From Marispirochaeta sp. (GTDB taxonomy: Bacteria > Spirochaetota > Spirochaetia > JC444 > Marispirochaetaceae): DNA of 64,000 nt. Shown piece after piece: positions 1-64,000 of this stretch; the stretch's first letter is position 1; every line of letters begins with the position of its first letter. A program made the translations under genes and the position numbers. Where the stretch lies: the NCBI GenBank assembly GCA_963676835.2, contig CAXXFF010000001.1, forward strand, positions 96,001 to 160,000, in the 5' to 3' direction. The notes under the pieces were generated by a model. The model worked only from the letters and a program-made list of their open reading frames with translations. It searched no databases and had not been told where the DNA came from.

Positions 1-115
1 TGCCGCACTCTCACGGCAGTCCCGTTTCCACCACATTCATGCTCCAGGCAAACGGCCGGACGCGACCTCTTTAATGCGCCCGGGAAAGGTCAGGAGCCTT
101 ACCGAAGTAAGGATC

Positions 116-188
116 TGCAGCCGCCGGGGATTTGAACCCCGGGAGGCCCGGGCCGGCTTTTACACCGTCTCATTGCCTGCCCGGCTGC
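116..188 (-). ncRNA. tRNA-like structured RNA (acceptor stem plus T-arm, no canonical D or anticodon arm)
   Basis: Minus strand reads GCAGCCG...CCGGGG-TTCAAAT-CCCCGG-CGGCTGC-A, 73 nt. A CCTTAC-TTCG-GTAAGG hairpin follows at 97-112. Confidence 0.55.
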
Positions 189-224
189 GGGACGTTTTCA
201 CGCGCCCCATGCTGCTTCTTATAT

Positions 225-512
225 CTAAGCCGTGAGCTTGCTCCGTTCACGGATCGACATTCGTAACCACTGCCGCTTTCGTATCTCCGGCGGTGTCATA
301 AACCATTGCCCTACCGTTTCCGGCAACCAGCGCCGCTCTCTTCCCGGGTAATCTGATCGCCCGAAGTTGGGCATGGTCCACTGGTTGTGGTACATAAAGC
401 TCTTTGACCAGCCATGCATAATCCCAATGTCTTCCATGGTTATGTATTCCCGGGTCGGGATTGCTTCCAATAGCCGGTCAAGCTTTGCCTCAAGGCGCTG
501 AATGTCCGTCAT
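225..512 (-). CDS. Small phage DNA-binding protein (excisionase/AlpA-like HTH)
   Basis: 95 aa; YITMEDIGIMHGWSKSFMY...RRWLPETVGQWF resembles a winged-helix Xis; translationally coupled to the upstream ORF. Confidence 0.55.
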   Translation of the reverse strand: MTDIQRLEAKLDRLLEAIPTREYITMEDIGIMHGWSKSFMYHNQWTMPNFGRSDYPGRERRWLPETVGQWFMTPPEIRKRQWLRMSIRERSKLTA

Positions 513-700
513 TACCGCAACACCTTTTCAAAAACAGGCTGATTGTTGACTTCAAGGAATTCCAGAAAGGTATCTGCATGGATAAAACCGGTCATATCCG
601 CAACGGTAACGGTTCCCCAGGCTGATCGGTCGCCATGTTGAGCACGGAAAATACTGGAAAGTTCGTTAATAGGTCGTGGCGCAGGTGAAGTCTGTATCAT
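512..700 (-). CDS. Phage hypothetical protein
   Basis: 62 aa ORF with start/stop overlaps on both sides. Confidence 0.6.
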   Translation of the reverse strand: MIQTSPAPRPINELSSIFRAQHGDRSAWGTVTVADMTGFIHADTFLEFLEVNNQPVFEKVLR

Positions 701-1926
701 GCTACATCTCCCAATCCAGCCGCGGCTAATGCCTTTGCCGTATTTACTGGTACTGCATTTCCAATCTGCTTTACCTGATCAGTTTTGTTCCCGGAAAACC
801 AGTAATCTTTCGGGAATCCCTGGGCGGCCGCCAATTCGTGAGGCTGCAGCATCCGGAATGTGATATCGAGTCCGGCTTTGCCTTCAATCAGAGCAAACCG
901 GTCTTTTGTCGTAATAGTTGCCAGCGGAATCCGTACGGGAACGGCATCTCCATTTCCGTAATAATGGATAAGAAACGGTTCAGTAAGCGAAATAGCGCCA
1001 GCGGTTGAGACTGTGGCCAATGGCTTTGACACAGGTCGAGGCGCAGCGCACGACTGCTGACCGAGTGTAAAGGCTTCGACAAGTCCATAACGATTTGATG
1101 TATCGAGTGTACCAATAGGCATATCAACAGCTTGGTGACGATCATCCCCGCCGTTATATCTGACAAGAAACGGGACAGCCCATTTACCCCAATACCGTAA
1201 GATTCCAGCTTCAATTCTTCGAAGTGTCGCAGGCTGAAGCGGCCTTTTGCGCTTGAAAATGCTTTCGCCCTGAATTGACCAGTCAATTACATCCCTGGCC
1301 GGCACCCATGGCTTTAAGCCGAAAAGCCCGGATACTTCTGCATGAGACTGCTCCGGCCATCGGATCTTTTCGTGGCCCCTAACAGCTTGCAGAAAAAATC
1401 GTCTTCTTGTTGTTGGATCACCATAATCAGCGGCCTTGAGTATTTGCCAGTCAACACGGTACCCGAGGGATTTCAGAGCGCCTATATATGCTTCGAATGT
1501 TGCCCCCTTCTTACTCTGTAATGGTCTTCCATCAGATCCGAGCGGGCCCCATGTGGTAAATTCCGGCACATTCTCCATATAAAACCTGCGTACATACACC
1601 TCGGATAACCATTTCAGAGCTAACCATGCAGACGCCCGGCTCTGATCAGACCTTGGGCGGCCTCCTCTGGCAATGCTATGATGGGTACATTCAGGGGAAG
1701 CCCAGAGAAGATCAAGCTTCTGCCGTGGATCAACAACCTCATGAGGGTTAAGATTTTGAATATCCGCTTGAAAATGGCGGGCATTCGGGTGGTTGCGGGT
1801 ATGCGTTTCAATTGCCCGTTCCCAATGATTAACAGCGGCAAGATCATGTTTTGCGCCGTTGAGTGCCTGGATAATACCGGTACTTTCTCCGCCGGCACCT
1901 GCAAATAGATCTACTATCCGTATCAT
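697..1926 (-). CDS. DNA cytosine-5 methyltransferase, phage type
   Basis: Motifs DLFAGAGG, SPEC, ENV, RRRFF, GNAV. Confidence 0.95.
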   Translation of the reverse strand: MIRIVDLFAGAGGESTGIIQALNGAKHDLAAVNHWERAIETHTRNHPNARHFQADIQNLNPHEVVDPRQKLDLLWASPECTHHSIARGGRPRSDQSRASAWLALKWLSEVYVRRFYMENVPEFTTWGPLGSDGRPLQSKKGATFEAYIGALKSLGYRVDWQILKAADYGDPTTRRRFFLQAVRGHEKIRWPEQSHAEVSGLFGLKPWVPARDVIDWSIQGESIFKRKRPLQPATLRRIEAGILRYWGKWAVPFLVRYNGGDDRHQAVDMPIGTLDTSNRYGLVEAFTLGQQSCAAPRPVSKPLATVSTAGAISLTEPFLIHYYGNGDAVPVRIPLATITTKDRFALIEGKAGLDITFRMLQPHELAAAQGFPKDYWFSGNKTDQVKQIGNAVPVNTAKALAAAGLGDVA

Positions 1927-2513
1927 GCCGCCACCCCATACATGGAAACAGCCAGCGCCAGCAGTTCCGGTAAAAGTCCTTCCAGATCCGCATATTCAAT
2001 GGTGTCCATTTCCCGGTTTTTGGCGCATTCCCGAAGATTGCGATGATATCGGTAGTAATATTCGGAATAGAGATCCCGCCATAGGCTTGAATGACTTGCT
2101 CCGGTTCGGTATGCATGCTTATTTATCATGCGGCGAAGCTGATCGCGGTAGCTCAATTCGGTCGCTGCAGGCAGAGCCGGTACTGAAGATTCAGGCAGAG
2201 AGCCTTTTATAGCGGCAATAATTGCCGGTACCATGGCGGCTACTGTCTCCCTGACTATGGTTGCAATTTCTGCAACTCCGTTCTGATTCTGCCGATTTTC
2301 GGCATTCGCCCGGAAGATCCCCGCAGCATTGCGGCCCATGCCAGCCTCGATAATGGAACATGTTTCGTCCAAGGTGTAATCGGCAGGCTTCCCATGGCCT
2401 GCTGCGGTCATTTTTACCTTAACTGCGGGTATTTTGCCCGCAGATTTCCTCACCCACCGTCTTACTGTACTTTCATCCTTGCTTACAGCGTCTGCAATCT
2501 GCTTGGTTGTCAT
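1923..2513 (-). CDS. Phage HTH / antirepressor-like protein
   Basis: N-terminal HTH MTTKQIADAVSKDESTVRRW, helical C-terminal domain; position in the early operon. Confidence 0.6.
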   Translation of the reverse strand: MTTKQIADAVSKDESTVRRWVRKSAGKIPAVKVKMTAAGHGKPADYTLDETCSIIEAGMGRNAAGIFRANAENRQNQNGVAEIATIVRETVAAMVPAIIAAIKGSLPESSVPALPAATELSYRDQLRRMINKHAYRTGASHSSLWRDLYSEYYYRYHRNLRECAKNREMDTIEYADLEGLLPELLALAVSMYGVAA

Positions 2514-2701
2514 TCCACAACCTCCGCCTTCACACCATCCAGACAGGAGAAATCAGCACCCCACAATAGCCGCCTGGCACCGACAAGCCGGTCCTGAAGC
2601 AGCCGGGGAACCTCAACAGACTGCATTACATCATTGTTCAGAGCTTCGATTTGCTTCTGGATATCCCCTGCTCTTTTCTCTGCTTCGCGTCTGGTAATCA
2701 C
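2510..2701 (-). CDS. Phage hypothetical protein
   Basis: 63 aa ORF with 4-nt overlaps to both neighbours. Confidence 0.6.
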   Translation of the reverse strand: MITRREAEKRAGDIQKQIEALNNDVMQSVEVPRLLQDRLVGARRLLWGADFSCLDGVKAEVVE

Positions 2702-2883
2702 CGGAGAGCCTCCACATCGAGTTGAGAGTTATTCGCCGAAATTGAATCATTCGTTCTGATCCAATCACTGAGGATTGTCTCAACAAGATCTTGGATTTTT
2801 TCGCCTTTTACACAAGCAGCGATTTTCAATCTTCTGTGAGTTTCATTTAATATTTTAATATTTGTACTATTTCTCGTACTCAT
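2698..2883 (-). CDS. Ribbon-helix-helix regulator in the Cro position
   Basis: TNIKILNETHRRLKIAACVKGEKIQDLVETILSDW fits the RHH pattern; divergent from the repressor; start chosen at ATG 2883. Confidence 0.6.
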   Translation of the reverse strand: MSTRNSTNIKILNETHRRLKIAACVKGEKIQDLVETILSDWIRTNDSISANNSQLDVEALR

Positions 2884-2972
2884 GCAATTATTAAAGTACG
2901 TGTTCCAGTATTTTGTCAAGTGTTTTTTTGTTTTATTGTCCCATTTGTCGTACAATAACCGATATAATAACT

Positions 2973-3320
2973 ATGACAAAATTGATGGAGAACGTTTTAA
3001 GCCAGATGAAACGTCTCGGGATCTCGCAAGCAAAGCTTGCCGAAGCTATAGGTAAATCTCGCTCAACAGTGAATGGTTGGTTCATCGCTGAATATGAACC
3101 AAAAACACTCGAAGCCGTAAAAATTGCAGAGGCGCTCAATACTACGGTTGAATACCTGGTTACCGGAGAATCAACACCTCAAAAAAGCCCGATCAGAACA
3201 GAATTCGATAGATATATAGACCGGTTTTCAGATGATGAAATAACCAGGGCAAAAGGTATGCTCGAACTTGCTTTTCCGGAAAAAAAACATGCATCGCATG
3301 GCGGAACGGCAGTGTCATAG
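2973..3320 (+). CDS. XRE-family (CI-like) repressor
   Basis: GISQAKLAEAIGKSRSTVNGW...KIAEALNTTVEYLVTG; no C-terminal S24 peptidase domain. Confidence 0.9.
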   Translation: MTKLMENVLSQMKRLGISQAKLAEAIGKSRSTVNGWFIAEYEPKTLEAVKIAEALNTTVEYLVTGESTPQKSPIRTEFDRYIDRFSDDEITRAKGMLELAFPEKKHASHGGTAVS

Positions 3321-3376
3321 GGGTAGATTTCGGCGTTTTAAGTAATTGAGATAATGCACAAATGTGGAGGTAATAA

Positions 3377-4285
3377 ATGAAGGATCATGATTCACTCGAA
3401 TACACCAGATATACATCGAAAATGGAGTTTGAGAAGGCTATCCATACCCTTGAAGGCCTTATGGCCGGTATTGCGATCGATGGAATAATTGAGAAATCAG
3501 AGCTTGAAGAGCTGTCTGCCTGGTGTTTCAGTAATTATCAATATATTGATCGCCAGCCCTACAAAGAACTTATCCCCTATATTCAGGAAGCAATTTCTGA
3601 TGATTATCTCGATGAAGAAGAGCAGCAAAATATCCTATGGTTCTGCAAGCAGTTCAAAACTGAAAACGAATACTACGATGTGATTACATCAGATATTCAA
3701 CGCCTGCAAGGGATTATGCATGGGATTCTATCAAATAACCATATATCTACCGCTGAGATTCAAAACCTTGAGAAATGGCTTGATCAGAATACTCACCTGG
3801 CAGGCGTTTATCCCTATGATGAACTTCAGAGCATGATTATGTGTGTTTTAGCAGACGGGATAGTCGATGAACAGGAAGAGAAACAGTTGAAGGTGTTTTT
3901 CTATGACTATATTATCCCTGCAGAACGCGGATCGATAAACCAGGCTGAGATCGAAGAATACAAAAAGACCATTTCATTATCTGGAGTATGCGCTGTTTGT
4001 CCTGAGATTATCCTGGACAACCATTATTTTTGTTTTACCGGTAAATCATCACGAACGAAACGGAGCGATTTTGTAAATACAGTTAGCAAATATGATGGGA
4101 AATATCTTAATAATGTTACCGGGAAACTGGATTATCTCATCATTGGGGATAATGGTAACCCGTGTTGGGCTTATTCCTGCTATGGGCGAAAGGTTGAGCA
4201 AGTATTACAAAAACGTAAAGAAGGCGCATCCATCATTATTGCTCATGAGACTGACTTCTGGGACGCCGTTGAAGACCTTGTATAG
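3377..4285 (+). CDS. BRCT-domain protein with duplicated TerB-like helical N-terminal repeats
   Basis: Repeats LEGLMAGIAIDGII and LQGIMHGILSNNHI; C-terminal BRCT FCFTGK...KLDYLIIG...GRKVE...HETDFW; RBS GGAGG. Confidence 0.8.
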   Translation: MKDHDSLEYTRYTSKMEFEKAIHTLEGLMAGIAIDGIIEKSELEELSAWCFSNYQYIDRQPYKELIPYIQEAISDDYLDEEEQQNILWFCKQFKTENEYYDVITSDIQRLQGIMHGILSNNHISTAEIQNLEKWLDQNTHLAGVYPYDELQSMIMCVLADGIVDEQEEKQLKVFFYDYIIPAERGSINQAEIEEYKKTISLSGVCAVCPEIILDNHYFCFTGKSSRTKRSDFVNTVSKYDGKYLNNVTGKLDYLIIGDNGNPCWAYSCYGRKVEQVLQKRKEGASIIIAHETDFWDAVEDLV

Positions 4286-4460
4286 CGATTATCCAGATCC
4301 ATACAAAGACCCGTTCAAGCTGCAATTAGCATTTAAAAACCTTCGACTCTGCAGGACATGCCGCCATGGGAGAGATGTTAATCAGTATCGTGAGGCTACC
4401 TGTGATCTGGATAAGGTCAAGCGGGATGATAATTGCATGTGTGATCGGTGGGAAGAATAA
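4278..4460 (+). CDS. Small Cys-rich (putative Zn-binding) protein
   Basis: TTG start overlapping the upstream stop; CRTCRH...CDL...CMCDRWEE; fills the gap up to the next ATG. Confidence 0.5.
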   Translation: MYSDYPDPYKDPFKLQLAFKNLRLCRTCRHGRDVNQYREATCDLDKVKRDDNCMCDRWEE

Positions 4461-4461
4461 A

Positions 4462-5418
4462 ATGATAGATCTTAATGTGATACGAAATACAGATTGCTTA
4501 ACTCATTGTTCAAAAGAAAAACGGAAAGATATAACTATCGGTGATCGTTGCTCTGAATGTACGTCAGTGATAGATGGACTTGAAGTAAGATGTGTTGGTC
4601 CATGGGGTAAAGAGAAAATACATCACCTCATCCAGTATTTTGGAATATTTGCAAGAGGAATGAAAGATAAATGGTCCGGGAAATTAAACTATATTGAAAT
4701 CTGTTCTGGACCAGGCCGTTGTATTGATCGTGAAACCGGCGACGAATTCAATGGTACACCTATAGCTATTGCAGAACATCCTGACAGGAAATACTTAAAT
4801 ACCGCCCTATTTTTTGATTATGAAAGTGAAATTGTCCACAGTCTCAATCATAGACTGAGCAAATATGCAGGGTCATCAATTAAAGCATCCCTTGGGGATT
4901 ACAATGATAGTAATACAATATGCAATATCTTGAATGATGCAATCGGGGGGAGGCAGTATTTAAACCTTGTTTTCATTGATCCGACTGATTGCAGTATCCC
5001 ATTCGCAACAATCAGAGATATAAAAAAAACCTTGAAATCGGCTGATCTCATAATTAACGTCGCAACAAAAACAGACTTCAACAGAAATGTACGTAATATT
5101 ATCGAAAAGAATGATAGATATCAAAATGCTTATAATAAATACACTGCATTTCTCGGGTCTGACAGCTATTTTCATAATAAAGATGTTGTAAGGTTTACAG
5201 CAAATAGAGATTATATAAATCTACGAAGATTATTTCGTGAACATTATATTGATTCTCTGCGGTCGATTGGATATAGCCATTTTGCCGTCACACCCATTAA
5301 CAATTATTATGATCTTCTTTTTGCTTGCGGTCACTCGCGTGGGCTTGATTTCTGGAATAAGATAAAAATGATTGATCATACAGGGCAGAGGGAGTTTGAT
5401 TTGTTCCAGGAAGATTAA
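4462..5418 (+). CDS. tcmP: Three-Cys-motif partner protein (TcmP-like, SAM-methyltransferase fold)
   Basis: VGPWGKEKIHHLIQY, YIEICSGPG, GDYN, LVFIDP, YDLLFACGHSRGLDFW. Confidence 0.8.
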   Translation: MIDLNVIRNTDCLTHCSKEKRKDITIGDRCSECTSVIDGLEVRCVGPWGKEKIHHLIQYFGIFARGMKDKWSGKLNYIEICSGPGRCIDRETGDEFNGTPIAIAEHPDRKYLNTALFFDYESEIVHSLNHRLSKYAGSSIKASLGDYNDSNTICNILNDAIGGRQYLNLVFIDPTDCSIPFATIRDIKKTLKSADLIINVATKTDFNRNVRNIIEKNDRYQNAYNKYTAFLGSDSYFHNKDVVRFTANRDYINLRRLFREHYIDSLRSIGYSHFAVTPINNYYDLLFACGHSRGLDFWNKIKMIDHTGQREFDLFQED

Positions 5419-6228
5419 TTATTTATCTAAACCTGATTCGCTATACTGCTTGAGTCCGAACCTTTTTTTTAAACTATCCTTCCAGAATATCTTTTCATCA
5501 TCTTTATAGAGATCATATAGATTGTTAAAATATGGCGATTCATACAGATTAAGAAGTTCAATAGCCTTCTTTCGATTATTCTCAGAAAGAACTCCGTTTT
5601 GCCGCATCCGTTGAAACAGAAAGTTTGCTTCTCCTATCCATATCCCACCACTGATAAAATCATAAATATCTTCAATCAAGTCCTGTGCGGAATCGTCTAA
5701 TACAGGCTCCATAGAAATACTTGTACTGAATCCATTTCTATAAGCATAACGAACAGAACTGAGCCGTTCAGAAATGTCCGGTGCTCCAGGCTCCCAGAAA
5801 CTCAATGTTTCGTTATCAATAGATCCAATAGTAAAACGGAATAAGATTTTTTCTTTCTCTCCATAGAAAGTAGAACAAATTTTCTCAATGCACTCTGAAT
5901 GCGGTTTTGTGACAATCAGTAACTCGTTTCCCGTAGCCAAGATATCAGAAATAGCTGCGAGAGCCTCCTCTATAAAATCTGGAACAATATCATGCGTAGA
6001 TGGGTACATTACCCTGCCGTCGTAGATTTTCTTTTTGCTATATTTGTTATGGGTATAAACTGGATCTTTCCAAGACTCAGAAGTGCTACGTTTAAAGCGA
6101 ATTGCCATAGCTTTGCTATAACAGTACAGACAGTCATGCGGACAACCGAGGATGTTATTGAAGGTACATGATGCCCATTCTTCTGTTCCGAAAGCAGAGC
6201 GTTTACTTTTTTCAACTACCACCGGCAT
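5419..6228 (-). CDS. Radical-SAM-like protein (DUF5131 / spore photoproduct lyase-like)
   Basis: N-terminal GCPHDCLYCY (CxxxCxxC), LIVTK, WEPGAP, SISMEP. Confidence 0.8.
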   Translation of the reverse strand: MPVVVEKSKRSAFGTEEWASCTFNNILGCPHDCLYCYSKAMAIRFKRSTSESWKDPVYTHNKYSKKKIYDGRVMYPSTHDIVPDFIEEALAAISDILATGNELLIVTKPHSECIEKICSTFYGEKEKILFRFTIGSIDNETLSFWEPGAPDISERLSSVRYAYRNGFSTSISMEPVLDDSAQDLIEDIYDFISGGIWIGEANFLFQRMRQNGVLSENNRKKAIELLNLYESPYFNNLYDLYKDDEKIFWKDSLKKRFGLKQYSESGLDK

Positions 6229-6310
6229 AATAATTTCCCCTTATTTCTTTTTCAAGTATATAACTTTTAACCTCATCTTGCACTATTTTTGATTAGTTAA
6301 CTTGCAATTC

Positions 6311-7492
6311 TTACTCCCACAATTGATTTATCTTATCCCTTACACCTTCCGGGATCCGCTCAATCAACTGCTGATCTGTCGGGTGATCATATCGCCTTGT
6401 CATTGCCTCAGTCCTGTGCCCCATAAGGCCCTGGGTCTCTTTTCTATCAAGAATCTGTAGCGCATAGGTATTAAAACTGTGACGAAGGTTATATTGAGTG
6501 CGGTCGCGGCGGTCTATTCCGGCCCTATCACAGCTGGCCTTGAAATGTTTATTTGAGGTGTCTGATTGAACACCACCTTTCGCCTCCTGCGGCGTAAATA
6601 TCTGATCAGACGGCTCTGTGTGCTCGCTGGTGGCCTCGTGGAGCAATAAAAGCTCCTCTGCCCTTCTCGGTAGTGTTACGGCACGTGTATACCCTGTTTT
6701 TGTGCCTCTCATGATCTTTTTCGTGTCAGGATCAACCTTCTGGGTGATTGCAAGACCATGAAGTGTTCTTGACCATTTACCCCATGTCAGGGCACCAACT
6801 TCTTGCGGCCTGAGACCTGCAGATCCCATCACCATGAAGTATGCAGCCCATTCCAGGGATCCCCAGATCATTATCAGATCATCGAGGTCATGAGGAAAAA
6901 GTTTCCCAAGCTCTTCCGGAGAAAATATCTCCTGCTCGACTTTATCAATATCCTGATACCAGACCATCCCCTGTGTCGGATCCCGTTCAAGAATTCCCTG
7001 GGTAACAGCCTCACGCATAATATGCCTGAAAGCGGTAAGTATCTTGTTCTTTGCTTCAGCTTTAAGTGGTGTTCTTCCGTCCCTGGTAGACTTGATATCG
7101 AGTAGATAATCATCTATTGCACCCTGGCGGATAGCCGGCAGAATCAGGTTGCCGAATCCAGGGAGTATATAATTCTCCAGACAGCTGCGCATTCGCTTGA
7201 TATGCAAGGATGAAAAGGTCTGTCCCTTTGCCTGCATTCTGCGAAGCCATGGACAACGCCCGGTGATATAGAAATTACGGGTAAATTCTTTCAGCGTTAA
7301 TTCTGCAGAAATCTCTTCCTGGACGGTTACTTCATAATTTGCAGCCCATATTTCAGCTTCTTCCGGATTATCAGTGCCGGTTGATATCCATTTTCCAGGC
7401 ATTGCACGGAACATTACATAAATAATTTCTCCGGATTTTAACTTTCGATTCATAAATCGATACGGTTTTCCGCTGCCTTTTTTTCGTGGCAT
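6311..7492 (-). CDS. Tyrosine integrase
   Basis: GLRPQE, TKT, YNLRHS, LMGH...RYDH catalytic motifs; adjacent to the tRNA; ATG 7492 follows a G-rich RBS. Confidence 0.95.
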   Translation of the reverse strand: MPRKKGSGKPYRFMNRKLKSGEIIYVMFRAMPGKWISTGTDNPEEAEIWAANYEVTVQEEISAELTLKEFTRNFYITGRCPWLRRMQAKGQTFSSLHIKRMRSCLENYILPGFGNLILPAIRQGAIDDYLLDIKSTRDGRTPLKAEAKNKILTAFRHIMREAVTQGILERDPTQGMVWYQDIDKVEQEIFSPEELGKLFPHDLDDLIMIWGSLEWAAYFMVMGSAGLRPQEVGALTWGKWSRTLHGLAITQKVDPDTKKIMRGTKTGYTRAVTLPRRAEELLLLHEATSEHTEPSDQIFTPQEAKGGVQSDTSNKHFKASCDRAGIDRRDRTQYNLRHSFNTYALQILDRKETQGLMGHRTEAMTRRYDHPTDQQLIERIPEGVRDKINQLWE

Positions 7493-7545
7493 AGCGCCCC
7501 CCTTATCGTAAAATGCATCTGGATCCGAACCGAAGACCCGTTTTC

Positions 7546-7603
7546 GTGTGCACAAAAACGAATTTTACAGGTGTTGAAAACATATACAGTGTGTACAAAA
7601 ACG
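7546..7603. repeat. Putative integrase arm-type direct repeats
   Basis: GTGTGCACAAAAACG (7546-7560) and GTGTGTACAAAAACG (7589-7603), 14/15 identical, lying between int and the tRNA. Confidence 0.6.
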
Positions 7604-7681
7604 TGCAAATTACAGCTTGTTGGCCAGTGCTTACAATTATAAAGATAATCCGTAAATCGTTATATGTAAAGAATTAGACAC

Positions 7682-7711
7682 AAAAAAAGCACCTCTGAAA
7701 AGAGGTGCTTT
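7682..7711 (-). terminator. Intrinsic terminator after tRNA-Thr
   Basis: AAAGCACCTCT/AGAGGTGCTTT stem with a U-tract on the minus strand. Confidence 0.85.
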
Positions 7712-7713
7712 CT

Positions 7714-7787
7714 AGCCGACTCTCGGATTCGAACCGAGGACCCCGAGATTACAAGTCACGTGCTCTGGCCAGCTGAGCTAAGTCGGC
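7714..7787 (-). tRNA. tRNA-Thr(TGT)
   Basis: GCCGACT...AGTCGGC acceptor, D-arm, CT-TGT-AA loop, GTTCGAATC T-loop; CCA not encoded. Confidence 0.97.
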
Positions 7788-7807
7788 GTTACGTGAGACG
7801 CATACTA

Positions 7808-8599
7808 TTAAACATGGGGAGGAAAGTCAAGAGAAATGAAGGAATCTTTTTCCATAGTAAGAACCTCAACATGGTCGGAAAAAACAGCTACGGTATGCTC
7901 AAACTGGGCGGTACTGGCACCGTCTCTGGTAATCTGGGACCAGCCGTCTTCATAGAGAGTTGTCTCCCCGTTTCCGCAGGTAAGGATAGGTTCCACCGTA
8001 AGCACCAGGCCGGGAACTACCGGGATGGGCAACTGGGAAACAGCAGTATGCAGAACCTTCGGATCTTCATGAATCGAACGGCCAATACCATGGCCCACAA
8101 AGTTTGGCAGCACCCGGCAACCGTTCTCTTTTGCTACCTTCTCCACCGCGATACCTACGGTGTTGAGATAACCACCTGCATGCAGAGCCTGTATACCGGC
8201 GTTTGTCGCCTGCCAAGCTGCCTTCAGCAACCGTTTGGACGATGCACTGAGAACACCTATACCGTAGGTCCAGGCCGCATCTCCATGCCAGCCATCTTTT
8301 TCCGTAGTTATATCTACAGAAACAAGGTCTCCATTCTGCAGCACCCCGTCTTTAATCACACCGTGGGCGGCAATGTTATTGATAGAAATGCAGAAGTCCT
8401 CCGGGTAACCGTGAAAACCTCTCAAAGCGGTGTTCACCCCTCTGCCTGCCAGAAACTGCATGCAGAACCTGCGTATATCAGATATGGAAGTTCCAGGAAC
8501 CATCAGAGGAGAAAGCTCCCGAAACAAGTCGCGGATGGGAATACAGGCAGCTTTGATTCTCATAACCTCCAGGCGGGTTTTGAGCTCTACATCTGTCAT
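7808..8599 (-). CDS. map: Type I methionine aminopeptidase
   Basis: CISINNIAAHG, GHGIGRSIHEDP, TVEP, AQFEHTV. Confidence 0.93.
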   Translation of the reverse strand: MTDVELKTRLEVMRIKAACIPIRDLFRELSPLMVPGTSISDIRRFCMQFLAGRGVNTALRGFHGYPEDFCISINNIAAHGVIKDGVLQNGDLVSVDITTEKDGWHGDAAWTYGIGVLSASSKRLLKAAWQATNAGIQALHAGGYLNTVGIAVEKVAKENGCRVLPNFVGHGIGRSIHEDPKVLHTAVSQLPIPVVPGLVLTVEPILTCGNGETTLYEDGWSQITRDGASTAQFEHTVAVFSDHVEVLTMEKDSFISLDFPPHV

Positions 8600-8952
8600 A
8601 CAGGGAGAAGCCAGGCCTGAAGAAATTTCATGGAAAAGAGCAGAACAATAATTACAAAAAGGCCTGCGGCAGCACTGATCCAGACAGAAAGTGAAAATTC
8701 ATGACCGATAACCGCAAACAGTAAGGTCCCTCCTAAAAGAACAAAAAGCAATATGCCGCTTATAAGCGAGGTTGTTTCCACCATACCGATGAGAAACTCC
8801 AGAGTGGAATCGAGAAAATTCTGATAATTACCAAGCAGAAACAGAAGAAACAGTATAAGCACTAACAGAAATGAAAAAAGAGAGATTCTTCTGAGAAAAT
8901 GCATAAACCAGATATTTTTAAAATTGCCTTTCACTGAGTTAGACAGTATCAC
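8596..8952 (-). CDS. Hypothetical membrane protein
   Basis: Three hydrophobic segments; overlaps the map start; true start may be further downstream. Confidence 0.7.
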   Translation of the reverse strand: MILSNSVKGNFKNIWFMHFLRRISLFSFLLVLILFLLFLLGNYQNFLDSTLEFLIGMVETTSLISGILLFVLLGGTLLFAVIGHEFSLSVWISAAAGLFVIIVLLFSMKFLQAWLLPV

Positions 8953-9014
8953 AGAAAAATAAAAATGAACAATAATCTTGATAGTTACCCGGTCTGAATA
9001 TAGAATACCTCAAG

Positions 9015-9917
9015 ATGAACAAGGCCGCCGAAGATACCGTCACTTCTCTGTATAAAAAATACAGCAGCCAACTTCTTCCCGTACAAACATCCCAAACTCC
9101 GGTACTTCCTCTACTGCCCATAATTGATACAGTTCTTTTTGATGTATACGGAACCCTGGTAATAAGCAGCAGTGGAGATGTGGGTACAACTGCAACTGAT
9201 TCTTCCGCATCTGCCTTTGCTGAAATTTTTACCACTGAAACAGGCTTAGACCTTCCTGACAACGCCGACATCAACATGCTGGTTAAAGATGAAATTCTTA
9301 AAAGCCACGGCAAAAGCCGCGAAAAGGGAATTAAATTCCCCGAGGTTGAAATACGCGATATCTGGAAAAATATTTTTGCCGGACTGAACAGGGATTATGA
9401 CTGCAATCTTCCGGTAGAGAGCAAAACGGTAAGGATTGCTGCGGTTGCTTACGAACTTTCCCGCAACCGGGTCTGGCCTATGCCGGGAAGTGCTTCTCTT
9501 CTTAAGCATCTGAAATCTTCCGGAATTGAACTCGGCATAATTTCCAATGCCCAGTTTTACACACCACAGATGCTGAACTGTTTTTTTCCCCTTGAAACAT
9601 CCTTTTTTCCGGAGAAAAACTGTATCTGGTCATATATTGAAGGCCGGGGAAAGCCTGACACTCAACTTTTTCAGAAATTTTTAACCGAAAATACCGGAAA
9701 ATCCCCTGAGCAAATTCTCTATGTCGGCAATGACATGCTGAATGATATCTATACCGCCGCTGAATGCGGCATGAAAACTGCTCTTTTTGCAGGAGATCAA
9801 CGGTCCCTGCGTTTGCGTGAAAACGATCCAAGGACCAAAAATATTACCCCAGATGCGGTACTGACATCCCTTGATCAGCTGTTGACTGTTCTGGGAATTG
9901 ACAACAGGTGCGAATAG
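9015..9917 (+). CDS. HAD-family hydrolase
   Basis: FDVYGTL, IISN, KPD, YVGNDMLND. Confidence 0.9.
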   Translation: MNKAAEDTVTSLYKKYSSQLLPVQTSQTPVLPLLPIIDTVLFDVYGTLVISSSGDVGTTATDSSASAFAEIFTTETGLDLPDNADINMLVKDEILKSHGKSREKGIKFPEVEIRDIWKNIFAGLNRDYDCNLPVESKTVRIAAVAYELSRNRVWPMPGSASLLKHLKSSGIELGIISNAQFYTPQMLNCFFPLETSFFPEKNCIWSYIEGRGKPDTQLFQKFLTENTGKSPEQILYVGNDMLNDIYTAAECGMKTALFAGDQRSLRLRENDPRTKNITPDAVLTSLDQLLTVLGIDNRCE

Positions 9918-9946
9918 TCCGCACTCTTTTAACAGGAGATACTTGT

Positions 9947-10792
9947 ATGAGAAAGTTTATGATAAGCCTTGTATTGCTTCTAATAGCCGGAGGAACGGTG
10001 TTCTACTTCGGATATGTACCATTCCGCATCGGCAAGGGCAACTATGGCGTGGTGTACACAAAAACCAACGGGTGGAACCACCCGGTTATTATACCCGGCG
10101 AATTTCACTGGTTCTGGCAGGGAGTCTTTCCGACAAACCTCAAATATTTCCAGATAAGTCTCTCCCGGCGCGATACTGCCGTTAACCTGCAGGGAACTCT
10201 CCCTTCCGGAGAAACATACAGCGACTACTCTGAAACTGCGGAAGATTTCTCCTACACGGTAAAAGCTTCAGTTTCCTATACCCTGGATCCCCATGTGCTG
10301 CCGGATCTTTTATCCAGCCATAAGGTAGAAACCAGTGTGGACTTTAACGCCGAGGCCCTCTCTCTTTCCGATCTGTATCAGAGGCTTGATGCAAGAATAA
10401 TGAGCACCGCCGATGATTCTCTTCAGGCAATACTCAAAAAAGGTGTCAATTATTTAAGCGGAGGAGAATACCGTCAGGAACTGGAAAAAGCCCTGCAGAC
10501 TGCCGTGCCCGAACTTGGTGATCTGGAGGTTATAGTTAAATCTTTTACATTTCCCGATGTAGATCTTTATAACAGCGTTCGCAGCAATTACATAGCCTAC
10601 CTTAACCGAAATAATGAACTTACCCTTACTGCCATGCAGACCGCTTCTTCGGTTAAGGCGAAGGAACTCAGCCGCATAGAGGTTCTCAAGGAGTACGGAG
10701 CACTCCTGGAAGAGTATCCGGTCCTGATGGATTATTATAATACCGGTGCAAGCACCGGGCCGCTTATAGTCCTGCCCGATACCGAGCAGTAA
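9947..10792 (+). CDS. Membrane-anchored hypothetical protein (SPFH-like N-terminus)
   Basis: RBS AGGAG, N-terminal TM helix, GVVYTKTNG...IIPGEFHW. Confidence 0.65.
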   Translation: MRKFMISLVLLLIAGGTVFYFGYVPFRIGKGNYGVVYTKTNGWNHPVIIPGEFHWFWQGVFPTNLKYFQISLSRRDTAVNLQGTLPSGETYSDYSETAEDFSYTVKASVSYTLDPHVLPDLLSSHKVETSVDFNAEALSLSDLYQRLDARIMSTADDSLQAILKKGVNYLSGGEYRQELEKALQTAVPELGDLEVIVKSFTFPDVDLYNSVRSNYIAYLNRNNELTLTAMQTASSVKAKELSRIEVLKEYGALLEEYPVLMDYYNTGASTGPLIVLPDTEQ

Positions 10793-10816
10793 TGGTAATT
10801 TCCAGAATGGAACCAG

Positions 10817-11317
10817 ATGGAATTCTTCTTTAATTTTCCCAAAGGTGAATATGTGCGGGCTGCTCATCCGGATGGATGTATCCTCTGCAGGCTCTGTGCA
10901 CACGATCCGGAGGTGCCGAATCTCTGCGTTTTTGCTACCGAACTGTTTGCAGTATCAGTAAACCTCTACCCCTTCAATCCCGGGCATCTTTTGGTCTATC
11001 CACTGCGGCATATAGAAGATGTCAGGGAGTTGAGCAGGGAAGAAGAAACTGAAATGGGACAGATTCGCAACAGCATGCTTGATGCGCTGGATAATTTGTA
11101 TTCTCCCCATGCATACAACATCGGGTTTAATATGGGTCGTGTGGCAGGCGCCTCAATACCGCATATCCATCTTCACATAATTCCCCGTTACCCCAACGAA
11201 ATCGGCATACCGGAGCTTATGGGCGGGAAACGGGTGCTTGTAGAAGATCCCCGGGAGACACGGGAAAAACTTATCAACTACTTTGAACGCCGGCCTTTCT
11301 CTATCCGCAATATCTGA
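10817..11317 (+). CDS. HIT-family protein
   Basis: NLYPFNPGHLLV, HIHLHIIPR. Confidence 0.93.
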   Translation: MEFFFNFPKGEYVRAAHPDGCILCRLCAHDPEVPNLCVFATELFAVSVNLYPFNPGHLLVYPLRHIEDVRELSREEETEMGQIRNSMLDALDNLYSPHAYNIGFNMGRVAGASIPHIHLHIIPRYPNEIGIPELMGGKRVLVEDPRETREKLINYFERRPFSIRNI

Positions 11318-13026
11318 TTAAAGAGATTGAGAAACTGATCAATATGATCGCTCCATACGGTAAGCAGATTCTCAAGGGATGTAGGCTTGTTATTCAGGTA
11401 AAAATGACTTCTCAGCTGTATCTTCACATTGTCTGATTTGCTGTATAGAATTTCCTGAAAAACCTTGGCAAGACCGCTCAGAGACTCATGGGCTCGCTCT
11501 ATGAGCGATTTAACCTCACGGTCCTTCTGAATAACCAGAGTCCGGAACATCTTCTGATGAGTAGGATCTCCAGCCAGAGAAAAACGCAGCCGGTGAAACT
11601 GTTTACCGTCTTCAGCATCATTGGACAAAGAGTTATCAAACTGCATTATCTTGTCCTCAAGATCCTCCAGATTAGATGCATAGGTGAGCAGTCGGTCCCG
11701 GGTAATCCTGTTCTGATCAACCACCGACCGTTCCAGAATCCTTACCACATCCTGCATATGCTCTCTGTAGTAGTTTATAATATAGTTGTAGACAAGATTA
11801 ACCGATTTTGTATGAATAAAAAACGGCAGCTCAGCAGCCTTGTAATCGATGCTGGTGTACATGCGGTAGTTGCGGAAATTAACGAAGCGCTTATTATGAA
11901 AAAACTTGGAGACTTCCCGGTCGATGTAGGTATCTCTAACCTTTTCAAAAATACGGTCCAGGTCTCCTAAAAGCCGTATTTTTAATATCGACAGGTAGAA
12001 TTCCTGAAGGTTCAAAGTGGGCATATAAAAAATCAGCTGATAATAGGGATCTTTGCGGAAATAACGGATAACATCCGCCAGAGGCACATCCCGGTTAAAC
12101 TTCTGGGCTGTCTTTATTGCGGTTTTTATGGCCGGAACCAGATCTGTCACCTCTTCCTCTTCTTCAGAAGAAAAAATCCTCCCAATCAGATCATCATCAA
12201 GATCGGTGTTATCGGAAATCTTGGATACTATGTAAACGGAGTAGTAAAGCCTTTCCATAATATCAAGAACCAGGTTGGCGGAGGCATTTTTGAAAAAAGG
12301 TTCACTCTCCTCAATATCTCTGGGTTCAACATAATGGAAAAACTGGAAGAGACTGTTGAAAGGAAACATGACAATTTCCTTAAGATAATAAACAGGCAGA
12401 ATAGATTCTTCCAGGGTGCTGTAAACTCCCGGATCAATGGAGCGGGTATACTCTTCAAGCTTATCGTGGATTTCGGAACGCAACAAAGCCTTTGTTCCGT
12501 TGGCTGCGTAAATCTCCACCATCTCTTCCAGGCTTAAAAGGTCTTCTATAGAGTGAACCACTTTATCCAGATCTTCTTCTATAAGAAGCGCAAGAACCTC
12601 CTGGAAATATTCCGCCTGGGACCAGAGTTTTTTAAAACCCGGGCGCAGGGGCAGGATATCCTTAAATACCGAAAAGATACGTTTACCAAATTTTTCATAG
12701 AGCACCTGTGTCTCAAAACCGACATATCCGGGGATTTTATGACGAATGGTCCTTCTCACTGCACTGAGCCTGCTGTCGTTAAAAGCGCTGGTGAGAGATT
12801 TCCCGGAAAAAGTACGCCGAAACCAGAGCATAAGCCTCTGTACCCAGTTGAGGCGGGAGATTTCGCCTTCTACCATTCTGCGCCGCTCTTCCCGGTTGGG
12901 ATCCTTATGATAGATATTATCTGCGCTGTCGGCATTGAAACTGAGGCTGTCACTGATTTTCTTTAAAAGAGCCCGGCGTTCATCATCGCCCAACGCCTGG
13001 CTCAACTCTCTAAGTACTTCGCTCAC
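11278..13026 (-). CDS. Conserved spirochaete hypothetical protein (DUF5312-like)
   Basis: 582 aa helical ORF coupled to thiN; family call from recall only. Confidence 0.65.
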   Translation of the reverse strand: MSEVLRELSQALGDDERRALLKKISDSLSFNADSADNIYHKDPNREERRRMVEGEISRLNWVQRLMLWFRRTFSGKSLTSAFNDSRLSAVRRTIRHKIPGYVGFETQVLYEKFGKRIFSVFKDILPLRPGFKKLWSQAEYFQEVLALLIEEDLDKVVHSIEDLLSLEEMVEIYAANGTKALLRSEIHDKLEEYTRSIDPGVYSTLEESILPVYYLKEIVMFPFNSLFQFFHYVEPRDIEESEPFFKNASANLVLDIMERLYYSVYIVSKISDNTDLDDDLIGRIFSSEEEEEVTDLVPAIKTAIKTAQKFNRDVPLADVIRYFRKDPYYQLIFYMPTLNLQEFYLSILKIRLLGDLDRIFEKVRDTYIDREVSKFFHNKRFVNFRNYRMYTSIDYKAAELPFFIHTKSVNLVYNYIINYYREHMQDVVRILERSVVDQNRITRDRLLTYASNLEDLEDKIMQFDNSLSNDAEDGKQFHRLRFSLAGDPTHQKMFRTLVIQKDREVKSLIERAHESLSGLAKVFQEILYSKSDNVKIQLRSHFYLNNKPTSLENLLTVWSDHIDQFLNLFNQILRIEKGRRSK

Positions 13027-13655
13027 TGCCTGTCCTCCGGCCCCAGATCGTATATCATAATGAGCCGACCACTTTTCATTTTTATCTCTATATGATCATC
13101 AAGTGCAATATTGCTTATCCCGAAATCACCGGGTTTCCACGAAAGCCGATCAAGAGGCCACTTCAGCCCTTCGGTGCTCATTTCAGCAGTCTGCATCCCA
13201 ACGGGGAAAAAGGAAAGCCTTCTACCAGGAACTGTTTTGATATCTGCAGTCCCCGAGATAAGGGATATGTGCTCCCTGTGGGTATACCAGTGATCAGGGG
13301 GATTATCCCGGTGAAACAGTGATATGATGGCATAGAGGTGATCCAGGCGCCCGCCTCCACCGCCAATAACATGTATGGTATCAGCACCTCTATCCCTGAG
13401 CAGATCTATGCCCAATTCGGTATCTGTCTCATCCTTATCGCGCTTGTGGCGATGCTGTATGAGATCGGGATACTGCTCAAGCAGTTCCGGACTGACAGAA
13501 TCAAAATCACCAATGATCTCATCGGGGTACAAACCGAGTGATGCCGCATGGCTTAAACCGGAATCGGCAGCCACGACCACATCCCAGGGCCTGAAAAGCC
13601 CTTCCATATCTTTCTTACTTGGGGCTTTTCCCCCGATCAGCAGACAACCTTCCAT
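13023..13655 (-). CDS. thiN: Thiamine pyrophosphokinase
   Basis: VAADSG, IIGDFDS, DKDETDTE, GGRLDH, GLKWPL, GISN. Confidence 0.92.
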   Translation of the reverse strand: MEGCLLIGGKAPSKKDMEGLFRPWDVVVAADSGLSHAASLGLYPDEIIGDFDSVSPELLEQYPDLIQHRHKRDKDETDTELGIDLLRDRGADTIHVIGGGGGRLDHLYAIISLFHRDNPPDHWYTHREHISLISGTADIKTVPGRRLSFFPVGMQTAEMSTEGLKWPLDRLSWKPGDFGISNIALDDHIEIKMKSGRLIMIYDLGPEDRQ

Positions 13656-13720
13656 TGCTTCTTCTTTCGAATAGAATACCAAAGGGGAGAAATATTTGCA
13701 AACTATGTAAGAAAAATTAC

Positions 13721-13799
13721 TTAAGAGCTTTTTAAGAGATCCGAAAATTAAAGGTGAAGGGACAAGGATGTCCCTAATTACAACATCACGGAGGATGTT
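13721..13799 (+). promoter_or_regulatory. Putative sigma-28 promoter and two CsrA-type GGA hairpins in the flagellin leader
   Basis: TTAA-N15-TCCGAAAA; AGGGACA-AGGA-TGTCCCT (13758-13775); AACATC-ACGGAG-GATGTT over the RBS. Confidence 0.7.
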
Positions 13800-14672
13800 A
13801 TGATCATCAACCACAATTTGAGCGCTATGTTCGCTCAGCGTACCCTCAAGTTCTCGAACCGTCGCGTAGACAGCAACATGGAATCTCTCAGCTCCGGTAT
13901 GCGGATCAACCGCGCCGGCGATGACGCTTCCGGTCTGGCAGTAAGTGAAAAAATGCGCTCCCAGATTCGCGGTCTCCAGCGGGCGGAACAGAATGCTCAG
14001 GACGGAATCTCCTTTATCCAGACTACCGAAGGTTATCTTCAGGAGACTCAGGACATTCTGCAGAGGATGCGTGAACTGGCAGTACAGTCTTCAAACGGTA
14101 TCTACTCGACAGAAGACCGGATGCAGATCCAGGTTGAAATCTCCCAGCTTGTGGACGAAATCAACCGTATCTCCAGCCATGCACAGTTCAACGGAATGAA
14201 CATGCTCACCGGACGTTTTGCCTCTGAAATGGGCGAAAACGCTGTAACTGCTTCCATGTGGTTTCACATCGGTGCAAACATGGACCAGCGCGAGCGGGTT
14301 TACATTGGTACCATGACTGCCCAGGGACTTGGAATTCAGGGTGCGAGCGGGGTTCCCGAGACTGCGACTTTTATCTCTATGGAGAGTCCCGACAAAGCCA
14401 ACATCGCAATCGGTGTTATCGACGAGGCCCTGAAAAAGGTTTCCAAACAGCGTGCTGACCTTGGCGCATACCAGAACCGTCTGGAATATGCAACTCAGGG
14501 CCTTTCTGTTGGAGCCGAAAACCTCCAGGCCTCTGAATCCCGCATCAGGGATGCCGACATGGCAGCTGAAATGGTGGACTTTACCAGAAACCAGATTCTG
14601 GTACAGAGTGGAACAGCCATGCTGGCCCAGGCCAACCAGAAGACACAGAGCGTTCTTCAGCTTTTCCAGTAA
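13800..14672 (+). CDS. flaB: Flagellar filament core protein FlaB
   Basis: [52 protein letters not shown]. Confidence 0.97.
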
Positions 14673-14691
14673 ACCATTTTCCAACTGCAGT

Positions 14692-14723
14692 AAGCCGCTT
14701 CCTCAGGGGAGCGGCTTTTTTTT
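14692..14723 (+). terminator. Intrinsic terminator of flaB
   Basis: AAGCCGCTTCC...GGAGCGGCTT plus T-run. Confidence 0.85.
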
Positions 14724-14768
14724 ATATTGACACTGCAGGTCTCTCCTGATGTAATCGGAACGAAGATT

Positions 14769-16121
14769 ATGCAGATCCCTGAAAATATAAAAACCATAAA
14801 CAGAGTTCTCACACAGGCTGGTTTTCAATGCTATGTAGTGGGCGGTGCTGTCCGCAACTATGTTGCCGGCTTGAAACCGAAAGATTATGACCTCACCACC
14901 AATGCCCATCCCGACGATGTCATATCTCTTTTTCGCCGCACCGTGCCGACCGGCCTGGAACATGGTACGGTAACCATCCTCATGGGTAAGGAACAGTACG
15001 AAATCACCACTTTTCGTACCGAATCAACCTACTCCGACAGCCGACACCCCGACAAGATCGAATTTGCAGAATCAATCGAAGAGGATCTTTCCCGCAGAGA
15101 TTTCACCATGAATGCCCTGGCCTGGGATGTCAGCCATAAAAAAATTATCGATCTCCATGGAGGAACCGAGGCCATAAAGAAAAAGATCATTAAAGCCATC
15201 GGTTCCGCAGATGAGCGGTTCAAAGAAGATGCTCTGCGTATACTAAGGGCTGTCCGCTTTGTGTCCCAGTTGGGTTTCAGCGTCGAACAGGAAACACTGA
15301 AAGCTGCAGTACAGGCTTCAGAGGGCATACAAAACGTCTCCATGGAGCGAATCAGAGACGAGCTGATAAAAACCATACAGGGAGCCTACTGCTCGGATGC
15401 TTTTTTGCTACTCCATAAAGCTGGAATCCTTGGCCTGATACTTCCCGAACTGGAGGAGTGCAGCAATATTGATCAGAAGGGTATGCACTCTTTTGACGTA
15501 CTTACTCACAGCATATATTCCTGCGAAGGTGCCCCTGGAGAGAATCTGATAGTGAGAACAGCCGCCCTCCTTCATGACATCGGGAAAAATCCGTGCAGAA
15601 AAATAGACGATGAAGGTAATATCAGCTTTCATCACCATGAAAATATCGGCGCTGATATGGCAGAAAAGATTCTCAAACGCATGAAATTCCCCGGAGCAGC
15701 AGTCAAAGAAATCCGCCATCTTATACGGCAGCACATGTTTCATTATACCGATGAATGGTCCGATGCGGCGGTACGCAGGTTTATAGCCAGGGTGGGAGTC
15801 GAAAATATTAACAATCTGTTCCTTCTTCGCGGTGCAGACAGTTACGGGATGCAGCGGACCAGGACTGCACCGGATACTTACAACAGATTCAAACGCCGCA
15901 TACATGAGCAGATTGAGCAGAACCATGCGATTTCGTTAAAAGATTTATCAGTCAACGGTAATGAGCTTGCAGAGGCGGGTATTCCTAAAAGTCCGGTAAT
16001 GGGTGTTATTTTATCTGAACTGCTCGATACAGTTCTTGATGATCCATCTTTAAACAGGCGCGAAAACCTGATTGAAATAGCCTTAAATCTCTATAAGGAA
16101 ATCAGGAGCAGTAAGAGCTGA
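14769..16121 (+). CDS. CCA tRNA nucleotidyltransferase / PolyA-pol family protein with HD domain
   Basis: VVGGAVR, DYD, DLSRRDFTMNA, EDALRILRA, LLHDIGK. Confidence 0.92.
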   Translation: MQIPENIKTINRVLTQAGFQCYVVGGAVRNYVAGLKPKDYDLTTNAHPDDVISLFRRTVPTGLEHGTVTILMGKEQYEITTFRTESTYSDSRHPDKIEFAESIEEDLSRRDFTMNALAWDVSHKKIIDLHGGTEAIKKKIIKAIGSADERFKEDALRILRAVRFVSQLGFSVEQETLKAAVQASEGIQNVSMERIRDELIKTIQGAYCSDAFLLLHKAGILGLILPELEECSNIDQKGMHSFDVLTHSIYSCEGAPGENLIVRTAALLHDIGKNPCRKIDDEGNISFHHHENIGADMAEKILKRMKFPGAAVKEIRHLIRQHMFHYTDEWSDAAVRRFIARVGVENINNLFLLRGADSYGMQRTRTAPDTYNRFKRRIHEQIEQNHAISLKDLSVNGNELAEAGIPKSPVMGVILSELLDTVLDDPSLNRRENLIEIALNLYKEIRSSKS

Positions 16122-16128
16122 CTTAGGG

Positions 16129-16911
16129 CTACTCTTTTCGATTATAGTCTTTTTTGTCGTCAGCATCCTGACTATTCAGGCTGGTATAGGCCATTGCAGC
16201 CGCCGCCTGCTCTGCTTCTTTCTTGTTTTTGCCTTTCCCCGGACCAAAACTCTTATTGTTAAGGTCAACCTCAATCCAGAATGTCCGGTCATGATCCGGT
16301 CCAGATTTCTTTACCAGGCGGTAACGGGGATAATTATGATACTTTTTCTGGGCAAATTCCTGCAGAAGAGTTTTGTAGTCTTTTTTATGCCGGTTTTCCA
16401 GAACCTTATTAACCTCGTCTGCAAAAAAGCAGAGAATGAAGTTTCTAACACTTTTTATCCCGGAATCCAGATAGTATGCCCCGATAATTGCTTCCATGCA
16501 GTCCGCAAGAATGGCCTTCTTCGTTCTGCCCCCGGAATACTCTTCGCCCTTACCTATGAGTATGTAATTGTCTACCCTTAGTTTTCTGGCAATCTGGGCG
16601 AGGCTGTTTTCGCTTACAACAAAGGATTTGATTCGTGCAAGGTCGCCTTCTGCTTTATCCGGAAGAGTTTTAAACAGATATTCACTTATTACAATGCCGA
16701 GTACGCTGTCCCCGAGAAACTCCAGTTTTTCGTTGTTATCAACATCTTCATGAGTTTCATTCGCATATGAGCGGTGGGTAAAAGCAAGGTTCAAGAGATC
16801 TGATCTCTTGAACCTTATTTGTGCGTGTTTTTCAAAGAGCGAAAGCTCTTTTTTTCTTTCCGCAACAACCTTGGGGGATTTTAATGCCTGAAGCTTAGGT
16901 AGAGACCCCAC
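16129..16911 (-). CDS. rnc: Ribonuclease III
   Basis: NEKLEFLGDSVL, dsRBD DYKTLLQE...KKEAEQAAA. Confidence 0.97.
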   Translation of the reverse strand: MGSLPKLQALKSPKVVAERKKELSLFEKHAQIRFKRSDLLNLAFTHRSYANETHEDVDNNEKLEFLGDSVLGIVISEYLFKTLPDKAEGDLARIKSFVVSENSLAQIARKLRVDNYILIGKGEEYSGGRTKKAILADCMEAIIGAYYLDSGIKSVRNFILCFFADEVNKVLENRHKKDYKTLLQEFAQKKYHNYPRYRLVKKSGPDHDRTFWIEVDLNNKSFGPGKGKNKKEAEQAAAAMAYTSLNSQDADDKKDYNRKE

Positions 16912-16925
16912 AGTTTAACGCTGCG

Positions 16926-17162
16926 TTATTTTACCTGAGATTTAATGTAATCGAGAGCATCTGAGACGGTTTCGAACTCATTTGCTTTCTCGTCGGGAAT
17001 GCTGATTCCCAGTTCTTCTTCAATAGCGTAAACAAGCTCGTATGTATCGAGACTGTCTGCGCCCAGATCCTGACGAAAAGAAGATTCCAGTTTGATCTGT
17101 CCTTCTTCAATTTCCAGTTTCTCTGCGATCAACTTTTTCAGTTTCTCAAAAAGATCTTCCAT
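16926..17162 (-). CDS. acpP: Acyl carrier protein
   Basis: DLGADSLD. Confidence 0.97.
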   Translation of the reverse strand: MEDLFEKLKKLIAEKLEIEEGQIKLESSFRQDLGADSLDTYELVYAIEEELGISIPDEKANEFETVSDALDYIKSQVK

Positions 17163-17178
17163 TTCCTACTCCTTCAAC

Positions 17179-17367
17179 TTAAGCCATTTCTTCTAAATCC
17201 AGGACCTGTTTGCCCCGGTAGAAACCGCATTTGGGACAAACGCGGTGAGGAAGTACTTTGTTTCCGCAAGTTCCGCATTCCACGAGCTGCGGTGCAACCA
17301 AACGGTTGTTGATAGAACGACGGCGTCTGCTCCGCGCTTTGGAAGTCTTATATTTAGGTACTGCCAT
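17179..17367 (-). CDS. rpmF: 50S ribosomal protein L32
   Basis: MAVPKYKTSK, CGTC...HRVCPKCG. Confidence 0.97.
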   Translation of the reverse strand: MAVPKYKTSKARSRRRRSINNRLVAPQLVECGTCGNKVLPHRVCPKCGFYRGKQVLDLEEMA

Positions 17368-17425
17368 GCTTTACAACCTCGCAATCTCTTTAGTGCAACG
17401 AACGTAACCCATATATATAGCAATG

Positions 17426-17908
17426 TCAAGCACCTGTAAGGCGCTCCTTTAAAGCTTCTGCCACAACCGGTGGAACCATGGTATCTATATTACCGCCGAA
17501 CATTGCGATCTCTTTAATTGCACTGGACCTCAGTACAAAATATTTAGGATCTGTGGGCATAAAAATTATTTCAAGTTCAGGATTCAACTCTTTATTGGTC
17601 ATGGCAAGCTCAAACTCATAGCTGAAGTCAGCAAGAGCCCTAACCCCCCTGATCATTACAGAAATATCTTCCTGACGGGCATAATCCACAATCAGCTTAT
17701 CCCATAGGCTTACTTTAACGTTTGGAAGGTCCTTCATAAGCCCCTCCATAAGATCAAGCCTTTCTTCTTCGTCAAAGAGATACTTCTTTCCCCTGTTAAA
17801 TGCTATAACTATGTGAAGTTCATCAAATATCTTTGCAGCCCGGCTAATAAGATTAAGATGACCATGGGTGGGAGGATCAAATGATCCGGGTAAAACGGCT
17901 CTTCGCAT
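17426..17908 (-). CDS. coaD: Phosphopantetheine adenylyltransferase
   Basis: PGSFDPPTHGH, IRGVRALADFSYE, SSAIKE. Confidence 0.96.
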   Translation of the reverse strand: MRRAVLPGSFDPPTHGHLNLISRAAKIFDELHIVIAFNRGKKYLFDEEERLDLMEGLMKDLPNVKVSLWDKLIVDYARQEDISVMIRGVRALADFSYEFELAMTNKELNPELEIIFMPTDPKYFVLRSSAIKEIAMFGGNIDTMVPPVVAEALKERLTGA

Positions 17909-18010
17909 ACAGAATAGTACGGGGTGCCCGCATACAATGTCAATGATTGTTTTGGTCAGACATCTTTTTTCGTTTTGACAAACAGTGCGCAAACAGGTAC
18001 ACTTAAATCG

Positions 18011-18565
18011 ATGAAATATAGTACTATATGGCAATTGTCAATGATTGCTCTTCTGGCTGTTATCATTGCGTCCGGATGTGCCGGAGCGCCTGATCCGGCC
18101 CCTGAACCTCAGGTGGAAGAGCCGGAACCTGTTCCCGAGGCGGTAGCGCCTGTACCGGAGGAGCCGGAAGAGTTTGTTGTTACCGAAGAGATTTACAAAC
18201 AGACATTTGAGGATATTGAGGCATTTATACTCAACCTCAATAGTATAATAAAAGCGGAAGATTTTGATACCTGGGATTCCTTTCTCACCGATGAGTACAG
18301 GGCGTATTACAGTGATCCTGCGGTGTTGAAAGGTATTTCAGATGAGCTGAAGAAAAAGTTCCGCTATGAACTGCGGATGCGAACTCTTAAAGATTATTTC
18401 ATCTACATCGTAGTCGGCAGCCGCCAGGAGGCAGCCCTCGATGAGATTGAATTTATCGACGAAACGCATATTTTAGCCTATAGTATAGTGAATGATACAC
18501 CAGCCATACTTTACTATCTGGCATATGAAGAAGATGGCTGGAAAATTGCCAAATGGCAAGGATAG
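18011..18565 (+). CDS. Putative lipoprotein
   Basis: Signal peptide with lipobox IASGC, Pro/Glu-rich linker. Confidence 0.75.
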   Translation: MKYSTIWQLSMIALLAVIIASGCAGAPDPAPEPQVEEPEPVPEAVAPVPEEPEEFVVTEEIYKQTFEDIEAFILNLNSIIKAEDFDTWDSFLTDEYRAYYSDPAVLKGISDELKKKFRYELRMRTLKDYFIYIVVGSRQEAALDEIEFIDETHILAYSIVNDTPAILYYLAYEEDGWKIAKWQG

Positions 18566-18599
18566 GTTTAAATATATAAGTGAGCCCAAGGGAGATACC

Positions 18600-19319
18600 A
18601 TGAAGAAGAAAATTACAGTTACACTGCTTTTAATACTGCTTGTCAGTATCTCTGCTGCTTTTGCACAGAATACCACCGAAGAGAGAAACAAACCTGCAAC
18701 AATCGAAGAGCTGTATCTTCAGAGCGGCGATATAATGATTATGCGGGAAATGGCCTTTATCGATGACAGGGACATGAAAATACAGTCCTTGAACATGATT
18801 GAAGAATCTATCAAGGACGGCACCTTCAGCACCGGCGATCCCGGGGCACACTTCGTTCTTGATTATCTTTCCGAGGAAGGTATCAGCAGAGTAATCAAGG
18901 AAAACAACCGTCTTGTAAACTACTACCCCACAGTTCGCAGACAAGCTTGCAAACTCCTTGGTGAACTCGGCGGAGAAAACTCAAAAGCAACCCTTATCAA
19001 TGTTTTAAAGGTCGATGACGACCCTGTTGTACTTGCGGAAGCAGCCTACGCTCTTGGTGTTATAGGCATTGATGAAGAAGGAGAAGTCAGCAAGGCAATT
19101 GCCTTTGCCCTTCAGAATCAGGATCAGCTCGTTCCCAACGACAACTTCGCCCATGCCTCTCTCCTGGCTATTGAGAAGCTCATAGAGAAAAACGGCGCGG
19201 TAAATAACAGAGAAGTCTACTCAGCGGTTGTACAGATCGCCCAGAACAGCAACTATATCCGTCCGGTAAAGGAAAAGGCCTATCAGGTAATCTCTCTTCT
19301 GAGGACAACTACCAACTAA
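18600..19319 (+). CDS. Exported HEAT-repeat protein
   Basis: Signal peptide; VRRQACKLLGELG, VLAEAAYALGVIG. Confidence 0.8.
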   Translation: MKKKITVTLLLILLVSISAAFAQNTTEERNKPATIEELYLQSGDIMIMREMAFIDDRDMKIQSLNMIEESIKDGTFSTGDPGAHFVLDYLSEEGISRVIKENNRLVNYYPTVRRQACKLLGELGGENSKATLINVLKVDDDPVVLAEAAYALGVIGIDEEGEVSKAIAFALQNQDQLVPNDNFAHASLLAIEKLIEKNGAVNNREVYSAVVQIAQNSNYIRPVKEKAYQVISLLRTTTN

Positions 19320-19338
19320 ACGTTCCTGGAGTTTGAAT

Positions 19339-19383
19339 AAAAAAGCTGTCATGCACTACTTAACAGTGCAGACAGCTTTTTTT
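19339..19383. terminator. Bidirectional intrinsic terminator
   Basis: AAAAAAGCTGTC...GACAGCTTTTTT between convergent genes. Confidence 0.85.
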
Positions 19384-19423
19384 ATGTCCATTCTATTTGC
19401 CGATAAATGTTTAAGATATTTTT

Positions 19424-19810
19424 CTATCTTTTCAGTTTTTTACTGACTTTCTTTCGCCAGTCGAGAGCTTCTTCTTTTTCTTCAAGCTGTATCCGCTTGC
19501 GTACAATAAACCGGGATGTACCGCTGCCGGAACGAAACTTAACAACGCCGAAACTGCCTGCACCAAGATAAACAATCTTCTCTCTAGCCTGCATGTCTTC
19601 CTGTACGGCCAGTTCCTTCAATATGCAGTCGAAATGAGCAGGAGTGCGGCCTTCACCCCAGGCTATAGCAGTCAGCAGATCCCGAATACCTTTACCGCAA
19701 ATAGGACATTCCGCATGGAAGCGTTTTCCGCCGTTTCCCTTGCTTCTTCTACGGCCTCTTCCTTTTGGCCGTTTCTTACTGTTCTCGTTACCAGCCGGAC
19801 TATCACTCAT
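19424..19810 (-). CDS. Conserved spirochaete hypothetical protein with Zn-finger-like motif
   Basis: CPICGK...AHFDC, YLGAGSFG. Confidence 0.7.
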   Translation of the reverse strand: MSDSPAGNENSKKRPKGRGRRRSKGNGGKRFHAECPICGKGIRDLLTAIAWGEGRTPAHFDCILKELAVQEDMQAREKIVYLGAGSFGVVKFRSGSGTSRFIVRKRIQLEEKEEALDWRKKVSKKLKR

Positions 19811-19813
19811 TTA

Positions 19814-19957
19814 TCAAACCTCATCCACATGCAGCATTTCTTTGGTAATGGTATGGGCGAGACTCTGAATTGCAGTATCAAGATATTTTTTATCGTTGAT
19901 TTTCTTCTTCAATTCCGCAATTTTTTTGGGATCTGAGGGCTTAGCAATTCTTATCAT
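19814..19957 (-). CDS. 47-aa small protein absent from the ORF track; FlgM C-terminus-like
   Basis: MIRIAKPSDPKKIAELKKKINDKKYLDTAIQSLAHTITKEMLHVDEV, AAGGTGG RBS, stop 3 nt before the next ATG. Confidence 0.6.
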   Translation of the reverse strand: MIRIAKPSDPKKIAELKKKINDKKYLDTAIQSLAHTITKEMLHVDEV

Positions 19958-20048
19958 CTTTCGCCACCTTCAAATGCATGAGGTCTGTATTCTAAACTTT
20001 TGTCGGCCCCGTATACAAGGACAAGATCGATCAGTTTTACAAAACAAT

Positions 20049-21197
20049 TCATAAGTCGGCCTTTTTCCTGTTCAATTCCTGAGGGTTTATCGCCCTGACA
20101 ATAAACAGGGTTTTATTATTAAGCAGATCTATAACTTCTCCACTGTTATCATCAAAACGGGTGCCTTTTTTATCTACCAGTATGCGAATAACAGGCCTCA
20201 GAGGAACCGAAGCATGGCTCTTGATAACAATACCGATAGAACCATCATTCAGGATCACCACGCTGCCCAATGGATAAATACCCATGCTTTTAAGAAAAAC
20301 CTTAACGATATTACTGTCAAAACGTCTGGAATTATCATTGAGAATCTGCCTCATGGCGGTATAGCCGATCAGGGAGTCCCTGTAGGGTTTATCCCGAACC
20401 ATCGCTCCAAAAGCATCTACAAGGGAGACAATTCGCGCCAGAATATATATCTGATCCCCTGCTATCTGATGGGGATATCCTTTTCCATCCCATCGTTCAT
20501 GATGCTGAAGTGCAATAAGACCAATCTCTTCCGGGTAGCCTATTTCCATGGTGATGGTGTTATAGGAGTGAATAGTATGACCATATATAGTTTTACGCTC
20601 ATTTTCCTGAAGATCACCGCTTTTGTTTATAATTGAGTCCGGAACCTTCAGCATGCCGACATCATGAAGAAGCGCTCCCTGTACCAGGCTGTGCAGTTTA
20701 TGATCATCGAGATTAAGATTGATACCGGTCACAAGGCTGAGAATAGCGCAGTTTACAGCATCCGTGGCAGGCCCCTGAGGAACCTTCACTGCCTGAATGG
20801 TTAATGATGTCATTTCTGCCGGTGCTTTTTTAACTGCCTGGAACAGAAGCTCCGCAATTTTGTTAATATCCTTTGCGGAGACCCGTCTACCCTGTTTAAT
20901 AGTAGCGAAGATTATATTTACCTGTTTCACAAGGGTAAGATAAATCTGATACAGCTCTTTATGGGTACGGGAATCCTTCAACTCGTTTATCGACTCATCT
21001 TCAGCGTTACGGGTATACTGTTCGCTGATAATCTCCCCTGAGGTCTGGACTGTTTCTATACCCCATTTTCGAAGGCGATCTATATCTTTATCCTTAAGCG
21101 GTATCTCTGCGGGCACAAGAATACTTTCATCGTCGACATAAACAGGTTGATCAAATTTAATCCCGGGCTTAAGGTCACTTACTCTGATTTTTTTCAT
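20049..21197 (-). CDS. HD-GYP phosphodiesterase-family protein
   Basis: LLHDVG, HHERWDGKGYP. Confidence 0.92.
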   Translation of the reverse strand: MKKIRVSDLKPGIKFDQPVYVDDESILVPAEIPLKDKDIDRLRKWGIETVQTSGEIISEQYTRNAEDESINELKDSRTHKELYQIYLTLVKQVNIIFATIKQGRRVSAKDINKIAELLFQAVKKAPAEMTSLTIQAVKVPQGPATDAVNCAILSLVTGINLNLDDHKLHSLVQGALLHDVGMLKVPDSIINKSGDLQENERKTIYGHTIHSYNTITMEIGYPEEIGLIALQHHERWDGKGYPHQIAGDQIYILARIVSLVDAFGAMVRDKPYRDSLIGYTAMRQILNDNSRRFDSNIVKVFLKSMGIYPLGSVVILNDGSIGIVIKSHASVPLRPVIRILVDKKGTRFDDNSGEVIDLLNNKTLFIVRAINPQELNRKKADL

Positions 21198-21451
21198 TCC
21201 GAATCCTGTAATGAATATAAAAAACTGAAAATTTCAGCGACTACAGTAAAGAGATATTCTGGAATATATTCGCCGGGCTGTCTCAAAAAAAGATCCTCCG
21301 TCAGAGCACTCATCTCCAGTACAGGTATATTATGCTCCTCGGCAATACTCCTGATTCTGGAAGCTGCTGCCCCTTCCCCTTTTGCACTGATAAAAGGTGC
21401 AGGCAGTGCAGTATCATATCTAAGCGCTACTGCTTTTTTACGTCCCTTCAC
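21194..21451 (-). CDS. FlhB C-terminal-like (EscU/YscU/HrcU) small protein
   Basis: AVALRYD...APFISAKG...IAEEHNIPV...IPEYLFTVVAE. Confidence 0.88.
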   Translation of the reverse strand: MKGRKKAVALRYDTALPAPFISAKGEGAAASRIRSIAEEHNIPVLEMSALTEDLFLRQPGEYIPEYLFTVVAEIFSFLYSLQDSE

Positions 21452-21453
21452 GG

Positions 21454-22431
21454 CTATACCTCTGTATCTATGCCGGTATGGACATCGCTATATTCAGGGG
21501 TAAATCCGTCACCGGCTCCCCTGTTATTAGTATCGACAAAAACGAAGCCCTCTTTTCGCACTTTTTCGCGGAATTTACCGAGTTTTTCAGCATCAACTGC
21601 AGGCCCTTTAAGAAGATACATTTTTTTCTCTTTTACATCAGAAATACCAAAACACCATTCCTCAGGATTTTCGGGATTCTCACTGCAAAGGGTTAAAACC
21701 CCCTGGGAAACTTTTTTCGCGGAAAGTTCAACACACAACCTTATATCACCCTTATAAGCAGTTTCTTCAAACTTAATTCTTACAGGAAGAACAAGCCAGT
21801 TATATTTTTGCGAGGATCGGGTATGGTTGAATATAGATAAGTCTGTGGGAAAATCAGAACGACGAAGAAGCAGCTGCCTTACCGCGGCGGTATCAATATT
21901 CAGCTGCTTCCATTCTTCCCTGTAATCAGAACCGGATTTTTCATCCGAATCACCGTTAAAAAGCAGAAAATCCGGGTCCACCAGCCCGGTAAGACCTTTT
22001 TCTTCCATAAGAGATGCCAGCCTGGCATATTCCGGATCATCTTTGCGGCCTTTTTCTTCCAGAATCCTCTTCAGACGGTTTAATCTGAACTCTTTCAGAG
22101 GCACACCGGAACGAACAAGTGCTTTTGTAAGCACCGGGTCGGAGCTGAGGAATTCCTGCAAACTATTAAAAGAATAGGCGGCTCTGGATACCGGTTTCTG
22201 AAGAATTTTCAACTCTATAACATTTTTATCTCTGAATACCCGTACAAACAATTCGGCCCCTTTTTCAAGGGGCGTTTTAGTGAGTACAGTAAATGTTTTT
22301 CCAAGGACACTTATTTCTGCCCTGGAGCCCTTACTGCCGATAACTCGCACAGCAAGTACTTTACCATTATGAAAAACCGTATCCGGCTCACTTCCTGCAG
22401 GAACTGTGGCACCGGTTACGATTTGTATCAT
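21454..22431 (-). CDS. Hypothetical protein (possibly FliK-like)
   Basis: 325 aa ORF in the operon next to the FlhB-like gene; function inferred from context only. Confidence 0.55.
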   Translation of the reverse strand: MIQIVTGATVPAGSEPDTVFHNGKVLAVRVIGSKGSRAEISVLGKTFTVLTKTPLEKGAELFVRVFRDKNVIELKILQKPVSRAAYSFNSLQEFLSSDPVLTKALVRSGVPLKEFRLNRLKRILEEKGRKDDPEYARLASLMEEKGLTGLVDPDFLLFNGDSDEKSGSDYREEWKQLNIDTAAVRQLLLRRSDFPTDLSIFNHTRSSQKYNWLVLPVRIKFEETAYKGDIRLCVELSAKKVSQGVLTLCSENPENPEEWCFGISDVKEKKMYLLKGPAVDAEKLGKFREKVRKEGFVFVDTNNRGAGDGFTPEYSDVHTGIDTEV

Positions 22432-22443
22432 AATAAAGCCGAA

Positions 22444-22812
22444 CTATTTGCTTGCCTGGGGCTGCTTCCGGCGGATAAGTTCCCGTACCTTGGCTGCCTT
22501 ACCGATCCGGTCACGGAGGTAATAGAGCTTTGCACGACGTACGCGTCCGCGTCTTACAACCTCGACATTCTCTACACGGGGGGAATGGAGGGGAAAGACC
22601 CTTTCAACACCTACACCGTAGGAAATTTTCCGTACAGTAAAAGTTTTCCGAATACCGCTGTTATTCTTTGCAATAACAACACCTTCAAAAATCTGTACAC
22701 GCTCGGTTGCACCTTCTACAATCTTGAAGTGAACCTTTACAGTATCACCAATGCTGAAATTCTCAACATTTTCCTTAATCTGCTCTGCTTCTATCGCATT
22801 AATCGTATTCAT
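22444..22812 (-). CDS. rplS: 50S ribosomal protein L19
   Basis: [31 protein letters not shown]. Confidence 0.98.
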
Positions 22813-23542
22813 GGGTTTCCTCCCTTGATTTCAATATATTTTCCAGAATCTTCTGCTCTTCATCACTGCTTTCTCTGTGAGCTAAAAGATCAGGCCTGTT
22901 GGATAAGGTTTTTTCAAGCCTTTTCCCCAGCCTCCAGCTGCGTATATTCTCATGATGTCCGGATAAAAGTATATCCGGCACCTTGATGCCTTTAAACACC
23001 TCAGGCCTGGTGTAGTGAGGATATTCCAGAAGACCATCTGAAAAACTCTCCTCTTCAAGGGATTCGGCACTGATAATACCTTCCCTCAGCCTGTAGACTG
23101 CATCAACCACAACCAGAGATGCAACCTCACCGGATGATAATACATAATCACCGATGCACAGTTCATCCGTAACATATGCATCGATTATTCTCTGATCCAG
23201 CCCTTCATACCTGCCGCAAATAAAGACCAGCTCTTCTTCCGAAGCCAGATCTTCTGCCACAGACTGGGTAAAAGGTCTTCCTGACGGTGTGGGAAACACC
23301 ACCCGTTTACCGGAAGCCTCAATTGAATCAAGGGCCTTTGCAAGCGGTTCCGGTTTAAGAACCATCCCTGCTCCGCCGCCATAAGGCGCATCGTCACAGG
23401 TACGATGCCGGTCTTCAGCGAAATCCCGGAAATTGATAAGGTTATATTCAAATAATCCTTTATCAACTGCCTTCGCCATGATGGAAGACCCGAAATATCC
23501 TTCCAGAATCTCGGGAAAAAGTGTCAGGATTGAAACTTTCAT
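22799..23542 (-). CDS. trmD: tRNA (guanine-N1)-methyltransferase
   Basis: [35 protein letters not shown]. Confidence 0.97.
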
Positions 23543-24042
23543 TCCAGAATCCAGTCCACTGCAAGTTCTATAGTCTTATCAACTACAGAAACCCGTCCCA
23601 CATATTCATCCTTTAAAGGAAGGTAACGAAAACCTTTATCCACGGTTTTGACTTCAAGGAGGTCAGCCTGGCCTATTTCAGCCACACCAATCACCGTGCC
23701 GGCGACTATACCGTTGAAAATCACCGAGCAGCCGATAAGGTCGGAGATGTAATACTCTCCATCCTTCAGCGGCGCGGCAAAAGATCTCTCTGCCCAGAGT
23801 TCTCCGCCGGTAAGCTCCCGTGCATCTTCCGGGTTATCGTAACCGGAAAACTTTATCAGGGCCCGGTCGCTGAAAGGAGACAACTCCTCAACCTGAACAA
23901 TCCGGCTTTTACCGGTCTTAAAACGAACTTCACATTCATTAAGACCGGTTAAATGCTCATATTCCCCGGAAAAACTCATGACCTTAAGATAGCCTTTTAC
24001 CCCATGAGTTTTACCGATTCTGGCAACGGCAATCCGTTCCAT
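23539..24042 (-). CDS. rimM: Ribosome maturation factor RimM
   Basis: IGKTHGVKG, GEYYISDLIG; operon context. Confidence 0.95.
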   Translation of the reverse strand: MERIAVARIGKTHGVKGYLKVMSFSGEYEHLTGLNECEVRFKTGKSRIVQVEELSPFSDRALIKFSGYDNPEDARELTGGELWAERSFAAPLKDGEYYISDLIGCSVIFNGIVAGTVIGVAEIGQADLLEVKTVDKGFRYLPLKDEYVGRVSVVDKTIELAVDWILE

Positions 24043-24275
24043 TAATCCAGGATTTCCAGAACAATCCTTTTGCCGGTTTTGGTTGCGGCTGCACTCAGAA
24101 TTGTGCGGACAGCCTTTGCAATTCTGCCATGCTTGCCAATAACCTTACCGATATCGTCAGCAGAGACCCGGAGTTCGAGAATCGTAGACTTTTCGCCTTC
24201 GATTACATTTACCATCACCTGGGACGGATCATCCACCAGGGATTTTGCTATATACTCTACGAGCTCTTTTTCCAC
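24042..24275 (-). CDS. khpA: KH-domain RNA-binding protein
   Basis: [11 protein letters not shown]. Confidence 0.93.
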
Positions 24276-24316
24276 AAATTCTTTCCTTGTCTGACTACCT
24301 GATAATCAGGACAGTC

Positions 24317-24568
24317 TTATTTCATGTAAAGATTGAGTTTGTTCAGAAGTCTCTTAACTGTATCGCTGGGTTTTGCACCCTTGGAGATCCAGTCCCGGAT
24401 TCTTTCTTCCTTTACCTGAAGCTGCTTGTCTTCAACCTCGATGGGATGGTAAAAACCAACCTCTTCGATTGCACGTCCGTCTCTTGCTGTTCTGGAATCC
24501 ATAACAACGATTCTGTAGTAAGGCCGCTTCTTTGAGCCGAACCTCTTAAGTCTGATCTTAACGCTCAC
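24317..24568 (-). CDS. rpsP: 30S ribosomal protein S16
   Basis: VKIRLKRFGSKKRPYYRIVV; GTG start after AGGAGG. Confidence 0.97.
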   Translation of the reverse strand: MSVKIRLKRFGSKKRPYYRIVVMDSRTARDGRAIEEVGFYHPIEVEDKQLQVKEERIRDWISKGAKPSDTVKRLLNKLNLYMK

Positions 24569-24599
24569 TCGTTCCTCCTGTGTATATTCGAACCAGTTT

Positions 24600-25937
24600 C
24601 TAAATATTTCCACCAAATTGTGACATCATCTGAGCCTGAAGTTTCTTGTTCCGTGTCATTTTCTTCATCATCAGACGCATCTTTTCAAACTTCTTGATAA
24701 GCCGGTTAACGTGAAAAACGGATGTACCGCTCCCCGAGGCGATCCGCTTACGCCTTGAAGGTCCGATAATCCGGTGATTCTCCCGTTCCTGAAGAGTCAT
24801 TGATAAAATAATTGCCTCTTCCCGCTTCATCTCCCCGGTATCAATGGCATCCTCGTCGATATTCCCTTTCATACCGGGGATCATTTCGACAAGAGATTGC
24901 AGACTACCCATTTTTTTAATTCTTGTAAACTGCTCCAGATAGTCCTGCAGGGTAAATGTGGCAGACTGCAGCTTTCGGTTAAGCTCTTCCGCCTCTTCGG
25001 CCTCGATTGTGTCCTGGGCTTTTTCTACAAGACTGACTACATCGCCCATGCCGAGAATACGACCGGCGATCCGTTCAGGATAAAAAGTCTCAAGATCATC
25101 GATCTTTTCACCCATACCGATAAACTTGATCGGTTTTTTGGTAACACTTTTCAGTGAAAGGGCCGCACCGCCCCTGGTATCGGAGTCAAACTTTGTAAGA
25201 ATAACTCCGCTTATGCCAACCTTTTCGTTGAATTCCTTTGCAATTTCAACAGCCTGTTGACCGGTCATTGCATCGGCCACCAGCAGGGCTTCTTCCGGCT
25301 TCAGAACATTATTAATATCCTGAATCTCTTTCATAAGGGATGCATCAAGATGCATTCTTCCCGAGGTATCAACTATAAGGGTATTGTATCCCTCTTTTTT
25401 GGCATGCCCCTGGGCTTTCTTAACTACCTTTACCGGGTTCTTTTCACCATCAATGCTGAATACATCAACGCCGGCCTGTTCGCCAAGAACATGAAGCTGC
25501 TTAACCGCAGCAGGTCGTACAAGGTCGGCCGCAACAAGAAGAGGCTTACGTCCTTCTTTTTTCAGCTTAAGGGCAAGCTTTGCTGTTGTAGTTGTCTTTC
25601 CAGACCCCTGAAGCCCCATGAACAGTATGGTACTGAGGGTATCCGGCCCTTTGAGTTCCAGCTGTTCATTCTCTGAACCCAGCAGGGTGACCATCCGGTC
25701 GTGGACTGCCTTGATAAACTGCTGTCCGGGATTAACCGAACGAAGAACCTTTTCGCCAAGGGCTTCTTCGATGGTCTGGTTGACAAAGCGCCGTACAACC
25801 CGAAGATTCACATCGGCTTCAAGGAGAGCAATCTTGATCTGCTCTACCGCATCCTGAATATTCTTTTCACTGATGGATGCTTTACCCTGAACCTGACGAA
25901 CCACGTCTGAAAATGTCTGTGTAAGCTTGTCAAACAT
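24600..25937 (-). CDS. ffh: Signal recognition particle protein Ffh
   Basis: GLQGSGKTT, DTSGR, TKFDSDTRGGAALS, M-domain. Confidence 0.98.
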   Translation of the reverse strand: MFDKLTQTFSDVVRQVQGKASISEKNIQDAVEQIKIALLEADVNLRVVRRFVNQTIEEALGEKVLRSVNPGQQFIKAVHDRMVTLLGSENEQLELKGPDTLSTILFMGLQGSGKTTTTAKLALKLKKEGRKPLLVAADLVRPAAVKQLHVLGEQAGVDVFSIDGEKNPVKVVKKAQGHAKKEGYNTLIVDTSGRMHLDASLMKEIQDINNVLKPEEALLVADAMTGQQAVEIAKEFNEKVGISGVILTKFDSDTRGGAALSLKSVTKKPIKFIGMGEKIDDLETFYPERIAGRILGMGDVVSLVEKAQDTIEAEEAEELNRKLQSATFTLQDYLEQFTRIKKMGSLQSLVEMIPGMKGNIDEDAIDTGEMKREEAIILSMTLQERENHRIIGPSRRKRIASGSGTSVFHVNRLIKKFEKMRLMMKKMTRNKKLQAQMMSQFGGNI

Positions 25938-26035
25938 ACGAAGCGCTTTTATCCCTACCCGAAAGTTTTAGGGGTATTTATATATGAAAAAGTGCATCAG
26001 TGTCAATGCCGACGGCGTGGATGATCTTGATTAAA

Positions 26036-27400
26036 TCACCGTACAAGAAGGAAATGTCTTTCTATATATTTCTTTCTGTAATGTGCCTTTTCCCAGAATG
26101 TACTCAGCGGAAAATCACTGAGAAGACGGTCATAGACACGAACCGCCTTTGTGTAATTTTCTACATTTTCATAGGTTTCATACTCATTACCCAGTTTAAA
26201 CAGAATATAATCAAGACCGCTGAAATCGCTTAAACCCTGGACAATCTCATCCAATAACGCTGTTTTATCCGGGGAAAGAAGATCACCGGAAAGTTTTTCC
26301 GTAAGGTTCAGAAATTTAATCTGCTCCCCGGAGTCCAAAGAGTAGACATCAGCCATTATATCATCAGGCAGTTCCTCACTGCTTAGAAAGCCGAGAATGT
26401 ACAGATACGGCAGCAGGGAATGAGATCTGCTTTCTGAATAAAGCTTTTTAAACCAGGCCAATCCCTGCTTAAGCGTGTTATCATCAACATTACCCGTCCG
26501 CGATGGATCTCCCTGGATCAGGATTTCAGACCAGGCTGTATCAGCATCCTGCCAGATGCCGGCCACAGTATCATCACTGCCTGCATCGGGGTCTTGTTTT
26601 TCACTGTTTTCCACCGGGGATATGCTGCCGGTAACCTTTTGGATAAATATGTCCGGCTCTACCACCTCTACACTGCGTATTTCAATGGAGGCAGCTTCAG
26701 GACTTGATGTGCCCAGAACAAACTTCAAACGGTACCTGCCGGTCTCTCCGGCGGTAAAAATGAGCCTGTCGCCGTTGTCCTCCCTGGAACGGCCTTCATA
26801 TTTTATACCATTTCCGGCAGGAGAAAGTGCAGTGAACAACCAGGGGCTGTTATCAAGATAGATGGAAAACCTGTCACCCGGGCGGGCATAGATATCCGGC
26901 GGACCCATTGCGTCAGAAGAATCCCCTAGCTCTTCTGATTTTTGAGGAGTGCTGACCCCGGCAAGCTGTTCTCCCGGGGCCTGAAGGGAAGTTATTTCAG
27001 ATTTAACCTGCTGAGCCGGTTCTTCAGGGGCTTTTCCTTCAGGTAGCTGAAGATTCTCCGGGACAGTTGTAGTCTTTACCTCACTTCTTTGCTCATCCCT
27101 TACCTCATCCCTTACCTCATCCCTTACCTCATCCCTTTCGTCAGGCTGCTGTACACTCCGGGGAGAATCCTGCGGTGGTTCAATTAAAAGATCTTGTGAA
27201 AAAGGTATTGCAGGAGGAGGGCCTGGCAGATAGGAAAAAGAGTACCCCGGCAGCGGTACTTCAGGTATATCAGGAGTCTCTGAGTAAACCGCAATTATCA
27301 TAAAGAAGAAACACAGACTATAATGAACGGTTGATTTCACCAGTGAATTACGGCACATCGGCAAAGATATCATCCAAAAGTTTTTCATTTTCCTTTGCAA
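26036..27400 (-). CDS. Exported hypothetical protein with low-complexity region and C-terminal TPR-like motif (start uncertain)
   Basis: Long ORF, hydrophobic N-terminal segment, YDRLLSDFPLSTFW. Confidence 0.65.
   Translation of the reverse strand: MQRKMKNFWMISLPMCRNSLVKSTVHYSLCFFFMIIAVYSETPDIPEVPLPGYSFSYLPGPPPAIPFSQDLLIEPPQDSPRSVQQPDERDEVRDEVRDEVRDEQRSEVKTTTVPENLQLPEGKAPEEPAQQVKSEITSLQAPGEQLAGVSTPQKSEELGDSSDAMGPPDIYARPGDRFSIYLDNSPWLFTALSPAGNGIKYEGRSREDNGDRLIFTAGETGRYRLKFVLGTSSPEAASIEIRSVEVVEPDIFIQKVTGSISPVENSEKQDPDAGSDDTVAGIWQDADTAWSEILIQGDPSRTGNVDDNTLKQGLAWFKKLYSESRSHSLLPYLYILGFLSSEELPDDIMADVYSLDSGEQIKFLNLTEKLSGDLLSPDKTALLDEIVQGLSDFSGLDYILFKLGNEYETYENVENYTKAVRVYDRLLSDFPLSTFWEKAHYRKKYIERHFLLVR
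27092..27137. repeat. 12-bp in-frame tandem repeat (about 3.8 copies) encoding RDEV
   Basis: CTCATCCCTTAC x3 plus CTCATCCCTT. Confidence 0.9.
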
Positions 27401-27716
27401 GCAGATCGGAGACTACCGGTTCCAGAGGTATCCAGTAGCGCGAAATTTCTTCATCCGTCCAGGCCGATCGTCGTTCTCTGATAAGAACAGGATCTGTTGG
27501 AAAAAGCTGCAGCTTCTCAACCGGCACCATAAGCCGGTTGTAAGGAAAATCATCTCGCTGCAGACTGTTTCCAGCTCCGGTCAAATGGTCAGGCAGCGCT
27601 GGTTTATGCCAGAAAAGAAAGAGCAGAATAACCGCCAGCATGGCAGTACCTGTAACGGAGATCAGGTAGATAAGCATGCCGCGGCTCAACTCTATATTTC
27701 TGATCTTCTCCAGCAT
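27348..27716 (-). CDS. Hypothetical single-pass membrane protein
   Basis: N-terminal TM helix; lies directly after smc. Confidence 0.7.
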   Translation of the reverse strand: MLEKIRNIELSRGMLIYLISVTGTAMLAVILLFLFWHKPALPDHLTGAGNSLQRDDFPYNRLMVPVEKLQLFPTDPVLIRERRSAWTDEEISRYWIPLEPVVSDLLAKENEKLLDDIFADVP

Positions 27717-27719
27717 TAA

Positions 27720-30587
27720 CTATTCCTCTTCCTCCGCAGCTTCATCATCCATGGCAAGTTCAAGTTCCCTGGAGTCTTCATCCAGTTCTTCCTGATCGAA
27801 CCCGCCCCCGCGATCTACCCTGATGGCGATAATCTTGGAGATACCCGACTCTTCCATGGTGATACCAAGCAGCGTCTGAGCTCCGGCAACGGTTTTCTTG
27901 TTATGGGTAATAACAATAAACTGGGATGAGTTTGCAAATTCCATCAGCATATTAACGAAGCGTCCTACGTTATTTTCATCCAGAGCAGCGTCAATCTCAT
28001 CAAGAATACAGAAAGGTGACGGACGAACCATGTAGGTGGCAAAAAGCAGCGCTACCGCCGTAAGTGATCGCTCGCCACCGGAAAGGAGTGTAATATTTTC
28101 GAGCCTTTTACCCGGAGGCTGGGCAAAAATTTCTATTCCGGAATCCAGCACGTGATCAGGATCGGAAAGCTTCAGTTCCGCCCTGCCGCCTCCGAAAAGT
28201 CTGCGGAAGGTAACGTGAAAGTTCTTTTTAATCTTTTCATAGGTAGACAGGAAAAGCTCTGATGATTCTGTTCGTATCTGCTTTGTGATAGAGTTAAGAT
28301 CCTCCCGGGCCTTTCTCAAATCCTGTAGTTGCCCCTCAAGAAAATCATAGCGCTCCTTCACCTCGGTAAACTCTTCCACGGCCATCAGGTTTACATGGCC
28401 GAGATTCTTCAGGTTTTCCCTGTTTTTACTCAGTTCATCCCTAAGGCTGCGCATATCCTCCTGAATTTCGAACATGCGGTCTTCGAACTCTTTCAGGTCC
28501 CGGGAGTGCTTTTCGCGGAAGTTTTCGAACAGGTTCCGTATCTCGGTTTTTACAGTGCTTAACTCCACATGAACCTTTTCCACCATGGACTGAGTCTGGG
28601 CAAGGCTGGACATACGGTCCTTAAGGCTTTTTTCCTTTTTCAGGGCGTCCTTGTTCCGCAGACTTATTCCCTTTTCCAGCTCATCAAGATTCTTCCGAAG
28701 GAGTTTCTCCTCCTCGATAATGGTATTGTGACGGTTCTGCAGTTCCTGAATACGTTTTTCTGTAGTGGCAAGCTTGGCGGCTGTCTCGTCAGCATCTGCC
28801 TGATTTTCTTCCATGGCAGTAACGGAAACATGTATTTCCTTTTCTGTCTGGGCAAGAACATCTTCCGCTGCGGTTATCTGGGCAGATACCTGGGCAGTTG
28901 ATACCCTCAGATCCTCCAGAGTACGGCGGTATTCTTCAATCCTGGTAAACAGTGCCCGGTTTGCCTGCTGAAGTTCAGCTATCTTCTCTCTTGATTCAAC
29001 GATCTCCTTGCGGGCTTTGTCGATTTTATCGTCAATATCCCGTTTCAGGGTCATGGTACCCTCGGGAGCAAGAAAGTCATCCAGAAAGCCCGGGATTGTA
29101 CTGGTGTACTGGCCGAACTCACCCTCTAAGCCGGTAATATCTTCAAGAGCCTCTTCCAGCCCTCCACGTATAGCCTTTAAGAGTTCCGCCCGCTCTTTTT
29201 CTGCAATTTCCGAAAGAGAACCAAGATCCCCGATGAGATCCAGACGTCCCTTAACATGGATACGGATCTTTTCAATCCGTTCCTTGACCTGTTTCTCGAC
29301 CCGGACTCTTTCTGTGTTGGAGTAGCCGCTCTCGGCGAGTTTGCTGTCAAGCTGGCTTACAATATCGTCGGTTATACCCCGCAGCTGTTCCTGCAGTGTC
29401 TCGAGACTCGCATCGAGATCACGGATATTCTGCTCCAGTGTTTTAATTGCATCTTCATTACTGCGGATGGTTGCCTGAGAACTTTTTACCCGTTCTTCAA
29501 ACTCGGCAATATTATTTTTAATTGTTTCGCGCCGTTTTTTAAGCTCTTCTATGACCGATTTCTTCTCTATCAGCGCAGCCTCAAGTTCACTTTTTCGCTC
29601 TTCCAGCTGCTTCTGGCGGTTTTTACAGTACTCCAGGTGTCGGTTGAGTTCTCCTCTCCGCTCCTGAATAATGGCCTGTTGATTCTGCAGGTTACCTTTT
29701 TCTACATCGATACCATAAAGTTTCTTCTGATTTTCAATAAGAGAACTCTCCATGGTATTTACCTGGTCCAGATTCTCTTCAAGATTCTCGTTTATTGCAT
29801 CGATTTCCGCTTTAATCTTGTCCCGCTCTGCACTCTTTTCCGACAATAGCTGCTCACGGCTATGCTCATCCTCCAGAAAACCTTTCAGTTTCAGCAGCTG
29901 AATCTTCAGCTCCAGATCAAAGATAGTCTCCCGGTAACCCCGGTACAGTTCGGTTTTCTCCGCCTGTTTCTTAAGAGAGTCATAGGAGCGCTTAACCTCA
30001 CTGAGGATGCTTTCCACCTGGCGCATATTCTCTTCAGTGCGGGTAAGCTTCCGCTCAGCCTCTGCACCTTTAACTTTATACTTGGTTATTCCTGCGGCTT
30101 CTTCAAATATGTAACGCCGTTCTTCCGGCTTGTTGGAAAGAATCTGGTCAATCTTGCCCTGCTCCATAATTGAATAGGCGGATTTACCCACACCGGTATC
30201 GAAAAACAGTTCCCGCAACTCCCGCAGCTTTACCGGGGTACTGTTAACAAAATATTCGCTCTCCCCGGAGCGGTAGAGTCGGCGTTTTATGGCTATCTCC
30301 GGCATATCCATGGGAAGAAGCCCCTCATCATTACTGAGGGTAAGAGTTACTTCGGCAACATTAAGAGCTTTGCGCTGCTCGGTACCGTTAAAAATAACAT
30401 CTTCCATGCGGTCGGCCCGGAGGGTTCGGGAAGACTGCTCACCAAGCACCCACTTGATAGAATCGACTATATTGCTTTTTCCGCAGCCGTTGGGACCAAG
30501 AAGGGCCGAAATACCCGGAGAAAAGTCTATTTTTACTCTGTCTGCAAAAGATTTAAAGCCGAAAATCTCAATATTCTTTAAGAACAC
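27720..30587 (-). CDS. smc: Chromosome segregation ATPase SMC (short form)
   Basis: GFKSF, GPNGCGKSN, LSGGE, LDEIDAALD, long coiled coils. Confidence 0.93.
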   Translation of the reverse strand: MFLKNIEIFGFKSFADRVKIDFSPGISALLGPNGCGKSNIVDSIKWVLGEQSSRTLRADRMEDVIFNGTEQRKALNVAEVTLTLSNDEGLLPMDMPEIAIKRRLYRSGESEYFVNSTPVKLRELRELFFDTGVGKSAYSIMEQGKIDQILSNKPEERRYIFEEAAGITKYKVKGAEAERKLTRTEENMRQVESILSEVKRSYDSLKKQAEKTELYRGYRETIFDLELKIQLLKLKGFLEDEHSREQLLSEKSAERDKIKAEIDAINENLEENLDQVNTMESSLIENQKKLYGIDVEKGNLQNQQAIIQERRGELNRHLEYCKNRQKQLEERKSELEAALIEKKSVIEELKKRRETIKNNIAEFEERVKSSQATIRSNEDAIKTLEQNIRDLDASLETLQEQLRGITDDIVSQLDSKLAESGYSNTERVRVEKQVKERIEKIRIHVKGRLDLIGDLGSLSEIAEKERAELLKAIRGGLEEALEDITGLEGEFGQYTSTIPGFLDDFLAPEGTMTLKRDIDDKIDKARKEIVESREKIAELQQANRALFTRIEEYRRTLEDLRVSTAQVSAQITAAEDVLAQTEKEIHVSVTAMEENQADADETAAKLATTEKRIQELQNRHNTIIEEEKLLRKNLDELEKGISLRNKDALKKEKSLKDRMSSLAQTQSMVEKVHVELSTVKTEIRNLFENFREKHSRDLKEFEDRMFEIQEDMRSLRDELSKNRENLKNLGHVNLMAVEEFTEVKERYDFLEGQLQDLRKAREDLNSITKQIRTESSELFLSTYEKIKKNFHVTFRRLFGGGRAELKLSDPDHVLDSGIEIFAQPPGKRLENITLLSGGERSLTAVALLFATYMVRPSPFCILDEIDAALDENNVGRFVNMLMEFANSSQFIVITHNKKTVAGAQTLLGITMEESGISKIIAIRVDRGGGFDQEELDEDSRELELAMDDEAAEEEE

Positions 30588-30703
30588 CTATGCCGTTCCT
30601 GTATTACTGGTTTGGTTTGTTTCAACATTTATTATGCCTGTACTCTATCTAACACTAGCTACTCTCTATCGTCAAGTTAAGCGAACAAAAAGCAGTCCCC
30701 CAT

Positions 30704-31297
30704 TTGCAGTATACAAAGAGGTTCGGTGTGTATAATCTTATGGTCATGTCACTTTTATGCGGTATAGACGAAGCAGGCAGAGGCCCCGTTGCGGGCCCGG
30801 TAACAGCAGCTGCCGTGATTCTTCCGGATAACTTTCCTGTTAATCTGCTTAACGATTCCAAAAAACTGACCCTGAAATCCAGGGAAAGAGTCCTGAAAAT
30901 GATGTTTTCAATGAATGTTCCCGTGGGTATCGGCTGGTCCTGGCCTGAAGAAATTGACCGTATCAATATACATAATGCAACCCTGCTTGCCATGGCCAGA
31001 GCCTATACAGAACTTAAGGTCACCGCCGATAAAGCCGTTATAGACGGACTCTATGTCCCGCAGCTGCCGATCCCGGCGGAGGCAAAGGTAAAGGCCGATG
31101 CCTCGGTACCGGAAGTTATGGCTGCTTCCATCGCTGCAAAAGTAATCAGAGACAGATGGATGATCCGCTATTCATGGTTCGAGCCGGATTACGGCTATGA
31201 CAGGCATAAAGGCTATCCCACAAAAAGTCACCGTGAAGCGTGTATAAAGTATGGACCAAGCCCTATTCAGCGAATGAGCTTCAGAATAAGGCTTTAG
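30704..31297 (+). CDS. rnhB: Ribonuclease HII (true start probably ~30739-30745)
   Basis: GIDEAGRGP, DSKKL, AASIAAKVIRD, HKGYPT. Confidence 0.95.
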   Translation: MQYTKRFGVYNLMVMSLLCGIDEAGRGPVAGPVTAAAVILPDNFPVNLLNDSKKLTLKSRERVLKMMFSMNVPVGIGWSWPEEIDRINIHNATLLAMARAYTELKVTADKAVIDGLYVPQLPIPAEAKVKADASVPEVMAASIAAKVIRDRWMIRYSWFEPDYGYDRHKGYPTKSHREACIKYGPSPIQRMSFRIRL

Positions 31298-31300
31298 CCC

Positions 31301-31606
31301 TCAGCTGTCGGCTCTCTTTTCTTCAGGGTTATTCTGCTTTTTGTTTTTACTGGTTACCTTAACGGTGGCTGGTGCTTTTTTCTTGTCCTGCATGAAACCA
31401 ACGGCCTTATGAAACTCATTAACAAAATCTTCCAGATCTTCACTGAAAACTATTACCGAGTGCCGTTCAAAGCCTGATCCCTCGTTTTTTTTACTTTCAA
31501 CTATATTTAAGAAGAGGTCACCATGACGGTTCTCTTTAACATTAAAAAAATAGGTTCTCTTACCAACTGATGTCTTTGATGAAAAGACCTCCCCGCGAAT
31601 TCCCAT
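31301..31606 (-). CDS. PUR-alpha/DUF3276 nucleic-acid-binding protein (BpuR-like)
   Basis: KRTYFFNVKENRHGDLFLNIVES...FERHSVIVF. Confidence 0.85.
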   Translation of the reverse strand: MGIRGEVFSSKTSVGKRTYFFNVKENRHGDLFLNIVESKKNEGSGFERHSVIVFSEDLEDFVNEFHKAVGFMQDKKKAPATVKVTSKNKKQNNPEEKRADS

Positions 31607-31752
31607 ACATCCCTTCCTTAAAAATCCCCTCAATGGCGGGTTACCAGAATAGCAAAAATAGTATATGAATCGGGCCTCAGATTCAAGCTGATGAGGGCTG
31701 AATTTACCACCCTATTCTTGTGCAGAAGCTTCAGATGGAATAAGCTGTTTTT

Positions 31753-32346
31753 ATGGATACGGAAAAGAAGCTCTGTGCCGCCCACGAATGCTCTGCTTTA
31801 TCGCTGAGCTTTTCAGATTATTGTGCGGTTCATATGGAAGATAAATGTGCCCATTTTGAGAAGGTCAGAGAACAGCTTTCCAGTTTTACCGACCATAACG
31901 ATCTTTTTCTCATCGATATTGACTTTGACAACATCAACCTTGAAGGGCACAGAGTGATGGACTGCCGCTTTGATTACTCGGTTTTCAGAAACTGCAGCTT
32001 TGAAAAAAGCGTACTACAGGGCGGTTTTTTTCAGAACAGCCGGTTTGAACAATGCCGTTTTACGGGCTGTGAAATTCGATACACCGTCTTTGCAGGAGCG
32101 ACATTCACCAACTGTGATTTTTCCGGATCAGATATTCTACATTCGAACTTCAACGGCATTACCGGGCAGGATCTCAACTTCAGCGACTCAGACCTCTATT
32201 ATTCAAGCTTTGTTATGGCGAACCTCGAGAATGTACGTTTTATTGACTGTAATCTGAAGAAGGTCAACTACGTCCGGTCAATTCGTGAAAACGTCAATTT
32301 TAAATACTCAAATTACGAGGAAGCGGTATTTGCCGCAGATCTGTAG
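31753..32346 (+). CDS. Pentapeptide-repeat protein
   Basis: Repeated F/L-x4 units (ATFTNCDFSGSDI...). Confidence 0.85.
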   Translation: MDTEKKLCAAHECSALSLSFSDYCAVHMEDKCAHFEKVREQLSSFTDHNDLFLIDIDFDNINLEGHRVMDCRFDYSVFRNCSFEKSVLQGGFFQNSRFEQCRFTGCEIRYTVFAGATFTNCDFSGSDILHSNFNGITGQDLNFSDSDLYYSSFVMANLENVRFIDCNLKKVNYVRSIRENVNFKYSNYEEAVFAADL

Positions 32347-32349
32347 GCT

Positions 32350-32907
32350 ATGAAGGTTTATACACACTTTAGCTTCCTGGGGTTCTCAAACACCTATCTG
32401 ATCGGGCCTGCCGGCGGGGGAGATGCAATCATTATCGATCCGGGCATTATGGACATTTCCCTGCTGCGGATAATCGAAAATAACAGGTATCACATTCGAC
32501 ACATTCTCATTACCCATAACCATGAAACCCACACCGGCGGCGGGAAAACCCTGCTGAAGATCTACAACGCTTCGGTCTACGGCAGTGCCTACCGTCTGCT
32601 TGATCAGGAATCCAATTTTGTTCAGGACGGGGACACTATCGATCTGAACGGGATCGATGTGGAATGCATTGAGGTTTCGGGGCATTCCAGCGACTCCCTT
32701 GTCTACCGTATCGGATCCTGCTATTTTACCGGTGATGTGCTTTTTGCAGGCAGCATCGGCTCTACTCCCAACAGGTATGCAAAAGCCCTGCTCATTAATA
32801 GTCTTAAAGAAAAAATCCTGTCCCGACAGACTGGCTCCATCTACCCCGGCCACGGGCCTCCCAGTACTATAGAAATGGAAAGTCGCTTTAATCCTTATCT
32901 TATTTAA
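32350..32907 (+). CDS. MBL-fold metallo-hydrolase
   Basis: THNHETH, GHS, FTGDVLF, YPGHGP. Confidence 0.9.
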   Translation: MKVYTHFSFLGFSNTYLIGPAGGGDAIIIDPGIMDISLLRIIENNRYHIRHILITHNHETHTGGGKTLLKIYNASVYGSAYRLLDQESNFVQDGDTIDLNGIDVECIEVSGHSSDSLVYRIGSCYFTGDVLFAGSIGSTPNRYAKALLINSLKEKILSRQTGSIYPGHGPPSTIEMESRFNPYLI

Positions 32908-32969
32908 AGGTGGGCTTAATTCCCGGTTTTCTCAACGATTACCTTTTTGGACAATCATTCCCTGTGCCG

Positions 32970-33887
32970 TTATTTTAAGGCCCGGATTACCGGCGCAAAT
33001 CGCTTATCCAGGGGTGCTCTGAAAGAGCTGCGGTTTTTCAATCCCGGAAGCTGTATTCTCAGTTCAAATGCATGCAGCATCAGTGTGCAGCCGTCTCTTT
33101 CTCCTGCACCGTATAGAACATCTCCCAGAATCGGGTGTCCTATGTGTCTCATGTGTACCCGCAGCTGATGGGTTCTGCCTGTTTCCGGAAAAAGTGCGAC
33201 AAAAGTGGCATCCTTCCAGCGGCTTATAACCTTATACCGGGTTGAAGCATACTTACCGCCCTTTTCCAATACGGTGAACCGCTGCCTGTTTCGAGGTGAT
33301 CTTCCAAACTGCCCTTCTATATGACCGCTGTCTGAAGAAACTACCCCCCGGCAGATGGCAAAATAGGTTTTTCGGGTAGTTTTTTCCGCAAACTGGGCAG
33401 AAAGAAACTGATGGGCAGTCTCGTTTTTGGCGGTAATGAGAATACCGCTGGTATCCTTGTCCAGCCGGTGTACAATTCCCGGACGAAAATCATCCTCTTC
33501 CGGGCCCATATCGCGATAGTAGAGGAGGCCGTGAACCAGGGTGCCTGTATAGTTGCCGGGAGCCGGATGGACAACCATGCCCTGGGGCTTATTAATGACA
33601 ATTACATTCTCATCTTCATACAGAATATCAAGATCGATCTTCTCCGGCTCTACCGTAAGAGGCGGCGGAGTTGACAGTTCGATTTCGACCACATCTCCGG
33701 CGGCAACTTTCCGGGACAGCTTCACTTCCCGGCCGTTTACCCGCAATGCAATAAGCCGCTGTTTCAGCTGGTTACGGCTGACTATGTCTGCCATTTCGCT
33801 TACATACTGATCAATGCGTACCGATCGCTTGAATCCATGAGAAATACAGAATGCATAGGTAAGATTAGATGTAAGGTTCATGTACAA
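32970..33887 (-). CDS. RluA/RluD-family pseudouridine synthase
   Basis: NKPQGMVVHP, HRLDKDTSG, TGRTHQLRVH. Confidence 0.95.
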   Translation of the reverse strand: MYMNLTSNLTYAFCISHGFKRSVRIDQYVSEMADIVSRNQLKQRLIALRVNGREVKLSRKVAAGDVVEIELSTPPPLTVEPEKIDLDILYEDENVIVINKPQGMVVHPAPGNYTGTLVHGLLYYRDMGPEEDDFRPGIVHRLDKDTSGILITAKNETAHQFLSAQFAEKTTRKTYFAICRGVVSSDSGHIEGQFGRSPRNRQRFTVLEKGGKYASTRYKVISRWKDATFVALFPETGRTHQLRVHMRHIGHPILGDVLYGAGERDGCTLMLHAFELRIQLPGLKNRSSFRAPLDKRFAPVIRALK

Positions 33888-33890
33888 CAG

Positions 33891-34304
33891 CTACCTGTAG
33901 GATTTTTCCGGGGTATCACCGAAACCAAGTATAAAATCAACCACCGCCACCGTAAGGGAAAAACCGGCGGCACTAAGCAGGATATTCGCAGTATGCTGAC
34001 TGTCAGAAAAAGGATAGCTGCTGCCGGCGGCAGCCTGACTCAACTGCCAGCCGAGACCGGATAGAATAAAAGTAACCGGAACAGAGCCGAAAAAAATAAT
34101 CTCCCCCCGCCTGAGGGCCAGCAGGCCTGAGTTGAACTCATCGGGACGGTACTCTTCCGGATCATTACCGGCCAGAAGGTCTACACCGGTGGTCAGGACA
34201 GTTGGAAAATAAGAGGTATCCCCATTGGCATTGCGGGGAAAGAGTATGTTGACTGAGCTGAATATAATCAGCAGTACAACCGCTCGGAGGTATTTGCTTG
34301 TCAA
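33891..34304 (-). CDS. Hypothetical membrane protein
   Basis: Signal peptide plus two hydrophobic segments, in operon. Confidence 0.65.
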   Translation of the reverse strand: MTSKYLRAVVLLIIFSSVNILFPRNANGDTSYFPTVLTTGVDLLAGNDPEEYRPDEFNSGLLALRRGEIIFFGSVPVTFILSGLGWQLSQAAAGSSYPFSDSQHTANILLSAAGFSLTVAVVDFILGFGDTPEKSYR

Positions 34305-34984
34305 TTACGTACTCCAAAAAGAGCGGTACCTATTCTCAGCAGAGTCGCCCCCTCCTCTACGGCAATTTCGTAATCTCCGCTCATTCCCATGGATAAAACC
34401 TTCAGGCTGTCCCCGCCGAACCGGGGAATACACTCTTCCCGGAATTCATACAAAGAGGAGAAAGAAGAACGGACAGGTCCTTCATCTGAAGTAAAAGGAG
34501 CCATGGTCATCAGGCCCTTCATTTTCAGTGCCGGTGAATCACACACTCGTTGTATCAGGTTTAAGGCTTCATCCTTTTCCCGGATGCCATGTTTTGCATC
34601 CTCGCCACTGGTATGTATCTCCACCAGAATATCCATACTCCGTTCCTGCTCCAGGGCATATTTTTCAATGGCTTCCAGGGTCCGAAGAGAATCAAGTGAC
34701 TGAATGCAGACTGCAGTTTGAACTGCCTGACGCGCTTTATTCCGCTGGATATGACCGATTAAATGCAGCTCTGCACCGGGGAAGCGGCGGTCAAACTTTT
34801 CTGAAGCCTCTGCAACTCTATTTTCTCCAAACAGCCGGATGCCGAGATCGTAGACTTCCTGTATTGATTCTATTGGCTGAGTTTTGGATACCGCCATAAT
34901 TCGGATATCCTCAATCTCCCTGCCGGATCTTTGAGCCGCTGCGGCAATATTTTCCTTAATCTGTCTGAGGTTTTCTTTAATCAC
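34301..34984 (-). CDS. yggS: PLP homeostasis protein YggS
   Basis: AVSKT, FGENR, IGHIQRNK, LSMGMSGD, RIGTALFG. Confidence 0.95.
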   Translation of the reverse strand: MIKENLRQIKENIAAAAQRSGREIEDIRIMAVSKTQPIESIQEVYDLGIRLFGENRVAEASEKFDRRFPGAELHLIGHIQRNKARQAVQTAVCIQSLDSLRTLEAIEKYALEQERSMDILVEIHTSGEDAKHGIREKDEALNLIQRVCDSPALKMKGLMTMAPFTSDEGPVRSSFSSLYEFREECIPRFGGDSLKVLSMGMSGDYEIAVEEGATLLRIGTALFGVRN

Positions 34985-35137
34985 ACAAGGATTTTACCAG
35001 CATGAAGGTTGTAGGAAAAGGCCTTGCTCCCGCTTCTTGACTTTTACGTACTTCTAACCTATTTTGACCTAGTACTCACATACAGAAATCAACAAAATAC
35101 AGCAACAGCTGATACCAATAGTAAAGGAAGATTCGTA

Positions 35138-36043
35138 ATGTCTGAACAGAACTGGTCAAGCAGACAACATGCAACTTGGAGAAACAAAGTAGGACTTGCA
35201 GAGATGCTCAAAGGCGGCGTTATTATGGACGTAGTAACCCCCGAGCACGCCAAAATCGCGGAAGATGCCGGTGCAGCAGCTGTAATGGCTCTGGAACGGG
35301 TTCCCGCAGATATCCGGGTGACCGGCGGCGTAGCACGCATGTCTGATCCTAAGATGATCAAAGGCATACAGGAGGCTGTGTCCATTCCTGTTATGGCGAA
35401 ATGCCGTATCGGCCATTTTACCGAAGCCCGCATTCTCGAAGCCCTCGGGGTGGATTTTATCGACGAAAGTGAAGTTCTTACCCCGGCAGATGAAGCCTAC
35501 CACGTGGACAAACATCCCTACAAAGTACCTTTTGTATGCGGATGCCGTGATATTGGAGAGGCCCTTCGCCGCATTGGAGAAGGTGCCGCCATGATCCGTA
35601 CTAAAGGTGAAGCCGGTACCGGAGATGTAGTAGAGGCGGTACGTCATATGAGAACCCTGCAGGATGGAATCCGCCGGCTCACCGTTCTTCCCAAAGAGGA
35701 ACTGATGACAGAGGCAAAAAACCTCGGCGCGCCTTATGATCTTATTCTTGAAATTGCCGAAACCGGAAAGCTGCCGGTTCCCAATTTTTCCGCCGGCGGT
35801 GTAGCAACTCCCGCGGATGCCGCTCTTATGATGCACCTCGGCGCTGAATCTGTATTTGTAGGTTCCGGAATCTTCAAATCCGGAAACCCTGCAAAAAGAG
35901 CAAAGGCTATTGTTGAAGCAGTAACCTACTACCAGGATGCCGCAAAGCTTGCGGAGATAAGCTATGACCTGGGAGAACCCATGACCGGTATCGGCATGGA
36001 TCAGCTGCCGGACGATCAGCGTATAGCCGGAAGAGGCTGGTAG
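35138..36043 (+). CDS. pdxS: PLP synthase subunit PdxS
   Basis: [30 protein letters not shown]. Confidence 0.97.
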
Positions 36044-36064
36044 GATTCCCAGGGCGCTTAATTT

Positions 36065-36652
36065 ATGAAAATCGGTATTCTCGCTCTCCAGGGTGATTTC
36101 ATCAAACATGGGGAGCATATTAAAAAGCTTGGTCCGGACCCTTTTTACGTCCGGACTCCGGCTGATCTCAACGAAGTTGACGGACTGATTATTCCAGGCG
36201 GCGAAAGCACCACCATCGGGAAACTGTTTGTCGATTTCGGTCTTACAGAAACCTTTCAGAAGCGCAAAGAGACTCTACCTGTTTTCGGCACCTGTGCCGG
36301 TATGATTCTTATGGCACGGGAAATCATTGGAAGAGACCAGTTTTCCCTGGATCTTATGGATATAAGCGTAGAAAGAAACGCTTACGGCCGCCAGATCGAC
36401 AGTTTTGAAGCGGAGATCAATACAGGACTCTCCTCTCTCGGTACAGTTCAGGGAGTGTTTATCCGAGCCCCCAGAATAAGCCGAATCGGTCAGGAGGTTG
36501 AAGTTCTCGCACAGTTCGAGGATTTTCCTGTGCTTATTCGGCAAAAAAACTGCCTTGCCGCATCTTTTCACCCTGAATTGACTGAAAACCTGAACATACA
36601 CCGCTATTTTATAGAGATGGTCAATTCAAATATGGAGTTCAACAATGCATAA
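36065..36652 (+). CDS. pdxT: PLP synthase glutaminase PdxT
   Basis: LALQGDF, PGGESTT, GTCAG, FHPEL. Confidence 0.97.
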   Translation: MKIGILALQGDFIKHGEHIKKLGPDPFYVRTPADLNEVDGLIIPGGESTTIGKLFVDFGLTETFQKRKETLPVFGTCAGMILMAREIIGRDQFSLDLMDISVERNAYGRQIDSFEAEINTGLSSLGTVQGVFIRAPRISRIGQEVEVLAQFEDFPVLIRQKNCLAASFHPELTENLNIHRYFIEMVNSNMEFNNA

Positions 36653-37430
36653 GCTGGCAAGACTGGCCGCAGCCTTTATGGTATTTTTCTCAATCTTCGG
36701 TATTCTGACCGCGGAAGAGCCCCCAATCCCGCAGGACCTTCTCACCCGGCTTGAAGCTGAAGGAGAAATAGTCCGTTATTTCTATGGTGATCTTGATCTC
36801 GAGTTTATGCCTCAAGGGGCACTGACCGAATATATCCGCAGCGATCTTAACGGCCTTGATGCCACCATCGGGGTTGAGGCGATCTTTCTCATGGATATGC
36901 CCGAAAAACTGGCAGCTATGCCGGACCGGGATCTTGCCATTTATAATATTCTCAACCGGGTAAGTACCCTTACAGGAATCGAATATTATTCCGCCAGCCG
37001 GGAACGTATGCGTACCCTCTTCCGTCATTCTTACCGGGTAAAGAACAGTGACGAAAAAGAGGCCCTGCCGGATATCACCTTTTCCGAGATTCCTGCAGCC
37101 CAGGATATTACGGTTTTCCAGGAGGACCTCACCTTCGGGAAAAACCATGTTTCCAACCTGTACCGCTACGAAGACAGCAGGTTTCTTCTTCAGGTGAACA
37201 ACCTCACCACCATGTGGTACTACATTCTGCCACTGGTAAAACCAGGAAACTTCCGCATGGATCTGCTCATTATTCCTCAAGGGGACCAGCTGATTTTCTA
37301 CGGAGCCTGCAGTGTTGATTCAGCCAAACTTTTCGGCATAGAAAAGTCAAAAAAAGACAGTTTCTATAACCGCATCAAGGCTATGCAGAACTGGTTTACT
37401 GCTCAACTTGAGGAAGAATACGGACAGTAA
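36645..37430 (+). CDS. Exported spirochaete hypothetical protein
   Basis: Signal peptide; GIEYYSASR...QEDLTFG...SFYNRIKA. Confidence 0.7.
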   Translation: MHKLARLAAAFMVFFSIFGILTAEEPPIPQDLLTRLEAEGEIVRYFYGDLDLEFMPQGALTEYIRSDLNGLDATIGVEAIFLMDMPEKLAAMPDRDLAIYNILNRVSTLTGIEYYSASRERMRTLFRHSYRVKNSDEKEALPDITFSEIPAAQDITVFQEDLTFGKNHVSNLYRYEDSRFLLQVNNLTTMWYYILPLVKPGNFRMDLLIIPQGDQLIFYGACSVDSAKLFGIEKSKKDSFYNRIKAMQNWFTAQLEEEYGQ

Positions 37431-37507
37431 TACCGTCCTCAAATTTCTTTAAAAATAGCTGCAAAGATACTTGCACAAGCGGCATCTTTGCAGTATATCC
37501 CGCATTA

Positions 37508-38806
37508 GTGGACCCTCTAAAAAAGAACGAGAAATTCAATTTTCTCTTTGTTTCACGCTGGGGAGAAATCCTCGATCTGGCCTGGACATGTGCCCAGGAA
37601 GGTCATCAGGTGAAGATGTTTGTGGATTATCGGCCATGGGCGGATATAGGCGACGGTTTTGTAGAAAAAGTCCGGTCCTGGCGGAGCCATGTAAAATGGG
37701 CGGATATAATAATCTTTGACTATACCGGTTTCGGCAAGGAAGCATCCGACCTGCGTAACCGCGGTAAGTTTGTAATCGGCGGCACCGAGTATACCGACAA
37801 GCTTGAACTCGACAGAAACTTCGGTCAGGAAGAACTTAAACGGCATAAAATCAAGATTCTTGAATATAAAGAGTTTTCAACCACCGATGCCGCTATCGAT
37901 TATATAAAATCCGCACCCAATAAGTACGTAATCAAACCCTGCGGGGAAATACAGGATTACAAACAGCTGCTCTTTGTAGGAAATGATGAAGATGGCGAGG
38001 ATGTTATCCGGGTACTCAAAGCATATGAAAAAACCTGGGGGCATAAGCTCGGGAGTTTTCAGATACAGCGGAAGGTCACCGGGGTGGAAATATCCGTGGC
38101 CGCTTTTTTCAATGGTAGAGAATTTATTAAACCGGTAAATATCACCTTTGAACACAAAAAGCTGTTTCCACGGGAATTGGGAGTTTCCACCGGAGAAATG
38201 GGAACGAGCATGTTCTGGAGCGATACGAGCCCTGTTTTTGATGCCACCCTGGCAAAACTTGAATCACGCCTGGCAGCAGACAGGTTTACTGGACATATTG
38301 ATATAAACACCATAGTTAACGGAAACGGGATTTACCCACTGGAGTTTACATCCAGATTCGGCTATCCCCAGATCCAGATCCAGCGTGCCGGAATCCTCGA
38401 ACCGGTAGGGATGATGCTTTACAAAATTGCATCCGGGCAGAAGTTTAAAATAAACACACGGAAAGGTTTTCAGGTTGGCGTACATATCGTAGTTCCACCC
38501 TTTCCATATGAAGATAAACGCACCTTCAATCTTTTCTCCAAGGATGCCGTGGTTGTACAGAAAAAAAAGATGCGTGACGGTGTACACCCCATGCACCTGA
38601 AGCAGATTAACGGCGAATGGCTTATTACCGGGGATTCAGGCCTTGTTATGGTTGTAAGCGGAACAGGCACCACTATGAAAGAAGCCCAGAAAACAATGTA
38701 CAGCCGGGTAAATAATTTCCTGATAAACAACTGCTACTACAGAACCGATATCGGGGATCGCTGGGGCGATGATTCAGACAAGCTCCACACCTGGAATCTT
38801 TTGTAA
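37508..38806 (+). CDS. Atypical phosphoribosylamine-glycine ligase-like ATP-grasp enzyme
   Basis: TGEMGT, YPLEFTSRFGYP, YYRTDIG; lacks the usual GSGGREHA N-terminal motif. Confidence 0.75.
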   Translation: MDPLKKNEKFNFLFVSRWGEILDLAWTCAQEGHQVKMFVDYRPWADIGDGFVEKVRSWRSHVKWADIIIFDYTGFGKEASDLRNRGKFVIGGTEYTDKLELDRNFGQEELKRHKIKILEYKEFSTTDAAIDYIKSAPNKYVIKPCGEIQDYKQLLFVGNDEDGEDVIRVLKAYEKTWGHKLGSFQIQRKVTGVEISVAAFFNGREFIKPVNITFEHKKLFPRELGVSTGEMGTSMFWSDTSPVFDATLAKLESRLAADRFTGHIDINTIVNGNGIYPLEFTSRFGYPQIQIQRAGILEPVGMMLYKIASGQKFKINTRKGFQVGVHIVVPPFPYEDKRTFNLFSKDAVVVQKKKMRDGVHPMHLKQINGEWLITGDSGLVMVVSGTGTTMKEAQKTMYSRVNNFLINNCYYRTDIGDRWGDDSDKLHTWNLL

Positions 38807-38807
38807 A

Positions 38808-39254
38808 ATGCGGCTCTTCAAAGATATCAGCAACAATCCAAATCCGTTCTGGAAAATCCTGCCGGAGGACTGGAGAATCGAGATTGAACCTGTCTGGGAT
38901 AAATACGCCAGGTGTTCATCCGTTTTTGGGTTACTCAACGACCAGGAGCTTGAAGCAGGACTCATAAGCTTTTCCACAGTATCTCCGGATACCATGTGCT
39001 ACAGAGAGTATGCTGAATCCTGGTTTAAACGGGGATACAGATATATCGGCTTTGTATATGTAGTGGAATCGATGCGGGGACAAGGTCTCGGCAGAGAAAT
39101 ACTTGAGAAGCTTCTGCAGTCTACCCCGAAAACAGCCTACTGGCTGAGTATCGAAGACCATAAACTCCGAACTTTTTATGAAAAGTTATCTTTCAAGCTT
39201 GTAGATAAAATCCCCTGTGGTGATTCTACAGACTGGATAATGTCCAGAGATTAA
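38808..39254 (+). CDS. GNAT-family acetyltransferase
   Basis: VYVVESMRGQGLG, FYEKLSF. Confidence 0.85.
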   Translation: MRLFKDISNNPNPFWKILPEDWRIEIEPVWDKYARCSSVFGLLNDQELEAGLISFSTVSPDTMCYREYAESWFKRGYRYIGFVYVVESMRGQGLGREILEKLLQSTPKTAYWLSIEDHKLRTFYEKLSFKLVDKIPCGDSTDWIMSRD

Positions 39255-39268
39255 CTGCATATTTCTGT

Positions 39269-40288
39269 TTAATTCAGAATCCCCGGTAATGCCAGAAACA
39301 GAAGTAGAAATGCCGGCAGGATAAAAATGTAAAGCAGATAATTAAACAGAATAGTAAAAGAGACAATCTCCTCATGCATGCCATGTTTAGCTGCAAGGAT
39401 TGAAAACCCGGTGGCTGTCGGAACGGTCATCTGGAGAAAAAACACCCAGGCATAAATAGGCTGAATGTTAAGAGGCCGCAGTATTGCAAAGTAGAGTAGA
39501 AAAAACATTCCCGGCAGAATTAAAAACCTGAAAATTGATACATGGATGGTCATTTTAATCATCATTGGCCGTTCAACCTGATTATTAAAAGAAATACCGG
39601 CAATACTGGCTCCAAGACATACCAGAGTTAAGGGAAAAAAAGAAGCTGCCAGCCTGTCAAAGGCATTCATTATCTGAATAAACGGCCAATCAGGATTATA
39701 TAAAATCCCCTGAAGGTGCAGTATGGGAATAAGCATACCGGCAACAAGTCCATATATAGGCGGGCTGATAAGATTTTTAAACTTTACCTTGCCAACTGAA
39801 CCTATCATTAAATAGTTACCGATGGACCACATGGCGGGACTGCCTACAAACAGATAAAGTCCAATATACAGCGAAGGTGTGGTTGTTCCGAACATTGCAT
39901 CCAGCTCGGGAATTACCGAAGGGAACAGTTCCGCAAGAAAAAGCGGCATAAAACCGACGTTACCGAAAACCGATAACGCCATACCGAGTCGCTTATGTTC
40001 ACCGTGGAACCTGAATATTGACAGGTACACCACCGCTATTCCTATGCTTAGAAGCAGAATGATTACAGCAGCAAAGGGAAAGACCGCTCCTGCCAGCAAG
40101 TCTGCAAAATTACTGCGGGACACCCTGACGAAATAATAGACAGGAAGAACGATGTTGATGAGAAATCTGCTTGTCTGGGTGAAAAACGCCTGAGGAAAGG
40201 CATCTTTTTTTCTAAGAATAAACCCTGCGGCAGCAAGGGTGACAAGCTGGATCATTGCCATAAGAACAGGGACAAAATATTGAATCAT
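39269..40288 (-). CDS. AEC-family (auxin efflux carrier-like) transporter
   Basis: Multiple TM helices, FGNVGFMPL, VPTAT. Confidence 0.85.
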   Translation of the reverse strand: MIQYFVPVLMAMIQLVTLAAAGFILRKKDAFPQAFFTQTSRFLINIVLPVYYFVRVSRSNFADLLAGAVFPFAAVIILLLSIGIAVVYLSIFRFHGEHKRLGMALSVFGNVGFMPLFLAELFPSVIPELDAMFGTTTPSLYIGLYLFVGSPAMWSIGNYLMIGSVGKVKFKNLISPPIYGLVAGMLIPILHLQGILYNPDWPFIQIMNAFDRLAASFFPLTLVCLGASIAGISFNNQVERPMMIKMTIHVSIFRFLILPGMFFLLYFAILRPLNIQPIYAWVFFLQMTVPTATGFSILAAKHGMHEEIVSFTILFNYLLYIFILPAFLLLFLALPGILN

Positions 40289-40307
40289 TTACTCAAGGCT
40301 CACATAT

Positions 40308-40356
40308 AAAAAAAACCGGCGTCCGAAATCGACAAGCGATTTGTTACACCGGTTTT
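40308..40356 (-). terminator. Probable native terminator of tRNA-Val, displaced by the insertion
   Basis: AAAACCGGTG...CGCCGGTTTTTTTT on the minus strand, downstream of the att copy. Confidence 0.65.
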
Positions 40357-40388
40357 CCGTAGTTTATTGACTCCGGCAGAAGCCGGTT

Positions 40389-40436
40389 TTTATGGGCGAT
40401 GACGGACTTGAACCGCCGACATCCTGCTTGTAAGGC
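40389..40436. repeat. att direct repeat (duplicated 3' part of tRNA-Val)
   Basis: 48 bp identical to 51680-51727; identity ends 2 bp past the anticodon loop. Confidence 0.97.
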
Positions 40437-40474
40437 CTCTCGGCTTTAGCCCTTACTGTATATACCTGTAGATT

Positions 40475-40502
40475 AGTGTAGCATATATAAAGAATTAGTC
40501 AA
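40475..40502 (-). promoter_or_regulatory. Putative sigma-70 promoter pointing into the att core
   Basis: TTGACT-N16-TACACT with TGn extended -10. Confidence 0.5.
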
Positions 40503-40540
40503 TACTGCTGTAGATGGTTGTAGACCTGTATGTCAAACTT

Positions 40541-40562
40541 TTAGTAACAATTTTGGTAACAG
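40541..40562. repeat. Integrase arm-type site pair (left end)
   Basis: TTAGTAACAA and TTGGTAACAG at 12-bp spacing; matches the pair at 51594-51615. Confidence 0.7.
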
Positions 40563-40676
40563 TACTTGAACTGCGCAATAAGCAGGATGTCGATTTCTAC
40601 CCTTCTCGCCGACACCCTGTCTTACAAGCAGTGAGTCTCCCAGGCATTACTTGACCTTGGCATAAAGCGGGCAGCT

Positions 40677-40964
40677 TTGCTGGAAGAGAGGGCGAAGGAC
40701 AACCAGCGCGCTGGTGGAGGCGACCAGAAATCGGGTTTTCAGAAATCTGAAAAGGCGATTGAACCAATCAACACCACCAAAGAAATAGCAGACTATGCCG
40801 GGGTCAGTATAGACACGGCATCGAAGTATAAAAAGTCAACTTTACTTGACTTTACTTTTTTAAAGCCGGTATTTCCGGGCATCCGGGGGTCCAACTTGGG
40901 TGTCCAATATATATCTCTCCCAGGACCCGAAAAAAAAGAGCCGCCCCATATCATCACGACATAG
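40677..40964 (+). pseudogene. Fragment resembling the linker plus HTH of phage ParB-like proteins
   Basis: AKDNQRAGGGDQKS...TTKEIADYAGVSIDTASK; TTG start without clear RBS; the tail looks non-coding. Confidence 0.4.
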
Positions 40965-40970
40965 GACGGC
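40930..40970 (-). terminator. Intrinsic terminator ending the satellite structural operon
   Basis: GCCGTCCTATGTC-GTGAT-GATATGGGGCGGC (13 bp including G-U pairs) plus TCTTTTTTTT. Confidence 0.85.
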
Positions 40971-41097
40971 AAAGTTAAGGAGGGCCGTGGCTATAGAACC
41001 ACGGAAAAGGAGGTAACTGCCTGTGAAACTATTTCACTATTAAAGCAGGCAGCACCACCAATATTTAATCGCCAAGGGAGACCCCTAACCCCGACGG

Positions 41098-41553
41098 TTA
41101 AACCATATTACAGATCATCTTCACTGTTGCTTCCATGCTGGCCGTGCGCACAGCTTCCAGAGGATCATTCAGGCGTGTTCCAATCTCTCCGCGTATGCTT
41201 TTAATGTTCTGTTGCTGCAGCCAGACAAGCCGGTCTTCTACTGCTTGCCGGATTACCGGAGCAATGTCAGTATCAAACTTCTTCAGGTTGCTGGAAACAT
41301 AACTTTCCGCAGCTTTCAGGTCTTCTTTCTTCTTCAGTTCAATTGCAGTGTCTTTGAGGGAAAAAATAGCCCGCTTTATTCCATCATCTTTTGTCTTCAG
41401 TTCAACAATCAGCCGTGTAAACTCGGCTTCGTCTGTACCGTTGGCAAGGGCATCAGCCAGCTTCTTTTCGTTATCCTTGATCTGCTTGGTAAGGGCTTCT
41501 TGATCATTCCGAAGCTGCTGAATTCTATCGTTTACAGCCTTGCTTGTTTTCAT
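41098..41553 (-). CDS. Coiled-coil hypothetical protein
   Basis: 151 aa heptad-rich; ATGA overlap with the protease stop. Confidence 0.7.
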   Translation of the reverse strand: MKTSKAVNDRIQQLRNDQEALTKQIKDNEKKLADALANGTDEAEFTRLIVELKTKDDGIKRAIFSLKDTAIELKKKEDLKAAESYVSSNLKKFDTDIAPVIRQAVEDRLVWLQQQNIKSIRGEIGTRLNDPLEAVRTASMEATVKMICNMV

Positions 41554-42212
41554 ATCGCCTTCCTTTTATACGGATCTGCTGCAAGGATTGCTTTCGCCTG
41601 GTCGCGGATACCGTCAGGGCGTGAAATCAATCCAATACAGGCTGCAACCTGGGAGAAGTCCGGCTTGCTGTAGGATTCATTGAACAAGACTGCAGCAGAG
41701 TTGACTGCAGCTTCTTTCGTTGTTCCAGATTCACCACCTATATAGATGTCGCCGAAGCCGGCATCGACGATCTCCTTCCCGAAGAAATAGGTTGTTTCGT
41801 CCATCAGGTTAAGAATTTCTTCAACACTTTTCCCGGTGCGCCTGGAGTATGTTTCTGCAAGCTGATTATCCAGTCTTTCAAGCAGGACCGACTCTGCAGC
41901 ATGGTCCTTGGCATTTCCTATCGAAATGCCTGATGCCCGGTGAATCATCATCACCGCATCCGGTCCCACTGAAATTACATCGGCGGCCATGGCCATTACA
42001 GACGCCATGCTGGCAGCAAGTAGAATTTGCACCTCAACCTTGCCGGCATAATTCTCGATTTCCCGGTATATCTCGCGGCCGTCAAACACATAGCCGCCCG
42101 GAGAATTGATTACAATTAAAAGACTCTCCCCTGCAGCATCCTTTAATTGTTCCCGGAAATCGGCAGGCGTCACATCTTCACCGATAAAACCCGATATATA
42201 CAATGTTTTCAT
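41550..42212 (-). CDS. ClpP-type phage prohead maturation protease
   Basis: INSPGGYVFDG, LAASMAS, MMIHRA, YSRRTGKS...LMDETTYF...GFGD. Confidence 0.92.
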   Translation of the reverse strand: MKTLYISGFIGEDVTPADFREQLKDAAGESLLIVINSPGGYVFDGREIYREIENYAGKVEVQILLAASMASVMAMAADVISVGPDAVMMIHRASGISIGNAKDHAAESVLLERLDNQLAETYSRRTGKSVEEILNLMDETTYFFGKEIVDAGFGDIYIGGESGTTKEAAVNSAAVLFNESYSKPDFSQVAACIGLISRPDGIRDQAKAILAADPYKRKAI

Positions 42213-42227
42213 ATCACCCCCAAATAT

Positions 42228-42247
42228 GCCCGCCGGTTAAGGCGGGC
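42228..42247 (-). terminator. Hairpin between MCP and protease (weak terminator or mRNA stabiliser)
   Basis: GCCCGCC-N6-GGCGGGC with a poor U-tract. Confidence 0.5.
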
Positions 42248-42260
42248 TATTGGCTATTCC

Positions 42261-43328
42261 CTATGTCCAACCGCTTCCGGTTGAAACACAAGTGTGATTT
42301 ATGTTTGCGGGAAGATACATAAACCGCGCATTTGACCGCAGCCATTCAACAGGAGGATCATTATCAATGAAAGAATCTATGACCAGATCCCCTACTTCCC
42401 GAACAATCTGCTTGCTGGGTGAAGTCACATCAACGCCACGATTACAGCGGTACCCAGGGCCGCCAAGATTGAACATGACCGCTTTGTCGACCGGCATGAA
42501 AGGAGCAGTTGAACCATCCTTGGTGGCAAGGTAAGGCCAATTCGGCTCGTAGGTGAGGATCCACACGGGTACAGGAACGCCGGTAATACTGTATCGTGCA
42601 GCAACGCGGAGACCTTCCGCACCTTTGAGCAGATCGGGAATAAGTTTTTCCTCGATCATGCTTTCAGGATTGGTGTAGTTCCGCTTTTCTTTGACATCTG
42701 CATCAGCAGTCCAGTCAGCGAACCAGTCAGATCCCATAAGAACCGCAAGGTTTCCGCGGGGGATGCCAAAAGGCGTCAGAGCGTCATACATAGCCTTGAG
42801 CGCGGCATCCATCGTAACGGAAGAGAAATTTGCGGTAAGCGTAAGTGATGAATCACGCTCAAAATCTATTTCCTTGACAGTTTCATCGCCATTGTATGCA
42901 GTGAATTTCCCGGTCAGGAATACATCAAGGGCGGCTTTCACGCGAGTCATGCGCGCAGCTGCAAGGAACCCTTTCGGCCCCTCTACAATATGGTGAACTG
43001 CCTGCCGTACATGGTCGGCCGCTCCAGACTTAGGATCTACGCCGGCAACGGCAGAATCCCGCAGGTGTTCATCAATTGGCGTTTTTTCCTTGAATACCGG
43101 AGGCTCAAATTCGTAGCCATCGCCAGGTTCATATTCCCTGACATGGGCTTCCTGCCCTTTTGTGAGCGCACGAAGCGCGAAAGGGTTGCCGGTATACGTA
43201 TCAATTTTGACGGTGGTGTTCCGGCTGTTATCCAAGGAAGGGAAAAGCACTTCATCGATCTGCTTTCCTTTAAAAGCCATATCCTCATAATAAAGTTTTG
43301 CGGTTTCGGTTAAAATCTGAATAGACAT
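42261..43328 (-). CDS. Major capsid protein (lambda gpE-like family)
   Basis: 355 aa; FEPPVFKEK, LTGKF...IDF, FMPVDKAVM and C-terminal DPPVEWLRSNARFMYLP pattern; follows a decoration-like gene. Confidence 0.8.
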   Translation of the reverse strand: MSIQILTETAKLYYEDMAFKGKQIDEVLFPSLDNSRNTTVKIDTYTGNPFALRALTKGQEAHVREYEPGDGYEFEPPVFKEKTPIDEHLRDSAVAGVDPKSGAADHVRQAVHHIVEGPKGFLAAARMTRVKAALDVFLTGKFTAYNGDETVKEIDFERDSSLTLTANFSSVTMDAALKAMYDALTPFGIPRGNLAVLMGSDWFADWTADADVKEKRNYTNPESMIEEKLIPDLLKGAEGLRVAARYSITGVPVPVWILTYEPNWPYLATKDGSTAPFMPVDKAVMFNLGGPGYRCNRGVDVTSPSKQIVREVGDLVIDSFIDNDPPVEWLRSNARFMYLPANINHTCVSTGSGWT

Positions 43329-43339
43329 CTATTGCCTCC

Positions 43340-43654
43340 TTAACGCAGAATGATGCCGTTGGTGAGTGCGGAATTCCGCAGATCATCTGTAACAGTGAGG
43401 GCTGCATCTGAGTCATCAACCAGAGCAGATTCCAGAATTTCAGATCCAGACACAGCAACAAGCAGCAGCCCTTCAGAAGAAAGGGTTTTATCTTCCCAGA
43501 CAATGCCCTGGATGGCTGAAGCGCTGTATTCGTAGTTGTCGTTTGTGTCGTTGTAAGCAACCGGCATACCGATGTAATAGGTATCAGCGGCGGCGGTTAG
43601 CTTCTTGGTTTTGATTGTCCCGGCAATGGGATAGGTTCCGTTGTATTCGGACAT
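43340..43654 (-). CDS. Head decoration protein (gpD-like)
   Basis: 104 aa immediately upstream of MCP; IQGIVWED...VSGSE...LRNSALTNGIILR pattern. Confidence 0.7.
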   Translation of the reverse strand: MSEYNGTYPIAGTIKTKKLTAAADTYYIGMPVAYNDTNDNYEYSASAIQGIVWEDKTLSSEGLLLVAVSGSEILESALVDDSDAALTVTDDLRNSALTNGIILR

Positions 43655-44004
43655 TATTTGCCTCCTTTAAGAATTGCAGCAGCCTGTTCTCTTACTGCAT
43701 GCGGCTTGAAATCTGCGTCCTGCCATGGTTCGCGTGCGGCTGAGATTCCACCGATTTCGGCAGAATTGTTTTTAGGTGGCACGTGATAGACGGCTGCAAC
43801 CTTCTCGGCGTAAGCCTGTGGTGATAAACCATTCTTGATTGCATCAAGCAATTCATCAGACAGCCTTGCACCTGAATCATTCAGCAACGCCATAATGTTG
43901 CTGGTCGCGGCGTTCCTACCCTGGACTTCTGCGGCAGTGATACACATTTCATGCTCTGCACGCAATTCCGGGTGGCTCTCGAAAACATGTTTTAGGGTTT
44001 CCAT
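43654..44004 (-). CDS. Putative stand-alone capsid scaffolding protein
   Basis: LKHVFESHPELRAE...AAEVQGR...DAIKNGLS resembles C-terminal scaffold domains of protease-scaffold fusions; sits before the decoration gene; RBS GGAGG. Confidence 0.55.
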   Translation of the reverse strand: METLKHVFESHPELRAEHEMCITAAEVQGRNAATSNIMALLNDSGARLSDELLDAIKNGLSPQAYAEKVAAVYHVPPKNNSAEIGGISAAREPWQDADFKPHAVREQAAAILKGGK

Positions 44005-44190
44005 AATCCCCTCCCAATTTATACCGGATTCCCGGCGATTTTTTCCGGCTCAAGCCGGATGTCAACTTGTCAATTACAGCGCTATGTCAACCAATCTCTG
44101 GGTGACAAAACCAATTTTCACCTCTCAGAAATCAACACACGCGGGTCCGGCTTTGGTTTCCGCATATATCCGTATAAGAACCTATTTGCC

Positions 44191-46257
44191 TCACAGATTG
44201 GCACCGCTCACCACCACTTCGCCGGCATCCACGCCCTTCTGCATCACTTCCCATATGACCGATTCGTCAAGCTTGGCCACGACAGTCAGGTTACCGGCGA
44301 TACTCTCACCCCTGGGCGTTACATGGATGTTTTCGCCTGGGTTAAACCGGTACAATTGACTATCCCCTCTGCTCGATGCTGCCGATTCAGGCACCACGAA
44401 ATTACCACCGGTTTCTGCTGGTATAGGTGTTGATAGAATCTTGATCTGCTGTGCCAGGCCGGATGCCAGTACAGCTGCAGCGGCAATGGTATTGGCCGGG
44501 AAAGGCACTTCGGCAAGTACACGGGTAAATGCAAGATAGCTGTTTATTGCCGCGGATGCTGAAGCAAGACCCTTTTCAAGAATGGCGGCTTCCCGGCTTT
44601 CATCTGAAAAGTTGCTGAAGATAGAAGCAAGCCCGCTGAGAAGATCGCCGGTTGCACTTATTGTTGCCTGACGGACTGCCAGTCTGGCAGCTTCCTGTTG
44701 GGCAACAATTGCAGTGAGGTTTCTTTCTGCCTCCCCTGCGGCTTCTGCTGCTTCAATCTGAGAAGTGACCCATTCATCAATCCAGCTCTGCCTTGTTTCC
44801 TGCGCGGTCCATAACGCCTCTTGGGCTGCTGTATTCTGTATGAGCTGTTCCTGCTGTAGCGTCAGTGCTTCTGTTTCTGCCTGGATGGCAAGTTCTGCTT
44901 CTTTTGATAATTGAACCGCTGCAGCCTTCTGAGCATTGAGAGAAATAGCGGCATTTTCCTCTTCCACATATGCAAGAGAGAGCATGGAATTTACTCGATG
45001 GAGAGACGTTTCAGCCTCCTCAAGTTTTTTGGTAACATTGATTCCGCGTAGTTTCTGCAGGTTGAGTTCATTTATTACATGTTCCTGCCATTTGGCCGCT
45101 TCGGTAAGGGTATCGACATCGCGGGCACCGTTTACCATAACCGCGTCAAATGCTTTCCGGCCGGCGGTGTAGCTGTTCATAGTAGTGAGGATGTCAGCAA
45201 GGAGGTTCTTTGCCGGGGTCAGTGCTTCAAGTACAAATGCGCCCCAATGTTCTTTTGATTCAACAACAGCTTCATTGAGACGCCGGCTGACATTGGCGGC
45301 ACTGTCTGCGGTTCGTGCATAATCACCGATGGCGTTTTTACTCTGTTCTGTGGCAAGTGCAAGGGTAGCATAAATCTTCGCCTGCTGCTCCGATGAAAAG
45401 GTCAGTCCTTGCTGTGCCTGTTCAAGCATTTCAGCTTTGACCATGGCATCATTGATAACGATTCCATAAGTTTTCAGGGCTTCTCGTTCGCCAGAGTAAG
45501 CGCTGGTTAAAGCCTTTGAGACTGCCTCTGCCCCACCTCTTGCATTGGTGAAGCTGGCAAGGTCAATGGCAAGTCGGTTGGTCTGGTCTGAAAGGTTCAA
45601 GGCTTCATCTGCTGCAAGACCGAAACCGGTTAACAGATCCCCGGTATTCCCTAAAAGCTTCCGGGCAGTAGAGCCGGCAAGGTCGAAATCTTCGGCAAGT
45701 GCATTGGCCATACGATTTGATTCTGTTGTCACCGAATCAAAGACAACTTCATATTTACTTAAAATCTCTTGGGCTTCGGATGCCGCTTCTGCGGATTCCT
45801 TGCTCACCTCTATCAGTTTGGAAAAACCATTCTGTGCAAGGCTGATAACTGAAGCGCCCAGGCCAACCATAACGCCATCCATGAGGCTGAATTTGCTGCT
45901 GGCTTTTTTGGCTTCTGCGGCTGCATCCTCAATTTCCGCGTCAAGTTGTTGGTATCGTTTTTTGAGAGATAGAACTGCTTCATCCTGCGGATTCAGTCCG
46001 TTCCGAATAAGCCTTTCAATTTCCCTGCGCAATCCCGCATGTTCTGCAGCTAAACCCTCAACCGGTCCCCGTGTCGCAGTGATTGCAGCGGCAGCCCTTT
46101 GATTCTTCTGAATAAAGCTGTCTATGGCATCATTCTTAAAAGACTTTTGAAACTTCTCTATCCGGGCAGCCTCTTTCTCTGTGAGCTGCCCGATTGACTT
46201 AATATCTGCAGCCGCTTTATCAAAATCGCTTTTAATTGTTAGGTTTATTTGTGCCAC
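44191..46257 (-). CDS. Tail tape-measure-like protein
   Basis: 688 aa Ala-rich helical; LAIDLASFTN...ALTSAYSGEREALKTYGIVI and C-terminal ETGGNFVVP...GDS...NPGENIHVTP TMP motifs. Confidence 0.85.
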   Translation of the reverse strand: MAQINLTIKSDFDKAAADIKSIGQLTEKEAARIEKFQKSFKNDAIDSFIQKNQRAAAAITATRGPVEGLAAEHAGLRREIERLIRNGLNPQDEAVLSLKKRYQQLDAEIEDAAAEAKKASSKFSLMDGVMVGLGASVISLAQNGFSKLIEVSKESAEAASEAQEILSKYEVVFDSVTTESNRMANALAEDFDLAGSTARKLLGNTGDLLTGFGLAADEALNLSDQTNRLAIDLASFTNARGGAEAVSKALTSAYSGEREALKTYGIVINDAMVKAEMLEQAQQGLTFSSEQQAKIYATLALATEQSKNAIGDYARTADSAANVSRRLNEAVVESKEHWGAFVLEALTPAKNLLADILTTMNSYTAGRKAFDAVMVNGARDVDTLTEAAKWQEHVINELNLQKLRGINVTKKLEEAETSLHRVNSMLSLAYVEEENAAISLNAQKAAAVQLSKEAELAIQAETEALTLQQEQLIQNTAAQEALWTAQETRQSWIDEWVTSQIEAAEAAGEAERNLTAIVAQQEAARLAVRQATISATGDLLSGLASIFSNFSDESREAAILEKGLASASAAINSYLAFTRVLAEVPFPANTIAAAAVLASGLAQQIKILSTPIPAETGGNFVVPESAASSRGDSQLYRFNPGENIHVTPRGESIAGNLTVVAKLDESVIWEVMQKGVDAGEVVVSGANL

Positions 46258-46258
46258 G

Positions 46259-46540
46259 TTATGCCTCCTGCTCTTCGGGAACGATCAAACCGGGATAATA
46301 GATTTTGGCCATCCAGCTATCGGGAAAATCTTTTTGAAACATTGCGCTCAAATCGTCCCGGGACATACCAAGCAACCGGATCACCTTTTGCATGCGGCCT
46401 TCAATGATGGTTGTCCCCTTTTCACAGTCTCGAAGTGATTCAATCAGCAGATTGATTGAAGTTTCTATTGCATGCAGAGCTATGCCGGTGCATACATGCT
46501 GGTCCGGTAGTAATCCTGTTTTTTTCTTTCGTGCCATCAT
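46259..46540 (-). CDS. Hypothetical protein
   Basis: 93 aa, RBS GGAGG, ends 1 nt before the TMP start. Confidence 0.65.
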   Translation of the reverse strand: MMARKKKTGLLPDQHVCTGIALHAIETSINLLIESLRDCEKGTTIIEGRMQKVIRLLGMSRDDLSAMFQKDFPDSWMAKIYYPGLIVPEEQEA

Positions 46541-46553
46541 CTATTGCCTCCAA

Positions 46554-47843
46554 TCAAAAAATATCAAGGACATTACTGGCGCTTTCGTTACCAGTAACCC
46601 CAGGTGTAACCGGTAACCCCGGTAACTCGGTAACCGAGTCTTTAGAAACCGGGTTACTACGGTTTCCAGAGTTACCATGGGTTACTGCGGTTACCGGGGT
46701 TACCGGTTCTTCACCTGCAATGCAGTACACACCAGACATGCTGTTTAATTTCCCGTCCTTAGACATTGACCACATTAATTTCTTTATAGCTGACTCACTT
46801 CGAGAGTCACCGGTTTCTTGTAAATGCCGGTGCATATCTTTTGGTGTCATTGGACCGAGACGTTTAATGATGTCAAAAATTATTTGTCGTTCTTCAGTTT
46901 TTTGTATTTCTTGCACTTCACCTTTGATTGACCAAGTGCCGATGGAAGCATCAAAATCCATCGCATATTCTTTCTCTTCTACGTCTCGACCGGTGATTGA
47001 AAGGACGGCTTGGCGTGACATGCGATCACGACGTAAAACCATGGTTGTATCTGCACCCGCGGCAAAAGCCTGTGATCCAAGCACTGAAGAAACAAAATCA
47101 GAAGCCTCGGCTTTTCTGGTGTGATGAACGCATACTATTGCTGTCTCTGTTTCGTCGGCAACAGCTTTTAATTCACTTACAAAATTGGTTACACTGTGGT
47201 AATCATTGCCATCCTCAATGTGTGCAAACATGCCAAGGGTATCGATCACGCATAGACGGGTTTCAGGAAACTTCTCAAGCCATTCCCGCAGTTTTTCAAC
47301 TGGTTTTTCCCTGGGCCAAGAAAGAACGATTTGACAATCATCGCGGGGTTCAGCGCCTGTCTTGATTAAACGGCTTTTCATTCGTCGAGCAGTATCTTCA
47401 AGTGCCAGGTACAACGTGGGGCCTGGATCAACTTTTATTTTACCGAGGACATAACCACCAGCCGCGACGGCAGTTACAACCGAAAGGACCATCCAAGACT
47501 TCCCCATTTTTGAAGGACCAGCAAACAAGGAATATCCTTCAGGTATCAATCCGGGGACAATCCATTTCGGTTCTGGAAAATCAGTTGAAAATAGCTCTCT
47601 GGTGCTCCACACGATTTTTCTTGTCTTATTTTCAGGTATATCAACCTGAACGTCTTTGTAGACGCCTAACTGCTCTTCAACCAGATATCGTGCATTGAAA
47701 GGAGGTGTCCCGCAAAAGGTTTTTTCCCCTGCCTGAATAAACTTTTCAATTTCACTTAAAATATTCAGCAGTTCATCAGGGGTTTTAAGTTTGAGACTTT
47801 CAGCAAAATCTATTCCTTCCGTTTTTTTAATACTTTTTGACAT
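46554..47843 (-). CDS. AAA_25/RepA-type replicative helicase with C-terminal wHTH
   Basis: PKWIVPGLIP, GPSKMGKS, LYLALED, VIDTL, VHHTRK, GSQAF; TGATG coupling with the upstream gene. Confidence 0.88.
   Translation of the reverse strand: MSKSIKKTEGIDFAESLKLKTPDELLNILSEIEKFIQAGEKTFCGTPPFNARYLVEEQLGVYKDVQVDIPENKTRKIVWSTRELFSTDFPEPKWIVPGLIPEGYSLFAGPSKMGKSWMVLSVVTAVAAGGYVLGKIKVDPGPTLYLALEDTARRMKSRLIKTGAEPRDDCQIVLSWPREKPVEKLREWLEKFPETRLCVIDTLGMFAHIEDGNDYHSVTNFVSELKAVADETETAIVCVHHTRKAEASDFVSSVLGSQAFAAGADTTMVLRRDRMSRQAVLSITGRDVEEKEYAMDFDASIGTWSIKGEVQEIQKTEERQIIFDIIKRLGPMTPKDMHRHLQETGDSRSESAIKKLMWSMSKDGKLNSMSGVYCIAGEEPVTPVTAVTHGNSGNRSNPVSKDSVTELPGLPVTPGVTGNESASNVLDIF
46587..46703. repeat. GTAAC/GTTAC iteron array, putative replication origin
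   Basis: GTAAC at 46594, 46606, 46613, 46622, 46630; GTTAC at 46587, 46653, 46671, 46681, 46690, 46699. Confidence 0.75.
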
Positions 47844-48181
47844 CAACGATCCCCAGCCAACCAACTAAGAAAAGGGTCCGCAAGATCTGCAACATCATCT
47901 GTTTTAGGTTTATCGCCTGTATAAAAAAAGCGTTGCCCTGGTAGCAGAACTGTCACGCCCGGCGTTACCTGTCCAGCCTTGATTAACCTGCCTATGACAT
48001 CTTCTGTGGATACCCGATAGAAGAGCAGATACCCATCAACGGCTGTTACGGCAGCAGTTTTTTCGGCAAGTCTTGTTGTGATCCCACGTGTTTCTTTGTA
48101 ATCCGAAATCGCAGCTCTTCCGTATTCTTTCGTGACATGTACAGCAATGATGCCTGACGGGACATTAGCCTTTTGCAGCAT
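47843..48181 (-). CDS. Hypothetical protein
   Basis: 112 aa, coupled in the alpA-rep operon. Confidence 0.65.
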   Translation of the reverse strand: MLQKANVPSGIIAVHVTKEYGRAAISDYKETRGITTRLAEKTAAVTAVDGYLLFYRVSTEDVIGRLIKAGQVTPGVTVLLPGQRFFYTGDKPKTDDVADLADPFLSWLAGDR

Positions 48182-48353
48182 AAGAACTCCGGTGATCCGG
48201 TTTCATTGTTTCGGAAATTGTCTTTTCGATTTTGCTGATACGGCCGGCATGAACAGTGACCATAGCACCAACGGACCCAAAGGGATTGGCCGCGATCTGT
48301 TCTTGAAAAAACTTGGCAACCGCCAGAATTTCGGGTTCAAGATTGACGGTCAT
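48165..48353 (-). CDS. Small DUF2292-like protein
   Basis: FGSVGAMVTVHAGRISKIEKT. Confidence 0.55.
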   Translation of the reverse strand: MTVNLEPEILAVAKFFQEQIAANPFGSVGAMVTVHAGRISKIEKTISETMKPDHRSSYAAKG

Positions 48354-48532
48354 CGGCGTCCTCCAACAGGAACACGCCTTGAATCAATCCATTCTCGAAT
48401 TTCTTCAGGATCGAAGAAAACCCTTGAGCCAATTTTAATGTGTGGTAGCTGGCCTCTTGAAACCAGCGCCCTCACGGTCTGCTCCGCTAACGGTAGTTCC
48501 GCTTTTATTGTTTTATAAGTTAGAAGTGCCAT
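48350..48532 (-). CDS. AlpA/excisionase-type HTH protein
   Basis: LAEQTVRALVSRGQLPHIKIGSRVFFDPEEIREWI; RBS AGGAGG. Confidence 0.9.
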   Translation of the reverse strand: MALLTYKTIKAELPLAEQTVRALVSRGQLPHIKIGSRVFFDPEEIREWIDSRRVPVGGRR

Positions 48533-48629
48533 CGCTGTACCTCCTGCGCTTTATCTGTGCATAAGGTAGCCTGACTGTTGTGAGTTGTATTGAGGGAAAA
48601 ATTACGGGGATTATGCGGGGATTATGTTT

Positions 48630-49328
48630 TTATATAAGATTATTAAAAGTTTCTCGTTCCATCTTCGAAAAAAAATGATCATTTTTTGATAGCGTCTCGT
48701 CTTCCTTTCTTTGAACCGCTGGGACAATATCAGCATAGGAGCCATCTTTCTTCCTGTATACATATTGCCCAAATAATTCAGGTATTGTGGTTTTTTCTGA
48801 AAAGAACTTGCTGTAAATACATTTAGCCCTACCAATGGTTCCGGTGAAAATATATTTCCCGCTATCTGCCGGATCCTTTTTAACTAAATTTAGGGTTACA
48901 AGAGTTGAATGGAAGGCATCGGTGAAGTTGACTACATGGTTCCCACCATCCTGTTGATTCCAGTCCTTAGGTCCGCATCCAAATACACGTAGCTTTGATT
49001 CAATTTCTTCAATAAGTCCGTTAATATTATTAAAATCATCAGGATGTTCATTACCAAGCATCTCATCTAAGTATTGCTTTTGCCGCAGAGCGTGACTGCG
49101 CTGTTTTTTTAGGTTTTCTATCCTGGCTTCATTTGAATTTGGAAATTCTTCCCGTAGCTCACGCATGTAATCACTAAACGTTCTGCCAGCAATTGTGTAT
49201 TCTGGTCCATTTTTATATAGGCCTATGCTCTGGTTAAATCTATATCGCTCTGAACCGGTCACAGGCTCACCCTGAGAATTACCTTCAATAAAATTTATAG
49301 CATCTTTGTAAAATTCATCATCAGTCAT
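48630..49328 (-). CDS. Hypothetical protein
   Basis: 232 aa with RBS GGGAGG; no family recognised. Confidence 0.7.
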   Translation of the reverse strand: MTDDEFYKDAINFIEGNSQGEPVTGSERYRFNQSIGLYKNGPEYTIAGRTFSDYMRELREEFPNSNEARIENLKKQRSHALRQKQYLDEMLGNEHPDDFNNINGLIEEIESKLRVFGCGPKDWNQQDGGNHVVNFTDAFHSTLVTLNLVKKDPADSGKYIFTGTIGRAKCIYSKFFSEKTTIPELFGQYVYRKKDGSYADIVPAVQRKEDETLSKNDHFFSKMERETFNNLI

Positions 49329-49336
49329 TTAGCCCG

Positions 49337-49430
49337 CCCTCCCTTGACGGTCCCGGAAGAGAAACAACCAGGGCAGGCGGCCGGGAAAGCCGCTTTTCCT
49401 CCCGTCGGAGTAGCCCTGGCCATTATAGCA
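49337..49430 (-). ncRNA. Structured cis-regulatory or antisense leader RNA with extended -10 promoter
   Basis: TGC-TATAAT (49422-49430); outer stem CCAGGGC/GCCCTGG enclosing two hairpins whose loops are complementary to CCGGGA-CCGTC next to the RBS. Confidence 0.65.
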
Positions 49431-49433
49431 TTA

Positions 49434-49715
49434 TTAAACTGCAACAGCCGCTGCGGGTTCGGTCAAGAGGCCATTTGCCCTGGCTATATTGCGGCATTCC
49501 TGAAATATTTTCTCAGCTTCATCAAGATCAAAAATAATCGATGAGTCCTCAAAGACATCCTCAAAAGTTACCGTAAATTCCCCATCCATAAGGAAACCGT
49601 CAAGCTCAATCACACCGCTGTCGCTCTTCACTTCGCGAACAATGCCTACCACACCAATTTCCAGAACAACCACTCTTCCAATCAAACTTCCAGCATACCT
49701 TTTGCTTACGATCAT
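49434..49715 (-). CDS. Hypothetical protein
   Basis: 93 aa, RBS GAGGAG. Confidence 0.6.
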   Translation of the reverse strand: MIVSKRYAGSLIGRVVVLEIGVVGIVREVKSDSGVIELDGFLMDGEFTVTFEDVFEDSSIIFDLDEAEKIFQECRNIARANGLLTEPAAAVAV

Positions 49716-49773
49716 CTTTTTTCTCCTCGCCTCTCGGCTTCTTTTATTTTTTCCGCGCCCATACGGGATACGG

Positions 49774-50172
49774 TTATTCTTGAATTAAATCTAACCAATA
49801 CGCGGCTTTTTTCTTTGCATGGAATTTCTTAAAACTAAACCACCCATAACACTGCTCTTCTGTTATCTCCTTTAAAGTTTTTCCTATACTGCTTCTGTAA
49901 TCTGAAAGACGGTCAATTTTTGATAGGTACTTTAAAAATACGTCATGCCATTCGCTATGGGGGGTCCCTGGAACCTCGATCCAATCTTGATGTTCAATGA
50001 AATAATCCTCATCAACGCCTATATTAGATCCGGCCCATTCTGTCTCCATGGTTTTTATATTCAAGAAACATCTATCATCCATAGTGAACGGATCATCTCT
50101 TTCAAACGCCATAACAATAGAATCGTTATCATCAAGTAGGCCGGCTTTTTCTTCAATGTCAAAATAATTCAT
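49774..50172 (-). CDS. UPF0158-like protein
   Basis: FLNIKTME...WIEVP...WFSFK...AAYWL pattern; ATG 50172 after GAGG. Confidence 0.5.
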   Translation of the reverse strand: MNYFDIEEKAGLLDDNDSIVMAFERDDPFTMDDRCFLNIKTMETEWAGSNIGVDEDYFIEHQDWIEVPGTPHSEWHDVFLKYLSKIDRLSDYRSSIGKTLKEITEEQCYGWFSFKKFHAKKKAAYWLDLIQE

Positions 50173-50185
50173 TAAATTCACCTCA

Positions 50186-50377
50186 TTAACTACTTTTCCG
50201 CGTCTCACAGACACGGTTTTCTCGCCTATATTGTCGGTCGATTTTCCCATCCAAATAGCCACTACTCCAAGACAACCCATCAACCCCTTTTGGTGGTGGA
50301 TATGGCCGGCGCTCAAATCCTGCAGCATACCCCTTCTTCCAATCCTCAAGGTCAAGTTCGATTCTGAACTCACTCAT
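50186..50377 (-). CDS. Small RMF/CrpP-like protein
   Basis: WKKGYAAG...PYP...WSSGYLDG; ATGA overlap with the integrase stop. Confidence 0.5.
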   Translation of the reverse strand: MSEFRIELDLEDWKKGYAAGFERRPYPPPKGVDGLSWSSGYLDGKIDRQYRRENRVCETRKSS

Positions 50378-51576
50378 GAAACTGCCTCTTTAATTTGCCA
50401 GAATTCATCTATCGCCGGCTTTGAAGGCAGAGCCTTTTTTATTGCCCGTTCAAGCTGGAATGGATCATAAATATCTGTAACTGCTGAATTTTTATGACCT
50501 AACAGGCCCTGAAGTATCGAATCTGGAACATCAGCGGAAATCATCAGTTCGCGCATTTTGCTTGTATAAGTGTATCGAAGTGAATGAACATCGATTTCAC
50601 GTTTTATGGTCTTTGCTGCAGCCCGCTTCAGTCTTTTTAAAATGTAAGTTTGGTCGAATGGCTCACCATCCCACATAAAAAGGGGCGTATCATCGTAAGG
50701 AGGGTGACCGATAAGTTCTTGAATATCATGCAGGGTTCTTTCGGGTAAAAGCGCAATCCGGCGTGGGTCTTTGTCCGGGTTCCGCTGCCGTCCCGGTAGA
50801 CCATATTCGCCGGACCGGTACATCTGCCGGAAAATCTTGATTGCCCCGGCCTCCGGCATTACATCAGACTTCCACCACCCCCGAGCCTCACCGCTGCGGG
50901 CTCCGGTACTCATGATGGTTTCCATTAGCACGCCAACATGGAAATCGTCCCACACCTGAATAAATGCATTCCGTTCTTCAGGAAACAATAGCACTATTTC
51001 CGAATCCGTAAGCGGTTGCCGGTGTTTCACTCGCTTATTACCATAAGGCTCTATCTGGGGAACAGACCGGATAATATTCTCCCGCCTAGCTTCCCGGAGT
51101 ATGATATTCAATGTATAGATAATCTGGTTTTTTGTACTGTTGGCCAGATTGTGCCCGCTGCCGTCTTCAGTCTTGAGCTTGTATGATTTCAACCGCAAGA
51201 GCCATTTCTCAACAGCTGGGGCAGTTATTTCATTAAGCTTGCATCCTCCCCACTTCGGAAGAATGTAATAATCAAGGTGCCCTCTTCTATCTTTTGCAGT
51301 ATCCTCACAGACAGACCGGTCTTTTGCATTCTGGCGGGCGACATAATCACACTTGCCCCAGACAAAAAAATCCTTTGTGTATTCTGCAAGTGTGGGGTTT
51401 TTGACTGAGGGGTCATATTCATGTAAATGTTCTTTTGCCCAGGCATGGGCGCGATATTGGTTAGTTTCACCTGTCGAGAGAGTTTTAATAACTTTCCCGG
51501 AATTATCTAAAATTCGGACATAGTAGACTTTTTTCTTTCCAGATGTACGCTTAAAAACACGAAAACCGACAGCCAT
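50374..51576 (-). CDS. Tyrosine integrase of the satellite
   Basis: TGARSGE, HSLRYT, LLGH...IYD; ATG 51576 after GGAGG; adjacent to tRNA-Val. Confidence 0.95.
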   Translation of the reverse strand: MAVGFRVFKRTSGKKKVYYVRILDNSGKVIKTLSTGETNQYRAHAWAKEHLHEYDPSVKNPTLAEYTKDFFVWGKCDYVARQNAKDRSVCEDTAKDRRGHLDYYILPKWGGCKLNEITAPAVEKWLLRLKSYKLKTEDGSGHNLANSTKNQIIYTLNIILREARRENIIRSVPQIEPYGNKRVKHRQPLTDSEIVLLFPEERNAFIQVWDDFHVGVLMETIMSTGARSGEARGWWKSDVMPEAGAIKIFRQMYRSGEYGLPGRQRNPDKDPRRIALLPERTLHDIQELIGHPPYDDTPLFMWDGEPFDQTYILKRLKRAAAKTIKREIDVHSLRYTYTSKMRELMISADVPDSILQGLLGHKNSAVTDIYDPFQLERAIKKALPSKPAIDEFWQIKEAVS

Positions 51577-51593
51577 AACGCCTCCATTCCAGC

Positions 51594-51629
51594 TTGGTAA
51601 CAAGCATGGTAACAGTAAGGGTTAAAACC
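51594..51629. repeat. Integrase arm-type site pair (right end) and 17-bp subterminal inverted repeat
   Basis: TTGGTAACAA/ATGGTAACAG; CAGTAAGGGTTAAAACC (51613-51629) matches the reverse complement of 40442-40458 at 15/17. Confidence 0.7.
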
Positions 51630-51683
51630 ATCGGTTTTCCGGTAGGTCTAACGCTAAGTCCTTAATAAATAAAGACTTATTTA

Positions 51684-51756
<73 letters not shown>

Positions 51757-51903
51757 TCTCAATCGTAGGAGGAACTTATCATATGCAGGATAAAAGTGTC
51801 AATAAGGTTTTGCCCCTTTTCTGAGCTAAAGTTTATATGGTATTATCCGCCTAACGTACTACGCGCCTGTAGATACAATCTGGAGAACTAACAAGAGAAA
51901 ATT

Positions 51904-53937
51904 ATGCACAAAATGCGCAACATAGGAATAATCGCACATATAGACGCAGGTAAAACAACAACCACCGAACGTATCCTTTTCTATACGGGAAAGAGCCATC
52001 GTATCGGTGAGGTTCATGATGGAGAAGCCACCATGGACTGGATGACCCAGGAGCAGGACAGAGGAATTACAATTACTTCCGCTGCCACAACATGCTTCTG
52101 GAAGGATCACCAGATTAACATAATCGATACTCCCGGCCATGTTGACTTTACCGCCGAAGTTGAGCGCTCATTACGGGTTCTTGACGGCGCTGTCGGTATT
52201 TTCTGTGCAGTCGGCGGCGTTGAACCCCAGTCTGAAACAGTCTGGCATCAGGCTGACCATTATCATGTACCCCGCCTCGCCTACATAAACAAGATGGACC
52301 GGATCGGTGCCGACTTCTTTTCTGTTATAGAAGAGATGAAGAAAAAGCTGGGTGCAAATCCTGTACCTCTGCAGTTTCCCATTGGTGCTGAATCCGAGTT
52401 TGAAGGCGTAGTTGACCTTATATCCATGCAGGAAATCCACTGGGATCAGGAAACTTCGGGCCACGAGTTTTCCTATGCCCCTATTCGGGAAGCCCTCGCA
52501 GATAAAGCGGAAGAGCTTAAGGAGTCTCTGGTTGACACCTGCTCCGCCTTCAGTGATGAGATAACAGAACTATACCTTGAAGGACAGGAGATCCCCCGGG
52601 ATCTGCTGATTTCGGTACTCAGAAAAGCCACCATGGAAAGGGAGATTGTCCCGGTTCTCTGTGGAGCTTCCTTTAAGAACATTGGAGTACAGCCTGTTCT
52701 TGATGCAGTCCTTGAGCTCCTCCCTGCCCCGGATGAGGTACCGCCTACCCACGGCATGATTGTCAAGAATGAAGAAGAAACCACCGTTCCCTGTGACCCC
52801 GACGGCCCTCCCCTTGCCCTGGCTTTTAAAATTCAGACAGACAGAGAGGCCGGAGCATATACCTTTATCCGGGTTTATTCGGGAAGCATAAAAAAAGGTG
52901 CGGCGGTTTATAACATAAACAAGAAAAAGAAGGAACGGATAAACCGGCTCCTGCGGATGCACGCCAACAGATCCGAAGCGGTAGATTCCGTTTCCGCAGG
53001 TGATATTGCGGTTATAATCGGCTGCAAGTTTACCCAGACCGGAGACACACTGGGGTCAGAGGGGCATCAGGTACTTCTTGAGCAGATGCATTTCCCCATG
53101 CCGGTAATTGATGTTGCCATCGAACCGAAGAGCATTTCGGAAGCAAAAAAGTTACGGGATATTCTCGATCTGCTCCAGAAAGAGGATCCCACCTTTATGG
53201 TCAAGGAAGATGCGGAAACGGGACAGCTGATTATTTCCGGCATGGGAGAGCTTCACCTGGACGTACTGGTAACCAGAATAACCCAGGATTTCAACGTCGA
53301 TGCCCGTATAGGTAATCCTCAGGTCACCTATCGTGAATCCATTACAGTTAAACATTCTCACACAGAGGTGTACGAAAAAGTTCTTGGCGGCAAAGAAAAC
53401 TTTGCGTCTGTTACCCTACGGGTAGAGCCGCTGGAAAGAGGTTCGGGGAACCAGTTTAAATCTGATCTGAAAAAATCCGACCTGCCTCTGGAACTGGTGG
53501 AAGCCGTTGAAAGAGGGGTCACCAATGCCTTCTCTTCGGGGATCATGTTCGGCTATCAGTGCTATGATGTGGGCGTAACCCTTGAAGCTGCCAAATACGA
53601 TGAACTGAAGGCCACTCCCCTGGCCTTCGAGGCTGCAGCAGCCATGGGCTTCGACAACGCCTGCAGAGAGGCATCGCCGGTACTGCTTGAGCCGGTAATG
53701 ACCGTGGATGTTATGTGTCCCAAGGATTTTGTCGGTGAAGTTATTAACCACCTTACAACCCGAAACGGTATTATAAACAGCCTTGAATCCCGTACCACGA
53801 TAGAACATGTTCGCGCCCAGGTACCACTGGCAAATATGTTCGGCTACTCCACCGCCCTGCGGAGCATTACCCAGGGACGTGGAACCTTTGCCATGGAATT
53901 CAGCCATTTTCAGGAAAAACCCGGCGGTCTCGGTTAA
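51904..53937 (+). CDS. fusA: Elongation factor G paralog (spirochaete EF-G2-like, recycling type)
   Basis: [29 protein letters not shown]; divergent domain IV loops. Confidence 0.93.
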
Positions 53938-53968
53938 ATCAAAGCCTTTTCTTCTCTTTTCGACTGTT

Positions 53969-53999
53969 AGACCCGGCCCTTTTGGGGGCCGGGTTTTTT
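53969..53999 (+). terminator. Intrinsic terminator
   Basis: ACCCGGCCC...GGGCCGGGT plus T-run. Confidence 0.85.
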
Positions 54000-54068
54000 G
54001 TTGACATCTCACAGGGGTGGGTCTATCCTGAATTTGCAAACAAATTCTTAACAGAAAGAGGAGCACAC

Positions 54069-56150
54069 ATGAGTTTTTCCACTGCTGATATCCGCAACAT
54101 TGCACTTGTTGGTCATGGAAGCACTGGTAAAACCACCTTGTTAGAACAGCTGCTGTTCAACTCGGGGGTTATTGACCGGGCCGAATCCGTTGAATCAGGA
54201 AAAACAGTAAGCGATTTTACTGAAGAGGAAATCGCCAGGGGGATTTCGATTCATACAACCCTGTCCAGCTGTACCTGGAACGAACACCAGGTAAACTTAC
54301 TGGATACCCCGGGCTCCGGAGATTTTGTGGGTGAAGTTGTTGCTTCCTTCCGCTGTGCGGAAAGCGCCTTAATGGTTGTGGACGGAAGAGACGGTGTACA
54401 GATTGAAACAATCAAGCTGTGGCGCCGCCTTGATCACCGGAACAAACCGCGTTTTGTGTTCATCAACCGAATGGATAGAGAACGGGCGGATTTTGATAAA
54501 ACATTTGCAGATTTAAAAGAAAAATTTTCCAAGACATTTGTGCCGGTTACCATCCCCATGATGAAAGACGGGGAGTATCTGGGCATAATCAATTTAATTG
54601 AAAATAAAGCATACATGGTTCATGACGGGGCGGAAAAAGACGTTCCTGTTGATATTCCAGCCGATTTTGCTTCCCAGGTGGAAGAATATCGGTTGACCCT
54701 TATCGAAAGCGCCGCAGAAGGTGAAGACTCTCTTATGGAGAAATACTTCGAAGAGGGAACATTGAGCCCTGATGAAATCCGCAAAGGTCTCATTGAAGGT
54801 CTCAAGCACAACAAAATTGTGCCTACCCTCTGCGGAAGTGCGGTAAACAATAACGGCGTTGTCTCCCTGCTCAACTTTATCAGTAATATTACCCCTTCAC
54901 CGGCGGGTATTCCGGAACTTGCCAAAGACCGTGAAGGTAAAGAAGAGCACCTGGATATCCACGCCGAAGGCCCTCTAAAATGTATGGTGTTCAAAACTTC
55001 CATCGATCAGTTCTCCGGAAAACTCTCCTATATCAAAATTATAGGCGGAGTTCTCAATGCAGATTCAGAAGTGCTGAACTGTACCAACGATAAAAAAGAA
55101 CGTATCGGAAAGCTGTACAAGTCTCTGGGGAAAAAGCTGATCGAAGTAAAGGACCTCACCGCAGGCGATCTGGGAATTGTAACCAAGGTGGACTCCTTCG
55201 AAACCAATACAACCTTCTCTTCTCCGGACACCTTCCTGATTATAGATGCTCTGCATCTTCCACAGCCGGTATTCTCCCTTGCCATCAGTGCCAACAGCAA
55301 AAAAGATGAAGATAAGCTGCATGCATCCCTGCATAAAGCTGCCGAAGAGGATCTTACCTTTCAGCTGACCTATAACAATGAGACCCATGAAAATGTGATC
55401 TCCGGTATGGGCGAACTGCAGATTAATATGGTTCTGGACAAGATCAAGGAAAAGCAGAAAATCGAGGTTGAAACCAAGGTGCCCATGGTTGCCTACCGGG
55501 AAACCATAACCAAAAAGGCCGGAGCCGAGTACACCCATAAAAAGCAGTCCGGCGGACACGGACAGTACGGCCGGGTTGTTATGGATATAGGACCCATTGA
55601 ACGGGGAAAATACCTTGAATTTTACAATGATATTAAAGGCGGTTCCATCTCAAAAGGATACATGCCCGGTATCGAAAAAGGTATTACCGAAGCCATGGAA
55701 GAGGGTTTTCTGGCGGGCTATCCAATTGTGGATATCGAAACCCATATAATCGACGGAAAGGAGCATCCCGTAGACTCTTCCGAAATGGCCTTCAAACTGG
55801 CCGCAAAAGGTGCACTCAAGGCTTCTTTAGAAAAAGCAGGAGTAGTTCTTCTTGAGCCGGTCATGAAACTCAGGGTGTTTGTAGATGAACAGTATCTGGG
55901 AGACATTCTTTCTGACCTTTCTTCCCGCCGTGGACGGGTTCTGGGGCAGGAAGCCCTTGGGGGAGGCATCAATGAAGTTGATGCGGAAGTTCCCCAGGCA
56001 GAACTTTTGCGTTACGCCATTGATCTTAAATCAATGACCTCCGGCACAGGTTCATTTGAGCTGGAATTTGACCACTATAATCCCATTTCCGGTAAAGTTG
56101 CCGAATCTGTTATTGCTGAAGCCAAGCAGCGAAAGGGAACGGAAGAATAA
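54069..56150 (+). CDS. Elongation factor G-like protein (EF-G II type)
   Basis: GHGSTGKTT, RGISI, DTPGSGDF, HKKQSGGHGQYG, HPVDSSEMAF. Confidence 0.92.
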   Translation: MSFSTADIRNIALVGHGSTGKTTLLEQLLFNSGVIDRAESVESGKTVSDFTEEEIARGISIHTTLSSCTWNEHQVNLLDTPGSGDFVGEVVASFRCAESALMVVDGRDGVQIETIKLWRRLDHRNKPRFVFINRMDRERADFDKTFADLKEKFSKTFVPVTIPMMKDGEYLGIINLIENKAYMVHDGAEKDVPVDIPADFASQVEEYRLTLIESAAEGEDSLMEKYFEEGTLSPDEIRKGLIEGLKHNKIVPTLCGSAVNNNGVVSLLNFISNITPSPAGIPELAKDREGKEEHLDIHAEGPLKCMVFKTSIDQFSGKLSYIKIIGGVLNADSEVLNCTNDKKERIGKLYKSLGKKLIEVKDLTAGDLGIVTKVDSFETNTTFSSPDTFLIIDALHLPQPVFSLAISANSKKDEDKLHASLHKAAEEDLTFQLTYNNETHENVISGMGELQINMVLDKIKEKQKIEVETKVPMVAYRETITKKAGAEYTHKKQSGGHGQYGRVVMDIGPIERGKYLEFYNDIKGGSISKGYMPGIEKGITEAMEEGFLAGYPIVDIETHIIDGKEHPVDSSEMAFKLAAKGALKASLEKAGVVLLEPVMKLRVFVDEQYLGDILSDLSSRRGRVLGQEALGGGINEVDAEVPQAELLRYAIDLKSMTSGTGSFELEFDHYNPISGKVAESVIAEAKQRKGTEE

Positions 56151-56183
56151 CTGCCTTGCCTGAACCTGATTGAGGACAAACAC

Positions 56184-56214
56184 AAAAGGCGCCCGATTAC
56201 GTGGGCGCCTTTTT
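56184..56214. terminator. Bidirectional intrinsic terminator
   Basis: AAAAGGCGCCC...GGGCGCCTTTT between convergent genes. Confidence 0.85.
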
Positions 56215-56276
56215 ATAATCTTCTTATAATCTGTTATTAAACTTGTATTATCACTTTGCTGATTCCCTGGAATTAG

Positions 56277-58451
56277 TTATTCCGCAAAATCATCGGGAGC
56301 ATCAAGTTCAAGATATGGCGCTTTATCATCTCGAATATGGAAGAACTTCATAAGCTCAGTTATATCAGAAGCAGCCTTGGCCATTTCATCTGCGGCTGCA
56401 GAGGTTTCTTCCGCTGAAGCTGCGTTTGTCTGGGAAATATCGTCTATCTGGCCCATTGCAGTAGTAATTTCCCGAATAGACAGAGCCTGCCGCGTGCTTG
56501 AATCACTGATATCATTAAGATGCTCCAGAATATTCTTGATTTCCCCCTGAATGGAAGTCAAATAGCCGCTGGTCTCCTCCAGCGCACTGTTTCCTGTCTG
56601 CACGTTGCGCATGGAATTCTCAACCATTCCCTGGGTCTGCTTAACGGCTTCTGCACTTCTATTGGCCAGATTTCTTACCTCTTCTGCCACTACAGCAAAT
56701 CCCCTCCCGTATTTACCCGCTCTGGCAGCCTCCACATTGGCATTGAGGGCAAGGAGATTTATCTGAAATGCTATGTCATCTATCAGCTTAACCACACCGG
56801 TAATTTCATTACTTGAGACAGTAATCTGCTGCATTGCATCTGTAAGATTACCCATGGCCGAATTGGCCTTATCCGCCCTTTCAGTGGCATTACCGGCAAT
56901 TCCCGAAGCCTCTTTGGAACGTACCGCATTCTGATTTGCCTCGCTGTCTATCTGCTGCAGAGAGGATGACATCTCCTCAAGGCTGGCAGCCTGGGTCATT
57001 ATGGTTTCACTGAGTTGATTATTAGCCTGACGAACTTGTGTACTTTGCATTGAGGTTACATTAATGCTCGCTTTAATAGAACTAATAATCTCGGTCAGCG
57101 ATTTCTCCATGGCAAGCATACTCATTCCAAGCTGATCTTTATCGCTGTTAAGGCTGATTTCTCTGGTAAGGTCGCCGCCGGCAATGGTTTCCAGATCATC
57201 ACTTTTTATACGAAGAGAACGTACCATTCGGTAGAATGAGTTATTGAGTTTTGCAATTTCATCCTTCCCGGTACTTTCTGATACATCTACATCCAGGCGG
57301 CCGGTGGAAACATCAACTGCAGTATCGGTAATACGGCGTATATTTTTTACCAGACTGTTAACCATAAGGCTTACCAGGATTATCACTGAAAGCAGCGCCA
57401 GCCCTACACCAGCTCCCAGGTATACCTCAAGTTGTCTGCTGCTTTTTCGATTTTGTTCTTCTATTAATGCAAACTCGGCATTTTCGGCTGAGATATCATT
57501 TATTAACATAACAACACCAGCAGCTTCTCCGGAAAAATCGTACAGGGGAGCACTGGCAAAGATATAATCACCTTTTTCCATAATTACCTGCCCCTTTCTT
57601 CCTTGTATCAGCAGTTCAAGGTCCAGGTTATCCATTATCTTCTGCTGATCTGTTGCTACGGTTAGAACAAATTCATCACCTGCCACAGGATATTTTTCCG
57701 GGTCATTAAGACTGGTTGCCACCTGTAAAAGATCTTTGTTCATAAAAGAAGCAATTTCAGTATCATCTGAAATATCCACGATATTAAACAGCGGGGTAAA
57801 ATCATAATACATTTCTACAGAACCCATATACTTGGGGCCGTCCATTACAGGGGTAATACCCCGGATAACAAAACCGCCACGGCCTGTTTCTATACCCTGG
57901 ACTGCGTTATGGGGAGAACGGCTCATCTGGTTCAGGGTCGATCTGAATCCTGAAAGATCATCACTTATATCAACTTTTTTGCCGTCCACAGTGGTTTGAA
58001 AGTTTTCACGCCAGGTACGCATGAGGCTGCGAACGGAAGAGAGATGATAATGAACCCTGAAATTGGCCGCAGGATTGGATTCTCGAAAACTGTACCAGAT
58101 GGGATAGGTAAAATCCCTGAGCATTTCCCTTGCCCGCTGACTTTGCGGACTTTCCGGATCATTAATATCACCAGTATGAGCAACCCTGTAGGCTTCGATT
58201 ACCTTTTCGTGGGCATTAAACATTGTTGAATACTCAAGGGCCTGCTGAGATATAGAATCGATGGTGTTATATATAAGGTCTATGTTGGACTGAATAGACG
58301 ATTCAACGGAGCTGGTAAACTGAGCGCGGCTTAATTCCATCTGGTTTTGGCTGATCCTTACCAGCTGAAGTGATATAATAAAATATAGTAAAGCTCCTAT
58401 AGTTCCTATGGAAATTATTATCGGGATAAGCATTTTTCCACGGATATTCAT
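56277..58451 (-). CDS. Methyl-accepting chemotaxis protein
   Basis: Two TM helices, Cache-like sensor, HAMP, IAFQINLLALNANVEAARAG. Confidence 0.95.
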   Translation of the reverse strand: MNIRGKMLIPIIISIGTIGALLYFIISLQLVRISQNQMELSRAQFTSSVESSIQSNIDLIYNTIDSISQQALEYSTMFNAHEKVIEAYRVAHTGDINDPESPQSQRAREMLRDFTYPIWYSFRESNPAANFRVHYHLSSVRSLMRTWRENFQTTVDGKKVDISDDLSGFRSTLNQMSRSPHNAVQGIETGRGGFVIRGITPVMDGPKYMGSVEMYYDFTPLFNIVDISDDTEIASFMNKDLLQVATSLNDPEKYPVAGDEFVLTVATDQQKIMDNLDLELLIQGRKGQVIMEKGDYIFASAPLYDFSGEAAGVVMLINDISAENAEFALIEEQNRKSSRQLEVYLGAGVGLALLSVIILVSLMVNSLVKNIRRITDTAVDVSTGRLDVDVSESTGKDEIAKLNNSFYRMVRSLRIKSDDLETIAGGDLTREISLNSDKDQLGMSMLAMEKSLTEIISSIKASINVTSMQSTQVRQANNQLSETIMTQAASLEEMSSSLQQIDSEANQNAVRSKEASGIAGNATERADKANSAMGNLTDAMQQITVSSNEITGVVKLIDDIAFQINLLALNANVEAARAGKYGRGFAVVAEEVRNLANRSAEAVKQTQGMVENSMRNVQTGNSALEETSGYLTSIQGEIKNILEHLNDISDSSTRQALSIREITTAMGQIDDISQTNAASAEETSAAADEMAKAASDITELMKFFHIRDDKAPYLELDAPDDFAE

Positions 58452-58553
58452 AATTACTCCTTGATAGGTCACTTAACAAATGAGACTGAATCTCACATAG
58501 ATAAATTATTATGGATTAATTATGCCCTTGCCAGCCTTTACTATAAAATTAAG

Positions 58554-58587
58554 AAAAACCCCCGGAAAGATGTTAGTCTCCGGGGGT
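58554..58587 (-). terminator. Intrinsic terminator after citrate synthase
   Basis: ACCCCCGG...CCGGGGGT stem with a U-tract on the minus strand. Confidence 0.7.
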
Positions 58588-58642
58588 ATAAATGATTTAC
58601 AATGCTTTGTGCCTTTTGTCTGGCACCTCTATTACAGACTAC

Positions 58643-59986
58643 CTATCGTTCTGATAAAGGCACATAGTTTGAAGGCTTGAGAATATTCTTGTAGGCAGGA
58701 CGAATAATCCTTCCTCCGCTGATTATTTCCTCAAGCCTGTGGGCACTCCATCCGGAAATACGTGAAACTGCAAAAAGAGGTGTGTACAGCTCAAAAGGAA
58801 TATTCAGCATGCTGTAGACAAAACCTGAATAAAAATCCACATTCGGGCCCACGACCTTATCGGAGTTTTTAACATCCATAAAGGCACCGGGAGCAAGCTT
58901 CTCGATCAGGTTATACAGATTGTATTCCTCTTCACAGCCCTTCTCTTTAGCAAGCAGCTCTGCCCGCTTTTTGAGCAGTACAGCTCTCGGGTCTGAGAGT
59001 GTATAAACAGCATGACCGATTCCGTAAATAAGTCCGGACTTGTCGAAGGCTTCACGGTTGAGGATTTTCTTGAGGTAACTGCTTACCTCTTCTTCGCTGG
59101 CCCAGTTTTTTACATTGGCCTTGATATCCTCAATCATGCCCATAACCTTGATATTGGCTCCACCATGTTTGGCCCCTTTAAGAGAGCCGATTGCAGCTGC
59201 CATGGTTGAGTATGTATCGGTATCGGAGCTGGATATTACATGTACCGCAAAAGCTGAGTTATTACCACCGCCGTGTTCTGCATGCAGTACCAGTGACAGA
59301 TCAAGCAGATCCGCCTCAAGCTGACTATAGGACTGGTCGGGGCGTATCATCTGCAGCATGTTTTCTGCTGTGGAAAGATCAGGCCTTGGCTGGTGAATAT
59401 AGAGACTTTCGTTATAAAAGTTATGCCTCCGAGCCTGATATCCGTAGGCAGCAAAGACCGGCAGACGTGCTATAAGCTCAACACACTGACGCAGGAGATT
59501 GGCAATGGTATAATTTTCCGGTTCGTCATCATAACTGTAGGAAACCAGAACGCTCCGTGCCATTTTATTCATAATATCCTGGCTCGGAGCAGTGAGTATA
59601 TTATCTTCAACAAAATTCTGTGGCAGAACTCGGGCTTCCACCATCAGCTGATTGAAAGCTTCAAGTTCCTGAGAATTGGGCAGTTCGCCGAATAAAAGCA
59701 GATATACGGTCTCCTCGAAACCGAAACGCTTTTCTGTCTGAAAACCGCTCACCAGGTCAGCTACATCGATTCCCCGGTAACGCAGACGGCCTTCCACAGG
59801 AATCTTATCCCCCTCGTCCATGATGTAACCATGAACATCTCCGATTTCGGTCAGTCCAACCAGTACACCAGTGCCGTCGGCATTACGAAGCCCCCGTTTT
59901 ACGTTGAATTTTTCATAAAATTCAATGGGGATTTTTGTATTTGCCTGAGTATGATTCGCGTACCGTTCCAACCAGTCTTTGTCCAT
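58643..59986 (-). CDS. gltA: Citrate synthase
   Basis: LRYRG, LHAEHG, KHGGAN, GIGHAVY, PNVDFYSG. Confidence 0.93.
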   Translation of the reverse strand: MDKDWLERYANHTQANTKIPIEFYEKFNVKRGLRNADGTGVLVGLTEIGDVHGYIMDEGDKIPVEGRLRYRGIDVADLVSGFQTEKRFGFEETVYLLLFGELPNSQELEAFNQLMVEARVLPQNFVEDNILTAPSQDIMNKMARSVLVSYSYDDEPENYTIANLLRQCVELIARLPVFAAYGYQARRHNFYNESLYIHQPRPDLSTAENMLQMIRPDQSYSQLEADLLDLSLVLHAEHGGGNNSAFAVHVISSSDTDTYSTMAAAIGSLKGAKHGGANIKVMGMIEDIKANVKNWASEEEVSSYLKKILNREAFDKSGLIYGIGHAVYTLSDPRAVLLKKRAELLAKEKGCEEEYNLYNLIEKLAPGAFMDVKNSDKVVGPNVDFYSGFVYSMLNIPFELYTPLFAVSRISGWSAHRLEEIISGGRIIRPAYKNILKPSNYVPLSER

Positions 59987-60052
59987 TATTCCTCCGGGGA
60001 TCTAATATATGTGCATAAAGATACGAAATAATCGTATAAATATCGAAAAAAA

Positions 60053-60739
60053 TCAAGTATTTTTATTGAACAGAACTTCCCGAATTTTATGGTCTTTAAC
60101 AAGACCTTTTGATTCGAATTTTGTTCTCGGCCGCCAGGACTGGGGTTCCGCATAACAGGGATATGCATTGCTAATACCGTCAACGGATTCGCAGACATCC
60201 AGAATCTGTTCTGCATACTCCTCCCAGTCTGTGCAGAAATAGAGATACCCCTTCTCTTTTAACTTTGGAATCAGCAGCTTAATGAATGGAACCTGGACAA
60301 GTCGGCGTTTATGATGCTTCTTCTTAGGCCATGGATCGGGAAAGAAAATATGCACGCCATCCAGCGAATTATCGGGCAGCATATTCTCGATAACCTCAAC
60401 AGCATCATGATTTATTACACGCAAGTTCCCAAGTCCCAGGTTTTGTATTTCACTCAAAACCTTTCCCACCCCTGGACGATGAACCTCTATACCAATGAAT
60501 GCGGTATCTTTATTCTCTGATGCAATCTGAATGGTGGCCTCTCCCATACCGAAGCCGATTTCCATTTTGATTTGCTCAAAATCAGGAAAACAGGCCTGAA
60601 GATCAAGAATAGCCGGGGAATAAGGAATAGAGTATAGCGGAAGCAGCTCATCAAAAGATCTGCGTTGAAGCTTGCTCATACGGGCAGCCCTGAGTACATA
60701 GCTTTTCAGCCGTTTATGTTCAGAGAGTTTATCGTTCAT
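60053..60739 (-). CDS. trmB: tRNA (guanine-N7)-methyltransferase
   Basis: EIGFGMG, FPDPWPKKKHHKRRL, TKFESKG. Confidence 0.96.
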   Translation of the reverse strand: MNDKLSEHKRLKSYVLRAARMSKLQRRSFDELLPLYSIPYSPAILDLQACFPDFEQIKMEIGFGMGEATIQIASENKDTAFIGIEVHRPGVGKVLSEIQNLGLGNLRVINHDAVEVIENMLPDNSLDGVHIFFPDPWPKKKHHKRRLVQVPFIKLLIPKLKEKGYLYFCTDWEEYAEQILDVCESVDGISNAYPCYAEPQSWRPRTKFESKGLVKDHKIREVLFNKNT

Positions 60740-60757
60740 AGTATCCTTTTAAAAATC

Positions 60758-63022
60758 TCAGTTAAGGATTTTCTTTATTTCCTCAGAAGACCCGCGGCTG
60801 AGCAAATCCTGCTTGAAATTGCTGCAGCCGTTAAAAAAGTGTTCTTCTTTGAGCCATTTGTACATATCCGGAAGGGATGAGGGAGCAACACTGAAGTTGC
60901 GAATACCACTACCGAGGAGAAAACGAAGCATATTTCTGTTAACCGCAGCATCACCGCAAACCGACAAGGGGATTTTCTGTTCATTACAGACATCTGCAAC
61001 CCGGGCAATAAACCTCAGCACCGCAGGATGAAAAGGATTGAACATATCCGCCACCCGGGCATTGGTCCTGTCCACCCCGAGAAGATACTGGATAAGATCA
61101 TTCGTGCCTATGCTCATAAAATCAACTTCCCGTGCCAGTTCTTCAAGAATGAAACCGGTTGAAGGAAGTTCGATCATGATGCCGATTTTGGGTTTATAGT
61201 TATGTTCGATACCATGCTCTGAAAGGTTTTTAGAAGCCTGCCGGATAACCTCTTTTACATCACGAACCTCTTCAATTGAGGATACAAAGGGTATCATTAT
61301 ATGAAGATTGCCGTCTTTTCCGGCTCTGAGCATGGCCCTTATCTGGGTTTCAAGAATTTCACTGTTTTTCAGGGAAAATCTGATAGCCCTCAACCCGAGA
61401 AAAGGATTCGCTTCGGGATCTTCATCTGTAAGAAAGCCGAGCTGCTTGTCTCCGCCGATATCGAGGATACGCATATAGACAGGACCTTCATTAAACTCGC
61501 TGAATATGCGGTGATAAATACGGTACTGCTCTTCTTCCGAAGGGAAGTCGTTACGAATGAGAAATGGAAACTCACTGCGGTACAATCCGATACTGTCAGC
61601 ACCATAACCCCTGGCTATCTGCAGATCTCCAAGAAGACCGATATTGGCCATAAGAGCTACTGTTTCTCCCGGTGCAACTTCAATAAGCGGTTCAATCTGC
61701 ATGTCTGCATCGAGCATGGAATGTTCGTCCGCAAGCTTGATAAACTGATCATAGGTGGCCGTATCGGGTTCGATAAAAACAGTGCCCTGAAACCCGTCCA
61801 GAATGATTGATGTTCCTTCATCGATGTTAAATATATCTTTGTTATCAAGAGAAACAATCGGGATTTTAATGGATTGCCCCAGGATCTTCAGATGAGATGT
61901 GAGGCTCGTCTTATGCACAATTATACCGGCAGCACCCTGAGCGGCGAACTTGATCAGCTCTGAAGGAAAAAGTTCACTGCTTATAATTATGGAGTCCCGG
62001 TAGTCTTCGTTCTGCTTATCCTGTTCCTGCAGGTTAAGCAGCAGCCGGTGTCCAAGATCTTTCAGGTCCTGAGCCTTCTCCCGGATGGCCGCGGCATCAG
62101 AGTCTGCAAAAATATCTATATAACGGTTTACCACAGACACCACAGCTTCTGACGCAACCTGTCCGTTGCGGATAAGCTGCTCCATTTCGCCGGAAAAAGC
62201 CTCATCGGTAAGCATAAGAAGATGCGCATGAAAAATGAGCGAACCTACATCGGCAAAATTTTCCTTAAGCTGGTCCTGCAGTACCTGTATCTGCTGCCGG
62301 GTAAGATTAACGGCGGTCTGAAATGCTTCTATGCCGGTCATATAGTGCGCATTCTTGTCTATGCTGAGGGTACTGTTTGTACCCCGCCGCCCAAGGCTGT
62401 AGCTCTTTCCCAGGGCAATTCCGCTGGTTACCTTCTGTCCGTGCATAATCGGCGGAAGGGAACGTTTTTTCTTTACCGCAGGTGCAGAAGGCCTTTCCTT
62501 GTGCAGTTCCATAAGAAGAATGGCATTTTCGATCATAGCCGCCATCTGTGCTGCTATTGCAGTCAGGGCACGGGCGTCACGCTGATTAAAATAGTTGATT
62601 TTCTTGTGCTGACAAACTATAACACCTATACGGCGTAAACCATGAAGTATGGGTACAGCAAGAAATGCTTCAAACTCTTCTTCATTGATTCCGGGAATAT
62701 GTTTAAAATTGGGAAAATCAGTCCCTTTGGGGACAATAATAGGCCGCAGCTGCTTCAACGCAGTTCCGGTTATGCCTTCTCCTGGAGCCAGGGTTACATT
62801 TCCCACAGCACCCGGGTTAAGACCCTTACTGGCACGGAGCACCAGCATGCCTGTCTCCTGATTAAGAAGATAGATAGAGCATAGATCGGTCTCCATATGT
62901 TCAGCTATAAGCTTGACGGTTTCGTCAAGAAAGCCTTCAATACTTTGTCTCCTTTCAAAAAGAGAACTGAGTTCCGCTACACTGCAAATAAGGTCTATAG
63001 CCTTTTCCTTCATTACACACAT
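60758..63022 (-). CDS. ptsP: GAF-domain PTS enzyme I (EI-Ntr type)
   Basis: N-terminal GAF, TSH, GLYRSEF, NPFLGLRAIR, SIGTNDL. Confidence 0.92.
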   Translation of the reverse strand: MCVMKEKAIDLICSVAELSSLFERRQSIEGFLDETVKLIAEHMETDLCSIYLLNQETGMLVLRASKGLNPGAVGNVTLAPGEGITGTALKQLRPIIVPKGTDFPNFKHIPGINEEEFEAFLAVPILHGLRRIGVIVCQHKKINYFNQRDARALTAIAAQMAAMIENAILLMELHKERPSAPAVKKKRSLPPIMHGQKVTSGIALGKSYSLGRRGTNSTLSIDKNAHYMTGIEAFQTAVNLTRQQIQVLQDQLKENFADVGSLIFHAHLLMLTDEAFSGEMEQLIRNGQVASEAVVSVVNRYIDIFADSDAAAIREKAQDLKDLGHRLLLNLQEQDKQNEDYRDSIIISSELFPSELIKFAAQGAAGIIVHKTSLTSHLKILGQSIKIPIVSLDNKDIFNIDEGTSIILDGFQGTVFIEPDTATYDQFIKLADEHSMLDADMQIEPLIEVAPGETVALMANIGLLGDLQIARGYGADSIGLYRSEFPFLIRNDFPSEEEQYRIYHRIFSEFNEGPVYMRILDIGGDKQLGFLTDEDPEANPFLGLRAIRFSLKNSEILETQIRAMLRAGKDGNLHIMIPFVSSIEEVRDVKEVIRQASKNLSEHGIEHNYKPKIGIMIELPSTGFILEELAREVDFMSIGTNDLIQYLLGVDRTNARVADMFNPFHPAVLRFIARVADVCNEQKIPLSVCGDAAVNRNMLRFLLGSGIRNFSVAPSSLPDMYKWLKEEHFFNGCSNFKQDLLSRGSSEEIKKILN

Positions 63023-63067
63023 TCCTTTACGGGATCTGCTATATACAGTTTCTATTGTACACCAGGT

Positions 63068-64000
63068 TTATAAAAGTGCCGAGAGCCGTTCGCGTATGAA
63101 TTCGGATTTTTCTTTCAAACCGATGGATCCGGTCTCCATAAGAAGTATGTTCGGGTTCTTCGGATCTGGTTTAACCTTTCCACCGGAGGTCTGCATTAAC
63201 TGCAGAACCTTATCCACAGAAATGATGGATACCCGGGCAAATTCTATGCGAACCTTTCCTCCCCGCTCCCTCAGAGACCTGACCCTCAGCTTGCGGCAGA
63301 CAATTCGGACCTCGGAAAGGGACAACAGGCTGGAAACGGTTTCCGGAAGAGGCCCGAAACGGTCATGCAGTTCGCCATGAATTTTTTCCAGCTCTTCATC
63401 CGAATCAATGGCGGCGATTTTTTTATACACCTCCATTTTTTCAACCGGCTCTTTTATATAGGTCTCCGGTATGTAACCGGAATAATCCAGTTCGAGAAAA
63501 ACTTCTTCCCGCGGTTCATCGCCTTTCTCACTTTTTTCAGCCACCGCTTCATCCAGAAGTCTAAGATACATATCAAATCCCACAGAGGCTATCTCACCGC
63601 TCTGCTGACGTCCAAGCAGGTTACCTGCTCCCCGAACCTCCATATCTTTCATGGCAATCTTGAAACCGGCGCCAAGATCGGAATAGTCTGACAAGATCCT
63701 CAGGCGCTTCATGGCAATCTCACTCAGGGCTTTGTCGGCGGGATAGAGGAGATATGCATAGGCTTTTCGGTCGGACCGGCCAACCCTTCCGCGAAGCTGA
63801 TAAAGCTGGGAAATACCGTAGATATCGGCACGGTCAATAATGATCGTATTTACGTTGGGAATATCAATTCCGTTTTCAATAATGGTTGTGGCCACCATCA
63901 CCTGAAATGCGCCATGAATAAAGCGGTGCATTACCTCTTCAAGTTCGGAAGAACTCATCTGCCCATGGGCAGTATCGATCATGGCTTCTGGAACAATATT
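63068..64000 (-). CDS. mfd: Transcription-repair coupling factor, C-terminal part (starts outside the window)
   Basis: AHGQM, TTIIENGIDIPNVNT, QLYQLRGRVGRS, RGAGNLLG, TRCF domain. Confidence 0.96.
   Translation of the reverse strand, partial: NIVPEAMIDTAHGQMSSSELEEVMHRFIHGAFQVMVATTIIENGIDIPNVNTIIIDRADIYGISQLYQLRGRVGRSDRKAYAYLLYPADKALSEIAMKRLRILSDYSDLGAGFKIAMKDMEVRGAGNLLGRQQSGEIASVGFDMYLRLLDEAVAEKSEKGDEPREEVFLELDYSGYIPETYIKEPVEKMEVYKKIAAIDSDEELEKIHGELHDRFGPLPETVSSLLSLSEVRIVCRKLRVRSLRERGGKVRIEFARVSIISVDKVLQLMQTSGGKVKPDPKNPNILLMETGSIGLKEKSEFIRERLSALL

Follow-up and report, generated by a model that had tools for sequence, protein, structure and literature searches.

Beside the attR end of an 11.3-kb element integrated at tRNA-Val, four att-like segments are better read as two core-type integrase sites in inverted orientation (sites 1 and 2), with the long hairpin into which they fold as a by-product. 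These sites are probably (at a rough probability of 0.6) DNA that is read by protein, namely, accessory core-type binding sites for the satellite's own heterobivalent tyrosine integrase. The support in hand consists of geometry, target covariation, footprint-sized copies, and an intact integrase. Integrases that target tRNA genes are commonly depicted with att sites made up of a single core and its arms. What appears to be new here is the presence of target-matched accessory core sites beside arm repeats, plus a second site, specific to this window (the whole 64-kb stretch of DNA analyzed), at what looks like a captured gene fragment; the arrangement would be a variation on known att design.

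Table 1. Features of the satellite and its attachment sites (positions in the window)
Feature	Position	Strand	Remarks
attR, 48-bp repeat of tRNA-Val(TAC) 3' half	40389..40436	-	7-bp overlap (anticodon loop) at 40428-40434
Short direct repeats in the interval from arm pair to core, overlapping the promoter	40465..40526	-	Candidate excisionase/RDF sites
Sigma70-type promoter-like site facing the core	40475..40502	-	Would transcribe int in the circular form, after excision
Distal arm-type direct-repeat pair of P arm	40542..40561	-	Same 8-mer pair at 51595-51614 and in G003/G005
Site 2, extra core-type dyad	40564..40592	.	2-bp gap to arm pair; half next to the arm 4/11, outer half 11/11, with a foreign spacer between them at 40575-40581
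Site 1, second core-type dyad, inverted versus site 2	40610..40638	.	Inner half 9/11, spacer 40621-40627 (true overlap, inverted), outer half 7/11; junction with parB fragment
Phage-type ParB-like gene fragment, 5' and 3' truncated	40635..40835	+	84% identity to 245-aa P0014 (PHROG ParB-like); 18-bp near-palindrome at 40736-40753
Intrinsic-terminator-like hairpin	40940..40970	-	Would stop element transcripts short of sites 1 and 2
ClpP-like head maturation protease and major capsid protein (satellite head module)	41550..43328	-	
Tape-measure-like protein	44191..46257	-	phrog_3336, E 1.8e-8
AAA_25/primase-helicase-like replication protein	46554..47864	-	Domain/profile match
HTH_17 excisionase-like protein	48350..48532	-	Domain/profile match
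Tyrosine integrase	50374..51603	-	Catalytic R, H-x-x-R, H, and Y invariant; predicted N-terminal three-strand-plus-helix domain (arm-binding type)
Arm-type direct-repeat pair of P' arm, beside attL	51595..51614	-	
attL inside intact tRNA-Val(TAC) gene	51680..51756	-	attL 51680-51727; tRNA gene 51684-51756

The element and its integrase

A perfect 48-bp repeat, a copy of the tRNA-Val(TAC) 3' half from the anticodon loop on, delimits the element, and the overlaps of attL and attR are identical. The integrase gene adjoins the tRNA. Its product matches PF00589, and the invariance of R227, H331, R334, H361, and Y370 indicates that the catalytic residues are intact. In the structural model, residues 4 to 54 form three strands and a helix (pLDDT, 77 to 87), a fold that we take to be that of the arm-binding domain; no Pfam arm-domain match was obtained for the integrase. 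The closest solved structures in whole-chain Foldseek comparison are Tn1549, lambda, and Xer enzymes, at 17 to 20% identity. Integrases that are 78% identical form a cluster whose sources carry the name Marispirochaeta, which makes the host a spirochete.

Judged from its integrase, excisionase-like, helicase, capsid, and protease genes, and with no match to a terminase or portal among its ORFs (Pfam, PHROG, and NCBIfam labels), the element is a phage satellite. Like PICIs and capsid-forming PICIs, it is approximately 11 kb in size, is tRNA integrated, and has integrase, excisionase, helicase, capsid, and protease genes and an att-distal cargo hotspot; it differs from them in the terminase and portal, which were not found, and in the presence of a tape-measure-like gene, the comparison being one of Pfam, PHROG, and NCBIfam gene labels.

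The head module (41098-46540) encodes a capsid protein, a ClpP-like protease, and a 688-amino-acid tape-measure-like protein, with no terminase or portal match. The relative in G003 has a small terminase and a primase instead, and viral contigs of about 10 kb with a related protease exist (L001, L002, L006, and L008). An int-alpA RNA motif (RF02996) is located at 49352-49420, upstream of a 232-amino-acid ORF inside the satellite, and two tandem elongation factor G-like genes (51904-56150) adjoin tRNA-Val.

Two core-type dyads beside the P arm

Arm-type direct-repeat pairs flank the 7-bp core on both sides, a layout common to most of the 22 elements described below. The P arm is conserved across the same-genus elements G003 and G005 in its promoter-like site, short repeats, and direct-repeat pair. 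One promoter-like site was found, against 1.3 expected by chance, yet it is kept in both G003 and G005. The att-like stretch starts 2 bp past the distal arm pair.

The earlier note described four att-like segments in this stretch, and inspection of the sequence bore out their positions and identities: 13/13 (40580-40592), 12/13 (40607-40619), 15/16 (40616-40631), and, in direct reading, 11/13 (40562-40574). The match scan scored only an 8-nt exact part of the last of these, which taken alone is within chance, and its T-arm likeness was therefore rejected as an independent signal. Outside both att copies, the only tRNA-Val matches scoring 13 or more in the whole window are two that lie in this stretch.

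A core-type dyad was defined as an 11-bp half-site, a 7-bp spacer, and a second half-site, scored out of 22, with half-site R being the 11 nt that follow the anticodon loop on its 3' side. On this scale, attL and attR, the true cores, reach 11+7 and 11+4, respectively, and the half-sites of site 1 (9/11 and 7/11) are as good as those of attL (left half, 7/11) and better than those of attR (left half, 4/11). The tRNA match of the site 1 inner half extends to 40607, and its spacer is indeed the att overlap in inverted form, as had been stated. Six dyads in the window score 15 or more (attL, attR, sites 1 and 2, and two scattered ones). The 4.43-Mb genome contains 230 dyads at this level and 41 at 16 or more, so that two within 75 bp of the arm are not a matter of chance.

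Since the two dyads face each other, hairpin folding follows necessarily. The long hairpin claimed in the earlier note does form in predictions, but its stability is ordinary, with z values for 40555-40645 of -1.49 (+ strand) and -1.91 (- strand) as RNA and of -1.32 and -1.13 as DNA. Given these values (-1.1 to -1.9) and its lack of conservation in relatives, the hairpin was rejected as a functional unit.

Relatives and covariation with the target tRNA

The discovery set was drawn from spirochete elements located by integrase search (101 and 401 genomes; 20 loci). About 110 regions were examined, and the 22 elements with both a tRNA-adjacent integrase and an anticodon-loop attR were kept; L192 was left out as a duplicate of L035, and the attR and integrase of G005, which lie on different contigs, are presumed to be linked. 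Irrespective of position, a half-site matching at 10 or more of 11 nt within 300 bp inside attR was present in 5/22 elements, versus 1/246 for other tRNAs and 0/630 interior windows. A fixed-slot rule, which calls for a dyad of at least 14/22 ending 0 to 6 bp from an automatically called arm pair, was passed by 5/22 elements, the other 17 scoring 10 or less, in a test that was tuned on the discovery set rather than blind, as the rule was set after four of the five positives were known. The background was 8/6112 at random positions and 5/289 for other tRNAs. Besides the window, the positives are the elements at Val-TAC in G005 (L178), Val-GAC and Pro-GGG in G002 (L035 and L183), and Pro-GGG in G307 (L242); the gap between the dyad end and the distal arm pair is 1 to 5 bp in all five.

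The held-out set comprised 28 further attR copies found by pattern in chosen genomes, several of them from one genome and hence not independent; three sites already in the discovery set, one repeated copy, one site containing an N, and one at a contig start were dropped. One of the 28 passed (Arg-CCG in G313 [L381]; 9+5, 1-bp gap, and a weak automatic arm score), and none of the 16 held-out sites with confident arm calls passed the rule. Perfect 5+7+5 stem dyads in the arm region, a measure chosen afterwards, occur in 2/28 held-out sites (G313 and G404) versus 0/713. Across all sites, 6/50 attR sites passed the strict test, which makes the dyad a minority trait. Leu, Gly, and most Arg elements were set aside as site carriers, as none passed, and attB-left or attP-left half-sites scored in the arm-adjacent slot gave no signal.

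No relatives were found in viral contigs searched with the integrase alone or the parB fragment, no usable attR was obtained by a protease search or an integrase-alignment search, and an arm-pattern scan of viral contigs gave matches essentially at chance level. A metagenome scan returned two contigs identical to the G005 attR and one unrelated match, without an independent case, and the half-site-plus-attR pattern had two matches in 401 genomes of the phylum, both of which are intact tRNA-Pro genes rather than attR.

Covariation of the hairpin with the target tRNA had been called decisive in the earlier note. Covariation is present, as every site is best or tied best on its own target tRNA in a site-versus-target matrix, but the covarying unit is not a hairpin; it is a core half-site of 9 to 14 bp, part of a dyad whose 7-bp spacer is free. 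The target copies end after 9 to 14 bp, the size of a recombinase half-site, the spacers are unrelated to one another, and one half of the dyad is often poor (4 to 5 of 11). The five positives are scattered on the integrase tree, where they are unclustered and need five changes, a distribution that would reflect either repeated origin or repeated loss. The G003 element, whose integrase is almost identical to that of G005, is without the site and has other DNA in the slot, indicating that the site is dispensable. Furthermore, the Pro-CGG element of G061 retains a dyad of the Pro-GGG type, as in its relative, which scores 8+7 on that type but 4+3 on the element's own target; the site is thus inherited and can lag behind a change of target, which fits a protein-binding site and not a guide.

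These comparisons also bear on the option that the stretch encodes a small RNA acting as a guide, as an antisense to the tRNA-half leader of int, or as an anticodon-arm decoy. Both strands can fold into one long hairpin, the + strand carries a near-perfect Val anticodon arm, and the sequences track the target tRNA. Such an RNA is nevertheless very improbable: the fold is not significant, relatives hold a single short dyad only, with spacers that vary freely, and the G061 site is mismatched to its present target. In addition, there is no + strand promoter, the window and G005 both have terminators upstream on the - strand, no Rfam match was obtained, and no IS110-type protein was found among the element ORFs scanned. 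The spare sites probably tune or redirect recombination rather than yield RNA.

Short target-matching segments on both strands of a foldable stretch are shared with IS110 bridge RNA, IS1111 seekRNA, integron attC, and the folded CTXphi attP. Unlike in these systems, the fold is not conserved here, and, with a single exception, the crossover region is left out of the matches; a DEDD recombinase as in IS110/IS1111 had no Pfam or PHROG match among the element ORFs scanned, and an integron integrase is likewise absent. A single-stranded DNA substrate resembling attC or the CTXphi attP, in which the fold would pair both sites into one core, is scarcely credible. The predicted fold does rebuild a half-site, a 7-nt bubble, and a half-site, but it needs both sites, which occur together in this window only, its energy is ordinary, no integron-integrase model scored above the cutoff, and the integrase has a predicted arm-type N-domain.

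Other tRNA-derived copies were encountered in these genomes. In G002, an 18-bp repeat of the tRNA-Pro(TGG) 3' end lies 115 bp after the tRNA (L034:1079-1285) and is likely an island remnant. In G215, the 3' half of tRNA-Arg(TCT) is present in at least five attR-like copies that have arm repeats in common (L377, L382, L386, L392, and L393), which may be a tandem island array or scattered remnants. In Thr-targeting elements (window, ~7520-7540; L046, L261, and L264), the variable loop and T-arm are duplicated ~175 bp beyond the tRNA, in the interval between the last arm repeat and int and close behind that repeat. The duplicate tracks each host's own T-arm; two relatives (L048 and L049) are without it.

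Site 1 and the parB fragment

Directly past site 1 lies a 67-codon open stretch that matches the middle of a ParB-like protein of 245 amino acids. Such fragments are found near attR in three satellites: that of the window, the G005 Thr element (L421), and the G003 Val element (L422). They have nearly the same 5' end and represent different alleles, and the G003 and G005 copies are in the opposite orientation to that of the window. In the G005 Thr element, a dyad marks the end of the fragment; its right half is Thr type (10/11), and the inner 6 bp of its left half are Val type. Near their right ends, this element (L175) and the Val element of G005 (L178/L057) share 304 bp at 90% and 86 bp at 93%; an apparent exchange of modules is implied by this sharing between two elements at different tRNAs.

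An 18-bp near-palindrome is present in the parB fragments of the window and G005 and may represent a parS-like site acquired from a helper phage. L175 has three small perfect hairpins ahead of its parB fragment, and in the window, short direct and inverted repeats, possibly protein-binding sites, come just after the fragment (40827-40915).

Site 1 is probably a junction left by integrase-mediated capture of parB DNA. A recombination scar, one of the options raised in the earlier note, is plausible for site 1 but does not account for site 2, which is found again at a constant spacing from the arm in unrelated integrase lineages.

On a rival reading, the integrase would swap or capture DNA at arm-adjacent dyads, at the right end of the element, tolerating unlike 7-bp spacers as Tn916-type enzymes do, and the dyads would be live junctions or scars. 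Several observations point this way: the parB alleles and orientations that differ among three elements, the core-like site at the fragment edge in the window and in the G005 Thr element, the hybrid look of the latter site together with the 304 bp shared within that genome, and the loss of matching between the near-identical G003 and G005 elements at the arm/dyad. In addition, Tn916/Tn1549 enzymes, with Tn1549 integrases as the best matches, are the top structural matches of the integrase, and the free 7-bp spacers resemble their coupling sequences. This use of the dyads is still rather unlikely. The perfect half is sometimes arm side and sometimes cargo side, the copies never continue into the T-arm, unlike a fresh att junction, and the G003 parB fragment has no core-like edge. 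The likeness to Tn1549 is weak (18 to 20% identity), and, in contrast to Tn916/Tn1549, the element uses a fixed tRNA site and has identical attL and attR overlaps, as for a homology-requiring enzyme. It is quite unlikely that the arm-adjacent dyads are portals operated by the satellite's own integrase, anchored on the arm repeats, for the capture and swapping of cargo at the att-distal hotspot. The cargo here would be parts of helper-phage parB genes that contain a palindrome, the exchange would cross 7-bp spacers that differ, and the whole would be an integron-like acquisition route in ordinary tRNA-targeting islands.

Site 1 might instead be a working second core that flips the 187-bp arm/promoter segment with attR (an excision lock) or an internal attB that traps elements aimed at tRNA-Val. 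The identical 7-bp overlap, inverted between half-sites of 9/11 and 7/11, makes the inversion suggested in the earlier note structurally possible for site 1, but this does not extend to site 2, and a site bearing the true overlap inverted is found in 1/50 attR sites (this window only). An exchange with attL would break the tRNA gene, and the short distance and the missing second arm set, both of which hinder synapsis in lambda-type intasomes, would make synapsis hard; a working second core is therefore improbable. In three contig runs, one contig, possibly from the source sample, spans 40407-51709 without differences, and no joint inside the element was found; contigs drop rare forms, and the result is silent on inversion and excision.

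Comparison with known att designs

Lambda-type heterobivalent integrases (lambda, mv4, KplE1 IntS, and ICEMlSym IntS), as far as the consulted portions of the literature describe them, share with this element a 7-bp overlap between inverted half-sites, direct-repeat pairs at the arm ends, an excisionase, and an integrase promoter overlapping att. The same portions describe one core dyad in attP, whereas one or two more lie outside the distal arm pair here, with a spacer that is free or inverted.

Haemophilus phage HP1 and Pasteurella phage F108 likewise target a tRNA anticodon loop. The HP1 attP has a core half-site (8/11) that stops 1 bp beyond the P-arm pair, a slot that it shares with G005 and the G002 Pro element (189/20000 shuffles), but the HP1 attP falls below the dyad threshold (10/22). 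In both phages, an inverted pair of core-like motifs lies just past the arm with a spacing of 15 bp (HP1) or 13 bp (F108), not 7 bp, and neither has a site bearing the true overlap reversed. Footprinting of the HP1 attP by Hakimi and Scocca in 1994 reportedly found extra core-type ("type I") inverted pairs. Supplementary Figure S2 of 10.1101/2023.11.06.565760 deals with HP1 and other att layouts and may bear on novelty. No such P-arm core site was found in phages 186, L5, and ZF40, and no report of arm-adjacent extra core dyads was found in the literature searched, most subscription papers being outside the search.

Proposed role of the accessory sites

Lambda integrase binds arms strongly and cores weakly and bridges both (PMC4880445), arm and core binding stabilize each other in the lambda and mv4 integrases, and the mv4 attP ends in two arm pairs (10.1101/2023.11.06.565760). 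Because of this mutual stabilization, integrase that is bound to an arm pair should also occupy a core dyad lying 2 bp away. The N-terminal domains of an integrase pair would grip the arm repeats, and the core-binding domains would rest on the site 2 dyad 2 bp away. With a spacer unlike the att overlap, site 2 should bind integrase yet not complete exchange with att; the foreign spacer would thus park integrase off the true core and raise the threshold for excision or reintegration. Excisionase and host bending proteins would later redirect the arm and end the parking. That the sites park arm-bound integrase and damp recombination in particular is put forward tentatively.

Site 2 may also help to repress the nearby promoter that would drive int in the circle. 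The KplE1 and ICEMlSym IntS integrases repress their own promoters from att (PMC2951348 and PMC11963761). Site 1, as a lineage-specific dyad, would most simply be the product of an integrase reaction between att DNA and a similar-looking site within a phage parB gene. Integrases of the Tn1549 family tolerate unlike spacers, and since the nearest structures to the satellite integrase are those of Tn1549 integrases, site 2 may not be inert.

A spare core dyad that keeps a fixed distance from the arms, and that unrelated integrase lineages have each retuned to their target tRNA, suggests that one level of excision control has been overlooked. The accessory dyads would provide a natural readout of the preferred half-site of each integrase, which is useful for retargeting, and they indicate the part whose omission may cost "minimal attP" cassettes some regulation. 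Cutting and exchange at these sites, if they take place, would account for the way in which satellites renew the cargo hotspot at their far end, a question of long standing.
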